DNA of 63,874 bases, counting the filler, from Atractiella rhizophila (Eukaryota), in the NCBI GenBank assembly GCA_021432655.1. It is 9 parts of 8 records of this genome, joined end to end, with 100 filler letters (N's around TTAATTAATTAA, not from the genome) between each part and the next. Parts side by side here need not be neighbours in the genome. Positions count along the whole stretch, not along the records: positions 45,497 to 56,730 come from MU272046.1; 8 more parts are not named here. One strand, given 5' to 3'. Numbering within the stretch: position 1 is the first letter of the stretch; every line of letters begins with the position of its first letter. A program made the translations under genes and the position numbers. Under the pieces are notes generated by a model. The model did no database searches. It had not been told where the DNA came from and saw nothing but the letters and a program-made list of their open reading frames with translations. Positions 1-63,874 of the stretch are shown piece after piece.

Positions 1-1103
1 CCCAAAGTCAAGAGTGGCCAGGTCTCCACAACTCATGACAAGGACGTAATTTCCGCCTCCTTGATTCTGGATACTAGCTCCAATGCCTTCAGCGTAAGCT
101 TGGATGATGTCCGCTGGGAGGTTGACGATTGAGCTTCCCGAGTCGACCAACATCCTCATGTTCGTCCCGCTGATGGTCTTGCCTTTCGCAGTCAACCCTT
201 GGCATTCCACAGCCCAGAACACATCAGATGTGACGTCTGCAAACTTAACGTCTCCTGTGTAATGCGACGAATCCGTGCATCCGACGCAGATCTCACCACC
301 CGTAGAGTCCGTGGCAGAACCAGAGTTGAAGTTCTTAAAAGTGATATCGCGCTCCAAGAAGAGGGAAAAGATGGGCGAGTTGAGAGTGCCTCCATCACCA
401 GCAATGAGATGCTCCATGAACGTCGTCTGCTTGTTCGCGGCCAAGGTAGAGAAACCAAGACCGATCAATCCATCCTCCACTCCGCTATCCAGCTGTTCTG
501 AAGTGATGTTTGCGACCGAGAACCCTTGGCTGGGAATCGTAAAACCAGCTATGCGGAGGGTGTCTTGTGCCACAAAGCCGGTAGTTGACGTTCCGTCACC
601 GTACGTGATCTGCCACGGAGTCGTGCTGCCGACAAAGGTGGAGGAGGCTGAAGTAGCAAATTTCGGATGCTTCGTTGTATTGGCATCAGGGCCATAGACC
701 CACAAGTCGGCTGATCCAGCTATACAGAAGGAGGATTAGCTGCGCGTTGGCGGTCATTACAAAAGTGACAAACTATCAAACTGGAGCGTAAACATTTGGC
801 CTGGAGTTCCAAGTTCGATTTGACCAAGGTATATTCCTGCATGCTTTACATCAGCTCCAGACAAACCGCGCGAAGTGAAGACAAACCGTCGAGCGGTACA
901 CCATTTGAGAACTCTTCCTCTCCGTCTGCCCGCTTTGAAAACGCCAGCCTGCGCCGTCCATTGGACTCTGATGACTTGATATGCTTGGTGATGGAGACGA
1001 CGTTGAGTCCCCTCTTCTGCCATTCTTCATATTGCGATGACGAGGGAGGAAGAAATGTGGCTGAAGCGCTGGTGACAAAGAGCAAAAGTGACACGGTGAC
1101 CAT
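1..1103 (-). CDS. Secreted pepsin-like (A1) aspartic protease, 3' end outside window
   Basis: Signal peptide MVTVSLLLFVTSASA; exons read GIYLGQIELGTPGQMFTLQF-D|TGSADLWV (catalytic DTG split by an intron at ~721-774), ITYGDG, DGLIGLGF and second catalytic MLVDSGSS. Confidence 0.93.
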
Positions 1104-2062
1104 TTGACTGGAATACTGAGACTAAGACAACTAAGGCAAACTGGTAGGACGCCCGCTGAAGCGAGGATTCGAGTGTTTCGGCGTTGTAACACAAGGACCA
1201 GGTCGCCGAAAAGTTGAGGGGATCTTACAGAGGTTGAAAGGAATTTGACCAAACAGGGGCAGCTAAATAGTGGCCTCAAAACCATTCGGCCGTCAGCCAA
1301 ACATTCATTGACCAGGATTAACGCCTACGCAGGGAACCATGGTATATCAAAGTTTAAAGCAAGTGCACGTTCTATCACTGGACCGATGAAGGGGACCTTA
1401 CGCACATGTTTTCCTTGCTTTGAGCAGCAATCTCGTTCCGAGAATCCTGATCTTGTTCCCCACAGGAGTTGATAGAAGGGTTCAAAACAGACTAATATGG
1501 CGAGCGGAATGCTCTGAACCTCTAAGTTTGAGCAACACCTTAGCGGTCGAGCTTCCGTCCAGTCTACAGCTCATCGGGTAAGTCCCTTTCTAATTGGTTT
1601 CCGCGGCCCTTCCCTTTTGTTGACATGTAGAAGCGCTCCTCAGAGCTTCCTGTAACCTAGCCAGACCAAACCCTTTTTCATACTGTTCGGCACGCTGAAT
1701 AAACGCTGCATTCCTGCAGACAAATCGATCACCAACTCATGTCTCCACGTTAGCTCCCTTTGCGATTTAATACGGACCAAGTCACTGTTTTTTTACCCGA
1801 TTGCACCCTTAACCAAAACAAAACACGTAACTTAGGGATTATTTTCCTTCCCGTAGAAGTCGAAAGCGAAGCAGAAATACTCAAATCATCGAGAGAACCT
1901 GATGAACTAGAATAAAAGGCGCTTTAAAATAAAACCAACGTCTCCAGCCGAACTTCACATCGTAAGTAAAGTAACAGAAGAAGTTTGACGCGCATATGGT
2001 GTGAGAAGCCTGGTGACACATTCCCAAGTGGAGTACCCTATGACATCATTTTAAGGTTCCAG

Positions 2063-3600
2063 TCATGTGACATGCGCAAGAATTATTATAACTAATAATT
2101 TATATATAAAATAAATTACAATCAATTCAAATTTATGAAAATATTTATATAAATATTTTCCTGCGCAAGCGCAGATCCCTGAACCAACGTCAACGTGGTT
2201 CTTGTGAGGCAATCCAAGCTGCTGCGATGAGCTCCATCCTGAGATCCTGAGACACGTATAGAGTGGTTGACACAAGCAGAGCTCGAGCAGATTCCATTTT
2301 TCGTCTGCTGCGGCTTCGAACGAACTTTTGAATTGACCTAGATTTCGTTGGTGGTCTTCAATCTCTGCGAGAAGCGGCACCACATCAAATTTTTATCTCA
2401 CTAATTCTCGACACCTAGTGCAACTACTCTTTCTTCAGACTCTCTTTTCCATCTTTTAAAGCCTTGACCATCCTAACTACTATCCTGACAACCTCAGCCT
2501 TCTGGTCAGTGTGTTCCAGGAAGCTAGGGGCAAGACTTCTAACGCTCGCAATCGGAATGAAGAGCGATTGAGAGACATTCCAGAGTAGCGATAATATCTT
2601 CTCCCGATCCCATTTCCAATTGACGTCTTTGCTGCCTAGAAGTCTAGCGGCATTTGCATTAAACATGGCTTGGGTTTGAGCAGTGTCCAGAAGGAAACAT
2701 TTCGAGTGAAAGGCTTCGTCCGTCGGCACGAACCAGGTAGAAGAGGTGAGTAGCCTTTTTGAGGAAGAGGTGGGACACCCAAGACGGAAGTGGGATCGGC
2801 ATAACCCAGAAACATTCCAGACAACTGCCCCAACGATGTGTCGTTCTTGTTATCCCAGGTGCGCAGGTAGAACGGCCCAATCTCTCCCATCACCTGTGGG
2901 ACAAAATAGCAGAAAAAACGATAAATGCAGAAAAGACACGACTCCAAGTCGTCCAAAATCGTTTGCTGTTATAAAGGAAGGATGTTATCCTCCTGGTTTA
3001 CGATCACCTGCAAGGCACGTCAAGAAGGTAAGGGTAGGTTCCCTTGAGCGAGCAATGTCAAAATATGCACTAAATGAATTGTAACATGAAATGTACTGAC
3101 GAAGATCTCGATGTGAGTGTCCTTCTTGTAATCGCCTTCGGTTTCTGCGGATCGGGCTTGAGTGGATTTGGCTAACTTGATGGAAAAATCAAAATCGTTT
3201 AACCAACCAACGGTACGGAACGTTTCTTTTCCAGGTATGAACTGGCGCATGAAAATATTCGCCTAAGAAACATCACGCTGGACGAAGTCTTGATTATTTA
3301 GAGTTTCAAGCTCTGTCGGAGTTTCTGAGTGACGGCAGTAGTAGACAAAAGGAACTCACGCCGGAGAACCCCAACGAATGTATCCAAAACTTCGTCGACA
3401 TTTTTCGCTGCTCCAAGAGGAAGGCCGATGGCAGAGTGGGGAATCAACTCCTTCATCTGAATCTGCGACTGTTTCTTCTTGTCACGGGAGGCGCAGTCGC
3501 CACAAAAGTAGGAATCGGAGTGGTGTCTCTCTGTCCAGTGCCGCCTTCTTCCATGCTGAGAGTTCTGCTTGCCAAGTTGACTGCCATGTTGGTTGGGGTT
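2063..3600 (-). pseudogene. FunK1/Pkinase_fungal-type kinase relic
   Basis: Segments IGLPLGAAKNVDEVLDTF, DFVQRDVS*ANIFMR (in-frame TAG near 3264 in the catalytic loop), GWLNDFDFSIK, GTLPFL and DDLES match the FunK1 motif order; reading frames are broken. Confidence 0.7.
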
Positions 3601-3718
3601 ATTGAGATGACTGATTACTAAGCCTGCGACAGCCTGCGACAGCCTCCTCGCGTAAGAATCTACGTGACCACGGTCTCACATTATCCGCCCCGACGCGAAG
3701 CAATCTGTTGGAGTCACC

Positions 3719-5497
3719 ATGTCCACCATAGCCGACCTCCTCGATCGCACTGTCCTTCCTTTGGATACTCGACTCAGGGAAGTCCCAGACCCGACTCCAA
3801 CCGCCAGCCCCGAAAACTTCAGAGCAGAGCTTGCGAGACTTCATCCCTATCACCTCCGCCATCGACCCCGCTTCCTCGAAGACGTTTGCGACGCCACAGA
3901 GCGTATCTTGGGACACAAACTCGCCTCAGATCAGCTTCAAACGTCTTTGCGGGTTCACTTGCGCGCTATCGCTCGAAACCCTGTCGGAGACGAGAGCATC
4001 GCTAATACTCAGGCGTTCGCCTCTTGGCGGCTTGCTGTCACGGATACTTTCGAAGAAGCGACCAACTTGATCCTGGAATTTGAACGTGATCCTGCCAATC
4101 AAGGTACTCCCACCGACGGCAGGTTCGCGGTCGATCAGGAGACCAAGATCCAAGTCGAACTCAAAAGCCTACGTATTTCTACTAACTATGGAGATCAAAT
4201 TGTCACCATGGGCAAAAGCGACGATGGTTATGGCACCAACTTATATCACGCAGGCGACGGAACTGAGGCTGGAGCACGTTCAATAGTGACAAAAGTTCGT
4301 CCAGTCCGTCTCTCTCACCATCTTAACAATTTCCCAAGCTAGGGAAAAGGATGTCCATAAACAACGCGACCTTTGGCCTACTCTTTGGTGGAACGTCCTT
4401 CATCTTTTTCCAGCGAGTCATCCCATCCGATCGATCCTACCTATTGTGTTCCGATAGGTACAATGTCGTCGGTTCTCGAGTTATCAAAACGATCGTCGGC
4501 ATGTGTTTGGACGATACAGTCCTTCTTCCGCCTTCTGATCACCCTCCCCTCTTGTCAGCACCTCAAATTCCACCTGCTATGAACTCTCTTTCTGGGCTAC
4601 ATGGCATCAAGGAGAAAGGACGCACATACGTCAAACAACGAAACCTGGCCATAGCGGTAAGTGGTCTCATTCCGCGGTAGGTACGATCGCTAATCGTTGC
4701 CTTTCAGTCTAGTCTAGATGTCGTTTTCACTTTGTCCGTTCTTAACTCGAAGCTTTACCCGGTCCGCCCAGTTGGCATAATTGTTTGTTCCTCTCATCCA
4801 GCTGCCAGCCATTGATGTCTACCTCTAGTCGAAGCTCTGGGGGGAGAAGCGGTTGGAAGTCGCCGAAGCCCTTGGGTGGGGAGGATTCGCAACGGTTTTC
4901 GAAGCAACCTTAGGCAGCGAGAACCTAGCGGTCAAGTACTACAAAGGTTTGAGAAGGATGAAAGATCGAAGCCTAACCGATATGGACTACTTTCGACAAG
5001 AAGTCGCTGCATACGAGCGACTTTCGAACCTACAAGGGGAGTATATCCCGAAAGTTTATGGAAGCTACGAAGGAGTGGAGGAACGGTTCGGGGTCATATT
5101 GATGGAAATACTGAAAGGTGCTTTCGACCAGGATGTCGAGAAGATGTCATTCACATCGAGGTAGGTTTGTCACTGATCGGTTGACGCATATTTTATCTCG
5201 CTTTCTAGGGAAAAAGCCGTGGTGGCGTTGAAGAAAGTGCACGAATCCGGCGTCCTTCACGGCGATATTCGAACTCAAAACTTTTACTTCGGATCGGAAA
5301 GAGTTTATCTCCTTGACTTTTCGCATGCACGAGTTTGCGATTGTGGCGATCATCAGAGTGACATGAATTATGAGATAGAGGAAGCGAGGGTCATTTTGGG
5401 ACTGAGTGGAGCTGCTTCTCCAGGAAGTGACGGGGATCCTTGCAGCTGGAGAGCTGGATGCGAAAGAGAAAGAGGAGGAGCCGGAACTGTTCTTTGA
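3719..5497 (+). CDS. Putative PD-(D/E)xK nuclease-like domain fused to an atypical protein kinase (Crinkler-associated-like architecture)
   Basis: Introns ~4295-4338, ~4657-4707, ~4762-4828 and 5161-5208 join PTDGRF...VELKS and KLGKRMSINNATFGLLFGG to kinase motifs LGWGGFATV, AVK, FRQEVAAYERLSNLQGEYIPKVYG, LHGDIRTQN, LLDFSHA. 3' end uncertain. Confidence 0.72.
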
Positions 5498-6373
5498 TGA
5501 AGAGATGGGGCAGATGCGCTTGTGCTGTTACGCTCCCAGAGACAAGCGAGAGGTACGTGAGCGTTTAAGGAGGTTTGTGGGAAGATCGAGCCACAGAAGA
5601 CCTCGCAGAGAAGACTGGGAAGCAGCGTGGAAGGTCCGTCTATCCTATTCTTCCTGGCACGGATTGAGCTGTTGCTGATTGGTTCTTGATGTAGGAGAGA
5701 AAGACGAGAGGAGGATGACATTAGTTCGATGGTCCTCCGGAGGAGATCACGAGCACGTTGTCAGATACAGAACATCCAGATGCTGATTTCCGCCAATGTC
5801 TCAACTAGAACGGCATAGCACCTGGTTCGGTCTCCATCCTGAATGTGCATAGGATCTTTGACAGGGCACATGAGGCAGCGGGCAACAACCCAAGAGACGG
5901 AGGTTACTTCGATCACTGGCAGACATCTTCAAAATCCCTTCTCAATCATCTTCCTCTTCAATCTCCAGCCTCCATTCCTCATAACCGGCCAGGATCAAAC
6001 CGAGCGCTCCTCTTGGTTCTACTGCCTCTTCTAGAATTCTGTCAGTAAGCCCTTCAACACAACAACACGCCACTTCATGGGCCCGGAAGGAGGCTTCTTC
6101 CTACCCACTGTAGCCTAACGTCGCAACCCAACCTTTCTGCGGACCATTCTCCAAACGGTTAACTCAATTTGGTATCGTCTTGTCAGTGGTCTCTATTCAT
6201 CACATGACCTCTAGAGATGGTCAAAGAAGCTTCTTCAAATCCTCATAGCACCAAAAAAAACGCAAGCATAATGTAGTCATTATTTTTTTTTCTTGTGGCA
6301 CAAGTCAGGGTTAAACAAAGACTTTGTTGCTTTGTTTGGATAAGTATAAAACAAAGGCTATGTGTGCAGTTCA

Positions 6374-6446
6374 GCCCGGCTAGCTCAGTCGGTAGAGCAT
6401 CAGACTCTTAATCTGAGTGTCGTGGGTTCGAGCCCCACGTTGGGCG
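6374..6446 (+). tRNA. tRNA-Lys(CTT), intronless
   Basis: GCCCGGCTAGCTCAGTCGGTAGAGC...CAGA-CTCTTAA-TCTG...GGTTCGAGCCCCACGTTGGGCG cloverleaf; T run at ~6450-6454 as Pol III terminator. Confidence 0.97.
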
Positions 6447-6582
6447 AAGTTTTTGCGCATGGGAAACACACACAGGAACCAGATGACAACGATGTCGAAG
6501 GTTTTCGCGTCACAGTCAATCAGAAACTAAGTGTCATCAATGTTCAACTTCACAGGTTATTTACTATTCCAGTGACAGTACA

Positions 6583-8302
6583 TCATTTTTGCTTGAGCTG
6601 CAACGTAATAATATCTCCATCGTCAATGTTGAGGCTCGCCAGCGTGATACCAGTACTGAGTATCTTTCCACCATATAGCAGACGCTGCTTTGCAACTGGA
6701 CAACCAGTTTTGTGCTACGGAACACCAAAGTGAGTGGTAGCAAGAATGGAAGTGGATGAAACACATACCATAATCCTGTCTCTTAAACTACCAGCCATCA
6801 GATTGAGTGGCACGTCGTCCAGCACAATCGCACTCCCATTACATCCCCACTCAGGTTTCTCAGGGTAACTTGGTAGGTTGATAACGATCGAGACGGGATC
6901 CTACGATAAGCGAATTAGCTTCCTTTCGTGTTGACAAGGGTAAGAACAAACAGGGTTCATGGTTAACCAGTCACTCTCTGGATAAAATTGACCAGGCGGC
7001 AACTTCATCACCTTCATTCTCTTCACTTGTGGGCCATCGTCCGGCGGACCCTCAGCAGGCCTCACGCCAAGCCCTGAATAGTTGGCAAACGAAATTGGTG
7101 GGAGTGTCTGAGGTGGAGGGCCTTGCATGCCCTCTCCAGGATTGAGGACTGGTGGCCGCGCAGGAAGCCCATGCGGTACAGTGGGATACTGCATCTGGGC
7201 TTGCGCTTGAGGAGGGAGCGTGGGGAATCCCATCCCACCCAAATGAATTGGAGCAGGCTGCATTCCTTGGCCAGACATCGAGGGTGGAGCCGCCATTGGC
7301 TGGGGAGCGGCGAACATGGTCGCACCGGAAGATGCCCCGGAGGAGGCAAGCAGAGGGGGCGGCATAGGGGCTGAGGGATCCAGAATTTGAGGTTGACCAG
7401 GGAGGGCGGGACCTATCTTTGGGAGGCCTGTGTCCTCCCTAAGCAGACAGTCAACAATGATCACTTAGTGTAGTCAAAAGGTGACATGGAAGACGCACGT
7501 CGGAACAAGACCTTTGGCCTTGTGAAGGGCCTCGATCTGCTCTTGCAGGTTTACACCTGTTTGGAATCGTTCCGTGACTGCATCCCTCGTGGCAGCATGA
7601 CCGTCCCAGACAACCTTCTCCCTCTCCCTCTGCTTTGCTTTGGCTTCCGCCTCCTGCCTCTTCGCCTCTTCTTCTGCAGTTGTTGAGAACAAATCCGTTC
7701 GCACAGCTGCAAACTCTCGCAGATTTTTTGTAACATCGGTACCTAACAGTTCGATTTCAATTGGACGCTTCAAATGTGCAAAGGGAGAACCAACCAGCGG
7801 TCGCCAGATTCGCCGCACTTCGATGAGCTTCTAAGGCAGCCTTCTTCTCCTTCCAACGAGGATCCAGGAGCTCTATTCGGACGTGTTCCGCGAACTCTGC
7901 ATCGGGTACTTGCTGTCCGCAAATTTGGCAGAGAGACATGGGGACTTTCGGCTGCCGTTTTGCTAGCAAACAGTATCTTTCAGCACGCGAAAAACGTACA
8001 AAAAAAACCAGTGATACTCACACTTCGGGACGTAGTCTTTCCGCACTTTCACCACACCACCACTTGTATCAGCCACCTTGATAACTTCCTCTTCCCTGAC
8101 CTCGTCTTCCATCTCTACACCTTCGTCCTCCTCCTCTTCTTCAACAACCGCCAACTGCTCTGCTTTCTGCGCAAGTGCTACCTCTTCGTCCTTTCCTTCC
8201 ATGACAAGCGCCGCCATCCTCTTCTCCTTGATACTCATATTCTCTATCTCCTGTACGCTCATTGGGGGCGGGAGCTCAACGATTCCGATCTCTTCTCCCT
8301 CT
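6583..8302 (-). CDS. PRP21: Splicing factor 3A subunit 1 (Prp21/Sap114), C-terminal half only
   Basis: ELPPPMSVQEIENMSIKEKRM, VKVRKDYVPK, CQICGQQVPDAEFAEHVRIELLDPRWKE, KVVWDGH, Pro-rich tract and ubiquitin-like C-terminus ending LQLKQK* at 6583. SURP domains not seen upstream. Confidence 0.9.
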
Positions 8303-8774
8303 AAACACTCACCGAGACTTGATGTAAATTCCCCAAAACACTTAACTTGGAACAGCAACGTCTCTGTAATAGGTAGAGTGTCGGGAAAAACGGCGGGCAA
8401 GTCCTTCCGCTAAGCAAAGGCTCGAGAGCGTTTCCCTCGCGGTTTTGATGGTTAAGCTGAAAGAGGCGGGGAGAGTGTCAGAGTTAGCAATAAAATTATT
8501 CGAATAGCTTAACATGTGGTTCTAAGAGTAAGGCCTGTTCCGTTGAGAAAGGTACGAGCTTGCAGCTCCTCCGCAGTTGAAGAGTCCAAGACTCCTTCTC
8601 TTCTCGGAACGACGCTCCTTTCTTAACGACTGCCTATAGTTGTTCGCGCAGCTCGTGTGCGCAAAAGTCGATCCCTCCTAGTTTCGGTAGAGTCTAGACC
8701 TTCGTTTCCTCTCTTACCTCAAGCTTTCGTAGCTAACCGTCCTAAAGTAGCATCATAGAAGACAGCTCAAATGT
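8303..8774 (-). pseudogene. Degraded coding/repeat relic with TAG stops (RIP-like)
   Basis: Minus frame MLL*DG*LRKLEVREETKV*TLPKL...EQL*AVV, stops at plausible CAG positions; TpA-rich; intron-like signals remain. Confidence 0.45.
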
Positions 8775-10144
8775 NNNNNNNNNNNNNNNNNNNNNNNNNN
8801 NNNNNNNNNNNNNNNNNNNNNNNNNNNNNNNNNNNNNNNNNNNNNNNNNNNNNNNNNNNNNNNNNNNNNNNNNNNNNNNNNNNNNNNNNNNNNNNNNNNN
8901 NNNNNNNNNNNNNNNNNNNNNNNNNNNNNNNNNNNNNNNNNNNNNNNNNNNNNNNNNNNNNNNNNNNNNNNNNNNNNNNNNNNNNNNNNNNNNNNNNNNN
9001 NNNNNNNNNNNNNNNNNNNNNNNNNNNNNNNNNNNNNNNNNNNNNNNNNNNNNNNNNNNNNNNNNNNNNNNNNNNNNNNNNNNNNNNNNNNNNNNNNNNN
9101 NNNNNNNNNNNNNNNNNNNNNNNNNNNNNNNNNNNNNNNNNNNNNNNNNNNNNNNNNNNNNNNNNNNNNNNNNNNNNNNNNNNNNNNNNNNNNNNNNNNN
9201 NNNNNNNNNNNNNNNNNNNNNNNNNNNNNNNNNNNNNNNNNNNNNNNNNNNNNNNNNNNNNNNNNNNNNNNNNNNNNNNNNNNNNNNNNNNNNNNNNNNN
9301 NNNNNNNNNNNNNNNNNNNNNNNNNNNNNNNNNNNNNNNNNNNNNNNNNNNNNNNNNNNNNNNNNNNNNNNNNNNNNNNNNNNNNNNNNNNNNNNNNNNN
9401 NNNNNNNNNNNNNNNNNNNNNNNNNNNNNNNNNNNNNNNNNNNNNNNNNNNNNNNNNNNNNNNNNNNNNNNNNNNNNNNNNNNNNNNNNNNNNNNNNNNN
9501 NNNNNNNNNNNNNNNNNNNNNNNNNNNNNNNNNNNNNNNNNNNNNNNNNNNNNNNNNNNNNNNNNNNNNNNNNNNNNNNNNNNNNNNNNNNNNNNNNAAC
9601 TACTTTGTGGCCAATTGGAGGACAGTGTTGTCTTGTCTTGTGGATGTCAGAGAATGAACTAAGAGTTGGTTGCCTGACTAAAGTTCCGGTTGTGCTCTTC
9701 CACTCTTTTGCCTGCTTGGCCCCTCTTCCCTGTCCCTGCTTTCCGTCATTCGAAGTCCTCAGTTTGTTTTGCCCAAAAATTGCCTGTGAGCGCAGCTGCT
9801 ATTACGATTAACTCACTAGTAGTAGTATTAATCCGTATCCTTGAATTTTGATGATAGATAGAGATACACTGCTATGGCAGCTATGCCCAGTAGCTGTGTC
9901 TTTCCATCTTGATAATTTTATCCTCCCAAGCGAATCAATCCCTGAAAGAGCGGCCCAGGCTCGCTATCACGAGAACGGGTTGCTAAGTGTCAACGCATTG
10001 GGTTACCGTGCTCTACATCCAAAGAGAATCAGAGCTGCCTTGAGCTGCGTTTGATCAAAGGGAGCACAAAGTCCTCTCAGCACATGCTTAAGCGTTGCTC
10101 CATCGATTCGGTTAACACGCTGATTCTCGGTTTTGCAGAGCAAT

Positions 10145-11320
10145 ATGCCACGAGGAGCGACTGACATACACTGGCTGCCACCCTAGTTACTTGAACTAAT
10201 ACTGACCCATGTTTGCATGGACGAAAATCTTGACAATGTCAGCATTGTCGCTCTCCGCAGAACTTGTCGTTCTTTCCGCGACATTCTCGACCATGTCATC
10301 TTTCGAAGGAAGATACTTCTGACATCTCCATCTGCTTTTATCTTCCTTAAACAGCCAGCCATTTGTGCACGTCTGAAAACCTCTCTTCGTCAAAAACCTC
10401 GAGCACGAACAACCCAGCCAATTACTCCAAGTTCTGGACAAGACTCCTGGCTTGAAGTCGCTACATATGCTGTGGAGCGCTGATAATCTTCGCTCTCAAA
10501 GCTTTTGGGCGACTTTTCGCTTCTCCAGCGCACTTACACTTGGACTTGTCGCAGTAACTCGTACCATTAATCACGAATTTTTCACTGGAGAAGGTCGCCA
10601 CGTTCTGTTCGCTTTGTCATCCCTGCAAGCACTACGACACCTCTCTTTGCTCTTCCGGTATTTACGGATTCCAGACTCCTGTTGCCTATCTGCAAACCTG
10701 TTTACACTTGAAATCCTTGGAGAGGACGGTCCCGATTCACATCCTCTACTTTCTTATTGCTTCCGGAATAGTGTCGAAACCTTGCGCAGTCTTCTCTACC
10801 GCAAACATCTCAAGTAAATGAATTTATCCAGGCATGTTCTAACCTCCAATATTTGGGATGTAATGCCTGTTCCACGATGTATCCGCTGCCTCATTTGCTC
10901 AATTTGGAGCGGCTTTTTGTGTTCCATGATCATGGTTCTGAAAACATTTTGAGGAGGGTAGCTTTCGACGCAATCGGGCCAGACATCACCATTTTCCGAA
11001 ATCTTGTTTTGCTAGAATTGCGGTGCATAAGCCTTGTCTCTGAACTCTCTCAATTCCAAAACGTGACTTCTTCGAAAAAGGCATCTTGCCTTGGTTGATT
11101 GCGGCGTGATTCCGGAGACCTTTGGCGACTTCATTCAGGAAGGCTTTTTGCAAAACCTTGAGATCCAGTGGCATGACATAGTATCATTCCATCCTAAGGA
11201 AGAACAGCGCGACCTTATACTCCGCTTCCGACAAATCTTGACACATGTTGCAATCAGCGTCTTAGGCAATATCTAAATGCTGGAGGCGCTCTTACATCCG
11301 AGACGTTCCCGAGCCTCCTA
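10145..11320 (+). pseudogene. F-box/LRR-like pseudogene
   Basis: MPRGATDIHWLPP*LLELILTHV...VALRRTCRSFRDI resembles an F-box with Glu changed to TAG; downstream LxxLxL repeats lie in shifting frames. Confidence 0.7.
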
Positions 11321-11420
11321 NNNNNNNNNNNNNNNNNNNNNNNNNNNNNNNNNNNNNNNNNNNNTTAATTAATTAANNNNNNNNNNNNNNNNNNNNNNNN
11401 NNNNNNNNNNNNNNNNNNNN
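11321..11420. other. Artificial six-frame-stop linker (also 22693-22792, 34056-34155, 45397-45496, 56731-56830, 58661-58760, 60794-60893, 62734-62833)
   Basis: 44 N + TTAATTAATTAA + 44 N, repeated eight times. Confidence 0.97.
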
Positions 11421-12896
11421 GTCCACGCCGTTTTCTACCCATGCTTTCTTTCCTGCAAGACTTTAGCTCAGCTTCGCGTTACTTGAAAAACTTACGCTTC
11501 CACAAATGCTTTCTCAAACTGGTCCTTGACTCCCTTCATATCTAGCTCACTCCTAATTCCTGAACCTCTATCGTTGTGCGCAAGCCGCCTAATAATGCTG
11601 AAACGCGTTCGAGAGTGGTGTCGGCACCGCGAAGGTAGACTTCCAACAATGCCTGTAAGCGGGCTCATTCAGTCAAGTCAGGCTTGGAGAGGAATGAAAG
11701 TCCCAAATATCACATTGAAATTCCAAGCAGCATACTATTTAGCGAACGGAGGCAATTAGCTAGTCAGACAGAGATGTTCTTTATCCGTAAATGTAATTAC
11801 TGTGATTATGAGATTATTACGCGGAAAAATTGCATACTCAAGGACCTGCATGACTTTCACGTCTGGATATCGCGGAGCAGTTCCGTGGATCTATCGTTAA
11901 GATGGAATATGGTTTGGATTGAACAGCTTGACTCCGTCTGTTTTCCATGAGCGCGCACAATGCCTCGCATGTAGAGGTTCATTACCGTTCATTGACAGTA
12001 GTACGGTGGCCTCATTGGCCACTCGATAATTCCAGCTCGGATTTTTTTATGGCAGCTCAACATTTGACAATCAATCGCTACAGAGGCTGTCGAGTTTTCT
12101 GTGAGCGAATCGACGATAAAGAATCTAAAGACGATAAGCGGTCGCAAATTTGTCGCACCTTCGACAGAGAATATCGTCTCTTAGGAAGATGTCGGATCAT
12201 ACATTCAACTGCAAACTTTTATTGGGCATGGTTCAGTATGAAGCAAGACCTCCGATCTAACAATCGCATCTCGATCAACCTGCGACCAAGGCTTGATGCA
12301 GAAAAGCGCCAGAACTTCGAGCGTAAACTCAGTCCATAGGTTGGATATGCGGTTCTGATTCATTCACGAAAGCGAGAGTCAGCGAAGGAACTATGTCCGC
12401 GCTCGAAAGACGGCGTGAGTCGCTGAAAAGGCATGGGAAGCGGACATTCCCCTACTCGGCATTTGCCATCAGAGCCCGGCGAGGTGGATTTCCCTCGCCT
12501 CCTGCTAGTAGCGCTCTGACTAGTATTTCATTACCTTCATTCATCCTCATTTCATGCCAACTCAACACCAGTAAATTTCAATGAATGTGAGGACGGAGCT
12601 CACGTTATATGTACTTGAAATCCCGCCTCGTCGCACCACAACTTGATATCATTTTGAGCAAGCCATCGTTTGCAGCTTGGGTGCAAAAACAAACAGAACT
12701 AGTTGAGTTGAGTGCTTAAGTCGCCAAAGTAGCCTAATTGCCGTATCAATCTAATTTGAGAAATCGATCATTCAAACTTGTTTTTACTTTGAAGGATCTA
12801 GCTAGTCACCCAGAAGACTTGGACGACTGTCTTGATAGGGGATGATAGGAGGAGGAGGGAAACTACGAGGGGAGTTCTGGGCAAGGATAAGCAGAC

Positions 12897-13128
12897 TGTT
12901 GAAGCTGAGGTTCATCAGAGTGACAGAACGAAGAAAGATCAGCATTGCATGAACGTTGGTGAGGAGTCACCTACCTGAGGTTCATCAGAGTGACAGAACG
13001 AAGAAAAGATGAACCTCAGATAGCTGAAAAACAGACTAAACTACGGAGCGGGGAACTGACACCAGATGCGATAGCCAGCTCAAGAGGGCAGAAAGAAAGT
13101 AAAGGTTGAAAACGTAATAACTTCAACA
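12897..13128 (-). mobile_element. Solo LTR of a Ty1/copia family related to the element at 45.5-48.6 kb
   Basis: TGTTGAA...TTCAACA termini, 5-bp TSD CAGAC (12892-12896 and 13129-13133), 232 bp; shares CTGAGGTTCATC/GATGAACCTCAG and CCGCTC(C)CGTAGTTTA with LTR 48401-48637. Confidence 0.93.
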
Positions 13129-13656
13129 CAGACTAAATTCCAAGGCCATTGATTCAGATAGATTCGAAACAAGGTCGATATATCCAGATATATCCCTGGA
13201 CAGATCGAGATGGACGAAGCGAGACTTCTCGGGAGAAAGGTAAGATTGAGTCAGAGATTACCGCAAGACTACAGGATAGTCTTTCTCCAGTCGGAGGCAA
13301 CTCCCGCTTCTTCCCGTCTATCTGGAACAAATATAACATCTCTTCCTCTTTCGTCCTGCCCTTTGTCTGTGTTAAGAAGACCTTACCTTTATCCTGAGAA
13401 CGAGTGGCTGATAACCCTAACGCAATCCCAATGTTGGGATTTTCGACCGCTCGATTCAACTGGCAACATTCATGATTTTGGACAACTCAACGTTCCTCAA
13501 CCACGTTCAATATTACTGAATTGTGCCTATCAAGCGCACAAGTTCAGTCGGAGGTACATCACGCAAAGGGCCAGAGATTTCTCATCATAATTGCGCGCAA
13601 TTTGTGAGGGACAAGGTCGAAACAGAGCCACAAGGACGAAAATTGTTGACGTGAAT

Positions 13657-15240
13657 ATGTCAACCAGATCCGCTAACCAGGACGCATTCGACTCGGAAAA
13701 CAGCAAACCATCATCACCTCTCGCATTCTCTTTCTCTCGCGCCTCAAAAGACATGGCCCATCCGTCCGTCATCCCGGATCCTCCCACCGACTTTGCGACT
13801 CCCTCAACTTCTTCCAAGGACCCTTTTCCTCCCGCGCTCGCACCGGTTGGAAAGGGATTGCCAGAAAACGATAGGCTCATGGCTCCTGTGACTAAGGTAC
13901 GTACTCTCGATCTGCTGCTTTGCTCCTCTCGTTGATGATATCATGATCAACATCGACAGTTCATTCGCTCTTCCTCCCCGAAGAGGAATCCATCCTTCTT
14001 CAGGGTGCTTCGGTACATGCTCACCTCTCCAGTGGGCAGAGAGCCATTACTGGTTGGTTCTTCCTTCGAGGCTTCTGTCGAGCATGGTGATGACCAAAGT
14101 GTGATGGATCCAGCGATTCATCCAGTACACTCTGCGTTTCTACGTCTTCGTCCTTCTCTCCTCCTCTTCTTCCTCCGCCCAATCTCAAGGAACGGTGGCA
14201 AGGCACTCTACGCTCCGACTACTCCTCCTCGTCTCGCTCCTCTCCACCTTCCGCAAATTCCTTTCCTTCTCCCTCTTCTCTCCATCCTCTCCGCCTCCAA
14301 AGACGCCTCCGTCCACTACCGTCACCACAGATGCCTACTTCCCCACCTCAGGCACGGGAAGGAACCGTTCACAGAGTCTAGAGTCGATCGCGCAACAATC
14401 GGAGCGTCTACAGAAGAGACTAAGGCTGAAAGCATCTCTCGAATCCATGGGAGGATGCAGCGCCTCCCTGCTCTCCATCATCGAAGACCTCTCTCTAGTC
14501 CTCCGGCTTGCTCTCCTCCTAACCTCTTCCCTCCCTACCACCCTCGTCAATGGCGCTCCGGCACCCAAGCCGCGATCGTTAGCACTGTCGGGGGAAGTTA
14601 GCGGATGCGATGTTGTGCGGGAGCGCGTTCAGTAGTTTCTTCTTGACCCTGATGGAAATCCAAGAGCTGGATTGGTTCGTGGGACGAATGAAGAGGCGGA
14701 TAGGGGACTATAGAAGGTTATGCACTCGTCGATCCAGTCACTGGACAATATCGCCCTCTCCCCGAAAGGACTCTCGCAACCCAACACGCCTGCACCCAGA
14801 CCCATCTTCGATTATAACGCCGCGGTCTTCTCCTCCGCTTCGACCTCACCTGAAGGTGCCAGAGCGTCGTTACCCGTGTCTCGTGAGAGTTTGGCGGAGC
14901 TGGAGAGGATGAGGGAGGGAGAGATGAGGGAGAGGTATGAGTTGGATTTGGAGAGGATCAGAGGGTTGAGGAGGAGGTTGAGGAGTGGAGTGAAGAGGAG
15001 GAGGTGGCTTTGGGTCGAGAATGCGAAGTATGCGGCCGATTGCATCTTCGCTTTTTGGGGCGTCTTCGATTACTCTTTTTATTCTGAAAGCACACGTTCG
15101 ATCTCCGGAGCCGTATCCGCTTTGATCGGGTACGTCTTGACCTGCTCCGCTTTTTCTCGTACATGCACAGTGAAGAAGCGAGCTGACATTGGACTATGGG
15201 GTTAGATTTGTGCATGCTTTCATGGCTGTGAGAGAGGCGT
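13657..15240 (+). CDS. Pex11/Pex25-like peroxisomal membrane protein (tentative)
   Basis: Multi-exon; MLTSPVGREPLL|RFIQYTLR near the N-terminus and WLWVENAKYAADCIFAF...SGAVSALIG near the C-terminus resemble the Pex11 family; runs into an N gap. Confidence 0.5.
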
Positions 15241-18140
15241 NNNNNNNNNNNNNNNNNNNNNNNNNNNNNNNNNNNNNNNNNNNNNNNNNNNNNNNNNNNN
15301 NNNNNNNNNNNNNNNNNNNNNNNNNNNNNNNNNNNNNNNNNNNNNNNNNNNNNNNNNNNNNNNNNNNNNNNNNNNNNNNNNNNNNNNNNNNNNNNNNNNN
15401 NNNNNNNNNNNNNNNNNNNNNNNNNNNNNNNNNNNNNNNNNNNNNNNNNNNNNNNNNNNNNNNNNNNNNNNNNNNNNNNNNNNNNNNNNNNNNNNNNNNN
15501 NNNNNNNNNNNNNNNNNNNNNNNNNNNNNNNNNNNNNNNNNNNNNNNNNNNNNNNNNNNNNNNNNNNNNNNNNNNNNNNNNNNNNNNNNNNNNNNNNNNN
15601 NNNNNNNNNNNNNNNNNNNNNNNNNNNNNNNNNNNNNNNNNNNNNNNNNNNNNNNNNNNNNNNNNNNNNNNNNNNNNNNNNNNNNNNNNNNNNNNNNNNN
15701 NNNNNNNNNNNNNNNNNNNNNNNNNNNNNNNNNNNNNNNNNNNNNNNNNNNNNNNNNNNNNNNNNNNNNNNNNNNNNNNNNNNNNNNNNNNNNNNNNNNN
15801 NNNNNNNNNNNNNNNNNNNNNNNNNNNNNNNNNNNNNNNNNNNNNNNNNNNNNNNNNNNNNNNNNNNTCGAATATCAATGGGGTCCAGTCGCTTTTACTT
15901 GACGTGCCAGTGGCTCTCCTCGACATTATTTCGTGCTCCAAATCAACTTCATCATGTAGGATGTTTATAAAGCATGCCATCCCGATGTCTTGCTTGTCCA
16001 TGCATATTCGCTTACCATATAGAGATTGAACAGAAATTCATCCATGTTTATGTACGCTATCAGCTTCATGGTCAACTGCTGGCTAGTAGTACACATCATG
16101 CACCATGCACGCTCGCCTTCAGGTTCAGCTTGAAGTTGCGATCCTCTGTTTTCTTCATCAGGGTTCCTTGACTGCTGTTGATCGATATCGCTGATCCACC
16201 CGAAGAGGACGATGCAGAGCAGCCACTGAGGTGCCCATGACTAACGAGAGACAGTTTTGTGCGCGGAATGGCGGGAACTCTCGTAGTTAGATTTCAGAAG
16301 GGACACGCCTCTTCCTGGAAGGTTTGGCGCTACTGCGTACGTCCCTCTGAACAGATTCAATCCGTCCTCGCTACAGCTACACTATCAAAACGCGGGATCC
16401 ATTCGCGGAAGCTCCCAATTCTACATGTCTCGATCAAGGACGTTAAGTCAGTTGCAGCTCACCGTCCCCGAAGAAGTGTCGGGCTCTATGTGCCGACAGT
16501 TACGTTGGCGCGAGTGATCTGGCAACGCGCGCCGCACTCAAAACGTTAGGGGAGCTGCTCGTCATCGTTTCAACTCATTACATTGCATACAGTAATTTGA
16601 CCGGGAAGTCTGACCTTGCTCCTGCTCGTGAGCTCGTGATAAACAAGCTGAAGATGTTGAATACTAGTACGCTGTTCTTGTTAGGGCAACGTGATGTACA
16701 GGTACACCAACTGTTCCTGATTTATCTTTCTTATGCACTTACTTACCTTAGCCGCGGCTTTCTTCCTGCAATCAGTTGACCAGGCTGGCGACGACCGCGC
16801 CAGTTCGCGTCTTCTTTCAGTTACGCCGTGCAAAGTTGCGAAGACCGCGTTATTCGAAAGTTGAAAAGATACCCTCGAGTCTTGCTTTGAGCATTCGTTC
16901 GTCCACACGCGGAGTGGCAGCATTGTGGGATTGGGATTGCAACATGACAGCTTGTAACCGCTTATGAGCTCGCTTTGAGGATGTGACCTCCTGACGAACA
17001 GAACAACGCAGGAGGACAGCTTGCCAGTGCATGTCACTTTGTGTACATTGTGGGACATCGATCAATTCAATGTGCAACCGCAAAGCGCAAAGTGTGCTCA
17101 CTTCTGTCTCTTCCAATGTTACTGTATTTACCCGCCGGTCCTAGATCGCACGACGCGTGTATCTTCGCCTTTTCATCTGTCAGCTGAACTCGTTGATTGT
17201 CGACACGCGCAACTCCCTTTCTCCGAAACGAGCTGAGACGAGTTGCTTTTCTGAAGCTATCACGGAGTCAGCTTGGCGGTAGCACGAGATTCTATGTAGC
17301 CTGTTGACACTTTTACCGTCCCCGTCCACAGACAATTAATCGATTGATCGATTACCAAGTACGGCGACCGGGAGAGCTAATGACAAACCTCTCGTTTCAC
17401 CAGCCATCAGATCACCAGAGGCTCATACCCGGACGTTCCACGAGCTCGTCCAAGAAAAGCACGAAAACAGTAGTGTGCTTCTCTCCAGGTCTCCGACGGG
17501 GATCTAAAGTGAGAGGATGATTAGAGGCGTTTGCCCTGGTATGCTAGCGGCGACCGTGAAGGCTGTTGTGTTGCTGTTCTAGCGCTGAGCGAGGTAGACG
17601 GCCGAAGAACATACAAAGTAGGGATCGCCTCATTGGGCGTCCATTTCGAGAGATTTCCCTGATTTCCATGGCAAACTCATGGAGATGCTACCGAGATCAG
17701 GAGTGTACGGGAGTACCGCTGGTAGTAGTCCTCCGAGTCCGATCCTCAATTCTCCTCGATTCGCCAGCTCGATTCGCTGAGTGTCGTATCCTCTCGAAGT
17801 ATGAGACAAAGTACATTCGTACAGAGTGCGATTGCTGAGGCAACTTTCAAGTTCCCAAGGTTGTGGATGCATGTGTCCACTGTTCTTTTCCATGACAAGG
17901 CTTGATTGGGATTTGTTCGTCAATGTACGAAACACAGCTGCCAATAGAAGTGAGTCACCTCCGCGCCTGGAGACGTTTTTACGCTTGGTGGCATGCAGCA
18001 CGACTCAAAGCCGCTGCTCCGACTGCATTCTTATCTCCCGAGCGATACACTTCGGCTTATTTCTCAATAGGTGCGTCTTAGAACTGGTGCCCGTTGCGCG
18101 AACGCTTCGCGGAGTTCGTTGCCTTGACTTGGCCCGTTCT

Positions 18141-18328
18141 TATAAAAGGTTCTCGCTCTCTTTCGTCCCTCCCCCAGTTTCTATCCAACCATCACTGTAC
18201 TTCCATACCCACATTGCCAAACCACAAAGGACACTTTCACCTTCTATACAGAGCCATGGCCATCAGTAATAGCAACAACGACGCAAAATACTACGGACGT
18301 AAAGGTGCGTTCATTCAACTTTATTCAT
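18141..18328 (+). CDS. TATA box and first exon of an unidentified gene cut by a gap
   Basis: TATAAAA at ~18141, CT-rich leader, ATG 18256 (MAISNSNNDAKYYGRKG), donor GTGCGT at ~18305. Confidence 0.4.
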
Positions 18329-18482
18329 NNNNNNNNNNNNNNNNNNNNNNNNNNNNNNNNNNNNNNNNNNNNNNNNNNNNNNNNNNNNNNNNNNNNNNNN
18401 NNNNNNNNNNNNNNNNNNNNNNNNNNNNNNNNNNNNNNNNNNNNNNNNNNNNNNNNNNNNNNNNNNNNNNNNNNNNNNNNNN

Positions 18483-20200
18483 CACGCTTCGTTCCGCCGG
18501 GAGGAGGAGAAAAGGTGGTAGCTGAGGAGGAGAGGCGAGAATAGGAGAGTTGTTCGATGAACTTTCTATTAAGAAAGAGAAGGGCAAGTACCGCGCTTCG
18601 AAGTTACAGCAAAACCTGGTAAGGGGTTTAGCTGCCCTACGTTGACCTCGACGACGTTCGGGAGTTAACCGCAAATGCAAACCTTCCACTCCTAGACCCT
18701 GCCAATAACCTCTTCATACTTCACCTCACCCTCAGCTATCTTCCTGCGTATTTCTGGCTCTTCCTCTTCCGACAGCCCTTCCACAGTGGTTCAAAACGCA
18801 GCAAGGCTTGGTACCCCAAACTCTCTCCGTTCCCACGTTTCTCCCTCACCTGCTAACGGAAAGACTTTCCGACGCTATCGCTGAGCCTCCTCAGTTTTAT
18901 GCCAAGCTTTAGTACAACTAAACACTTACACATACGTTTGAGCAGTAACACATTTAATGCAGAAGTAAGCCCTGATTTCACTTACGTTGAGTCTACAACA
19001 TGTTGTCCTCGCCATAAATAAAGTGTAATAGCTATATGCCACTCCTAAAACTCGTTCATTCTTGAGCAGTTCTCACTATGTTTGTTAACGCTTACTTACT
19101 TCACAGGTAACACCGTGTCTTCTCAGGTAACTTACAGGGTTCCTTACTTTACACATACGTGGCCTTCCCATTACTATTATTTTCCCATAATCAGACTTAG
19201 GTCGCATGTTTTCACTTCGTCGTCTGATCTACGCTACTACGCTGCCTTAGCTAAAACTTTTGCTCACTGCTGCTTTTAACGGGTTTTAGGTTTACTTATG
19301 GTTAAGGTTGTTCTGATGTTGGATTTCCAAAGAAGTGCTGCACTGGGTCTCCGGCGCGGAGAGGTTGCTGAGTTAGCCGGAGCATCTTCGGACCTCTTAC
19401 GAGGGGCTGGCGAAAGCGAACTTCCTCCTTCCTACTAAGCTTACGCTCAATCCTAAGCCTAAGCTCACTACGCTTGCACTCCCATTCCTTCGCTCAAACC
19501 GCCGAACAGCTACTTCACTTAGACGGAACGCTAGGGCGTAGTTAAAGAGGAGGGTGAGGCGTTACATCGAAAGCTGCTAGAGAAAGTCTAGTCCTCTCGG
19601 GATGTAAGGTTCCAATAATACCCCCCTTCTACTCGTTTACATCTGTATGGTCTCAGGTTAGATCTCTCGAGTAGTAGAGGTAGAGGTAGAGCAATTGAAG
19701 TGCATCTCACTTCTCTCTGAAACCTACGCTATCGCTTCCTAGCTAAACTCATCGACAGCAGGTACGATATGAACCACCGGTTCTCGTCCCGTCACTTTTA
19801 ATCGGCCACTACTTGGTTAGCTCGATCGCCGCGTAGGTAGAGACGACTCCTCTTCCTCATTTGTCGGCTATTTGCCAAGTGATTAGTGGTGCCTCTCCGT
19901 CAGTCGAGCTAGAGTAAAAGGTGTGGCGTTTGCATGCTTCCACTTCTCGCACCTTCTGCCAACAAACTCCCTCCCGCCAAGCTATCTTCTTCATTCGGAA
20001 AGGTTCTTTCCAGTCGTAGGTCGAACTGGTGTTGTTGACCTTTGAATGTTCGGTAAGAGGCTACCAACCGCCGCTCAGTGGATACTGCCTCCTTCTACAA
20101 CGTGCTCGCTAAACGAACCGATGAAAGCGCCCCGATGTGATCGAGAAAGGCGCAGGAGGAGATGGATGGCGAAGAAGACGTAGGAGTTCGGTATAGATGT
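18483..20200 (-). mobile_element. Heavily mutated repeat relic, possibly a BED-finger (hAT-like) transposase
   Basis: Strong TpA excess and stops in all frames read; remnants DPVQHFFG and NPVSYLRRHG on the minus strand weakly resemble a BED finger. Confidence 0.35.
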
Positions 20201-20479
20201 GCGATATAGTAAATGTGACTACAGTCGGCTTTGGTGTCAGGTTTTTATTGTAGTAGAATGAACGAGCGCACCATCCACGTTGAGATCCGTGGTGGAGTTA
20301 CTTGTGTCGGAACGTAACACGCTGGAATCGGGAACAAGGCTTGCATCGACATTTCGCAAAAAATCGACAATTCTGTCTCAAATGCTTAAGCTATGGAAGG
20401 AGTAAATAAAGGTACGATACCGACCTTGTCTGCAGAAGAAAAAGTCACCTCTCTTATTGACGGCGATGATCCTAGGACG

Positions 20480-22692
20480 GCTAAGATTCAACTTTGCGGT
20501 TGGAGCAACAGGCATTTTGTGACAATGTTTGAATTGACAATATCCTAAACCTCCTCCATTTGTACCTCTCTGGCATGCTCCATCTTTGCGCATAGAACTA
20601 ACCGTTCCCACCCGCCGCCCTTTGACGCACCGAAGGCAGTCCCGAAGAGCAGCATCCATATCATGCCTCTGAATCGGCATGTCGTCGGACTTGGAGGATC
20701 AGACGCAGAGTCCTCGGTAAGGTGTCAATAATCTCACAGAACGACAGCCAGGTGAAGATACGCATGTCTACTCGGTACATCATCGAGAAATGCCGAGGAT
20801 AATCGATAATCATCAATTATTTCTCCGTTAAACGATGAATGATGACCGGAATATGAAGCTCCAATTGAGCTCAAACGCAGACCACGCAAACGCAAACATT
20901 GCACTAGCCCTGAAAAGAGTGGTGCAACTGTAAAATCAAAGCGACCACTCGATTCCAAAGCTGTCTTCGTGGAATCCGATAGCTCGACGCGTGCAAAGTA
21001 ACATGTCAGACAAGGAGGCATCAACGAGCGGGTTCAACAGAGCCCCATTGTTCATTTGTACAACTGTGAGCTTCATTGGGAGTAGCTACGGTTGTGTTAT
21101 TGAAACAATCTCGTGTATCTATTCACCAAAATACTGCGGTCAGAATCCGAGTATTGACACATTGAGGCAATTAAGGGATGAACCGAACACCTGTACTATA
21201 AGGACCTCAATACTCTTCTAGACTGGACAGCTGCACATGTTGCAAACCGCAGTTGTTCGCCACAGCATCCCACATCTCAAGGACCTGCCACATCAAAAAG
21301 CCTGTGAGATTATGACTCAGGGATGAAACGGCCAACCTGGTCACACAACGGTCCATTGACCTCTGACCGAAGTCGCAGTGCAATCTCGAAGAATCGAAGA
21401 GCACAAGATTTATCGCCGCGATCTAAAGCTTCGATTCCTTCCTCCCAAGAGGTTATGACTAGCCTGCAAGAGAAGCATGACTAAGCTGATACGATGCATT
21501 GGAAAGAAATCCTCACCATTGTAGCTCGTCTACAGGATACGATCCAGAGCCATGGCGATCGAGGCATTCGATGGCTTTGTGCATGTACCCTTGCATCTCT
21601 GTCTTATCCCCATTATCGAGGGCAGCGATTATTAATATGCGGATCCACCGTGCAAGTTGATCTCTGTAGCGGTATGAACTGGGGCAAAAGTTGTGGTTCA
21701 GGGCTCACTGGGTGACAGCACCATTGTCAAGTTGTTTCGACAGAAGCGCCTGACGATAATTTCAGCGTCCATACCATTTAAGAGTCTGGCACCCTACCTC
21801 GAGCATGCGTAAAAAAGCTTCTTTGCCCGCTGACTCTATGTTCAGGAGTGCATCTCCAAGCATTTCAACGACTTTCGCATCGTTCGCTTCATTCTAGAAA
21901 GGAGGAGGGAAAGCGATGGAAGTGACGGTCTCGAGGAGGCAGAGAGAAGTACCTCAAGCGCTGCAAAGCACTCGTCCCACTCTCCAAGGCGGGCTGTGGC
22001 CTCCCAAGCAGCGCAAAATAAGGACTGCTTCATGATGGAATCACTTTGGTGGTATATCGCCTCTTGTGCTCGTTGCTTCACGCTATTCCAATCCGCCTAA
22101 ATCCTTATCTTGTAACCATACACACTTTGATAGAGGAAAGAACCTACATCTTCCTTATCCCTTGCCAGGTGGAGTTTGATGATGGCGCTGAAAAATAGCA
22201 ACCAGGCAAGAGCTGCTGAAGTCCCATCATCACTCGGTAAAAGTTGTCCCAATGAAATCGACACTTCTGCGAGTCGATCCAGGATGACGGACGGAATAGA
22301 TTCGACACTCTCGCAGCAGAGGTTATAAGCTGATCAGGGGTTCGTAAGGACTAAATGTCTCAATTGAGATAAATACCTTCGGCAAAGAACCAATGAGCAG
22401 ATTCTTGGCTGCTCGCACAGGAATTAAGATCCTGCAGGTTCTTCAAGGCTTTAGAGTTATCAATATAGAGGAAGTAGTAGGATAGCAACGACTTGCTGCT
22501 TTCAAAATGTTGACAGATATCCAAAAGAGCTGCAGCCCTACGCCAACCGACTAGTGAGCCGTCATCCCCAGGAATCCGAAAATTCATACTCAAATGGTTC
22601 GGAATTTCGTAGGCTACCGATAAGCAGGTTCAACGAGCATCTGTTCTGGTTGAGCCCACACTGCTTAACGAACGTGAAAAGTAGACAAACCT
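20480..22692 (-). CDS. Helical-repeat protein, possibly SPO22/ZIP4-like; partial and possibly disrupted
   Basis: Multi-exon helical protein (WRRAAALLDICQHF, IIKLHLARDKED|WNSV, AAWEATARLGEWDECF, WDAVANNCG); family call rests on weak resemblance; some in-frame stops. Confidence 0.3.
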
Positions 22693-22792
22693 NNNNNNNN
22701 NNNNNNNNNNNNNNNNNNNNNNNNNNNNNNNNNNNNTTAATTAATTAANNNNNNNNNNNNNNNNNNNNNNNNNNNNNNNNNNNNNNNNNNNN

Positions 22793-23218
22793 CAAACACT
22801 CATCTATCGACTAAGTGGCTTCCCACAAAACCGGCGCCACCAGTAACCACAATTCTCTTCCTCTCCTTCATCGGCACGAATCTGACAGGCATGTAATTGG
22901 TGGTAGTCGGGATATAAGTGAATCCAATCTTCTTCCTCTCCTCCTTCTCCTCCTGCTCCTCCTCCGTAACCTCGATCGAAGGATTAGGCGAATGCGTTCT
23001 AGTGGACGGAGGCTCCGTCCATCTTGGACTTAAATATAGTGATTGGAGCGTCTCGAGCGCAACGTAGGAGTTCTTCGACACTGATTCAGGATGGTAGACA
23101 CCTATCCAAACGTTCAAAAGCTTCATTCAGCTCCTGCATCCCATTCCTCACTGTGAAGAGTCGTACCGACTGACTTGATCTCGTTTCCCTGCTTGTCTTT
23201 TGCTACGAAGCGCTGCAT
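22793..23218 (-). CDS. UXS1: UDP-glucuronate decarboxylase (UDP-xylose synthase), 5' part
   Basis: MQRFVAKDK...G|VYHPESVSKNSY...MPVRFVPMKERKRIVVTGGAGFVGSHLVDR; cut by linker. Confidence 0.88.
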
Positions 23219-23618
23219 GGTTGCGGTTGGAGTTGCCTGAGACCTCTGGAGGTTGATTTTATGAGAGAAACAGGCAAATTGCAGGCAAATTACGAAAGCG
23301 TTGGTGGAACAACAGGTAACCAGCGGCAACAGCGCCATGGAATTTGAAGAATGCGGAACTTGCAACTTGCAACTTCTTCAACAAACGAGAACGTGACTGC
23401 AAAGTGTCTTCACACTGCTCGAGAGGTCCCTGCAGAACCAAAGCACTATTCTATGGGCCCAACGTTCAATTTCAACGATACTTGTTGTGAGGGTCCATCT
23501 AGTCTCTACAGTCGCTCCTTATGTGCAATTGCCCCAAATCAAACAACGTCTAACTCTCCCAAGGAGAAACCACAAGAGAAATGTACAGAGAAAGAACGAA
23601 TGACAACATGATACTAGA

Positions 23619-24614
23619 CTAGACGCACTGCCCGTCTTTGAGAAGGAAACCATCTTGACAGCGGAGAGCAACGCAAGAACCAGCTTCACATCCCACGCCA
23701 CGAGCGTGAGAGGTCGTGAGGGTGCGATCGAAGGCAGAGCCACACCCTCCACGCGAGGAGACAGAAGTGTTCAACTGTTCCATCCACAATTATCACCGTC
23801 AGCTTTGTTAAGAGTAAGGAAAAGGATGGAGAGGAAGGCGTTTCGATACATTCAAATCCGCCGCTCATGAGAGGACAAGCCGTCTCTGACATGGGACACT
23901 GAGATTCGCGCTGGGATAGGAGGCTCTGAGCGAGTTCACGAACGCGAAGGCGAGCTCCGGACGATGGAGGCAGGGTGCATCTTTGGGCGAGTCAGCCGTC
24001 GATTCTAGGAAGGAGACACAAGGACTACTTGAACTTGTTGTGCACACTAGGGACTTTGCCTTGTGGACAAGCACAGGCATTACTATTACGGTGTGGCACA
24101 GATCAGATTAGATAGGAGACATGAGGAGACGACAAACTTTGTGACTTTCAAATCACCTTTACACTATCGCCCCGGTAACGATGAGATGACGGTTGCGGAA
24201 GGACGAAGCTCACCCAAAGACCGCAACCTGTTCCCCCTGGTGCTCGACGGCTAAAACGGATAGAGGGAAGGGAAGGCCAACCTTGGTTATCTGCGCAAAC
24301 CGCAAATCCAGTAGTAGGATCAGTCGGAGTGGACATATGTCCCATTTGTTGCTCCGTTCGATTTCGAGATCCGTCTTGCAAGCTCATTTGCCGGTCCTAT
24401 TACAACACGTCAGAATCTAGATTGGTCTCAAAGGCAGAGGAATAAACTCACGTCTAATTGAGAGCGACCCCTTTTCATTCTGTTCCCGACAAAGCAATGT
24501 AAGAATAAAATAAATGAGTGGAAGGAAAGGGGAAACGAACTGGACAGGAAGCTTGAACACGTTTAGTCAACTGGTGGCCGGAGCTACGTATTCAGTAAAA
24601 CTGGAAGCATCCAT
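23619..24614 (-). pseudogene. CPL1/PriA-like Cys-rich protein, degenerate
   Basis: CPMSETACPLMSGGFECIET ... SRGGCGSAFDRT...GVGCEAGSCVALRCQDGFLLKDGQCV*; upstream exons show stops or frameshift; 5' limit uncertain. Confidence 0.6.
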
Positions 24615-25871
24615 AGCTCTCCCTTCGTAACGTGAGATGGAACGAGATTGGAATGAACATTTCCTAAGGGCCGAAGAAGAGGAGAAAGGAGGCAGAGCTA
24701 AAAGGCGTGTGGAGAGAAACTTGGAGGAATTCATCTTAATATTTTATTAGAGGAGGGGTAAGGGAAGGAGTGAGCGGATAAGGATCGCCCGGTTTTGTGA
24801 TTTTAAAGCGGAACAGCGAATTCTTGGAAGGGATTCGAGAAGGTAGAAACGGTCTTTTATACTGTTCTTCCCGGTAGGCTTGCTCACGCTGGGAACAGTT
24901 GAGAACGCCTTCCGATAATGATAACATGTTATCCGACTTAGATATCTTTGGATGTGAATCGTAATCGAATCCAATCGACTGGTGAGAATGTTATTCAGCG
25001 ATCTCCATGACAGTCATAATTTTCTCTTCGCTTTCTCTGCGCATCCTCCACCCTCTGACTGACTTGCAGCGGGGACGAAGGATGCATGGATTTCTGTCGG
25101 AGACATGATGAATTGGAGCGAGGCCAAGTGAGACATTTCACTTTCCCTCTCTGGATCTCCGAGTCCAGCCACAGTTCTCAAGCTCACCGTTACTTCGTCC
25201 GAGAAGTCTTATTGTCCATCGCTCCAAGGGTATTAGCTTAGCAGCTTTGGACTGCTCTCTGCATGGTGCGACAGAGATTGGCCACCGAAATAAAATGCAC
25301 AATATGAGGGTGAATTAGGTAGGAAAAGAGAGAAACTCGGGTTGAGGGCGAGCAGGATGAGAAAAGAAGGACGCAAAGAACTGAAAAGTCCTGAAGGCTC
25401 TGCTAAAATCAAGAATAATGCCTGAAATAAATGCTGTGTCCAAGCTTGCAGGCGTCAATCATGGGCATGGTGCTTCAGCCAGGTGCAGTTTTCTCACCTA
25501 AAGTCACTGATGCATTGTTGAAACAATCTGTCTCGATAGCATCAACGCATTTATAGTAAGCCATGACCACGCATTTCGTTAGGAGGAAATCAAAATGATA
25601 TTTGAACGAATAACAAAGACAATGCGGATCTCTGTCAAAAGTATCGTAGAAATTAATCAGTCTAGCGCTTGATGGTTGAATGACGGATTCATCCTTATTC
25701 TAAACCTGTAGCATTATATGGGCAATAAGTGAACTTCATAATAAGGCTTTTATGGAATCATGGAGGCGGGCATTAAGCCATCATTATTTGAGCTCAACAA
25801 ACGTGATGGTAGCCTGACCAGGTTCTAATAGCTAACTGAGTGGAGAAATAGAATTCAACACACCAAGTTGA

Positions 25872-26624
25872 TCAACAGTCGAGCTTCACCTCTGTCTCGC
25901 CAACTACATCTGTGAGTTCCTTTTCAAGTAAGCCTTTCATCGTCGACTCGTCCCGCGGATAAAACCACGTTTGCTCCTTCGCGTCATAGGAGTATCGCTT
26001 TGGTCCGCTATTGCGCCATACATTTGCTTAGCTGATGTGAGACGACTCAAGACAATAAGGAGAAAGAAGGGATGGAAGACAAACCTCACAGGACTCGAGA
26101 GCCATATCTCTTTGTTTGGAGGCTGTTTGTTAATAACGTATGTACCTTGCGAGCCCAGCTTTAGCGTCAGGACGCCAGACTGAATCCAAAAGCATAGGAT
26201 TAGCTCAAGTTCTTCCGAAGGGCTTCCTCCAAGAGGTATAATTTCAAACAAAAACAACAGCCCATGTTAAGTGTGAGAAGGAGAGCTTACCGAATATTCC
26301 ACCTCCCAATCATCTCCTTGCTGCTCCACCAGCTTCTCTAGACTTTCAGTCAAGGAATCCATTGTACCATCAGAAATGTCATGGTATTCGCGTTCCGAGA
26401 GATTTCTGTTCTGCCCATCCCCCAACGCAACCACTAAGCTCACTTTCCTCCACATTCTCGAAGACCATGAAGGCGTGGAACACAAACGCTTTCTCGTACC
26501 ACGATGCCTGAAAGCTCTTAAACGATCTTGACTGAAACTTCGTGCGTGTCATGGAAAGCAGAGCCGTATTGCGTTGGAAGCCATCATAGCGGAGATGCCT
26601 CGCAACTCTTGAAAATGTCAACAT
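25872..26624 (-). CDS. YFH1: Frataxin, mitochondrial
   Basis: Arg-rich presequence; [61 protein letters not shown]...WFYPRD. Confidence 0.95.
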
Positions 26625-26861
26625 TGTCGTTTTGTTTTGCTGTTTGGTGGTAGGCGGCCTATTCGGGCGGACCCGAGCCTTGACGCGAACATGGGTGTAC
26701 AAGGAATGTAGAAGACAGATAATAATACTCCACCAGGAAGTCCGACCAGCGACTTCGCCTAAATAAAGGAGGAGATGCCTCTCAGAGCAATGTTCTCTCC
26801 ACGGTGGAATCGACCTTTTAAGAGCTGGTTCAGGAGGTGATTGTGGTGAAAAACGAGAGAA

Positions 26862-28120
26862 ATGTCGAGAGATAGGCTGGCTGCGTTTCAGGTTCGTCCC
26901 TTCGCCCAACTTATTCTGCAGTGGTTGATGTAAGATGCCTTTTGAAGAATCAGGTTTCAACTGGAGCGAATCAGAACTCTCCAATGACCAACGGAGCGGA
27001 TCAACCTCATCGTCTGGAAGCTGGAGAAGGAGGACTGGATTTTAATAATGAGGCGAGTTATCCATCCTTCTCAAAGCTCCCAGCAGCTTTGGAATGGAAC
27101 AATAGCTTGTGGATGTCTGAATATCTTCTGACTAGATTTAATTTAGTTCTCTGTCATTCAAGACCAGCTCTCCTCCCTCAGCGGCATGATCCAACAACTG
27201 TCCTCGGCGCTGTCTTCTCCCGATCGTGATCCATCCACCACGAAGAATATTCAACGGCTTCAGGAGGCATCTTCTCATTCAGTGAGCAATATCAAAAGTC
27301 GTCTCACTCTGTTAGAGAGTTCTATTGCACGCCTCCCAGCAAGCGATGACAAGAAAGTCCGACTTCAGCAAGCGGCAGCCCTTAAGAACAGGTTCAAGGC
27401 CGTCATCGAGGGATATCAAAAGGAAGAGAAGAAGAACAGAGATAAGTTAAGAGAGAGGATGGAGAGACAGTATAGGATTGTGAAACCTGAGGCGGTGAGT
27501 CTAGAATCCTTTCTCATGAGAGGATGCTGATGAAGAGCAGACGGACGAGGAAGTGCGGAGTGCTATCGAGGATGGCAGGGGTGATCAGATATTTTCTCAA
27601 GCCGTGAGCAGGTCCACTCATCATCTGCCCACAAGCCAATGACAGCATCGTAGCTTTTGAGCTCGAATCGACATGCGGATGCGAAGAGCGCTTACCAAGA
27701 TGTCCAAGAAAGGAGAGACGAGATAAAGAGGATCGAACAGAAGATGATTGAACTTGCGCAGCTCGTCAATGAGGCGCGTTCCCTTTTCTCAATCTCAATC
27801 TCAATAATGCATATTCTTACGATCTTACGCAGCTCTCCGTAATGCTCGAGCAGGATGACGAGAAGATAGAGAACATCGATGAGAAGGTGGACAACACAAG
27901 TAAGGACATGGGAATTGCGTATGTTCTCTCCTTCTCCTTAACTTGATGCTTTACGACCCTTGCTTGTTCTAGGTTGCAGAACGTACAAGAAGCAGTCAAG
28001 TCAGCCCGAAATACGCGCAAGCTGAAACGGTATGCTCTGGGGTGCTTTGTGTTGATACTTGTCATTCTCGCCATCGTCTTGGGAGTGGTATTTGGGCACC
28101 ATGGGCACCATGGGGACTAA
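26862..28120 (+). CDS. Sso1/2-type plasma-membrane syntaxin, paralog A (more divergent)
   Basis: MSRDRLAAFQ, RERMERQYRIVKPEA, SNARE motif AYQDVQERRDEIKRIEQKMIELAQLVNE|LSVMLEQ, C-terminal TM ending GHHGHHGD*. Confidence 0.92.
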
Positions 28121-28446
28121 TGCATTGACACGTGCCACTTTCTCTCCATCCGCTATGTCCCTAAGGTGTATGTCAAATCTTGGTCGTTGAAGAACGGACT
28201 CTTGGTGTCATTGTGTAGTACTGGAGCATGGTTATGCATTGCAACATTGGAACAGATTATTGAAGGCAAATGAATGCTTTGCATTTGAATTTGAAGCTTC
28301 GCTTGCAAGAGTCACTTTTGTGACTCCGCCCACCGGGACCGCTGACAACGTTTCAGGTGTCCACCTCTGTTTTCTGTCTCAATCTCTTACTTGAGAGAAT
28401 CTGCTGTCCCAATAGTCCCTCCCTTTAAACAAACCGCGGCGCCAAC

Positions 28447-30193
28447 ATGTCCAGAGACAGATTAGCAGGAATCAGGGTTCGTGAAATTCCGCTTTGGTGG
28501 GGACTCTACTCACGACAAGAGCAGGCGCAACAGCAGCCCACCGAGCAGCCCTATGCGCCTCAGCAGGCCGGTGGTTATGGGGGATACGATCAAGATCAGC
28601 CCTATGAGCAAGCAAGGCCAGCGGGTGATGATATGCAAAGCTTTTTCGAGGAGGTTCGTTGTTCCCTTTCTATAACTTCCGTACACTTTATGCTGGGAAA
28701 TGTGTTGGGAACGCGAATGGCTTTATGTTTGTTCCGGAGGGTGGGGGCAGCATGTTCAGCGATTTGGCGTATATGGCCTGCTTTATTCTCTTGCATCCGC
28801 CGGGGAGGCGGGACCCTTTCACCCTTGTTCTGTGAAGAAGATGATGAGAACATTTGCTGGCACCAGTCCTATCCCTTGTGAGGACGTAGCAATTGCAGAA
28901 TGGCATAATACGCAGCCATTCCTGATCTTCACTACAAGTTTCTGCGATTTACTTTTTCCGTTCTCACCTCAAGCTGTTCGCACGAACCCTGCAGCAAGGC
29001 GAATGGTTGCCCAAAATTGCCTTATTAGTGGATCAGTGAACCAAAACTCTTGATGGGATGTCTGGGAAGAACGTGGTTCTCGGCTTCGGTGTGCGGATAG
29101 CTCTCCGCTGGGCGCCGGAACTACGGTCAGGATGGACACTGATACCTCTTTTAGATTGGGTCTATTCAAGATGCCATCAAGACTCTCAATGCTAACATCA
29201 ATCAAATTCAAGAGCTCCACAACCGCCAACTGACAACTCTCGACTCTGCTGGTGACGCTGGTGATATTTCGGGCCAGCTGCAATCACTCCAAACCTCTAC
29301 GTCCCGCCTAACGAACAATCTCAAGAACAGGATCAAACTCCTTGAGACTGCTACCTCTCGTCTTCCTCCTAGCGGTGACACCAATGTTCGACGAACGCAG
29401 GAAGGCGCTGTTAAGAAGAGGTTCATGGAAGCCATCCAGAACTATCAAGGCGTCGAGAAGCAGAGCAGGGACAAGTACAGGCAAAGGATGGAGAGGCAAT
29501 ACAGGATCGTCAAACCTGATGCCGTCAGTTTTTTATCCTCCTGTTGTGAACAACGCCTTAATACTAGGATAGACGGACGCTGAAGTCAAGGCTGCAGTTG
29601 AAGGCGGACAAGGAGAACAAGTCTTCTCGCAAGCCGTCAGTCCATTCTCCCCTTGATATGTGTCACAGAATGCTTACTGGCGCTGCAGTTGATGAACTCG
29701 AACAGGTACGGAGATGCCAGAGCTGCCTATCGTGAGGTGCAAGACAGACATGCCGACATCAAGAAGATCGAACAAACTATCACTGAGCTCGCACAATTGT
29801 TCAACGAAATGTCTGTCCTCACTCAAGAACAAGACGAAAAGATCGTTCAGATTGATCAGCAAGCGGCTACCGTCGAGCAAGATTTGGGCAATGCGTATGA
29901 TACTTCCTCCTTCTCCCTTTTCTTTTATAGTGACCCCTTTGCAGAGAGGGTCAAATCCAGAAGGCAGTCAAGAGCGCTCGTGCTGCCAGGAAGAAGCGAT
30001 GGATCTGCTTCTTCATCTGCTTGATTATCATTGCTGTACGTTGTCGTCCCTCCTGCAGACATTTGGAGCTACTTATGACTGACTCTACTTGCCAGGTTGT
30101 CGCCATCGTCCTTGGTGTCCATTTTGGTTTGTCTCTTCTTCGCCCTCTCACAATTTAATGGCTCATACTTCTTTCATAACAGGGACCAAGTAG
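28447..30193 (+). CDS. SSO1: Sso1/2-type plasma-membrane syntaxin, paralog B
   Basis: MSRDRLAGIR, QRMERQYRIVKPDA, AYREVQDRHADIKKIEQTITELAQLFNEM, ARKKRWICFFICLII TM; 501-bp intron 28654-29154. Confidence 0.94.
28832..28932 (+). ncRNA. Intronic box C/D snoRNA, predicted 18S rRNA methylation guide
   Basis: 7-bp terminal stem GTGAAGA/TCTTCAC, box C ATGATGA 28841-28847, box D CTGA 28922-28925, C' GTGAGGA 28878-28884, 12-nt guide TGCTGGCACCAG antisense to conserved 18S CTGGTGCCAGCA. Confidence 0.82.
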
Positions 30194-31186
30194 TCGGAGG
30201 GAATGTCGTGAGGAGATTGTGTTTCATGGACGATGCGATTCATACCCACTCTTTTACACATGACTCTCGTTTGCCATCCTCGCTCTTTCATGAGCTGTTT
30301 CTTTCACCCTTAGTTTGAGTATATCTAATTATCAACCATTAATTAACAAAACTGTTTTCAGCTTGTGATTTGATTTGTGTCAATGGCACTGTTCTAAGCT
30401 ATGGAGGTAGTCTGCTGACTGTTCCTGTTCTAACTTGACTCTTGCGCATTAAGGAATACCATGAGATGATATCAATTTGAGAGGTACCATGGTTACACCT
30501 AAACACCTTTGAACATCCAACACGAGAACAGCTTCAATATTTGTAATAAAATTTCTTCCCATGACTATCTGTCACCCTGATTTCAGGTCGTGTACTCAAG
30601 AGTCCTCCATTCCCAGGCTCCTTCCACTTGTGCAATGGAACGGAACGGAGGTCTTGAGGACTACTGGCGTCAGGCGATGAGAGCAGTCGATGATGATTCC
30701 GTTCATGATGCGTTTTGGAGACTGGAGGTGGCTGGCTGTGACGATGTGGAAGCTCGTGGGAAGGAGGGAAGTGGACGTGCAGGCTTTGAGGTTGGTGCGC
30801 AGGACGGTGTCGTCGGCGCAAACGAGAGCGGGTCGGTGGGTTGCAGACCTGAGACCCATCGGAGACATCGGAGACGACATATTGAGATCTGTTCCGGCGA
30901 AACAACATATGGGCTTACCTCTTGATGTACCTGTTGGTCGTATCCAGGAGCTGTCTGATGGCCTTTAAGCTGACATTGTTGCATAAACAGAGTTCACGCC
31001 TGAGTGAGTGCACGGAGACTTGAAGGTGGGAAAACTAACGCCGACATTCTGCAGCGGAAAGGGCCGTGAACGTCGCAGGACGGAAAGGCGGGGGTGTGCA
31101 TGGCTATGACGATGCTGCTCGTCTACACAAAATGACCTTGTACCAGGTTGAAGGCGGCTAGGGTGCTAATTTGACCTTCATCAGCG

Positions 31187-31895
31187 TTATGCGAAGTTCC
31201 TCTTAAAAGATTCCCGTACATGCCCAACGCCATGTTCCCATTCGTGGGAGCCGCAGACGCAATCGAGCTGCTCAAGCAATGAGTAAATCTTTCCCGCAAA
31301 GCGATCTTGAAGGTACATATCCACAGTCCACGCATGCCTCGAAGTCTTGTCCATGTCCTCGAAGGTACCTTGGAAACTGAACATTGACATTGCTGTTGTG
31401 AAAGTTGAGCGTCACAGATCCGTTACGATCGATGTTCGGCAGAGATTGGTGATGGCCTTTCTGCAAGCCTTTTATTCCTGTGCCATGAATGTGGTGAGAA
31501 AGCATTTTGTGACAATAAAGCAGACAGACACAAGTCTCCTTGGACTCTCTCCTTATAAATCGTGCCTCCTGTCTACCCTCGCAAAACGTGCGCACGTCTG
31601 TACTCACGGAGGGTCGTTAGCTCAGTCCTCCCCGTCCATCAGTCGCGTCTGGACGTCCGAACTCAGCGTTGCTACCTTGAATTTACCTCGAAGTATGAAA
31701 GCATGCAGAAGAATCTTTTGAGGCAATCTAGTTCATCTTGTAGACCTGAGACGATGACACTTCTAGATACAGAAATCACTTCCCCATGTTGGGATTATTG
31801 AACTGTTGACTTCGCAACTGGGGTGAAGACAATCAGTCGCTCCAACTTGAAAAACAGCGGGAGAAGTTGTAGGAGAAGTGAAACTAGGCAGTCAT
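31187..31895 (-). pseudogene. Degraded gene of unknown family
   Basis: Protein-like frame broken by several stops (GED*ANDPP*VQTCARF...HDL*GES) continuing into ORF 31187-31390. Confidence 0.3.
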
Positions 31896-32222
31896 GTACT
31901 GCATGGTAATGTGTGGTAATGTTGTAGACCTATGGACTCGGAAGCGGATAGATTAAAGATTAATTGTCAATTTCAGGAGAGTACCTTCACTCCATCACTA
32001 TATACAACAAACTACAGGACAATAACTTAGTTCTTCCTGGTTGCACTTGCGTTGCTCTGGCAAGTCTGTATCCTACTACATAATCATCTGCATCAAGTTT
32101 CTTTCTCCAGTCTGAGAGGTCTTGAGCTCCGTTTGTCTGACGTATCCCACGCTTTTTGATACTCACTGAGTGATAGTATCGTTGCATTCAACTATCGGAC
32201 TCCTAGAACCTGAGGGCTCGAA

Positions 32223-33713
32223 ATGGACTTCGAATCCTGCATCCCACCCGAAATCCTAAAGGAAATCCTGTCCCTTCTTCGCGGCAGTGAGGACGACTGG
32301 GAATTCGAGCGGAAAGACCTGTACAACTGTCTCTTCGTTAACCATCGGTGGTCCACCACTGCTCTGCACGTTTTGTTGGCTAACATCAGAACGTACGAAT
32401 TTTGGGATGATGAAACACTATTGTCTGTGCATGAATCATCTAACAACAAGGACGAATCGCAACTGAACAAATTTTATGCCTTCTTGAACCGAAATACGGA
32501 CCTTTGCCTCCGCATCTACTCCTTCTCATTCCACTCGGAATTGGACTACCTCAACTTGCTACTTCCCCTCTTAAGTAGGATGACCAACCTTCAGGATTTT
32601 TGCTTTTACCCAGATAAAAATGACGTTGAGGACAAGCTCTCGCAACTCCCTCCGCTGCCACCTTTGCCAAACCTAAGGTCGCTGGAGATTGGCATTGACC
32701 GGTGGAGCTGGAAGACGATGCTCCCGAACATTGAAGCATCGAAGCAGCTAGTACACCTCAGTTTCAACGGCTCGATTGAGGATGTTCCCTGGGATCCACC
32801 GTCGGGATCGATACCTTGCTTTCAAAATATCAGGCATCTCACATTGATAGGAACCAACCTGTCTGCTTCTGTTCTCACCCACATGTTTGGTGAATCTCCA
32901 GTGCGGACTCTCACCATCCATTGCGAGGGAGACAACGTCTCTCCGCTCCTGCTGATGATCGCTCCTAGCATCAGAAGTTACGACCAATCGTGGAAGGAAT
33001 ATAAAGCAAATGGCAGGCCTAACATCCCTCTTATGCCCCAGGTGGAGTCACTGGAATTGAGGTCATTGCCACTGAAGACCGGGAACGATTGGGGAGATAT
33101 AGAGCACCTCCCTCTCCTACACAAAATGCAGAAGCTGGAAATAAAGGGATACGAGCTGTGCACTCCGCCTTCAGCGCTTAAGACTTCCACATTGACGAAT
33201 TTAAGGCAACTGCTGATGGAACAGAGCCTCATGGCGTCGTCTACATTTAGGCACCTGTTCGAGGTCTCCCTCCAGCATTCCCTTGTCGAAATTTCGCTCA
33301 GGAGCGATTGTTTCCTCCCAGAACAACCAGGCCACACCCTCACATTGCTTTCTTCATACTCTCACAAATTTGTTCTCATGTTCACATTCTACCACACTGA
33401 GAACATTACCAAAGACATGTTTACCACAATGGCTCACGCTCTCTGCCAGTTTCTTTACCTCAGCATATCATTCGATTGGTGGGCGACCGGACAGAGGCAT
33501 GCTGTTGTCCAACAATACTTCAATGAACGCGTCCACTCTGCCAGAGTCCTAATCACCACAGAAGTCTTGAAACCTAACAGAATCATCTTCCCCAACCTGC
33601 AAGCGATCGGATCGAACGTGGTTTCGCAACAGTTAATGGAGCAGATGGGGCTGGAGAATGTTCCTAGGGACAAAATGCTGGAGACTTGTAGGAGGTATGG
33701 TATGGAAAGATAG
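32223..33713 (+). CDS. Intronless F-box/LRR-like protein, 496 aa
   Basis: IPPEILKEILSLL...KDLYNCLFVNHRWSTTALHVL F-box followed by LxxLxL repeats. Confidence 0.85.
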   Translation: MDFESCIPPEILKEILSLLRGSEDDWEFERKDLYNCLFVNHRWSTTALHVLLANIRTYEFWDDETLLSVHESSNNKDESQLNKFYAFLNRNTDLCLRIYSFSFHSELDYLNLLLPLLSRMTNLQDFCFYPDKNDVEDKLSQLPPLPPLPNLRSLEIGIDRWSWKTMLPNIEASKQLVHLSFNGSIEDVPWDPPSGSIPCFQNIRHLTLIGTNLSASVLTHMFGESPVRTLTIHCEGDNVSPLLLMIAPSIRSYDQSWKEYKANGRPNIPLMPQVESLELRSLPLKTGNDWGDIEHLPLLHKMQKLEIKGYELCTPPSALKTSTLTNLRQLLMEQSLMASSTFRHLFEVSLQHSLVEISLRSDCFLPEQPGHTLTLLSSYSHKFVLMFTFYHTENITKDMFTTMAHALCQFLYLSISFDWWATGQRHAVVQQYFNERVHSARVLITTEVLKPNRIIFPNLQAIGSNVVSQQLMEQMGLENVPRDKMLETCRRYGMER

Positions 33714-34155
33714 TGAGGCGCCTTGGTATTTTTTACATCGAGGTACTTGTGGCAAGAGAAACATTGTGGAATGGACAATAAGTTCCCAGGCGAGTGTACA
33801 AAACAACTTGTCAAGATGAATTTCACCAAGCTGCAGCATGTGCCTCGGATTAGGATCCTCTGCACCGTCACATAAACTCTAAACGTACACCCTTGAGAAT
33901 AGAGAACACTCGACCTCCCTTGGAAGAGCTCCTCCAACCTCCTTTTGATTCTTCTCCTTCCTCTTTTTCTTTAGGTTTCTCAGCCTCCATCAGCCAAGCT
34001 CAGGTCCAGTTTTTATACCTCTTCTTCATGTTCATATGCTAAAGGCGAAGAGAGANNNNNNNNNNNNNNNNNNNNNNNNNNNNNNNNNNNNNNNNNNNNT
34101 TAATTAATTAANNNNNNNNNNNNNNNNNNNNNNNNNNNNNNNNNNNNNNNNNNNN

Positions 34156-34493
34156 TTGCCTTTCCATCTTGCCCTCCACCCACCAGCTTTCCTGCCCCTC
34201 TCCTTTTCTTCCACTTCCTCCTCTCCCGATCCAACCACACCGCCGGACGCAAATCTCTCTACAGGAGTACCTAACCTTCCATTCCCTCCAACACTTCCGC
34301 TCGCAATGCTAACATTACTACTAAAGCTCAAACTCCTACTATTATACAGGCTCGGGCTCGGATTAGGCTTTGGAGTTGAGGAGCTGGCGTGGGGAGGATA
34401 TGCAGGAGGATAGGGAGGGATTTCTACACTTTGTCGACGAGCGTTGCGCATATCCTTTAGCGTTGACGGGGGAGTATAAGGCGCGGGAAACAT
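34156..34493 (-). CDS. 5' part of an unidentified low-complexity protein, cut by linker
   Basis: Open frame MFPAPYTPPSTLKDMRNARR... running to the fragment edge; divergent composition typical of coding DNA. Confidence 0.45.
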
Positions 34494-34768
34494 GGTATCC
34501 GCGAGTGTACATTAGTTGGCTTTCTATTCTACTGAGGGGGTTGGACGAGATGCTGGATTGACGTTTGAGGGGGTTTCGAAGTCCGAGGTCCGCCCCACGT
34601 GATCTCTACCAATCGATCACCAGTGAGTTGAATTTATCCGCCCAGTCTCCTCACAAAGCGGAGTTTGCGGCTTCAAAGCATAGAGGGATGATATAGTGAA
34701 GGATGGATAAATTACTGATATGTATCGAGCAGAATTGTTGATGGATTGTCTACACACTCTCCCTTTGT

Positions 34769-37700
34769 TTATACGCTCCAAACTTTGACCGTACAATCTT
34801 TGCTTCCACTGACGAGGTATCGATCCAAGAACCTGAGTTTTGTCGCTTCGTTCAGGTGTCCATTCATGACTAGGCTGGAGTGCTGCAGCGTCGTGCGGTT
34901 GTACAACTATGCACCGGATAAGGAAACGTCAAACGCGTTTCAGAAAACACAGCAGGAGCAGCAGGAAGTAGGGGAAAAGGTACCTTCACCCCATTTTCGG
35001 ATGCTGCAACAGCAATCTTCCGACTGTCAAACTGCACATCCGTCACCGGCCCCTCATATTTTATAGTCTCCAGTATCCCTCCCGTCCTCAAGTCCCAAAT
35101 CTAACATCCCAATCAACTTCATTGCGCAACAGATCGGGAAAAGAAAAATTCGACATACTCGGACGCTCCGATCCAAGCTTCCCGAAACCAAACAACTTTC
35201 GTCGAACTGAAGTCCAGTGACGGGACCGGTGTGTCCAACGAGGGAACGATGGGATTGACCCGTCCGCATGTCCCACATCCTCACCGTCCCCTCCGCGCTT
35301 CCGGACGCCAACGCGTACCCCCAGAACTGGACTCCACCTACGAAATCCACTTCTTCTTCCTCTCCGGGGAGGGGAAGAATGGTGCTGCTTGAGAGGGATG
35401 CGCGGGAGGTGTGCGAGGAGGAGAGTGCCCAGAGGATGTCCATTGTTAGGACGCATTGGCCAGTCGTCATATCCCACTGACGAAGAGTTTTGTCAGATGA
35501 GCCAGTCACCTGTTCCCTCATTCGTCAACGCGTCCCATCTTTTAAGGGAAAAAAGATGCGAACAAGACAGCTCCCGTCGAAATATAAAGAAGTGACAGGC
35601 TTCGAGTGTCCCTCTAACGTCTCAATGCACGCTTCATCCTCTCTAGATGCCGTTGTCGAAGAAGTGGCCTCATCGGGATGAACATTGGTGAATCCATCGG
35701 CGTCAAGGTCAGTCGAGGTCGATTCTTCGTCCCCTCCCTCCTCATGAACCCTCTCAAGATCCCATATCCGAATCCCACCGTCCGCTCCGCCTGTCACACA
35801 TGTCGTTCCTTCGACTTGTATGCACTTCACCGCTCCTGTCCACGCAGTTCTTATCAGGGAAAGGTCGGTGATTTGAGGAGAGATAGTGACAAACCCCTGT
35901 GGCCGCGTAGACGGCCCCATTCCTCTCCACTCGTGAGATCCCAGACTCGAACGGTCTCGTCCAGACTGGAAGAGACGAGGGTACCATAAGGTTCCGAGAA
36001 ATCCATGGCCGTTATCGGTGCTCCATGTCCACTCAAAGTCTACACTTTCCCTCTCAACAAATTTGTGACAAAAACGCGAAAGAAAGATTTAATCACCATG
36101 AAAGCGACTCCAGAAGGTAACTCGTCATGTTCAGAGGGTAAGAAAGCCGGTCCCTTCCGCCGTCTCAAACTATGCTGCCCCGACACCGCTCTATGCTTCC
36201 CCGTCGCGTTCACGGTCCCGCTGGTGCTCGCTACGGATGCAAGTCTCTCCTTGACGCTCTCCAACTCCTCCTCCAACTCCAATTCCTCTTCTCGAAGCTC
36301 AAGGAGGCCATGCGACAACTCGTCCCGGATGACGGTCAGACTTGATATCTTTTGGGATATCGTGGCGATTTCCGAGTTTAGTAGACTCTGTGGTTGGGAA
36401 GGTTCAGTCAGTTGTGGTTCCGCGAACCCCGTCTCGAAACGAGAAATGGCTGGTGAGGTGACAGCTACTCTTGATTCATTCCTTCTACCCATGCCGCGAC
36501 CCATTCTAATAGGACGCCACACTGTCGAAGCAATGAATAACGGAAGGCGTTGACGCGTATGCGCCGGCAAGCAATCGAACGCTCGTGTAATTACAAGGAG
36601 AATAGTGCCGGAAAACACGGCTTAAGCTTTCGAAGAAGATGGCTCAACCACACCAATCCTTCCTTCCTTCGTGGAAGAACATGCGGGAAATTTTGGAAGG
36701 AAACTTCTCTTCTGCCCTTACTCATCCAATTGGGGCACCACCAGTAAAAGAAGCGAAAGAAGTAAGAGTATCAGAAAGGGGACGGGGAACGTGTAATGGG
36801 CATCGCTCATTGGGTCATGAATTGCGGACACCAATCCCTCTGTCACCAAACGTAACTTGTCCTCCTCGCGTCTTTTTCAAGAAAGAGCGAGCTATCCTTA
36901 ATAAGAGAAGAATATCAAAGAGTGAACGAGATGAGAATGTTTGTACAACATCCTTTTCGTTACGCCCTTCCTTCGCGTCGTCTCGCAGCACAAAAGAGCA
37001 AAAATAAACACGCCAACTCTCTCCCACGTCTCATCGACATATTCGCATAGAGATATAGCAAGGAGAAAGACGCACCCTCCTCACTTTAACACCCTCCAAC
37101 TCGGCTCTAACTTCACCTTCCTCCCTGATCCACTCCTCCTTCTCCCTAATCGGATCCACGACCTGAAACCCCTCATCCTCGCTCTTCTCCTCCACCCCTC
37201 CACCAAACCCTCTCCTCCCAACAGCGGCACCACCAACACCGATAGTAGAAGAAAGCATACTCCTTCGTCCCTTCCCCTTCCCCTTCCCTTTCGCCGCAGA
37301 AATGGATCCAGAAGCAGAAGGAGGAGGGAGAGAGAGGAGACCCCTCTCCCGATCCGCCATCTCTTTCAACCCAATCGGTCCATCAGAACCCGCGAGTCCC
37401 AACACCTTCTCTCTTCTCTTCCGTCTGTCCAATTTCCTCTTGGTTGGGGAATGCGCGGGTCGTAGGACTTCGAAGGCGGCGATGAGCGGCACGGACGTTT
37501 CTTCCTCTCCCCCCTTCCCTCGTTCTTCGGGGAGGAGGAAGGAGGATTGGAGAGGTGGAGAAGGGATGGGGAGGGACAGGAGGTCGTCTACTTCTTCTTT
37601 TATCCCTCGTTCCCTCAGCGTCTCCTTATAGCCCCAACCACCTCCACCTCTGTAGATGGAAGAGGAGGAGGAGGAAGCGCCGGAGAGGAGGAGAGAGGGG

Positions 37701-37858
37701 AGGTAGGGGAGGTGGGAGAGGGAGTGTCCGAGGGGAAAGAACTTTTCGAGGATGGGATGGAGGGGGTGGGAGTGGGAGAGGAGGGAGGAGGGGAAGGAGG
37801 GGGAGGAGAGGAGACGGCGGTGGAGGAGGTCGGTGGTTAGTGCCTGGTGCGATGACAT
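34769..37858 (-). CDS. MDV1: Mitochondrial fission adaptor Mdv1/Caf4 (coiled coil + WD40)
   Basis: RRRKGPAFLPSEHDELPSGVAFM, LSGHGAPITAMDFSEPYGTLVSSSLDETVRVWD, GGVQFWGYALASGS, VRMWDMRTGQSHRSLVGHTGPVT; 688-bp intron 36388-37075. Confidence 0.92.
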
Positions 37859-38144
37859 TGTACTCTAATAGCCAGCTAGCAGCTGAGTGATTAGAGTACT
37901 GGTGATGATTAGCAGGTGAGGTGATGTGTTGCCGAACAATAGCCGGGAGGAAGAATGGTGATGATGTACATTGATGCGCGTGTTTACTCTTTGTGCTCTT
38001 CACTTCACACATCACAATCACAACCGCTCATCTCATCTCAGCATCGTCTTCTGTTGCTTCACATCTATTTCTTGCATACGATACGCGTCTCATCCCTGCA
38101 CTCACTGTACGCCACGACTGTACGAAAGTCCAAACGAAATCGAC

Positions 38145-40335
38145 ATGTCGCGTCCCATCCCCCAAACCCCATCCAAGAAGCGTTCACGACGCGCAGAAGG
38201 AGAAAGAGAAGAAGAGATCCATATCACTCCTCAGAGACCGAAGAAACAGAGGGTGGGGAACTTCCAACTGCCTTCTCCTGCTCCTTCTTCCAGGACTCCG
38301 ACCTCGAGACCAGCAACAGCGGGTGTGATATCTTCGGAGGGGAAGGAAAAGAGTCAAAAGACGCGTGCGTTCCTCTTCTATTTCTGTTTTTTCACTTGGT
38401 GGTGGTGGTTATCGAGGTATGACTGCTGATACCGGGACAAACAGTTGGCCCATTCGCCTCCCTCCGAAAAGCACTCCACGCCGTTCCCTCTGTACTCCCT
38501 TCACGCGACTCGGAACGGGACACCATCACCCAATTTCTCCTCTCCCGCTTCCCTTCACTCTCGACTACCACCTCACTAGATGTCGTCAAAAGTGTCAATG
38601 CAGAAGGCGAGCCGTCCACTCCCCCCGCTACGCCGAAGAAGGCGCGGGCACGGAAGGAGATGAGGAATTTGCATCTGAGCGGGACGCCGGGAGTGGGCAA
38701 GACGGCTTTGGTGAAGGAGGTCGTCGACGATCTTTTCTCTGCTCCGGCGAGTCTGTCGCTGTCGGAAAAGCAGAGGGTGGATCTGGTTTGGGTCAATTGT
38801 TTGCAGGCGGGGGGAACGGAGGGAAAGATTGTCGCTGCTGTGTTGGATAAGGTGGGGTTGAAGAGCGCTTCTCAACTTGGACCGTACTTTCTGACACATC
38901 CCACGTACGCTTTTTTCTGTTCTCTCTCTCTATTTACATTTAGATAGCTAAATTATACTGTACGTGATACAGTCTATTGGTTTTGGACGAACTGGACTCG
39001 CTCCCCCCAATTCTAACCTCAGCTCTCTCCTCCTCCAGCTCACGCACATCCTTGATCTCAATCTCAAACTCCCTCCTACCCCTAACCCTCCCTCAAACCC
39101 TTCACCTCCCATTCGCCCCCTACCCTCCCACCTCACTCACGTCCATCCTCACAACCCTGCTCCGAGACGAAGAGGAAGGAAAAGGATTCGACGAAAATGC
39201 ACTCAAGCTCTTGGGAAGGAGAGTCGGCAAAGAGTCTGGAGACTTGAGGAGGGCTAGAGAGGTGGCGGCGAAGGCGATAGACGTGGCTGAGAAACGGATC
39301 GCTGCTCTTGAGAAAGTAGACGGAGTGGAGAGCGTGGAGGTGAAAGTGACGATCGCGGACGTCCAAACCGCCCTCTCCGCGTCTTCATCCTCCTCCTCCT
39401 CACCATCCATTGGAGTTGCGAAGAAAGGGCTGTTGGATGGATTGAACTTGCAAGGGAAAATCGTCCTCCTCTCCATCCTCCTTTCTTCTTCCAGCCAGAA
39501 TCAAGGAAAGGAACCATATGCGGTTTACAAGGTCTTGTTGAGGGGTGAAATGGACCTTCTCTCCCCCCTCTCTCGTGGCGAATATCAAGATGTGATCTCT
39601 TCGCTTGAAGGATTTGGTCTTTTGGTCTCTCATGATGACGTGTCTCCGAACTCGAAGTCGAGTTTAACGACTCCGTTGACTCCACGAAAGACGCCGCAGA
39701 GGAAGAAGACAAAGTCGCTCTTCGGCCGCTCCACCTCTTCCTCATCCATCTCCCCCTCTCGCTCCCCTTCAACCACTTCACTCCTTTCGCTCTCGACCGG
39801 GATAACAGGAGCGGAATGGGAGGTAAGAGAGAGGGAGAAGGTGGAAGTGGCGTTGAAGGAGGCGAAGGGAGAGGAGGGGGAGGTGGTTAGGAGGTGTTGG
39901 GGGGAGTGGAGAAAAAAAAAAAAAAAAAAAAAAATGGTCTCTTACGACGATCTGTCTCCGAATTCGAAGTCGAGTTTAACGACTCCGTTGACTCCAAGAA
40001 AGACGCCGCAGAGGAAGAAGACAAAGTCGCTCTTCGGCCGTTCCTCCTCTTCCTCATCCATCTCCCCCTCTCGCTCCCCCTCAACTACTTCACTCCTTTC
40101 GCTCTCGACCGGGATAACAGGAGCGGAGTGGGAGGTAAGAGAGAGGGAGAAGGTGGAAGTGGCCTTGAAGGAGGCGAAGGGAGAGGAGGGGGAGGTGGTT
40201 AGGAGGTGTTGGGGGGAGTGGAGGAGGACGGAGGAGAGGAAGGTGCTTAGAGATAGAGAGGAACGGAGAGGGGGAGAGGGAGGGGAAGAGAGGTGGGGAA
40301 GTAAGTGGAGAGGGGAGGAGGAAGAGGGGTTTTGA
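38145..40335 (+). CDS. CDC6: Cdc6/Cdc18 replication initiation AAA+ ATPase with duplicated C-terminal segment
   Basis: Walker A HLSGTPGVGKTALV, WVNC, Walker B VLDELDSL, LPFAPY, SGDLRRA, LNLQGKIVL; starts 286 bp from the divergent MDV1 start. Confidence 0.88.
39623..40223 (+). repeat. 289-bp direct duplication separated by A23
   Basis: 39623-39911 and 39935-40223 near-identical; A-run 39912-39934; period 312 bp keeps the frame. Confidence 0.95.
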
Positions 40336-41215
40336 ACGTTTGGACCGGATGAGATGGATTCAGATGGTTCGCTTTGATTTGCTTTGCTTTGCCCGGGAGA
40401 TTTGGTAACGGCTTGGTTATGAAAATGACGTTTGCGCTTAATGGAGAGAAGTAGATTCGAGATTCTTGTTCAGCTCGTTCTTGCCTTATTTTGTCACGTC
40501 TTGGAGAAATGAGAACAGAGTATGCCTTATGCTTATGCTTCTATAGATATCATCACCAATGCAATTCATAGCCAAGTTTCTACATATTGACATTATCGCT
40601 TCCGTATATCATATGTGCACAGCACAGAATGACCATTTAGGTTCGGCAGCTGGTTGCCAATCAGCCACCAAATCAAAGTGCAAAGTGATGTTTGTCCAGT
40701 CCTCTAATCCTGCTCTAATATCTCCTAGTCGTTCCTGCCCATTCATCCCGATTTTATAAATTTACCAACACCATTCTTATGATTGGTACAGGCAACTTGC
40801 AGCCTTTTCGTACTGTGTCGTACCTGTACACATTGGGCTGCGCATGCGACTCTACTCCTCAAAACAAATTATAGCTGGGATGCACTACTGCTACGGCACT
40901 GCCATCCTACTGCGATTGCCCAACCCATAGTACTCTTATTGTGATGATGACTCCACTCCCGGATATCGGATGCTCGCATCTTCTCTGTTTGCTCCCACTG
41001 TGACGGATTGTGTAATCTCGCGCGCTCGCTCCTTTTCGGGATGGGACTTACGTCCGAACTACTCAGCCCAGAGAGGCGCGAAGTCGCGACGAGTATAAAA
41101 AACTGGTGCAGACGTCCCTCAAACCATTAATCCAGCAATTCAAACATTTTCTTTCCACTTCCCTTTAATATAGAGTCTATAACTTGCATACATTATAGAA
41201 GATTGTCGCTTAGAA

Positions 41216-42431
41216 ATGTCTTCGAGTACTACCGTGTTGACTCCAGATCAATATGATCAGCTCACGAAAGCTCAACGCGACGCGTATTGCTCTGCTTTGG
41301 CTGACTCGAAGCCTTGGAAACAACCAGGTGAGAAAACATCTCTTTGCAGCAGATTGGCTCTTATCGTCTTTGGAACTAGGCTATGACGCACGAGCGGACG
41401 AATGTAATCAATATGGCTATGTCCCATCGATTGGTTTAGGTGCCGCCTTTTTGGCTCTTTTGTACGCGTACCCTTTCACAGACAGTCAACAGGCTGACAG
41501 CTCATGAATTAGCATCCTCTTGACCTTCATTCATACCGTATTCGCCGTGGGGTACAAGAGGAACTGGAATCGATGGTGGAGCATGCTCACTATCACGGCT
41601 GGCGGCATTTTGGAGATCATTGGATGGGTCTCGCGTGTTCTCGCAAACTCCTCGCCGTACGATGATGGACCATTTATTGCCCAGGTATGTGCTCTTTCAC
41701 CTTCTCTGTCCTTTCTGAGGTCAGGTGTAGACAACAACCCTAATCATCGCCCCCGTTTTCTTCTCCGCTGCGCTCTATCTTCTTCTTGGGTTCATCATCG
41801 TCGAACTCGGAACTCAGCATTCCGTTTTGAAGCCCAAACTGTATGGAGCAATTTTCATCAGCTGCGACTTCATCTCCCTTGTGCTTCAAGGAGCTGGAGG
41901 TGGGCTCGCTGCCACTGCTGAGACCCAGAAGGACAGCGATGTTGGTATGCTCTCCGTCTACCGCCTTTCATATCATTCGCTGAGTGACCCTATAGGCACG
42001 AATATCATGGAGGCGGGTATCGTCTTCCAGCTCGTCGCAACGATTATCTTTGGCGTTCTCGCTCTGTCTTTCCGTCGAAACGCAAAGAGGGCAGGCGCGC
42101 TTCCCGACCGTTATTCCAGGCTGTACTATCTTGAACTTGCCATCGCCATCGGGACGGCAATGGTCATCATTCGGGGTATTTACCGAACCGTTGAGCTGGC
42201 TCAAGGCTGGAACGGGTTAGCATTTCTTTTCAACTCTCCAGAGAAACACGCTGATGTGACTGCCGGGACAGCTACTTGATTGAGCATGAGTACTACATCC
42301 TCTTTGACGCTTTCCCCATGGTCATCCTACTCATCACTCTCGCCCTCGCCCATCCCTTCTGGACGTTCCCGCAGAGGAAACTGAAGACTATTGACGCGGA
42401 GAAGATCGAGAGTCAAAGCACAATGGCTTAA
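41216..42431 (+). CDS. RTA1-like (Rsb1/LTE family) membrane protein
   Basis: YGYVPSIGLG, GGILEIIGWVSRV, LIIAPVFFSAALY, IFISCDFISLVLQGAGGGLA, IIRGIYRTVELAQGWNG; TATAAAA at ~41094. Confidence 0.93.
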
Positions 42432-44025
42432 TTCCAACATACGATTTGTACAAGCGTCAAATCTCAGCATTTCTCCGCGGTAGATCTGATCTATATCTGT
42501 TCTGCTCGAATATTTGCTGCTAAAAGCCAGGGCTCTCCGGTTTACACCTACCTCTGAGGATTGTCACGCTGTCACGCGGATCGTCAGTGCTAGAGGAACT
42601 GAACACTAAGTCCATTTGGAACCGCGAGACAATGCTTTCTGCTTCAAAAATTGACAATTTATCTCGTCTGGTCCATTTCTCATTTCGTTAACTTGCTATA
42701 CGTCTACACTCAGTAGCCATAGAATGGAAGATGTACACGTAGATGTTGCACAACCTATATCCATGTAATGTCTGCAATGTAACATTCAGCCTAACACTCG
42801 ATGATAACAACTTGTCTGACCAGAGTCGATTTTGGTCCATCTTCGGTGGAGGGGCCAGGACAGTAAAATCTCGGATCACTGAACAGAGGACATTAAAATC
42901 CTTCGTTCTGTTTCTCAGTCTTTTTCCCAAACCCGGAACCTAAATTGTAAGGCGTCGTTTTGTCGCTGCCTGTCTCAAGAAGTTTTTCTCATTTGTAAAT
43001 TGGTTTCGAAAGTCCTGACCGCCAGGGGCGATTCGATTGCTCAGCTCAAAGTCTGCTGAAATATTTACAGGCTGCCATTGTCCATATTCCATATCTCAAT
43101 TGGAAGCTTTAAGGTACTTTGGGAATGAAATCCTGCATACCTCGCTCTCCACAATGAAGACAGGATGATGTGGTTACGAAATGGGGATTTCTCACTCTGC
43201 TCTTCATCTGAGCCCACCAAATCATTTCAGCTCTCCCCAGCACTAGTAGAATGGGCATAGGTTCCATACGCACGCTGTGACGTTGTGATGGCTAGGGTCT
43301 CGATTTCCAGCTCACGGAGAATGTAGCGCCACTTACGATCGTGTGGTTGTGATAGACTTAAAGACAACACGTTTGACGCTCGATGGTCCTTTGTGGATGT
43401 AGGGGGCAGCAAACATCATCTTCTATCGGCGGTATAAGGTCCCTCTTTCTGCCATTATTCAACAAATTGGATGCTGACTTTTCGTGTCGGCATTAATTCT
43501 TGTCAAACTGAAAGAATTGCACCTTTCCCTACCTCACCCGTTTCATGGGGTGTGTCACAATTTTGCGAGGGTAGCTCTGCATTGAATACTGCCTGTCCTA
43601 AACTACGACACGACCATGAAATGATTAGCTAAGCCATGGAACCAAAGTCGGCATTAAAGCTGCACATTTCATCCTTTTCTACTCGGCCCCTAAATCGATC
43701 TTGTGCTGCTGACTGTTAACGACCGGGAGTCAGCATTGGCTGCGCTTGCCTGTAAGAATCCGTTGTCGGGATGTGAATACTCGAGTTAGTTGGTGTTTCA
43801 GACCTCATTCTACCGCTGTGTGTACTCTGAAGGAGGTCGATGGAACCAGCATGATCCTGAGCATTAAGCCTTCGCCGCGACGGGCCCTTTATGAAAGATG
43901 TCCAGCGATGAACAATTTGCACAGAAACTTTGTGGAACGAGGAGAATTGTCAGCCGTTCCAAGTCTATAAAAGCCCAGTGTGTTTGGAGGATGGGGTCTA
44001 AGTAACTCGAAAGAACCTATTAACT

Positions 44026-45014
44026 ATGTCGATTGTCTATGTCATAACTGGTGCTGGAAAAGGTTTGGGGTTGGGATTCGTTCGTTTCCTCTCTTCAAAA
44101 CCATCCAACATAGTCTATGGAATCATTCGCAATTCAACCAAGGCATCCGAGCTCAAAAATATTGCCAACGAGAGAAAAAATGTAACAATTCTTGTGGCCG
44201 ATTGCTCAGTAAAAGAGGATGTGGAGAAAGCAGCTCAGCAGGTGGCTGATGAGAGTGGACATGTCGATGTGCTAATCAATAAGTCTGTTTTCTGAATTTC
44301 GCTGTATATCTCCTGCTGTGACTTAATTCTGAGAGGGAATAGTGCTGCAATTTCCTGTATTTACCCGGACTGGACGTTGAAGGAACATTTTTCTGTTCCC
44401 TTCACCCACCATTCTCCAGATAACTTTCTAGAAGTCGTATGTCGCCGGTTTCTCGTTTGAGAGATAGTTAAATGGTTCGACAGTTCAAGATCAATACCCT
44501 CGGCCCAATCATTGTCACACAAGCGTTCCTCCCCCTCCTTCGTCACGGCCAAACAAGGAGAATAGCAATGATTTCCTCCATAGGTGGACTTCAAGACATT
44601 GTTGACAAGGTCGACCCTGAAGGCGTAGGATCTATGGCGGCGTATTCTGTTTCGAAAACTGGTAAGCGTGCTCTCCATCCCTGCGTCCAAATGCCCGTCA
44701 CTATATGCCCCTTTAACGTCGACGCATGTTAGGACTCAATATGGTGACGAGGAAGCTGGCCATAGAATTGAGGAACGAGGGATTCACTTTCGGCTTGTAT
44801 GATGTAAGTCTGTTTCTCATAATGTCATTCAAGATTTGACTTATGTTTGGGGAATTAGCCTGGTAAAGTCAAAGGGGGCATGGCTGGAGAGGACTCTGGT
44901 GATATCGAACCGGACGAGAGCGCGAGACTTGTAGTCCAGCATTTGACCGACCTTCCAAGAGGGGATTCAGTTGCATTTTTTGATGTAGGAGGAAACTGGA
45001 GTGGCAAGCTGTAA
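44026..45014 (+). CDS. Short-chain dehydrogenase/reductase
   Basis: VITGAGKGLG, DVLIN|NAA, INTLGPIIVTQAFLPLL, ISS, catalytic YSVSK. Confidence 0.92.
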
Positions 45015-45091
45015 CGCCGAGGGAAATGTCAACAGTATAGACCCATTGAATTAAAACAGCGCTTTCATCTACACATTCCTGGATCCTTTCT

Positions 45092-45396
45092 CTACTTCTG
45101 TGTGAAGACGTATCCTCCTTCCCTCGCTTTTGCGACCAAATTCAAGCTCGCCAACTCCTTTTCATCCTGTACGAGTCCGCAAGTTACCTTGTCTCCCGGT
45201 TTGATGGGCCCAACACCAGCCGGCGTACCTGATTGACACTGAGATAGAAACGATGTGAAAAGGACGTGGAGAAACGAACCAGTCAGGATCAGATCTCCTT
45301 CTTCCAGGGTCATGATCCCAGAACAATGTTCAATCAGCGCCGGGATTTTCCACAACATCAACTCAGCCTTCTCATTCTGCCTCATTTCCTCATTAA
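45092..45396 (-). CDS. Fumarylacetoacetate hydrolase family protein, 3' part
   Basis: MLWKIPALIEHCSGIMTLEEGDLILTG|TPAGVGPIKPGDKV. Confidence 0.9.
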
Positions 45397-45496
45397 NNNN
45401 NNNNNNNNNNNNNNNNNNNNNNNNNNNNNNNNNNNNNNNNTTAATTAATTAANNNNNNNNNNNNNNNNNNNNNNNNNNNNNNNNNNNNNNNNNNNN

Positions 45497-48289
45497 AACC
45501 TCGCCAAATCGATGCTGTACCATGCAAGACTCCCATTAGCATTCTGGGCAGAAGCTCTCTACTTCGCTGGGCACGTACACAACCGAATACCCCACTCCTC
45601 TCTCCAAGGAAAAATCCCGCTCACAACTCTTGAAGGTACCCTCCCCTCAGTCGGATATCTGCGAACATTCGGATGTACAGCATGGGCGTTGATCCCAGAG
45701 GAGAGACGGAGGAAGTGGGAGGACAAGGCTGTTCGCTGCATCTACCTGGGTCCGGACATCATGTTCAAGTCGCATCGATGCTGGGATCCAGCGAAACGTC
45801 GACTGATTCGTGCACGTCACGTCATTTTCGCCGAAAGCTACTTTGAAGGACGCACTGGGTCGGATCGACTTGAAGACTACACGTTCTGGTCAGAACAAAA
45901 CATAGATGAGTTCCCCCAAGACTTACCCTCCGATCCCAGTCTTCCCGATTCAGGAGTACGACGAGCTCCTCCTATTCCCGATTCTTTGGAAACTATCGCT
46001 CCAACACCATCTATTCTCAATCAAACCGCGAAGGGAACCAATGTCGTGGGGGATAACTTGAGTACGGGCAGTTGCGAGGGCGCTACACACGATGGGGTGG
46101 ACGTAAGACCCGCTGTTCAGGAAAGTGACCCTTTTCTCCATCAGCAACTCTTTCCTGACAGAACAACGGGACGCACCGAAAGCGAAGGAGGCAATGTCAG
46201 CCCCCCATCACCCTCTCTTCCCACCGTCGCATCCAAACCCCAGACACAGACTCCTCCTCAACCTCGTCGTTCCACACGAGTAAGAGTTCCAAATAAACAC
46301 ATTTTCGGCGGCGAGTACGTTGTCGATTCGAAATACAAAGACATCTTGCGCCTTGCTACCACTCCGTGCGAAACAAAAGGAAGCGTAACTGCTTCCAAAG
46401 TATCAAAATCGGGCAGTTGCAGTGGGGCCAAGCACATAGTGGTGGACGTAAGACCCGCGCAACAGGAGAGTGCCTTTCACTCCGTTGAAACCCTTGAACC
46501 TAACATCAGCACTCCTACGGCCGTTCAAGTCGAAGAACTCACAGAGAAGGATGTGCGTGAAGCCATCCGTCACCACGGTACCCATAACCTTCCTTCCTCA
46601 CGTCTCTCCGATACCGTTGATTACATGTTCTCCACCCGAGCCCTGCAAGACCAGGGATGGTCCTTGCGCGAGCCAAGGAGTCTGAAGGAAGCGTTGAGAA
46701 GTGAAGAAAGGGAGGAATGGTTGGAGGAATGTCGAAAGGAGTGGGAGAAACAGTTTTTGAATAAAACAATAGAAGGAGAACCTATTGATCTCCCAGAAGG
46801 CGAGACTGCAACACCGCTGATGTGGGCATTTCGACACAAATACGACATCAACGGCAAGCTGCAAAGCTTGAAAGCCCGTATCTGCGTCAGAGGAGATCTT
46901 CAAGCTCCGACAGGCAACCCAACTTTCGCGCCTGTCAGTAGTGGCGAAACTATTCGTGGAGTCATCGCTCTGGCAGCACGCGAGGATCTTGCAATCTATC
47001 AAGCTGATTACGAGACTGCTTTCCTCAACTCCCCCATTGACACCTCGAAAACTCGAATCTACATTCGCCAGCCCCCGGGCCTAGAAAAACCAGGAACGGA
47101 AGGAAAGGTCTACCTCCTCAAAAAGGGGTTGTACGGGCTGCTGGAAGCTGCACGCCTGTGGTTCGACACGTTAAAAAACGACCTCACTGCAAAGGGCTGG
47201 ACACCACTCTGGTCTGATTCCTGTGTCTTCACCAAGAAGCAAGGGGGGAAGCTTTATATTCTCATTGTCTATGTCGATGACACTCTCCTTCTTGGTAAAG
47301 ATCGAATAACCGTCCAAGCCCTCCAAAAAGAGCTTGGGACTTCGTTTGCCTTGCGCATCCTAGGAGAGATGGGGAAGTTCCTAGGGATGGAAGTAAAGCG
47401 AAATTGGGAGAAACGCACGATAAGCTTGACCCAAAGAGTCTACACCGCGACTATCTTGGAAAAGTTCGGTTTCACAAACAGCTATGCCAGCGTACCGGCA
47501 AACCCCAAAATCAAACTCGAGCCTTTCAACGGCACATGGACTCAGGAGGAACTTGAAAACAGACCTGAGTGGTCCTTCCTCGAAGCAACTGGATGCCTGA
47601 ACTGGCTCTCAATCTGCACAAGACCTGATATCACTTATGCCCTTTCAAATGTCCAACGCTTCGCAGCCAATCCAGGGCCAGAACATTTCAAGGCCGTAAA
47701 ACAAATCTTGCGTTATCTCAGCGCCACTTCGAACAAAGGCCTTCTCTTCAACGGAAACGATCGTCGCCCCCTGCACGCATACGCTGATGCCTCTTTCGCC
47801 TCTCTCCTACCTTCTCTCAAGTCCCAAGAAGGCCGCCTCACCATGCTTTGCGGCGCACCAATCACCTTCAAGTCAAAACCTCAAACAGTAGTCGCATTGT
47901 CTTCCGGAGAAGCAGAGTATGGGGCCGCTGCCAAAGCAACTGCTGACCTGCTCTGGACAAGAGGCCTCTACTCAGAATTGGACGCGCTTCGAAGCGTTCA
48001 CAACGTCCTTGATGGAGAAGACATCCCACCAACCACTGTCTATGAAGACAACCAAGCCGCGATAAAGATCTCAACGAATGGAGTGCACCATGCACAAAGC
48101 AAGCCTTTCTTGCTTCGTTATCACATGGTACGAGACAACGTTCAGAAAGGGAACGTAATCCTACGGTATATTCCAACACGGCATCAAATAGCCGACGTCC
48201 TGACAAAACCGTTATCGAAGGACGCTTTCCATCAATGCATCCACGCTATGGGTGTACGAGACGTAGGAGAACGGATACAATTTTCATAG
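45497..48289 (+). mobile_element. Ty1/copia pol (integrase C-terminus, RT, RNase H), uninterrupted ORF, 5' cut by linker
   Basis: FWAEAL, LRTFGCTAW, KARICVRGDLQ, QADYETAFLN, LKKGLYGL, VYVDD, TRPDITYA, YADASFA, SSGEAEY, EDNQAAI, QIADVLTKPL in IN-RT-RH order. Confidence 0.98.
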
Positions 48290-48400
48290 AACAAGTTTCA
48301 TATACTGATCACACACCATTTCTCAAACCGTCCCACCCGTCCCAGCATCTGACACCATCTCCATCTCTCTGTTTTCTATCGGTAGCGTACGTAGTGGGAG

Positions 48401-48637
48401 TGTTGAACTGTCGTTGTTACTCTCGCTGATCTGCTTTCACTTTACGCCTCTTTCCGCATTTCGTATTGTTGTTCCGTCCGCTCCCGTAGTTTACTTCGCA
48501 TTCTCACCTTACCTGAGGTTCATCTTTTGTCACCATCATTTCTGATGAACCTCAGGTAAGCCCTCCTGTCTCATATAGTCATGTAATATTCATTGATCTT
48601 TTGTCACCATCATTTCTGATGAACCTCAGGTTCAACA
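48401..48637 (+). repeat. 3' LTR of the copia element (237 bp)
   Basis: TGTTGAA...TTCAACA termini directly after purine tract GTAGTGGGAG (PPT, 48391-48400). Confidence 0.93.
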
Positions 48638-50713
48638 ATAATGTCAGCGCACGGATATCTGATAGCTCTGATAGGACCAAGAGGCATGTCCCCTTGATCC
48701 TTCCATGACGAGTATTGGATATGCATGAAAGCCATGATTATGAAGTAGGAACAAAGTGATTCCTCAAGTTTCAAATCAACAATCAACCTTCATGTGTATT
48801 CGCCTAGCCCGAATGAGAAAGCGGCAATGTGACCCACACATCCAACCTGACGAATGCCTCCATCATAAAAGATCTCACTGTGAAATACAATTTATCGAAT
48901 GGACGCTTTCGAAAAACAGACTCGAGCTGATCGTTGAACCTCGGACTGTGGATCTGCTCTGCCACTTAAGGAATCATTGGGGAGTCATTCGCCCGACCCC
49001 TGTTTTCGACGAATCTAGGTCACATTGGATCCATGTCAGCTGCTTCTTTGAAGAAGACTGAAGACGAGAGGAGGCACTTCGTTACGGCCCATCCTGTCTT
49101 CCAGGAAGTTAGCTTGTGTTCATGGATCCTTCTATGCGGAGTGTTACACGTTACCAGTAATCAGATGAGGCTTAACACAGGTTGTCGGCAAGTGATCAAT
49201 GGCGTTCAACTCGCGAATGTTACATGGTCCAGTACAACGCACTGAGTCATCATACACAAAACGAAAAACTGTGTCCCGCATCGCCCAATTGCAAAATACG
49301 AAGACACTGAAGCAAGAACTTCTTGAGACGGTGATACATACTTGGAATGTTTGGATGGCTGGCTCATGAATCGACGTCAGAGTTGAACACCGTTCTGATC
49401 CGCTATCGAGTCCATAAACGCTGACCTGCTCGTTCGATTTCCTTCTGACGTCCGAGGTATGATCAATTCAGCTTTTGCTAATCCAGCCGCCTCACGTAAC
49501 TTCTCCGGGTCAAAGTCTTCAACCGCATGAGTGTAAGCCGGACGCTTGGCCTCAAATCGAAAGTAGACATTGCAAGTCGCAGAAGTAGATATCCGCCTCT
49601 GTAGCTTCTCTGGACCATGCTGTCCTGCGTCAACCGACCCAACCTCTAAGAGAGCGTCAGCCGACAAATTCTGGGTTTGCTGTCACAGGTTCGTCTTTCT
49701 CCTCCACTGAAAGAAATGACACAGCCACTCAAAGCCATCATCGCTCAGATGGACTGTGCTTCATTGACTGAGGCCATGATGGGGTTCAACTGTCCGGTGA
49801 CGCGGCATCCACAGATTCGGTGTCATCAATCGTGACTGGGAGAAAGAGGCGTGGCATCAGCAATGGTCGCGCGAGCCACCTACCAAAGTTTTACCTCATC
49901 CCAAATCTCATGAGAGCGAAACACCTTCAGATCAGTTATCGATGATTCGTAAGCCGTTACGGCTACTCATGCAACCCCCCGTGAACATGGGCAAAAGAGT
50001 GATCTTTGCTGACGCCATCCTTCGAAATCAACTCCTGGAAAGAAGCTTCGAAGCGAGATGAAAATGCGGCAGAAGCCATGAACTATATCCGGGGCGAAAG
50101 CCTTCTCACATGAGATATCGGAAAGCAGCAATTGCTTGGTTCACTGACATCTTGAGAGATCCGAACATCAACGCAAGAAGTCCACCCGTCGAGAAACCGA
50201 TAATCAAATCAAAGAATTTGTGACCTGAAGGTCGTCAGGATGATCCAAGCTTGAACTTTTGTATTTCTTCTTCTGAAAGTCCGAACAGAGTTGCCGTAGA
50301 ATCTCTCGCAAAAAGAATAATTCATCGAATGCCCATGTCACACTGCCGTCCAGTGACAAAATCCATTTCCGCGAAAGAAGCGCCGGAGTCACAAGCGTCA
50401 GAGAGCTCTGCCGATCCGCAACCTGGCCTGCATCGATATCAAAGGATGCCTTGGTTAGAGTGTGCCCGCCAGTCATTGCATTGGTGAGGTCAACTGACGA
50501 ACAAGCTCGGATTCGGCAGCGGTGAAATCGAGACGAAAGTCAGTTCGAGTGAAAGCACAGACCATTCAAAGAGGAAGGTCGAAGCTGTTTTGCATCTCCA
50601 GAGTCCCATGTTTCAGTCCTCAAGCTTCGTCGCATCAAAAAATCTCGATAAATTTCAGTTTTCTCCTAATGGCTACGATGTATGTTTTACTGTTTGTGCT
50701 CAGAAATGGGTGC

Positions 50714-51266
50714 AGGCAACCGCAAGGGCATGTTCAAGTCTTACTCAACATGCTCCACTTCGGTATGAACCCGCAAGCAGCTCTTGGTACGCAGTATGTT
50801 TCCTATAAACCAAACATGTTTTAAACTTGAATCCTTTAGATGCTCCTCGTTTTTGCATATCAGCTGGAATGCCTGAAGACGACAGTGGGAGTATGGGCAG
50901 CATCGTGAACTCCGAAGTGTTTCTCGAGGAAGGCATTGACGTAAGTCGCTCCTTCCTCAACAATTCCTCGTCCTCAGCCCAACGCTTTCAGCCCAAGGTC
51001 GCAAGCAAGCTCAAAGACATGGGACACGACGTAGAACTTGTTTCTGGGTACGGGCGTGGACAGTTTGGCAGGGGACAGGTATGGATCTCTTATTCCTTGA
51101 GCAGCTCCTAAACTTGTGGCAGATCATCCAAAAGTTGGTGGATGCAAAAACGGGAAAGCTGGTATGGGCGGCGGGAAGGTGTGTCTTTTATTGTATAATT
51201 ACTTGTCTAACTTGCATGATCGTAGTGATCCACGAGCTGATGGAGCTGCCGTCGCTCAATTTCTGA
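50714..51266 (+). pseudogene. Gamma-glutamyltranspeptidase C-terminal fragment
   Basis: [30 protein letters not shown]...GQFGRGQIIQ...WAAGSDPRADGAA with introns retained; no GGT exons recognised upstream. Confidence 0.8.
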
Positions 51267-51353
51267 GATAGGAAAGGCGACTGAAAATAATTCTAAGCAT
51301 TAGTGTACTCCGCTAGAAAAGATTATCAAGCTCTAAGTGTCAGAAAACAAGTA

Positions 51354-52791
51354 CTAGTCCTTCATCATCATTTCCCTTGCTTCTGCTCGCTGCCGAAGTA
51401 TCCTCGCACAGTTTTCATATACCACAAAAGTTACACACGTCCCTGGAAGGATCCTCAAAGAATTTGGCAGCAATCCACGATAATAACCACGAAATCCGTC
51501 TTGCATAAAGGTCCTCTTTATTGCTTGTGGTATATTTGGGTAATCAGACGGCAGAAACTAATGCGAAGTGAGTTAGTGGCTGCACCGCGATGATGAAGTA
51601 AGAACGGGTGAAAATCCACCTGTATTCGGGAACGGATCACTTGGAGAGGATACGTCACGCAAAGGGCCATCAACCGGCTGGCACCTGAGAGAAGGATGTA
51701 TTCGCTATTGCTCTGAATTGTAACCACATCAGTGACTGTTGCTGTGTAGTGGATGGAAGAATATGTGAGACACTGACAAGATCTGTCTTTCGCGTCCGTT
51801 CCTTCCGCCATTTCTTCAACTCCTCGTAGCACATAAATTGCACTGCTCCGTTCGAAACCCCCAGCAATGCAAGAAAACTTCCTCTGTATAATCCGACAAC
51901 TCCTTCCGATCGCCATATGCGGCTCAGAGCGTCTACCCAGGCAGTGAGCTGGAGATCGCCGTGAGGAAGAGGCAGGACATATACCCCAAATGCTGCGATA
52001 ACTTTCTGGAGCGCTTCTGGGTGTCGCAAACATTCGAGTCTTTACCACCCATAGTGGATTTGTTACCATTGCTGAAGCAGCGCCTGTGCACTCCTTGTGA
52101 GAATGTAAAACCGGGAGAACGTACAAACTACCTGCTTGTGCAGCTGCCAGTAAATGTTGAGGTGCGGACAGCTTTGCTGAGGGATCTCCCATCCTTTGCG
52201 CCGCACGTTGCTTCAATTGCGTGTACCTGTGTTGGTGTCAGGTTGAGCGGCATGTCAGCTTAGCAGCATGAAAACAGAACCTCTAATACTTTTAGTGAGA
52301 GAGCATATTATAAGCTATGGACTTTCTGGAAGCTGGAAAATGGCGTTCCTTTCAGTAGCTTCTACAACACTAAATAAACTAAGGGCAGCATGTCTCAACG
52401 CGCACTTTTAGGTAGTAAGACAACAAGGCTGGTTTACGTGGGTATAACAGAGAAATGCGCAGAGCTACATAATTTTCTTTGGGGATAATAGAATATTATC
52501 TAGTGCTGAAAGAAAGAGGTAACCGGCTTACCAAAGGAAGTAGAGGCCCCAACCAGTGCCATTGCCCAAAATATTTACTCCAATGCCTCTGTAAAGGCCT
52601 GTAACACCATCTTTACTGATAATTTTCTTGAGCTCCTGAGTTATGCGACTTCTTTCCGTGCCAACTTGAAATTTGACCTTCAGTAAATCCAAGGGATGCA
52701 TCGTCATTGTTGACGCCATGCCCGCCACAAGGCCAGAAAAAGCTTCATCGTAAGCGCGACTAGGGAAGTAAGAGATCGACGGCGCGGACAT
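51354..52791 (-). CDS. FLX1: Mitochondrial carrier, FAD/folate type
   Basis: Three carrier signatures HPLDLLKVKFQ, NPLWVVKTRM, YPLQVIRSRIQ; WGLYFLW, VSNGAVQFMCYEELK, GTCVTFVVYEN. Confidence 0.88.
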
Positions 52792-53611
52792 TGTTCAAGA
52801 TTGTTCGGGATTGAAAGAAAACAGAGCAAACTTGAAAACTCGGAGTGGTGGACGGATCTGCGGGCGGTTCATATATTCAACTGGTCGATAGTGTTTACTG
52901 CGCTAAAACAAGGCTGCGAAAAAGTGGTTACAAAGAGCAAATACCAAGGATCTGACTAACGGACTCTTTATTAGAAAAGGCATCTTCAAGATTTCCAAGA
53001 ACTGAAGTTATAGACTCTATATGATTGGGCTAAAACAAATACAAGCAATTCTGTGAGCTTGCTAAAACTGATGCACTTGATCAAGCTATGAGTCACAGTG
53101 CAGGGCTCAAGGGGCTGTGCTCCTTGCGCATTAGGTTAGGGGGCTCTGGAAAAAACATACACCCACAAAACCAAGACTCTGGAAAGAACTCGCGAATCAT
53201 GGGAGATTCGATGAATATAGATGAATGGGGATATAATGACGTGTCCTGGTTGAGGTAAATAAATGGAGGGGAGGGATCCTGAGAGGAAGTAGCTGTGAAT
53301 CTCGGCGATCGTGCGTCTTTTCCAGCTTGTGTGCGAAATGCCGACGATGTTTGATGTTGCTGGATTGCACTCTTGCTCTTCAGTTCTTTCGATGTTGTTG
53401 GCCATGCATCGTTATCTCTATCATCAGTTGCGAACGTTATCCACAGTTAGTGTGGTCAAGTGCAGTGGTAATAGCTACTTTTCTCGGAGCATTGTGGACA
53501 CTTGAGAGAGCAAACCATCGATTGATCTATTATATATCTCTGTGTACGAATATGGTGTGATGCAGTTTCTAGGAAAACCAGAGAGCAAAGACGAAGTGCC
53601 ATCCTCAGGTT

Positions 53612-54091
53612 TCACTTCACTGGGACCATTCGTCGCGGCCTTTTCTCTTTCCACAACTTGCACAGCTCCTTCAATGGGTCCTTTTTGAACTCGTTGTTTT
53701 CACATCGGAATCGACAAATCAATACGTGGTCCAAAACTGCCTCATACATCAGTACCACGGTTGAAAGGGCAAAGCACTGCGTCGTACTTTCGTAATATTG
53801 CTTGTCTTTGAATCTCCAAGTGCAAGGTGATGGACATTCTTGACCTATTGTGAGACTATAAAAATTTGAAGAGCGATGAGCCAGTTCCGTACTTTGCAGC
53901 CACAACTTTGGGTTAGAGTCAACTGAAGGAAGAATTTCCTTTCCATCGTCGTCGAAAACCAGATTATACGTTCCTGGTGTAAACAAAACAAAATCCTCTA
54001 TTACATGACCTTTTCTAGTGCCAATGTTTAGATATGTGTGCACCGGGAAAAGAGCAGAGTGTTTACGCTTTTTGAAAGAAATATTCTTCAC
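53612..54091 (-). CDS. Hypothetical protein or gene relic
   Basis: 159-codon open frame with protein-like composition; no recognised motif. Confidence 0.25.
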   Translation of the reverse strand: MKNISFKKRKHSALFPVHTYLNIGTRKGHVIEDFVLFTPGTYNLVFDDDGKEILPSVDSNPKLWLQSTELAHRSSNFYSLTIGQECPSPCTWRFKDKQYYESTTQCFALSTVVLMYEAVLDHVLICRFRCENNEFKKDPLKELCKLWKEKRPRRMVPVK

Positions 54092-55362
54092 TGACTGGAC
54101 AGTCTAATAATTCGAAAAAGATAAAGTTCCTTTTCACGCTGTTCTTCTCTATCTCTTCTTGAGGCATTATTACGCTTAGCTTTGTCCTGATCTATCAATA
54201 TTCTACTTACAATAGGCGCTTTTATGCAGAGCTCAGAAATCGCTACTCGCCATCTTTCTCAGGGCTCACCCATGGTATCAGCCAAGCGGCGCAAAGCTAG
54301 CACCGTTTTGCGCCACTAACTCTTCTTCTCATTCGAAATTTCAAAACGTAAACATAGCAAGCGGCTGCTGGCAACTGCCCTGACGCCTTGGGCCGATACT
54401 TCGGACACCTGAACAATGCAGCCATAACCCCATTTGATTGATAATACCAAATACTCGACGGCAGGAGGCACCAAAGCTAGTTCACTTTGAGATATTGGAA
54501 TGTGACGCTTGAAGTAGATACTTATATTCTAATTCGAATATGAAGACTCAGCGAGGGTCAGCTGTCCAACTCGTTTGCGGGATTGTCTTGTGGCAGAAGA
54601 CAAGAAATTAATTACAGTGCCTGTAGTGTATACATAGCAGCGCAGCTTTGTTGTGATCCAAGTGCTGTTAGTAAATATGAGAATCACTAGAATTCGGTTT
54701 TATGACTGCTCCAGGCGTTATAAAACCCCTTCTTTCTTGTCCTCTTCTCCTGTGAATTAACTGTGTAATTGTTTCTGGCTCCCGACTGCCGGTCTTTCCA
54801 AATTATTCTTGCTCAGGCTTTTCTTTGCGTTCAAGCAGTCAGCCCCTCACATGCTCTTCCCGCCCTCCTTCAAGACTCCGGTTAGAACCCCCATAGTATG
54901 CAAGGACATGTCCTTTACCCTCTGCCGTTACTGTGGAAACATACTGGTTGATCCTCGTTGAGTACCTTTTTCTGCCAGGTACCTTTTTCTCCTAATACCT
55001 TCACCTGGGTTGCCGTTGCTTTACTTCATTTGCTTGTACAGTAAGTTCTTTATTCGTCTAGAGTGGATGAACTCGGACGCGTTGACCGAGGCAGTAACGG
55101 CATGCGAAGTAGTTTTCTTTCAGTACTTCGGGTCTTGTTCGCCTTCGGTAATCATCTTCCTTTATATCATCAGTCCAATTTCCAGCTTCCTGTTCCCTCC
55201 ATCCTTTCCAATGCTTCATCTCACTTCAAACAGGTCAGGGAGTTGCCTTGCGGGCTCCACTGTGTGACTTAGATCTGGCGAGACATAGGTGCAACAACAC
55301 TATTGAATTCCATTGATACTCTTTACATCATGTACCCTTTTCTGTGACATTCAAACAATAAA

Positions 55363-56730
55363 TCAGTCGTAAGTTTTCTCTTGATGCCCAGGAACGATAA
55401 CAGCATGTCGGTCCCTTTGGTAGCCTCCGGCTTGCTGCCATTTTTGTTTCTTGAAGGTCCACCTAAAGCGGCATCGGCGTCAGCCACCCACTCATGACCT
55501 TCTTGAACGAAAACCAGAAAGGCGTACTCCTCCATGTTAGGTAATGGTGCACCAGTCTCCTTCGCTGCGTTTTCAAGCTCATTCTCCGTCAATCCCAGTC
55601 GCTGAAGGACGGGAGACTCTTTTATAGCCCTCAAGACCACAGTGTTTTCCGGACGGGCGAAATAGAGCAATCCAAGACGGTCGACATGTTGTTGGTCTTT
55701 TGGAGGTACGTTCTGTTGTCAGGAGATTGAGTCGAGGAGACGAGAGAAAAGAGCCACGCACAACTTTGTGAATCGTCGATTTAACGTAGCCTCCCGTAAG
55801 GAAAGAGAGAGCGTCGCAGGTGTTTACAGTAAGTGTGCCATCTTGAGGCTTGACTGCGGGATAATAAGTTTGTGCCAGAACATGACAAAAGAAGAACGCG
55901 GACCCCACTTCCACTGGTCGTCGAAGGGTTGCTTGATCTGCAGTGCCGCGACCGGTTGACGGAAGAGAAGCGTCTACCACAGCCTAGTCAGAGCACCTCT
56001 TTGGAACTGCAAGGAAACGAACGATTGTGCCTAAATCCTATGATAAAAATTACAAAATCAGCCTTCGATTCTTACAGACCAAGAAATACTCACAGTGTGA
56101 CCCCTCGCCCACCCATCCTTGATCTTTGCGTTTTCTTCGGGAGTGAACTTGGAATACTTCATATACCTCAAGTGATCCTCGCTCTTCTCTTCATACCTGT
56201 GGATCTTAGTGAAGTAATCCTCGGGCAGTTCCAAAGCGCGAGCAAAAAGAATATGGAGAGGATCGAGAACGTGAGTGTGCAGGTCGCGCGCGAATGACTC
56301 GATTTCGGGAAGCACCGTTTTGATCAACTCTGGATGGTCCTGTTGGAAGTGCGGGGTGAATTTGGGGATGTTATACACCTATTCAACCGTTCAGCTACCT
56401 TCACAGGTCGGGCAGGCCAAGAACTAACCTCTGTCCTGCTGAAGAGGCCTGGGACTATCTCGTGCCTTCCGGCAGGGGAGTAACCATTGTAATGACCCTG
56501 GCCTTTAGCAGGTTTGCCTAAGAAACGTATATGAGTAAGGTAGATAAAAAATACACACTGTGGTCCGGCTTATACTTCAGCTTCTCTTCGAGAGGAAGCT
56601 CGTAGAACTGATTTCCGATACTGAATTGCCTATCGACACGTTCTTGGGAAATGCCGAAATCTAGTTAAACTGTTCAGTAAAACAGTTTGGGGTCAAAGGA
56701 TGTGGACGAAGCACATACTCTTGACATAGA
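55363..56730 (-). CDS. 2-oxoglutarate/Fe(II) dioxygenase (IPNS-like), 5' cut by linker
   Basis: HLRYMKYS, GHT|DLGTI, QPVAALQI, VNTCDALSFLTGGYVKSTIH, DRLGLLYFARP; ends QEKTYD* at 55363. Confidence 0.9.
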
Positions 56731-56830
56731 NNNNNNNNNNNNNNNNNNNNNNNNNNNNNNNNNNNNNNNNNNNNTTAATTAATTAANNNNNNNNNNNNNN
56801 NNNNNNNNNNNNNNNNNNNNNNNNNNNNNN

Positions 56831-57594
56831 AGAGAGAAGAGAAGTGCGTGACGTACCCCTGGCCCTGTGTTGACTGGTCCGTTCGTCGGTCCGCCTGGTG
56901 CTCCTGTCGAAGGGAGCGTCGAAGGAAGGGTTCCGCCTCCTACTGGAAAAGTGGGGAGAGTCGATGGGTTCGTAGATGGCAGAGTTCCGCCTCCACCTGC
57001 TGGAAAGGTTGTTGGAGGGTTCGTAGATGGAGCCGTAGATGGATTCTGTGGATTTGTGGAAGGTGGATTTGTAGGAGGTGGATTTGTAGAAGGTGGATTC
57101 GTGGGGGAGGGTTGGTAGAAGGTGGATTCGTGGGAGGAGGGTTGGTAGAAGGTGGATTGGTCACAGGTGGATTAGATGGTGGTTTCGTAGGAGGATTCGT
57201 AGAAGGAGGATTTGTCGAGGGTGGTTTCGTGGGAGGATTCGTTGAAGGAGCATCCGATGCCTATTAATTAAAGTCAGCAAGTTCTTCATTTTTCGAGACG
57301 ACGCCCATACAAGATCAGTCAATAAAGTGTCACGGACACAAAGAAGCCCAATGCTTATAATCTGTCCTCGGAAAATCCATAAAAGAATGGGGAACGCACA
57401 GGGATCGTCGTTAATGGATCATCACCACCATTTGCAGGAAGAGTCGTGGATCCTGGAACTGAGTGGGAAGGTGCGGCTGGAGGGCCGAATTCGCTCGAAA
57501 GCTGACTAGGTACCCCAGGAGGAGCTTGCGGGAAACTGAGTGCAGGATGTGGTACAAGGAAGAAAATGAAAAAGAAAAGTACAAGCTGGCCCAT
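56831..57594 (-). CDS. Secreted Pro/Ser/Thr-rich protein with (P)STNPP repeats, 3' cut by linker
   Basis: Signal peptide MGQLVLFFFIFFLVPHPALS; many TNPP units at ~56940-57255; apparent 1-bp frameshift near 57105. Confidence 0.75.
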
Positions 57595-57690
57595 TTCGAT
57601 ACCACTTCGAAGTTGAGTTTGAAGTTTCAGCAAAAACTCAGAGAGACTGGGGAAGGGCAACTCTGAGCCTTTAAGGAGCTCTCACCAGGC

Positions 57691-57882
57691 TGTTCTATGA
57701 TTGGCTTAGGCAGAGCTCAGGGTTCCATCTCCAGCAGGCTCTTGTTCCTCAATTCACTGCATAAATTCGCTTTCCCAATCAGCTGCATTCAATTCAATCA
57801 GGACAGTCACTGTTGATGGAATTCCAGGGACTGGACGTACCTGCATTATCCCCGCTCTCATTCATCAATCACGTCGCGATCA
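57691..57882 (-). promoter_or_regulatory. Conserved promoter module, copy 1 (contains CCAAT)
   Basis: Blocks shared with 58829-59000, about 100-290 bp upstream of the secreted-protein ATG. Confidence 0.65.
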
Positions 57883-58331
57883 GTCTCGCCGCATGAATGG
57901 AGCGAAGGGTGGGCGTGGTCAGAGGATGCACGACCATGAAAAGAATACCTTGGTGGCTGTCTCAATGCCTTAGGCACTGGTAGTGTTCAGCAATTTCGCC
58001 CAGGAGAGGAAGCCCACCGAGATGCTCGAAGCCATTGCAATAGGCAGCGAGAAGTGTGTTCTTGAAATCACGCTAGTAAAGCCTGGAGAAAAGGGTGTAC
58101 ATGCGACACTCAACTTCTGCTTCTGCACAAATTTATTCCAAAACCAAAAGAAGCACTTGTAGTACTTCGCTTCAATTCACTGGCGACAAGTAGTCCATTT
58201 CCGAAAGAAACCATGGATGATATCTATCCAGCTCCAGTTAGAGTCATAGCATCAATTTCAGTACAACATCAACCACACCACAGGATCCCGTAAAGCGTCC
58301 ATTCCAACGTAACATCGTGAACATCATCATT

Positions 58332-58660
58332 TTATCCAAACAACCACCAAAAGCCAAACACACATCCCAGCGATGCCACCGAAGCACCAATCCAGTTCCC
58401 GCGTCCTAAGACATCAGCGCTGCTCACTTCAAGGAGCTGTCCGGTCGCGATTGGGACGTAGGTGGTGGAACCACCCACCACCTTTGGGCTGAAAGTGACC
58501 AGTTGTGTATGTCCATTTATGATGATCGGACGGACGGGGAGGAAAGTGGTCGTGCCGTGCAAGACGGTCGGTCGGTATGTCTGGGTGTAGCTAGAACCAT
58601 CGAAGACGGTGGGGACGACGATGATGGGAGTCGTCCCGGCAGAAGTTATCTTTGTAGTGA
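58332..58660 (-). CDS. C-terminus of a Thr-rich, probably GPI-anchored cell-surface protein
   Basis: TTPIIVPTVFDGSSYTQT...EVSSA followed by hydrophobic tail IGASVASLGCVFGFWWLFG*. Confidence 0.65.
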
Positions 58661-58828
58661 NNNNNNNNNNNNNNNNNNNNNNNNNNNNNNNNNNNNNNNN
58701 NNNNTTAATTAATTAANNNNNNNNNNNNNNNNNNNNNNNNNNNNNNNNNNNNNNNNNNNNAGGAGAGTAGAGCGAACGAGAGTGGAAGAGAGTTGCGTCT
58801 GCGCTTTTAAAGACCTTTGAACACAGGT

Positions 58829-59000
58829 TGTTCTATGATTGGCTTAGGCAGTTCCAGCTCCAACTCTTAATGCATAATTCACTTGTGCCCACTCCTTTCA
58901 ACAATCGTCCCGCCGTTGTTGATGGAATTCCGGGTACTCGACGTACCTCACCCGCATCCACCGCACTTATTCATTCACAACCGTATCATTCTCGCGATCA
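58829..59000 (-). promoter_or_regulatory. Conserved promoter module, copy 2
   Basis: 23-bp, 15-bp and 9-bp identities to copy 1 in the same order; followed on the minus strand by TTTAAAA and a CT-rich leader at the fragment edge. Confidence 0.65.
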
Positions 59001-60355
59001 ATGTAGCCACGTCAACGTCAATGTCGATATGCTGTTCGAGACCATAACCCTCGTCTGAACTTGGCTCACTCGACGCGCAAGAATTCCGAAGAACATAGGA
59101 TAATATAATGTGAAAGGCAACGCTTCCCAGAAGCCCGTAGGCACCAGACGACACAAGTGTGCTCCAGGCAAACGAATGCAACTGCTTTGCATCCATGAAC
59201 TTCCGGTCACCGCTGTCAAATTTGTTAGTTCTCCAGTGCACGAAACTCATGTCCAATTCGTTTCCAACTTTCAAACCTTCACAGTTTTCTTGAAAGTTTA
59301 CAAGTATGAAGTAAAACAGGTTTAGCTCTAGCGGCCATCATCTGTATTATTGATCATCGGTAAAGGTCAATAAAGGTTCGCACGCATTCTTAGAAGCGTC
59401 ATGGATGGGTTCACGAAAGGATGAGAGATCATAAAGAAATCAATTGATCTCTCAAAAGTCAATTGACATCTTCGATATTACACCACGTCCGCATTCATGT
59501 CTTCCTTACAACACCAACCTTTGCTCACCATCTAGCACTTTAAGCAGCAAATTAGAAAGGGATGTTTGGAAGAGGAGCGGAGAGACAACATGACACGAAT
59601 TGGAAGGAGAGACGTGCTCACCGGTAATTCCCTTACTTGGTTTCCTGCACAGCGTTTCCATTCAGAAATAACGCTAACTCCATCCTAAGCCTCACGATCA
59701 CACTCCTGAATGCTACTATTCCGTTCACCTATTCTGTTCATAGTGATGGCGCAGCCGCTGTTGCCTGCCCTTTGGCCTCGTTTTCGTACTCAACTAGGCT
59801 TCAGCGGCTCCATTCCTACTAGAGCTTACGCGGCCTTGAGCCAGTCAAGCTGAGATCAAGCCTGCCAACGCTGCCGCAGTGCTGTAACGTGGAGTGTTGT
59901 GTCCTGCGAATAAGGTTCTCGGCGCATTATTTCATCACATCTGACAATCTGTCCCTCCTTGTTTACGACGTTCGTTCATGGCTTTCGTGCCAGATCTTTG
60001 GAAGATTTGATTGAGACTTGGGAGCAAAGGAATATGGCATAGAACGCTTCCTGTCCGAAAGGGTTAAAGCTTTAAAGCCTAGGATTTGAAACAGCCTGAT
60101 TCCTCAGGCTTCGAATATTGGCATAGTGGAGGAATCTTGTGCGTCATCGCACTGCCAAAGGCGTCCAAGCTTTCATGCTCAAGCTGCGATCCACCTCGCG
60201 CGTTTCACAACCCTTTGATGCCATCCGGACACATGATATCGTTTCGAGGTCCCTCTGCTTGTATCTTTAGCTTGGATATAAAAGACGAGGCATCTACTAT
60301 GGCGGTTGTCTTCTTCCTCCACCTTTCAGTTTGACTAGTTTCGAAGCACAACAAG

Positions 60356-60793
60356 ATGCGCGCAACCTTCCTTTCTTCCCTCCTCACGTCCGCTCTCGCC
60401 TTCTCCCTTCCTTTCGTTAAAGAGAGGAATCGGGACTCAACTGTGTCCACATTCACTTCTCTTTCTCAGCGACAATTGAGCGAGAAAGGTGTATATGCCC
60501 ATTTCATGTTTGGGATAATTTCTTCCTACACTGCAGCCGATTGGGAGAAAGACATCTCTCTGGCGAAGGCAGTAGGGATCGACGCCTTTGCATTGAACGC
60601 TGGAAAGGATGATCACAACGACGCTCAATTAACACTTGCCTACGGTAGGTCCACCTTGACCTTAGGTCGCATTTTCTCATAAAGGGTGGTCTGGGAAGAC
60701 GCGGCTGACAAGCTTGGATTCAAGCTTTTCATCTCATTTGATTTTGCGTATTGGACAGCTGGAGGTCAGGCTTCTCTTCTTTTCTTTGCTACA
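60356..60793 (+). CDS. GH71 alpha-1,3-glucanase (mutanase), 5' part
   Basis: Signal peptide; VYAHFMFG, DWEKDISLAKAVGIDAFALN, LAY|DAADKLGFKLFISFDF. Confidence 0.93.
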
Positions 60794-60893
60794 NNNNNNN
60801 NNNNNNNNNNNNNNNNNNNNNNNNNNNNNNNNNNNNNTTAATTAATTAANNNNNNNNNNNNNNNNNNNNNNNNNNNNNNNNNNNNNNNNNNNN

Positions 60894-61354
60894 GTTGGCA
60901 GCAGGTCGGGAATATTTTTAGAGGAGCAGATCAGCCAATCGTAGGTTCTATCTCTAGCACCTTCTGGTGCGGATTCGGAGAAAACTTGAAAGTATTGTTT
61001 GTGAGCGAATTTGGATGAATATCAGTGAGAACTGACGACGGTGTGGACGCCAGTTCTTTTCATCGCCGAACTTGAGAGAATAGACATCGACACCGTCCTC
61101 TCAATAGAAGGGAGAAATATAAGGACACGGACAGCGAGAGAGAATCTGCGACGTACTTAAAGCTTGGTTGTAGTTTGAACGTGCGAGCGCGGTTACTCTT
61201 GCTTTGCCCGACTTCTCGAGGAGGTAGCTAAATCCAGAATGTTCAGGACTCCCAGATTTATCACTCTGATATAGAATACTTACGAATACAGGATACCCAC
61301 CGCTCCGAAGCCGATCACCAGCACGTTCAACTTACTGCTGGAATCTGACGACAT
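60894..61354 (-). CDS. Ketopantoate reductase (PanE/ApbA) family protein, 5' part
   Basis: VLVIGFGAVGILYS|YLLEKSGKARVTALARSNY...YDWLICSSKNIPD. Confidence 0.88.
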
Positions 61355-63333
61355 AGGTTTCCTTTGTTGATGATCGAAAGCAGGGATACAGATGTTGCGA
61401 TTGTGAAAAGTTGGCCCTTGGGAGTTTGATCTACGAGAGATTATGAATCTACAGGTTGTGATACCCGACACCCAACGCATAGACACCTCGAGGTCAGGCT
61501 TCTATTATTTTTCAATCTGAATTGAATGATCCAAAGCTTTCATGCTTTTAAATAGAGCAAAGAAATAAAGGGCTGCCAGTACAGCCCGTATCCCGCGCTA
61601 TTTCCGGTTTTAGGTGAATTACTGGTCAGAGAATCAGGGAGATTGGCTGATACTGTAACTCTGGTGATTCATGCTCTTGTTGCGGATATTCCGGTAGTCT
61701 CAATACTACACATCGGCCAACACATTGCGTCAACGCATGAGACTCACCGTTATGTAGCAAGCGGGAGGCATTGATTATTACTCAAGGATCTATGGTGAAG
61801 TTAGTCGATCCTTCCGTCTACAACTGTTGGGTAAGTAGTTTTTTGAAACGTAAGAGCAAATATGGCAATGAGGCATTATTCAAATGGATCAAGACACTTG
61901 ATAGCTACTGGCCACGACAAGGCGGTTGCAAAATATGTGGTTTCCCGTGGTTGAAGAAAGTTGTCTGTGGTGACACGATGTCCTGTCTCAGGGCGTACAA
62001 TCACGTTCTCAACATTGAATGTAAAAATATTAAAAATCGGTTCTTTCTAATCCCTCCACATTGACATTTGAACTCGCATTTGAACATTTGAACCTCTGTC
62101 AAAAGTCATGTTAGACACTTTTTCGGGCTCGTTTAGCTACTTGTTGGACACTTGTATACGCTCCAAAGACAGTCAACCAAAACATAGAAACTTGTGCAAA
62201 ATATGACTGCAGACATTGCTTAGATAACGACGTTAACTAGCATTCTGCAGGTTCAGAACTCAACACTAAGCAGTAATTGTTTGGCAACTGAAATGCCACC
62301 TGATCGTGGCTGAGACTCTGACAAGCCTAATTAAGGCAGAATCGCCCCGTTGAAGTAAAATTACATGATAACAACATTATTTGTTCGTCATTTCTGTGTA
62401 GGTGAAACTTCAATTCTCTCAAGCCCAGACATAATATTGGTTCAGCTCCCCCTCTCCCTTAGTCAAAATTCTTGCCTTGCCACCTTTTGGTATAGATTTA
62501 ATCGTTCCATCAAGACATACAAGTCTATCTTTTTCTTCCTCCGAGTTACCACTCTAGGAATACCCTCATAAACCCTTTCGAATACTTCCGCCATTTGTAC
62601 AGCTATAGTGAGATGGGCTCCTCCCCTGCTCCCAACACCTCATAAAGTCCTGCCTTCCGACCCTTACCTATGGGCACGCAAGTGAGAGACTCCTCAGGAC
62701 ATAAAGTAACTACTAGAACACTTATCCTAGGATNNNNNNNNNNNNNNNNNNNNNNNNNNNNNNNNNNNNNNNNNNNNTTAATTAATTAANNNNNNNNNNN
62801 NNNNNNNNNNNNNNNNNNNNNNNNNNNNNNNNNCCTGATCGAAACTGCATTTCCTAAGCTGACCGTCAGCTATGACCAGGTCGACCTGGGGACTCTGCTT
62901 ACCTAGCCCGGTAGGTAGCGTAGAGGGATACGACTCCATGGACGCAAAGCGCCAGCAGTGGTGTTGTGAGCGAACGTCCCGGACGCAGCACGTACAACTG
63001 GTGTAATCCTTGCATTAAACTCGATCCAGGCTCTTCCCTAATTTGACAAGTTAGTGTGGAAAATGAATTTTCCGAAGCGGGAAATGCCGACCGGCAAACT
63101 GTGACAGATCTAACTTTTGCTGAAGTGGTGTGCCTTCTCAACTCCTAGAATGCAGATGTCGACCTCCCACCCTGTCTTAGCTCAACCCGCCTCCCACGGT
63201 GGAGGCCGTTCTCGCGGTCCTTCTTCGCTATCCTCTGAGCTCCCAATGAGGGCGATGACCTTGCCTCAAACAGCTCAGGTCCGCTCAACTTCTGCATTCC
63301 TTTGGACACTGGACTGATCCTCAGCCATGATAG

Positions 63334-63489
<156 letters not shown>

Positions 63490-63622
63490 TGAATAGGATT
63501 AAACCATCTCCCTGTGATCGAGAAGAGTTAGTCCCTTTGGTCATCCTCCTACCTATTTTGATTCTAATTGCTCCAATGGAAAGCCGTCATGACCCCTACA
63601 GGTTCGTTCTTTGCCCCCTTAG

Positions 63623-63859
<237 letters not shown>

Positions 63860-63874
63860 TGATCACCATCGTGG

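Follow-up and report, generated by a model that had tools for sequence, protein, structure and literature searches.

Why should an LTR end in a stable hairpin, a repeat of one half of it and what looks like a complete set of intron signals? The question is raised by a 232-bp LTR, LTR-A, in a 63,874-nt stretch of Atractiella rhizophila DNA (GCA_021432655.1), which in its whole length is referred to here as the window. A first-pass annotation had described the arrangement in this LTR and in a diverged relative, and had read it as a selected RNA structure.

The window is a chain of contigs joined at eight places by N44-TTAATTAATTAA-N44 linkers (six-frame stop linkers). These linkers, together with further N gaps, explain the apparent low-GC bins and six-frame "ORFs" at these places. 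Long ORFs are rare in the window, and its ORF fragments match the RTA1, glycosyl hydrolase 71, eukaryotic aspartyl protease, syntaxin, WD40, frataxin and mitochondrial carrier families. Such content points to an intron-rich fungus, probably a basidiomycete. A 289-nt tandem unit (39623-40223, spacing 312, 96% identity) lies inside a long ORF without clear family (38968-40332). An Rfam search returned only a tRNA, Lys (CTT) at 6374-6446, which is the sole tRNA gene of the window; a window scan allowing up to 2 mismatches did not find it complementary to the LTR arms.

A repeated LTR family and its copia relative

LTR-A is bounded by TGTTGAAG and CTTCAACA, which conform to the general LTR terminal consensus TGTTRNR...YNYAACA as given in the available part of PMC3601003, and is flanked on both sides by a perfect 5-bp target duplication, GTCTG. 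Within the window it is the only TGTTGA..TCAACA pair with a target duplication. The coordinates of all features are collected in Table 1.

Contigs of three public sequencing runs (X1, X2 and X3, of which X1 and X2 represent the same sample) were aligned to positions 12500-13500, giving 140 aligned contigs in X1, 104 in X2 and 24 in X3. The contigs are 31-mer assemblies, and their alignment, of short contigs at 80% likeness, is biased to conserved parts. One contig each in X1 and X2 joined 12891 to 13129, skipping 237 bases (232 + 5), with 6 letters at the joint fitting both sides, as an empty site. The filled site was represented as well, the 13128/13129 junction being crossed without mismatch by contig record 6 and the 12897/12896 junction by X3 record 18. 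As the filled and the empty site both occur in DNA contigs of one sample, the insertion of LTR-A is polymorphic in the sequenced material, and the presence of the empty site there argues that the insertion is young.

Summed contig depth ranged from 12,611 to 128,966 in the LTR-A bins versus about 323-340 in the X1 flanks, which is not a copy number. A depth about two orders of magnitude above the flanks, together with the many contigs, marks LTR-A as part of a repeated family, and we claim no more from it. The run contigs break at the LTR-A borders, which fits a solo LTR and a full element collapsed by assembly alike. These data are best read as showing LTR-A to be a recent insertion from a multi-copy Ty1/copia LTR family of an intron-rich fungus; LTR-A itself comes without an internal part, and its assignment to Ty1/copia would follow solely from the module it has in common with LTR-B.

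LTR-B, with termini TGTTGAAC...GTTCAACA, is the second LTR that the first-pass annotation had recognized as carrying a homologous module, and it indeed repeats the layout of LTR-A. It is preceded by a 2.8-kb pol frame, ending 111 nt before it, with the domain order SH3_retrovirus, RVT_2 (E 1.3e-43) and RNase H motifs, and by a purine-rich GTAGTGGGAG between this frame and the LTR. The copia pol and GTAGTGGGAG identify LTR-B as the 3' LTR of a Ty1/copia element whose 5' part was lost at the contig end. The RT motif of this element is YVDD; its best pol relatives in a protein search of a very large protein collection were 33-36% identical, and a pol-based scan of viral contigs found no relative. 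The stretch of this pol ORF that links the integrase end to RT contains a 63-nt segment twice (46065-46127 and 46410-46472, 75% identity, 345 nt apart), encoding a repeated peptide, ...GSCEGATHDGVDVRPAVQES... and ...GSCSGAKHIVVDVRPAQQES....

At position 8 of the terminal inverted repeat the two ends have changed in step, with G...C in LTR-A and C...G in LTR-B; a third terminus, TTTCAACA, was found at a loose contig end in X3. The A2 arm of LTR-B forms, with the terminus (48614-48634), a 15-nt palindrome, TGAACCTCAGGTTCA.

Table 1. Coordinates of LTR-A, LTR-B, their parts and surrounding features, counted from the first letter of the window
Feature	Position	Strand	Remarks
LTR-A	12897..13128	minus	232 bp, TGTTGAAG...CTTCAACA; sequence read, target-site duplication and empty-site contig
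5' terminal inverted repeat of LTR-A, TGTTGAAG	13121-13128	minus	pairs in sequence with CTTCAACA
3' terminal inverted repeat of LTR-A, CTTCAACA	12897..12904	minus	8 bp
Target-site duplication, upstream copy GTCTG	13129..13133	minus	5 bp; sequence read and empty-site joint
Target-site duplication, downstream copy GTCTG	12892..12896	minus	5 bp; sequence read and empty-site joint
Conserved box CCGCTCCGTAGTTTA	13037..13051	minus	~17 nt upstream of stem; common with LTR-B
5' arm of LTR-A hairpin	13008..13023	minus	12-nt core CTGAGGTTCATC = 13008-13019; 4-nt extension pairs with donor
Loop of LTR-A hairpin	12987..13007	minus	21 nt; family-specific part of A1
3' arm of LTR-A hairpin	12971..12986	minus	GATGAACCTCAG + GTAG; covers donor-like CAG/GTAG and short ORF ATG AAC CTC AGG TAG
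A1, first copy of loop and 3' arm in LTR-A	12975-13010	minus	coordinates of first-pass annotation, sequence read
A2, second copy of loop and 3' arm in LTR-A	12905..12939	minus	sequence read and repeat search
Candidate intron of LTR-A, spacer + A2	12905..12974	minus	70 nt, GTAGGT...CTGAT...CAG; signal scan
59-nt GT..AG joint in flank	12751..12809	minus	bridged by contig starting inside A2 (X3 record 18)
Second GT..AG joint in flank	12546-12603	minus	58 nt; contig joint
Ty1/copia pol ORF	45497..48289	plus	integrase C-terminal SH3, RVT_2, RNase H; cut by contig end
LTR-B	48401..48637	plus	237 bp; 3' LTR of copia element, same module as LTR-A
LTR-B hairpin stem	48508-48524 with 48544-48560	plus	17 bp, perfect
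LTR-B direct repeats	48519-48557 and 48593-48631	plus	39 nt, 38/39 identical, spacing 74
LTR-B candidate intron	48556-48629	plus	74 nt
Linkers	11321-11420, 22693-22792, 34056-34155, 45397-45496, 56731-56830, 58661-58760, 60794-60893, 62734-62833		
Further N gaps	8775-9597, 15241-15867, 18329-18482		

A hairpin, a copy of its half, and their conservation

The module takes up the last ~125 bases of LTR-A (123 nt in the variant count below). In both LTRs it consists of a 12-nt 5' arm, an 18-21-nt loop (21 nt in LTR-A, 19 nt in LTR-B), a 3' arm that runs into GTA(G/A)G, a spacer of ~37 nt (LTR-A) or ~43 nt (LTR-B), a copy of the loop and 3' arm, and an 8-nt terminus, (C/G)TTCAACA. The two copies, A1 and A2, had been annotated in LTR-A as identical except for one base in a homopolymer, and the sequence bears this out: a 32-nt exact direct repeat (12905-12936 and 12975-13006, spacing 70) grows into the full A1 and A2 once a single additional T in the A1 homopolymer is allowed for. 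The annotated 16-bp stem with one G:U was recovered both in the repeat search, where 12967-12986 and 13008-13027 are complementary at 90% of 20 nt, and in RNA folding, which added three outer pairs (-29.6 kcal/mol, z -6.06, 0/200 shuffles as good). The LTR-B module folded at -28.5 kcal/mol (z -8.34). The 12-mer of the arm occurs six times in the window versus 0.56 expected, all in LTR-A and LTR-B, three times per LTR (once inverted, twice direct), and is invariant in all six copies. Re-pairing the 5' arm to A2 instead of A1 costs 5.9 kcal/mol in LTR-A and 3.5 kcal/mol in LTR-B relative to the local hairpin.

Upstream of the stem, the box CCGCTC(C)CGTAGTTTA is conserved in both LTRs, as had been reported (48478-48493 in LTR-B), and its LTR-A version, CCGCTCCGTAGTTTA, is a possible core promoter. 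A box-like CGTAGTTTA at 43599-43607 was rejected as an LTR box, not being part of an LTR. In the flank, at 12859-12867 (minus strand), 30-38 nt downstream of LTR-A, CGTAGTTTC within CCCCTCGTAGTTTCCC resembles the conserved box and may be due to chance or be the trace of an older LTR.

Between LTR-A and LTR-B, the three arms are identical at 36/36 positions, compared to 13/21 in the loop, 26/43 in the spacer and 77/112 in U3 (gap-permissive alignment), supporting the view, from sequence comparison, that the arms are much more strongly constrained than the rest of the LTR. This mosaic of arm, loop and spacer identity is too fine to be the product of recombination. Among the aligned copies, 16 listed variant sites fall in 109 nt of U3 versus 4 in the 123 nt of the module (Fisher p = 0.002), and none in the arms, with the short-contig alignment being biased to conserved parts.

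These comparisons bear on the simplest alternative, namely that the module has no function, an old duplication beside a palindrome hitch-hiking in successful families and A1 and A2 being alike due to copy-number changes in reverse transcription. It agrees with there being only two full LTRs seen, with a covariation signal that is not significant (see below) and, possibly, with a loose end in X1 and X2, at which ...CCTCAGGT is followed at once by the terminus and then by unrelated sequence; this contig end may represent a one-copy LTR or a G-tailed A2 aligned on A1, both fitting equally. However, with some 65% identity per site, unconstrained arms would be very unlikely to agree at 36/36 positions, recombination does not give so fine an alternation of identical and diverged blocks, and the family is repeated and recently active. 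We thus consider a lack of function very unlikely.

The annotated claim of a selected structure with covariation stood in part. Donor position +4 is G in LTR-A and A in LTR-B, and its partner is C and T, respectively (alignment columns 6/58, CG vs UA), as reported. Yet this is the only compensatory pair (C:G in LTR-A, U:A in LTR-B): 14/17 stem pairs are invariant between the two LTRs, one further pair is U:G in LTR-A vs C:G in LTR-B, and one is broken in LTR-A. Moreover, 251/500 shuffles reached the observed value in a covariation control that is empty with two sequences. Selection on the module is therefore partly supported, the support being carried by sequence conservation, not covariation.

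All of these stem changes are located in the five outer pairs, which can be formed by A1 only, while the 12 core pairs, common to A2, are frozen. If the core has to fit two partners, a change in it would need three coordinated substitutions, and a frozen core is therefore a prediction of alternate pairing. It is equally predicted by sequence recognition by a factor. The 12-mer could also act as DNA, bound by a protein of the host or of the element (a transcription factor or integrase, for example), with the RNA fold as a by-product; its invariance in 6/6 copies and the lack of core covariation fit such recognition as well as they fit pairing, and the arm resembles the LTR termini (GGTTCA/TGAACC), a likeness that may also hint at the origin of the module. 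A binding site would not account for a stem that reaches 4-5 pairs beyond the 12-mer, with one compensatory change, nor for the identity of the loops within an LTR, and we assign this explanation a low probability.

The loop copies within one LTR differ by one homopolymer base (LTR-A) or are identical (LTR-B); the first-pass annotation was thus right in that the repeat core differs between families and matches within each LTR. Loops that match their own copy yet differ between LTRs require homogenisation or selection. The spacers of LTR-A and LTR-B have motifs in common (GTA.G, CTCCT, TCATG.AAT, TGATC), and most likely, therefore, the duplication predates the family split and the loops later changed together within each LTR. 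The concerted evolution claimed for the repeats is borne out to this extent, but not as a re-copying of A2 from A1 in every cycle, as the one-base difference between them is carried by most of the depth: the extra base was found in A2 in 12,649.5 of a depth of 63,806.4 in X1 and 7,736 of 30,400.2 in X2, part of which may stem from A1 contigs aligned on A2. We infer that homogenisation is occasional, by reverse-transcriptase switching between the repeats, together with selection against one-copy products.

A third form of the module was found in a contig of X1 and X2 that goes back 39 letters with 34 other letters between, i.e. an LTR-A type repeat with a different spacer. This 34-letter spacer begins with GTAAGC in sense, again directly after A1. 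A scan for the hairpin pattern with both arms exact gave 0 matches in viral contigs and 0 in metagenome contigs, and a scan for arm plus terminus gave 0 matches in viral contigs. Fourteen metagenome-contig loci with arm plus terminus were discarded as chance matches, 0/14 having a second arm, a 5' arm or an upstream TGTTGAA.

A candidate intron and a proposed two-state leader

The intron signal scan (GTRNGY, 45-100 nt, CTRAY, YAG) found exactly one candidate per LTR, on the sense strand only and at homologous places, of 70 nt in LTR-A and 74 nt in LTR-B. By chance, such candidates arose in 208/5000 and 154/5000 shuffles (3-4%), and in the window at 0.43 sites per kb per strand. The sequence CAG/GTAGGT...CAG at 12974-12905 reads as previously annotated. 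The donors are GTAGGT (LTR-A) and GTAAGC (LTR-B), CTGAT lies 10 nt before CAG, and this acceptor CAG is part of A2, with 8 nt left to the LTR end. All three spacer-bearing forms (LTR-A, LTR-B and the third form) retain the donor-like GTA(G/A)G behind A1. Both LTR-B repeat copies end in CAGGT, and AGGT is a detail of intron birth by segmental duplication. In the part of PMC3265369 available, such a direct repeat supplies the donor from its first and the acceptor from its second copy, and splicing restores the unduplicated sequence.

With 70 and 74 nt, the candidate introns are longer than three host introns seen, two of 59 and 58 nt at contig joints with GT..AG ends in the flank and one of 52 nt inferred by reading a carrier gene; host splice examples are GTGACT..TAG, GTGAGC..AG and GTATAT..TAG, and the GT donor, branch site and YAG acceptor of the candidates are of the host kind. 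In the basidiomycete yeast Cryptococcus, according to excerpts of PMC5851062, the mean intron length is 65 nt, expression depends on introns, and those in transposon transcripts are poorly spliced. Plant copia elements can have a conserved, partly spliced intron with a U1-type donor (PMC5580714, in part). An LTR-embedded intron is thus plausible, as a candidate drawn from sequence signals.

Two GT..AG joints in the X3 flank suggest that X3 is RNA-derived. X3 record 18, a contig of 173 nt that fits without mismatch, starts within A2 at 12926, crosses the LTR end as far as 12810 and is joined there to 12750-12695 across the 59-nt GT..AG stretch. If X3 is RNA-derived, the A2-terminus part of LTR-A is co-transcribed with the flank in a chimeric LTR-flank transcript. 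The first exons of this spliced flank are without a long ORF. About 240 bases upstream of LTR-A (13146-13383) are uncovered in X3, which we do not count as evidence for a start inside the LTR, and the similar X3 contig depths over U3 (614.1) and spacer (578.6) are not a measure of splicing efficiency. A scan for bacterial-type promoters and terminators gave nothing and is not relevant to a eukaryote.

An unspliced form is represented by X3 record 20 (87 nt), which continues from A1 through donor and spacer and enters A2 without a break. The 70-base skip is absent from the X1, X2 and X3 contigs; as its junction would lie inside a 32-nt exact repeat, and therefore cannot appear in 31-mer contigs, this absence carries no weight. 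In both LTRs the donor is buried in a stem of about -29 kcal/mol, and a donor locked in a very stable stem is expected to splice poorly, as known for hairpin-sequestered splice sites.

Our preferred reading, held tentatively and with somewhat less than even confidence, is that the module is a two-state leader RNA gating a weak LTR-embedded intron. The last ~125 nt of the LTR would be a transcribed leader (R-U5), presumably acting as RNA and starting near the 5' arm. The one 5' arm could pair with either of two identical arms, that of A1 next to it or, 70 nt downstream, that of A2. Its hairpin with A1 (16-17 bp, about -29 kcal/mol) would bury a consensus donor, CAG/GUAGGU in LTR-A and CAG/GUAAGC in LTR-B, while A2 would supply a CUGAU branch site and the CAG acceptor 8 nt before the LTR end. 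The hairpin would keep most molecules unspliced, as genomic RNA, and upon its opening one repeat unit could be spliced out; with A1 and A2 being the same, this would not alter the leader sequence that remains. Occasional reverse-transcriptase jumps, or the copying of spliced leaders, may maintain the likeness of the two repeats.

A bolder version, which we hold to be quite improbable, casts the 5' arm as an "anti-donor" at the U3/R border that makes one LTR behave differently at the two RNA ends. The 5' arm of LTR-B reads CUUACCUG, which we take to resemble the 5' end of U1 snRNA. Were transcription to start within or just after the arm, the 5' leader copy would lack it, and its donor would be open to U1, allowing splicing or suppressing a poly(A) signal in the spacer. 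The 3' copy, preceded by the arm, would fold, hide its donor and be polyadenylated.

The conserved donor has another possible meaning, as UAG/UAA at donor +2 to +4 also closes a 4-codon ORF from the arm AUG, and this stop would explain the same conservation without splicing. In a translational control of this kind, the A1-arm AUG would open the short ORF (AUG AAC CUC AGG UAG/UAA) within the stem, and the A2 AUG may start Gag. Both LTRs keep the AUG and an in-frame A1 stop (TAG in LTR-A, TAA in LTR-B), the A2 frame is open through the terminus in both, and Gag of Ty1 likewise starts within the 5' LTR. The identity of the loops and of the 5' arm is not explained in this way, and we strongly doubt that translational control is the main role of the module.

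Splicing, in turn, leaves the identity of the A1 and A2 loops, beyond the arm, unexplained. A homology-dependent step in replication would require precisely this identity through the loop. The module could thus be a replication element without splicing, in which the genomic RNA begins with the hairpin (R) and A2 belongs to U5; the cDNA made first, as the complement of A2, would perfectly match the hairpin's loop and 3' arm and could invade and open the hairpin or guide strand transfer, and reverse-transcriptase switching would keep A1 and A2 alike. Such an element would, however, not explain why GTA(G/A)G is kept after A1, and a leader is expected to lose its direct repeats through reverse-transcriptase jumps, not to profit from them. 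Canonical self-priming at A2 fails on anatomy and was rejected, as the arm lies 8 nt inside the LTR and is present both in a 3' LTR and in LTR-A, which itself borders on the target duplication. On the other hand, the hairpin is stable, the module lies between the conserved box and the LTR end, the site of R-U5 in other LTRs (PMC3601003, available part), and a fungal copia group with a conserved hairpin replacing the primer binding site is described in the accessible part of PMC5445492. We regard a pure replication role as somewhat unlikely, and rank it second to the two-state leader.

Significance and comparison with known systems

LTRs have opposite jobs at the two ends of one RNA, and they must yield both genomic RNA and mRNA. 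If the two-state reading is true, a hairpin-gated direct-repeat intron inside the LTR would be a compact way of doing both, and intron birth by duplication, retroelement replication and concerted evolution would meet in one case. The anti-donor, if true, would be a structural solution to the discrimination of 5' and 3' LTRs combined with the intron of a self-homogenising repeat. Loss of a repeat unit looks alike whether brought about by the spliceosome, a reverse-transcriptase jump or recombination, and RNA-seq junctions at such LTRs therefore need controls. A search of open-access papers turned up no account of a leader hairpin of which one half is duplicated and which carries an intron-like unit.

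Retroviral R-region hairpins, such as TAR and the poly(A) hairpin, are stable stem-loops at the start of the transcribed part of an LTR. The module resembles R-U5 hairpins in position, and in both the context of the stem-loop differs at the two RNA ends; we know of no R-region hairpin with a duplicated half or an embedded intron-like unit. In Tf1, the site complementary to the leader is the primer binding site just outside the LTR, and LTR-A, whose complementary A2 arm stops 8 nt short of its end, does not fit a Tf1-type self-primed element. Stem-loops do occur in long R regions (PMC3601003, in part), and the module has in common with Tf1-type self-priming that sequence on the 5' side of the leader can pair with sequence close to the LTR end (excerpts of PMC5445492 and PMC3601003).

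The GalEa Conserved Hairpin Site, too, belongs to a fungal copia group; it combines highly conserved complementary arms with a variable loop, recurs between families and is better conserved than the LTR (PMC5445492, available part). In that part, it is placed just after the 5' LTR, replacing the primer binding site, has 9-nt arms of which the first is palindromic, is reported only in Pezizomycotina and goes with an RT motif QTDD. By contrast, the hairpin studied here lies inside the LTR, is half duplicated, has an arm that is not palindromic and belongs with a YVDD motif; by its place, its arm and its RT motif it is not a GalEa Conserved Hairpin Site, as far as the excerpted criteria of PMC5445492 define one.

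A conserved canonical donor in a copia-type element is the feature in common with the Ty1/Copia intron of Arabidopsis EVD and its relatives (PMC5580714, excerpts). In the account given there, most EVD-type RNA remains unspliced, and premature termination, too, is suppressed by the binding of U1. Located around the protease region, the EVD-type intron gives rise to a short gag mRNA, whereas the candidate described here is inside the LTR, has splice sites that are the ends of a direct repeat and a donor in a hairpin, and is predicted from sequence.

The closest parallel to the repeat arrangement itself is intron birth by segmental duplication (PMC3265369, part available), in which copy 1 of a repeat likewise becomes the donor and copy 2 the acceptor. 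Compared to the duplication-born introns described there, the candidate intron of LTR-A and LTR-B is situated in the LTR of a mobile element, and its repeat copies have stayed near-identical while the families diverged.

Follow-up and report, generated by a model that had tools for sequence, protein, structure and literature searches.

The window analysed here, a stretch of 63,874 nucleotides of DNA from Atractiella rhizophila, consists of several contigs joined by eight N44-TTAATTAATTAA-N44 linkers. One of these joins (45397-45496) lies immediately upstream of the element under study, the sequence of which begins at the linker and not at a biological end. The first feature after the join is a pol open reading frame (ORF) on the plus strand (45497..48289), which stays open down to its stop codon (48287-48289) and encodes the end of the integrase, the RT and the RNase H of a Ty1/copia element. 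In particular, the domain search placed an integrase C-terminal SH3-like domain (PF25597, residues 63-132, E 2.5e-22) ahead of RVT_2 (PF07727, residues 446-681, E 1.4e-43), which is the order typical of Ty1/copia, the integrase core being off-contig. Since the pol ORF begins at the contig join, gag, the PBS and the 5' LTR of the element are placed off-contig as well; no 5' LTR of this element is present within the window, and the sequence search found no second copy of its 3' LTR there. The possibility of a 5'-truncated element beside an SDR gene was considered and ruled out, the junction being an artificial contig linker. When compared with metagenome contigs, pol gave one weak match of 30 residues, which was left aside, and it gave no match among viral contigs.

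The pol ORF is followed on the same strand by a polypurine-tract-like stretch, AGTGGGAG (48393..48400), which presumably functions as such a tract and directly adjoins a sequence of 237 bp (48401..48637, plus strand), here called LTR1, with the 8-nt terminal inverted repeat TGTTGAAC...GTTCAACA. The initial annotation had described positions 48401-48637 as a copia LTR, and this description is borne out by the TG...CA ends, the purine tract upstream, the RVT_2-containing pol ORF and the depth steps observed in other genomes. As for the latter, exact LTR1 occurs in DNA runs of two other organisms at about ten-fold the depth of its flanks, with a word depth that rises near 48400 and falls at 48638, where an empty-site contig in these genomes picks up again. 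The exact LTR1 unitigs in the runs of these two organisms also rule out an assembly artefact. The fungal Ty1/copia element that ends in LTR1, its 3' LTR, has been active recently, and LTR1 exists in a high-copy, identical state.

Repeats, putative splice signals and hairpin of LTR1

The perfect 34-nt direct repeat first reported within LTR1 was recovered in exactly two copies in the window, A1 (48522-48555) and A2 (48596-48629), both on the plus strand, whereas 0/100 shuffles gave two matches. The repeat extends further than had been described, to 36 nt without mismatches (48522-48557 = 48596-48631) and, at 97%, to 39 nt; the two copies are spaced 74 nt apart. A tandem enhancer repeat of U3, for which at least two complete units would be expected, was discarded as a candidate, 39 of the 74 nt being repeated and the second copy abutting the LTR terminus.

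The 74-nt GT...CAG segment that runs from the end of A1 to the end of A2 (48556..48629, plus strand) was confirmed too. This putative intron features the donor GTAAGC (48556-48561), a branch-like CTGAT (48616-48620), the A of which lies 10 nt before the putative intron end, and the acceptor CAG (48627-48629). Its excision leaves a single copy of the repeat followed by GTTCAACA (48630..48637, plus strand), the last 8 nt of LTR1, which would be either the whole U5 or the end of R. A1 is proposed to be the first exon and the 5' copy of R, and A2, which forms the 3' end of the putative intron, may be the 3' copy of R.

The inverted repeat between 48508-48524 and 48544-48560 is equally exact, with 17 nt that are 100% complementary and arms 19 nt apart, and it covers the donor, as had been claimed. 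The antisense arm, CTTACCTGAGGTTCATC (48508..48524, plus strand), is the reverse complement of the last bases of A1 together with GTAAG, and it shares its final 3 nt with A1. Folded as RNA, the stem reaches -28.5 kcal/mol (z -8.4), and 0/200 shuffles fold as well; the arm can also pair with A2, over 14 nt. The hairpin pattern had 0 matches in the genome-contig collection and 0 in the viral-contig collection. Upstream of the arm, the longest block that alignments show to be shared with the diverged LTR described below (LTR2) is CCGTAGTTTA (48484..48493, plus strand), which lies about 30 nt before A1 and is possibly a core-promoter element.

The splice signals were compared with those of nine candidate host introns in the window, which are 48-120 nt long, with donors GTRNGY and branch motifs CTGAY or CTAAT 9-32 nt from the end; the screen required the donor and branch motifs, so the free observations are the lengths and the branch distances only. 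Both donors, GTAAGC of LTR1 and GTAGGT of LTR2, are hexamers also present among these nine candidates, and the lengths of the two putative introns (74 and 70 nt) fall within the host range; the branch-like A, at 10 nt, is close to the lower limit of the host branch distances. The acceptor CAG has no adjoining pyrimidine tract. Along each strand of the window, a triple of donor, branch and acceptor of this kind turns up roughly every 1.7 kb, and the triple alone is therefore weak evidence. By our own arithmetic, which is post hoc, the chance of a GTRNGY immediately behind the first copy of the repeat (0.0025 per position) together with a repeat that ends in YAG (0.026) is about 7e-5.

The depth in the runs of the other organisms also bears on the spacer between A1 and A2. 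The spacer unitig has 0.94 (X1) and 0.95 (X2) of the depth of the upstream neighbour unitig, a rough measure. It follows from this ratio that nearly all exact LTR1 copies carry the spacer. Among the joints listed for these runs, none skips or repeats 74 nt, an outcome of no weight, since contigs built from 31-mers end within the 36-nt repeat and no new words would arise from LTRs with no intron or with three copies. The search of sequencing runs listed four, none of them recorded as RNA, and one of the four, a soil metagenome (X4), yielded no contigs.

Conservation of the module in a second lineage

On the minus strand of the window, we identified LTR2, a solo LTR of 232 bp (12897..13128) from a diverged relative, which BLAST aligned to LTR1 with 70.5% over 173 columns. 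LTR2 has ends of the same Ty1/copia type as LTR1 (TG...CA with a short terminal inverted repeat, here TGTTGAAG...CTTCAACA), and the comparison of its flanks revealed a target-site duplication of 5 bp, GTCTG (12892..12896, other copy 13133-13129). The part-by-part comparison located, all on the minus strand, an arm (13023-13008) that forms a 16-bp stem over the donor, A1 (13010-12975), the donor GTAGGT directly after A1 (12974-12969), a spacer of 35 nt, A2 ending in CAG (12939-12905) and the 8-nt terminus CTTCAACA (12904-12897). The putative intron is 70 nt long (12974-12905), CTGAT lies 10 nt upstream of the terminal CAG of A2, as in LTR1, and the hairpin reaches -30.3 kcal/mol (z -6.3). Thus, the module made of the arm, A1, the 5' splice site, a spacer of about 35-40 nt, A2 and an 8-nt terminus is conserved in a second lineage. 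Within the window, no carrier of the motif was found beyond LTR1 and LTR2, and the comparison set consists of these two complete LTRs and a third variant, a diverged LTR contig from the runs of the other organisms, of which only a part was seen.

Between LTR1 and LTR2, the identities are 74/119 before the arm, 28/38 in A and 24/41 in the spacer, whereas within one LTR A1 and A2 are identical at 34/34 (LTR1) and 35/36 (LTR2) positions. A1 and A2 thus co-evolve, since they remain alike within each LTR despite the divergence between the LTRs; the independent divergence of the two copies, which the initial annotation had named as a refutation of its model, was not seen. The identity also holds in the loop part, where pairing imposes no constraint. 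If the copies had drifted at the between-LTR rate (0.74 per column), 34/34 would have a probability of about 4e-5 by our own arithmetic.

The edges of the identical tract are also well defined. The left edge falls on the same base in both LTRs, ATC, with C before A1 and G before A2, and corresponds to a C|A step 3 nt inside the arm, at the predicted transcription start. The right edge in LTR2 falls exactly at CAG|, after which the sequence continues with GT after A1 and with CT after A2.

As for the stem, 33/33 cells of LTR1 and LTR2 are paired and 15/17 pairs are invariant, the changes in LTR2 being one compensatory double change from U-A to C-G and one C-G replaced by a U-G wobble; with n=2 sequences this covariation has no statistical weight and was reached by 258/500 shuffles. 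The spacers, apart from the donor, are barely alignable, 155/2000 shuffles scoring as well, so that an ancestral duplication is the parsimonious, if unproven, reading.

A leader intron that may be rebuilt at each cycle

The most coherent reading of these features, to which we would give close to but less than an even chance, is that of a leader intron regenerated by reverse transcription. Transcription in the 5' LTR would start at the first base of A1, directly beyond the arm, and the 74-nt segment would be spliced from the leader, which would give an RNA with a 5' end made of A1, GTTCAACA and the PBS. In the 3' LTR, the arm would be transcribed, and the 17-bp hairpin would lock the donor and the 3' half of A1, so that the 3' copy is proposed to stay unspliced and to be polyadenylated at or after A2. 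A would then act as R: strong-stop cDNA from the spliced leader would anneal to the free A2, which in LTR1 is proposed as its landing site, and would be extended through the spacer, A1, the arm and U3. Each cycle would rebuild an intron-containing LTR and overwrite A2 with A1. That a natural LTR retrotransposon keeps a spliceosomal intron in its LTR, with A1 and A2 as R, and rebuilds it each time, is plausible on the sequence and, on balance, somewhat doubtful.

In support of the regenerated intron, the repeats, the GT...AG segment and the stem are all exact in LTR1, the whole module is kept in the diverged LTR2, A1 and A2 have stayed alike in each lineage, and the edges of the identical tract coincide with the proposed start and splice junctions; the fit of lengths and branch distances to the candidate host introns and the depth of the spacer unitig were counted on the same side. 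Moreover, going by retroviral vector work, a direct repeat of 36 nt should be prone to loss in reverse transcription, and the persistence of a repeat of this class in both lineages despite the expected loss was counted in its favor. It is also possible to imagine that the G before A2, compared with the C before A1 in both lineages, could be the trace of a copied cap. On the other side, U5 would be at most 8 nt, which is unusually short; the A1 of the 3' LTR would be an almost equally good landing site, so that intron-less progeny are predicted; and LTR1 contains a TATA-like motif before A2 that suits a conventional start in A2.

Alternatively, the donor could be a site where U1 snRNP binds to control polyadenylation, in the manner of foamy viruses, and not one used for splicing, with R consisting of A1, the spacer and A2, a reading that we consider rather unlikely. 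The exposed donor in the 5' LTR RNA would suppress a poly(A) signal in or after the spacer, the U3 arm would hide the donor in the 3' LTR RNA and thus lead to polyadenylation, and template switching would keep the repeats alike. Such a role has a precedent in the foamy virus (PMC3694450) and agrees with an arm that can pair with the donor in LTR1 and LTR2 alike, in stems of 17 bp and 16 bp; in addition, the only A/T-rich, UGUA-containing stretch of LTR1 lies in the spacer, downstream of the donor. As for a poly(A) signal, AATAAA is absent from both LTR1 and LTR2, and an A/T-rich stretch with TGTA is found in the LTR1 spacer only. On the other side, that stretch is not conserved in LTR2. Poly(A) control would also leave unexplained why a copy of A ends in CAG with a branch motif at the right distance and why the identity breaks off precisely at the splice junctions, and it provides no built-in means to homogenise A1 and A2.

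We also regard as unlikely that the module is a partial tandem duplication, with 1.5 copies of a 70-74-nt unit produced by RT template switching and with splice-like signals that are coincidental. The hairpin at R and U3 would serve strand transfer or RNA stability, and expansion and contraction would keep the repeats alike. Duplications and deletions at direct repeats are common in retroviral reverse transcription, and LTRs often have repeats of about 70 bp; furthermore, mis-annealed strong-stop cDNA would also set the repeat edge at the transcription start, and the intron-like triple is expected by chance at the frequency given above. However, a donor exactly after A1 combined with a YAG exactly at the end of A2, for which the chance is the 7e-5 calculated above, is kept in both respects in LTR2, and the lineages agree in having exactly two copies, with spacers of similar length. 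In addition, the depth of the spacer unitig, 0.94-0.95 of that of its neighbour, indicates a nearly uniform copy number, and the stem covers the donor precisely, the single changed donor base being compensated.

A conventional LTR, in which transcription would start at A2 from a promoter in the spacer, with A2 as R and the arm-A1 hairpin as a part of U3 (e.g., a regulatory or terminator-like element), appears improbable. It would account for CATATAG (48571-48577), which lies 19-25 nt upstream of A2 in LTR1, and the RNA 5' end would equal the proposed spliced leader. However, independent evolution of A1 and A2 would be predicted, and this is contradicted by the identities of 34/34 and 35/36 within LTRs against 28/38 between them, loop part included; moreover, the LTR2 spacer has no TATA-like motif, and the G before A2 provides a less favourable initiator context than does the C that precedes A1. 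Finally, it is highly improbable that the perfect 17-bp hairpin regulates the element as a substrate of Dicer or a precursor of small RNAs, with the rest of the module incidental. Its shape is precursor-like, but the Rfam match to a miRNA precursor is below threshold and at chance level (18 bits, gathering score 44, E 0.77), and this reading would account for neither the repeats nor the splice signals.

Relation to known retroelements

Retrotransposition normally erases introns, which is the basis of the standard retrotransposition reporters. If the regenerated leader intron proposed for LTR1 and LTR2 is real, its rebuilding in every cycle would be a new answer to two problems common to all LTR elements, namely to make identical LTRs behave differently and to gain the expression benefits of an intron without losing the intron. 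With its visible, ordinary splice signals, it would also offer a system for testing the long-debated link between splicing or debranching and minus-strand transfer (Ty1, Dbr1), and splice sites internal to LTRs would affect the annotation of LTR-driven chimeric transcripts. The arm-A-GT...A pattern would then be a simple search key for other families. Even without splicing, the perfect masking of a consensus donor by a U3 arm would bring LTR discrimination of the foamy virus type to a fungal copia element.

Functional introns are known in retroelements such as Drosophila copia, with its 2-kb RNA, BARE and Ogre, and intron retention is known in Penelope-like elements. In copia, BARE and Ogre, different from LTR1, the intron is part of the internal region and is not lost, since it is unspliced RNA that is packaged, and Penelope-like elements are not LTR elements; to our knowledge, none of them has been reported to rebuild an LTR-internal intron by strand transfer. 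The tandem 72-75-bp repeats of retroviral U3 resemble LTR1 in the period of about 74 nt within the LTR and in the likely origin by template switching. However, LTR1 has only 1.5 copies, the second of which reaches 8 nt from the LTR end, the edges in LTR1 and LTR2 fall on splice signals, and two diverged lineages have retained the same layout. In HIV-1, U1 snRNP suppresses the poly(A) site of the 5' LTR, so that there, too, a donor close to the 5' end keeps 3' ends from forming too early in the leader; different from LTR1, the HIV donor is downstream of the LTR, and no masking is therefore needed at the 3' end.

In the open literature, covered through titles and the starts of abstracts, with subscription journals outside the scope, we found no description of a regenerated LTR-internal intron; PMC5542766 deals with an engineered lentiviral vector, which is a different topic. 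A U3 arm that hides a donor in the 3' LTR alone would, by analogy, have a precedent in foamy viruses, where something similar serves poly(A) control. According to Schrom et al. (2013; PMC3694450), the major splice donor of the foamy virus is located in R, the 5' poly(A) site is suppressed by bound U1snRNP, and at the 3' LTR as few as 13 nt of U3 alter how the donor region folds. The likeness lies in a donor located within the LTR, hence at both RNA ends, and in U3 sequence transcribed only at the 3' end that changes donor access, so that the two LTR copies behave differently. In contrast, the foamy virus donor splices to far-downstream acceptors and controls poly(A) choice, with no LTR-internal acceptor or duplicated exon/acceptor repeat described, and its fold change is subtle, whereas LTR1 has a perfect 17-bp stem and belongs to a fungal copia element, not to a retrovirus.

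A parallel within the copia group concerns Ty1, for which a lariat hypothesis and a requirement for Dbr1, shared with Ty3 and HIV-1, have been put forward (Cheng and Menees 2004, as described in PMC5399748). In both cases, splicing-type RNA chemistry at the U3/R border would be tied to minus-strand transfer in a copia-group element. The lariat hypothesis, which is disputed, proposes a 2'-5' branch between the RNA 5' end and the 3' R border; LTR1, different from this, shows ordinary cis-splicing signals in its DNA, and the intron proposed here would need no branch to the RNA 5' end.

Structure of the copia element and its 3' LTR

Eight identical N44-TTAATTAATTAA-N44 blocks (11321-11420, 22693-22792, 34056-34155, 45397-45496, 56731-56830, 58661-58760, 60794-60893 and 62734-62833) occur in the window, which is a chain of separate contigs with artificial six-frame-stop linkers between them, and neighbourhood across the joins is not real. 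Because of the linker at 45397-45496, the copia element starts where a contig starts, and the short-chain dehydrogenase (SDR) fragment lying just 5' of it is a false neighbour. The open frame of copia pol runs on the plus strand from 45497 to a stop at 48287-48289 and contains an integrase SH3-like domain (E 2.5e-22) followed by RVT_2 (E 1.4e-43), which is the gene order of Ty1/copia. A gap of 111 nt, with the purine-rich AGTGGGAG at 48393-48400, leads from the stop to LTR1, the 237-bp 3' LTR of the element (48401-48637, plus strand; ends TGTTGAAC...GTTCAACA). Elsewhere in the window we could notice a 289-nt near-tandem duplication (39623-39911 and 39935-40223, 95.5% identity) that repeats a serine-rich protein segment in a long ORF weakly matching the Cdc6 C terminus, a dispersed 119-nt repeat (27382-27500 and 29411-29529, 74% identity), a single tRNA gene, tRNA-Lys (CTT), at 6374-6446, and a gene for an RTA1-family protein; this gene content, with atlas neighbours mainly in the Ascomycota, points weakly to a fungal host.

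The initial annotation had described in LTR1 a direct repeat, an intron-like segment and an inverted repeat over its donor, and all its statements on the sequence proved correct on rechecking. The perfect 34-nt repeat A occurs in the window only at 48522-48555 (A1) and 48596-48629 (A2), and none of 100 shuffles had two matches; at a spacing of 74 it extends to 36 perfect bases, or 39 at 97%. The segment 48556-48629 starts with GTAAGC, carries CTGAT at 48616-48620 and ends in CAG, and when it is excised, a single repeat copy remains, joined to the final 8 nt of the LTR. The 17-nt inverted arms, 48508-48524 and 48544-48560, pair without a mismatch, with an RNA fold of -28.5 kcal/mol (z -8.4). 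A donor-branch-acceptor triple is by itself nothing unusual, with about one expected by chance per 1.7 kb per strand in this window; the unlikely part is its register against the repeat, since GTRNGY abutting the end of the first copy (0.0025 per position) and YAG closing the repeat (0.026) give a post hoc probability of about 7e-5.

Conservation of the repeat module in other lineages

When LTR1 was compared with the window by BLAST, a single diverged relative came up, on a different contig and at 70.5% over 173 columns. This sequence, LTR2 (13128-12897, minus strand, 232 bp, ends TGTTGAAG...CTTCAACA), has GTCTG on both sides, a 5-bp target duplication that marks it as a solo LTR and confirms where the LTRs of this group start and end. 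The order of parts is identical in the two LTRs: the arm, CTTACCTGAGGTTCATC in LTR1 (48508-48524) and CTATCTGAGGTTCATC in LTR2 (13023-13008), is followed by A1 (34 nt in LTR1; 36 nt, 13010-12975, in LTR2), a donor (GTAAGC and GTAGGT), a spacer of 40 and 35 nt, A2 with CAG at its end (34 nt in LTR1; 35 nt, 12939-12905, in LTR2) and the terminus (GTTCAACA and CTTCAACA). The GT...AG segment measures 74 nt in LTR1 and 70 nt in LTR2, with the A of CTGAT 10 nt from its end in both. Furthermore, the hairpin is retained in LTR2 (-30.3 kcal/mol, z -6.3): in the aligned stem all 33 cells are paired and 15 of the 17 pairs are invariant, the changes being a two-sided one, U-A to C-G at the fourth donor base, and one to U-G, although such covariation from two sequences has no statistical weight, being reached by 258 of 500 shuffles.

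Between LTR1 and LTR2, identity amounts to 74/119 upstream of the arm, with 28/38 for A and 24/41 for the spacer. The initial annotation had proposed that A1 and A2 are homogenised, and this single testable prediction is borne out in an independent lineage, since the copies have not diverged independently, matching at 34/34 in LTR1 and 35/36 in LTR2 as against 28/38 between the LTRs; if the duplication is ancestral, the calculated chance of 34/34 is about 4e-5 when every column is given the rate found between the LTRs (0.74). In particular, the middle of A outside the stem (GTCACCATCATT in LTR1 versus CTTCGTTCTGTCAC in LTR2) is unalike between the LTRs and the same in both copies inside each. 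Identity of A1 and A2 begins at the same ATC in both LTRs, preceded in both lineages by C in A1 and G in A2, and in LTR2 it closes exactly at CAG, with GT following A1 and CT following A2, while in LTR1 it is two bases longer. The identical tract opens at a C|A step that lies 3 nt short of the arm end and closes at the proposed exon end, which would be the span expected of a cDNA copied from a spliced leader.

The shared edges and flanking bases, the similar spacer length and the donor at the spacer start argue for a duplication that would be older than the LTR1/LTR2 split, in which case A1 and A2 would have been held alike during the divergence of the family. The spacer likeness is weak (shuffles scored as well in 16 of 2000 cases with the donor and 155 of 2000 without it), so that a separate origin in each lineage is possible; separate origins would themselves need a recurrent, site-specific mechanism. 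The arm-A1-donor-spacer-A2 module is clearly conserved and probably functional.

A search of sequencing runs for the sequence listed four DNA runs and no RNA run, and runs X1-X3 were compared with LTR1 over 48200-48800, using contigs built from 31-mers. No 74-nt joint is among those listed, and such contigs cannot resolve one across the 36-nt repeat. Exact LTR1 unitigs are present in runs of two other organism labels, with 0 differences: in X1 at 48401-48473, 48444-48541 and 48528-48625 (depths 1388-1577, against about 152 for the flank contig) and in X3 at 48317-48551 and 48528-48625. Coverage depth climbs near 48400 and drops at 48638. These unitigs rule out an assembly artefact as the source of LTR1 and indicate a multicopy family with identical copies. 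The depth of the spacer unitig relative to the one just upstream (0.94 in X1, 0.95 in X2 and 0.67 in X3, where depth is below 10) indicates that nearly all exact copies carry the spacer once, a rough estimate because it uses k-mer depths of contigs. Moreover, each run has a contig extending to 48653, composed of non-LTR sequence plus the bases following the LTR in the window, which is an empty site, and the flank (48638-48800) differs from the window by 10-13 letters and 6-7 gaps in 148 nt, while the LTR unitigs are identical. It follows that, of the genomes compared, only that of the window carries the insertion and that the LTR is identical across them, reflecting either very recent activity, or a move between lineages, or fast evolution of the flank. 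A diverged contig over 48539-48637, with a variant arm and A1 in the loose end before it, indicates a third lineage with the same part order. In the stretch from the pol stop to the LTR, the copies in X1 and X2 vary, one contig skipping 123 nt (48259-48381) and another having 13 additional bases after 48359. The same runs contain a 48637-to-48380 joint, in which a diverged 5.5-kb contig has 30-37 nt resembling the LTR end and, immediately after them, the polypurine region and an LTR start; this may represent elements arranged in tandem, or else a sister family in which a short LTR-like stretch precedes the PPT.

Possible layouts of the LTR

In standard LTR replication, U3 derives from the 3' end of the RNA and U5 from the 5' end, R being common to both ends. 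The initial annotation had proposed an LTR intron that is regenerated by strand transfer. Transcription would start at A1, and the leader would be spliced to A1, the 8-nt terminus and the PBS; the 3' LTR would be kept unspliced, since there the transcribed arm would sequester the donor. Strong-stop cDNA of the spliced leader would then anneal to A2. In the RNA of the 3' LTR the hairpin would moreover tie up A1 over its 3' half, which would steer the cDNA to A2 as the free copy. We hold this layout, every step of which is deduced from sequence, as a tentative reading somewhat short of an even chance. It accounts for all the features at once: the first-exon copy would lie just before the acceptor because A2 would be the 3' R; the tract would have a start-like C|A step and a splice junction as its edges because of the start at A1 and leader splicing; A2 would always equal A1 because it would be overwritten each cycle; the spacer would survive because it would be templated from the 3' LTR; and the arm would sit just 5' of the start and over the donor because it would mask the donor only at the 3' LTR. 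The arrangement may be of benefit if the spacer, where the sole A/T-rich, TGTA-containing stretch of LTR1 is found, holds 3'-end signals, which need removal or silencing in the leader; another possible benefit is that a leader intron raises expression. Against this layout, the acceptor is weak, with no pyrimidine tract at CAG and a branch-like A 10 nt away, near the lower limit of the 9-32 nt in 9 candidate host introns. Further weaknesses are a U5 of 8 nt or less, a TATA-like CATATAG 19-25 nt upstream of A2 in LTR1 that is absent in LTR2, and pairing of the arm with A2 too, over 14 nt.

The main alternative, control of poly(A) by a U1 site without splicing, draws on the foamy virus precedent (PMC3694450) and seems rather unlikely. 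An unspliced layout with R spanning A1, spacer and A2 is possible, but the copies could then be homogenised only by transfers that repeatedly go out of register. One-copy and three-copy LTRs should arise from these too, and the splice signals would be left as coincidence. A start in A2 (R = A2, with A1 part of U3) and a start at A1 followed by polyadenylation ahead of the spacer (A2 part of U5) both conflict with the co-evolution of the copies, the former because A1 would not be tied to A2. Overall, from the comparison of two complete LTRs, LTR1 and LTR2, the regenerating-intron interpretation is partly supported, with splicing and transfer register putative.

Comparison with known systems

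Internal introns occur in copia, BARE and Ogre, and Penelope-like elements retain introns. LTR1 is the end-repeat of an LTR retrotransposon whose LTR logic is unusual, and among the papers returned by searches of the literature outside subscription journals, judged by title and start of abstract, none describes an LTR-internal intron rebuilt by strand transfer. The closest documented system is the foamy virus LTR, which has its major splice donor within R; the 5' poly(A) site is suppressed by U1snRNP binding, and as few as 13 nt of U3 alter how the donor region folds at the 3' LTR (PMC3694450). It offers a precedent for the arm; unlike LTR1, it has no in-LTR acceptor counterpart and no duplicated exon/acceptor repeat (PMC3694450). 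The disputed lariat model of Ty1, together with the Dbr1 requirement of Ty1, Ty3 and HIV-1, ties splicing-type chemistry to minus-strand transfer (PMC5399748), and LTR1 would provide ordinary cis signals for testing the link between splicing and minus-strand transfer.
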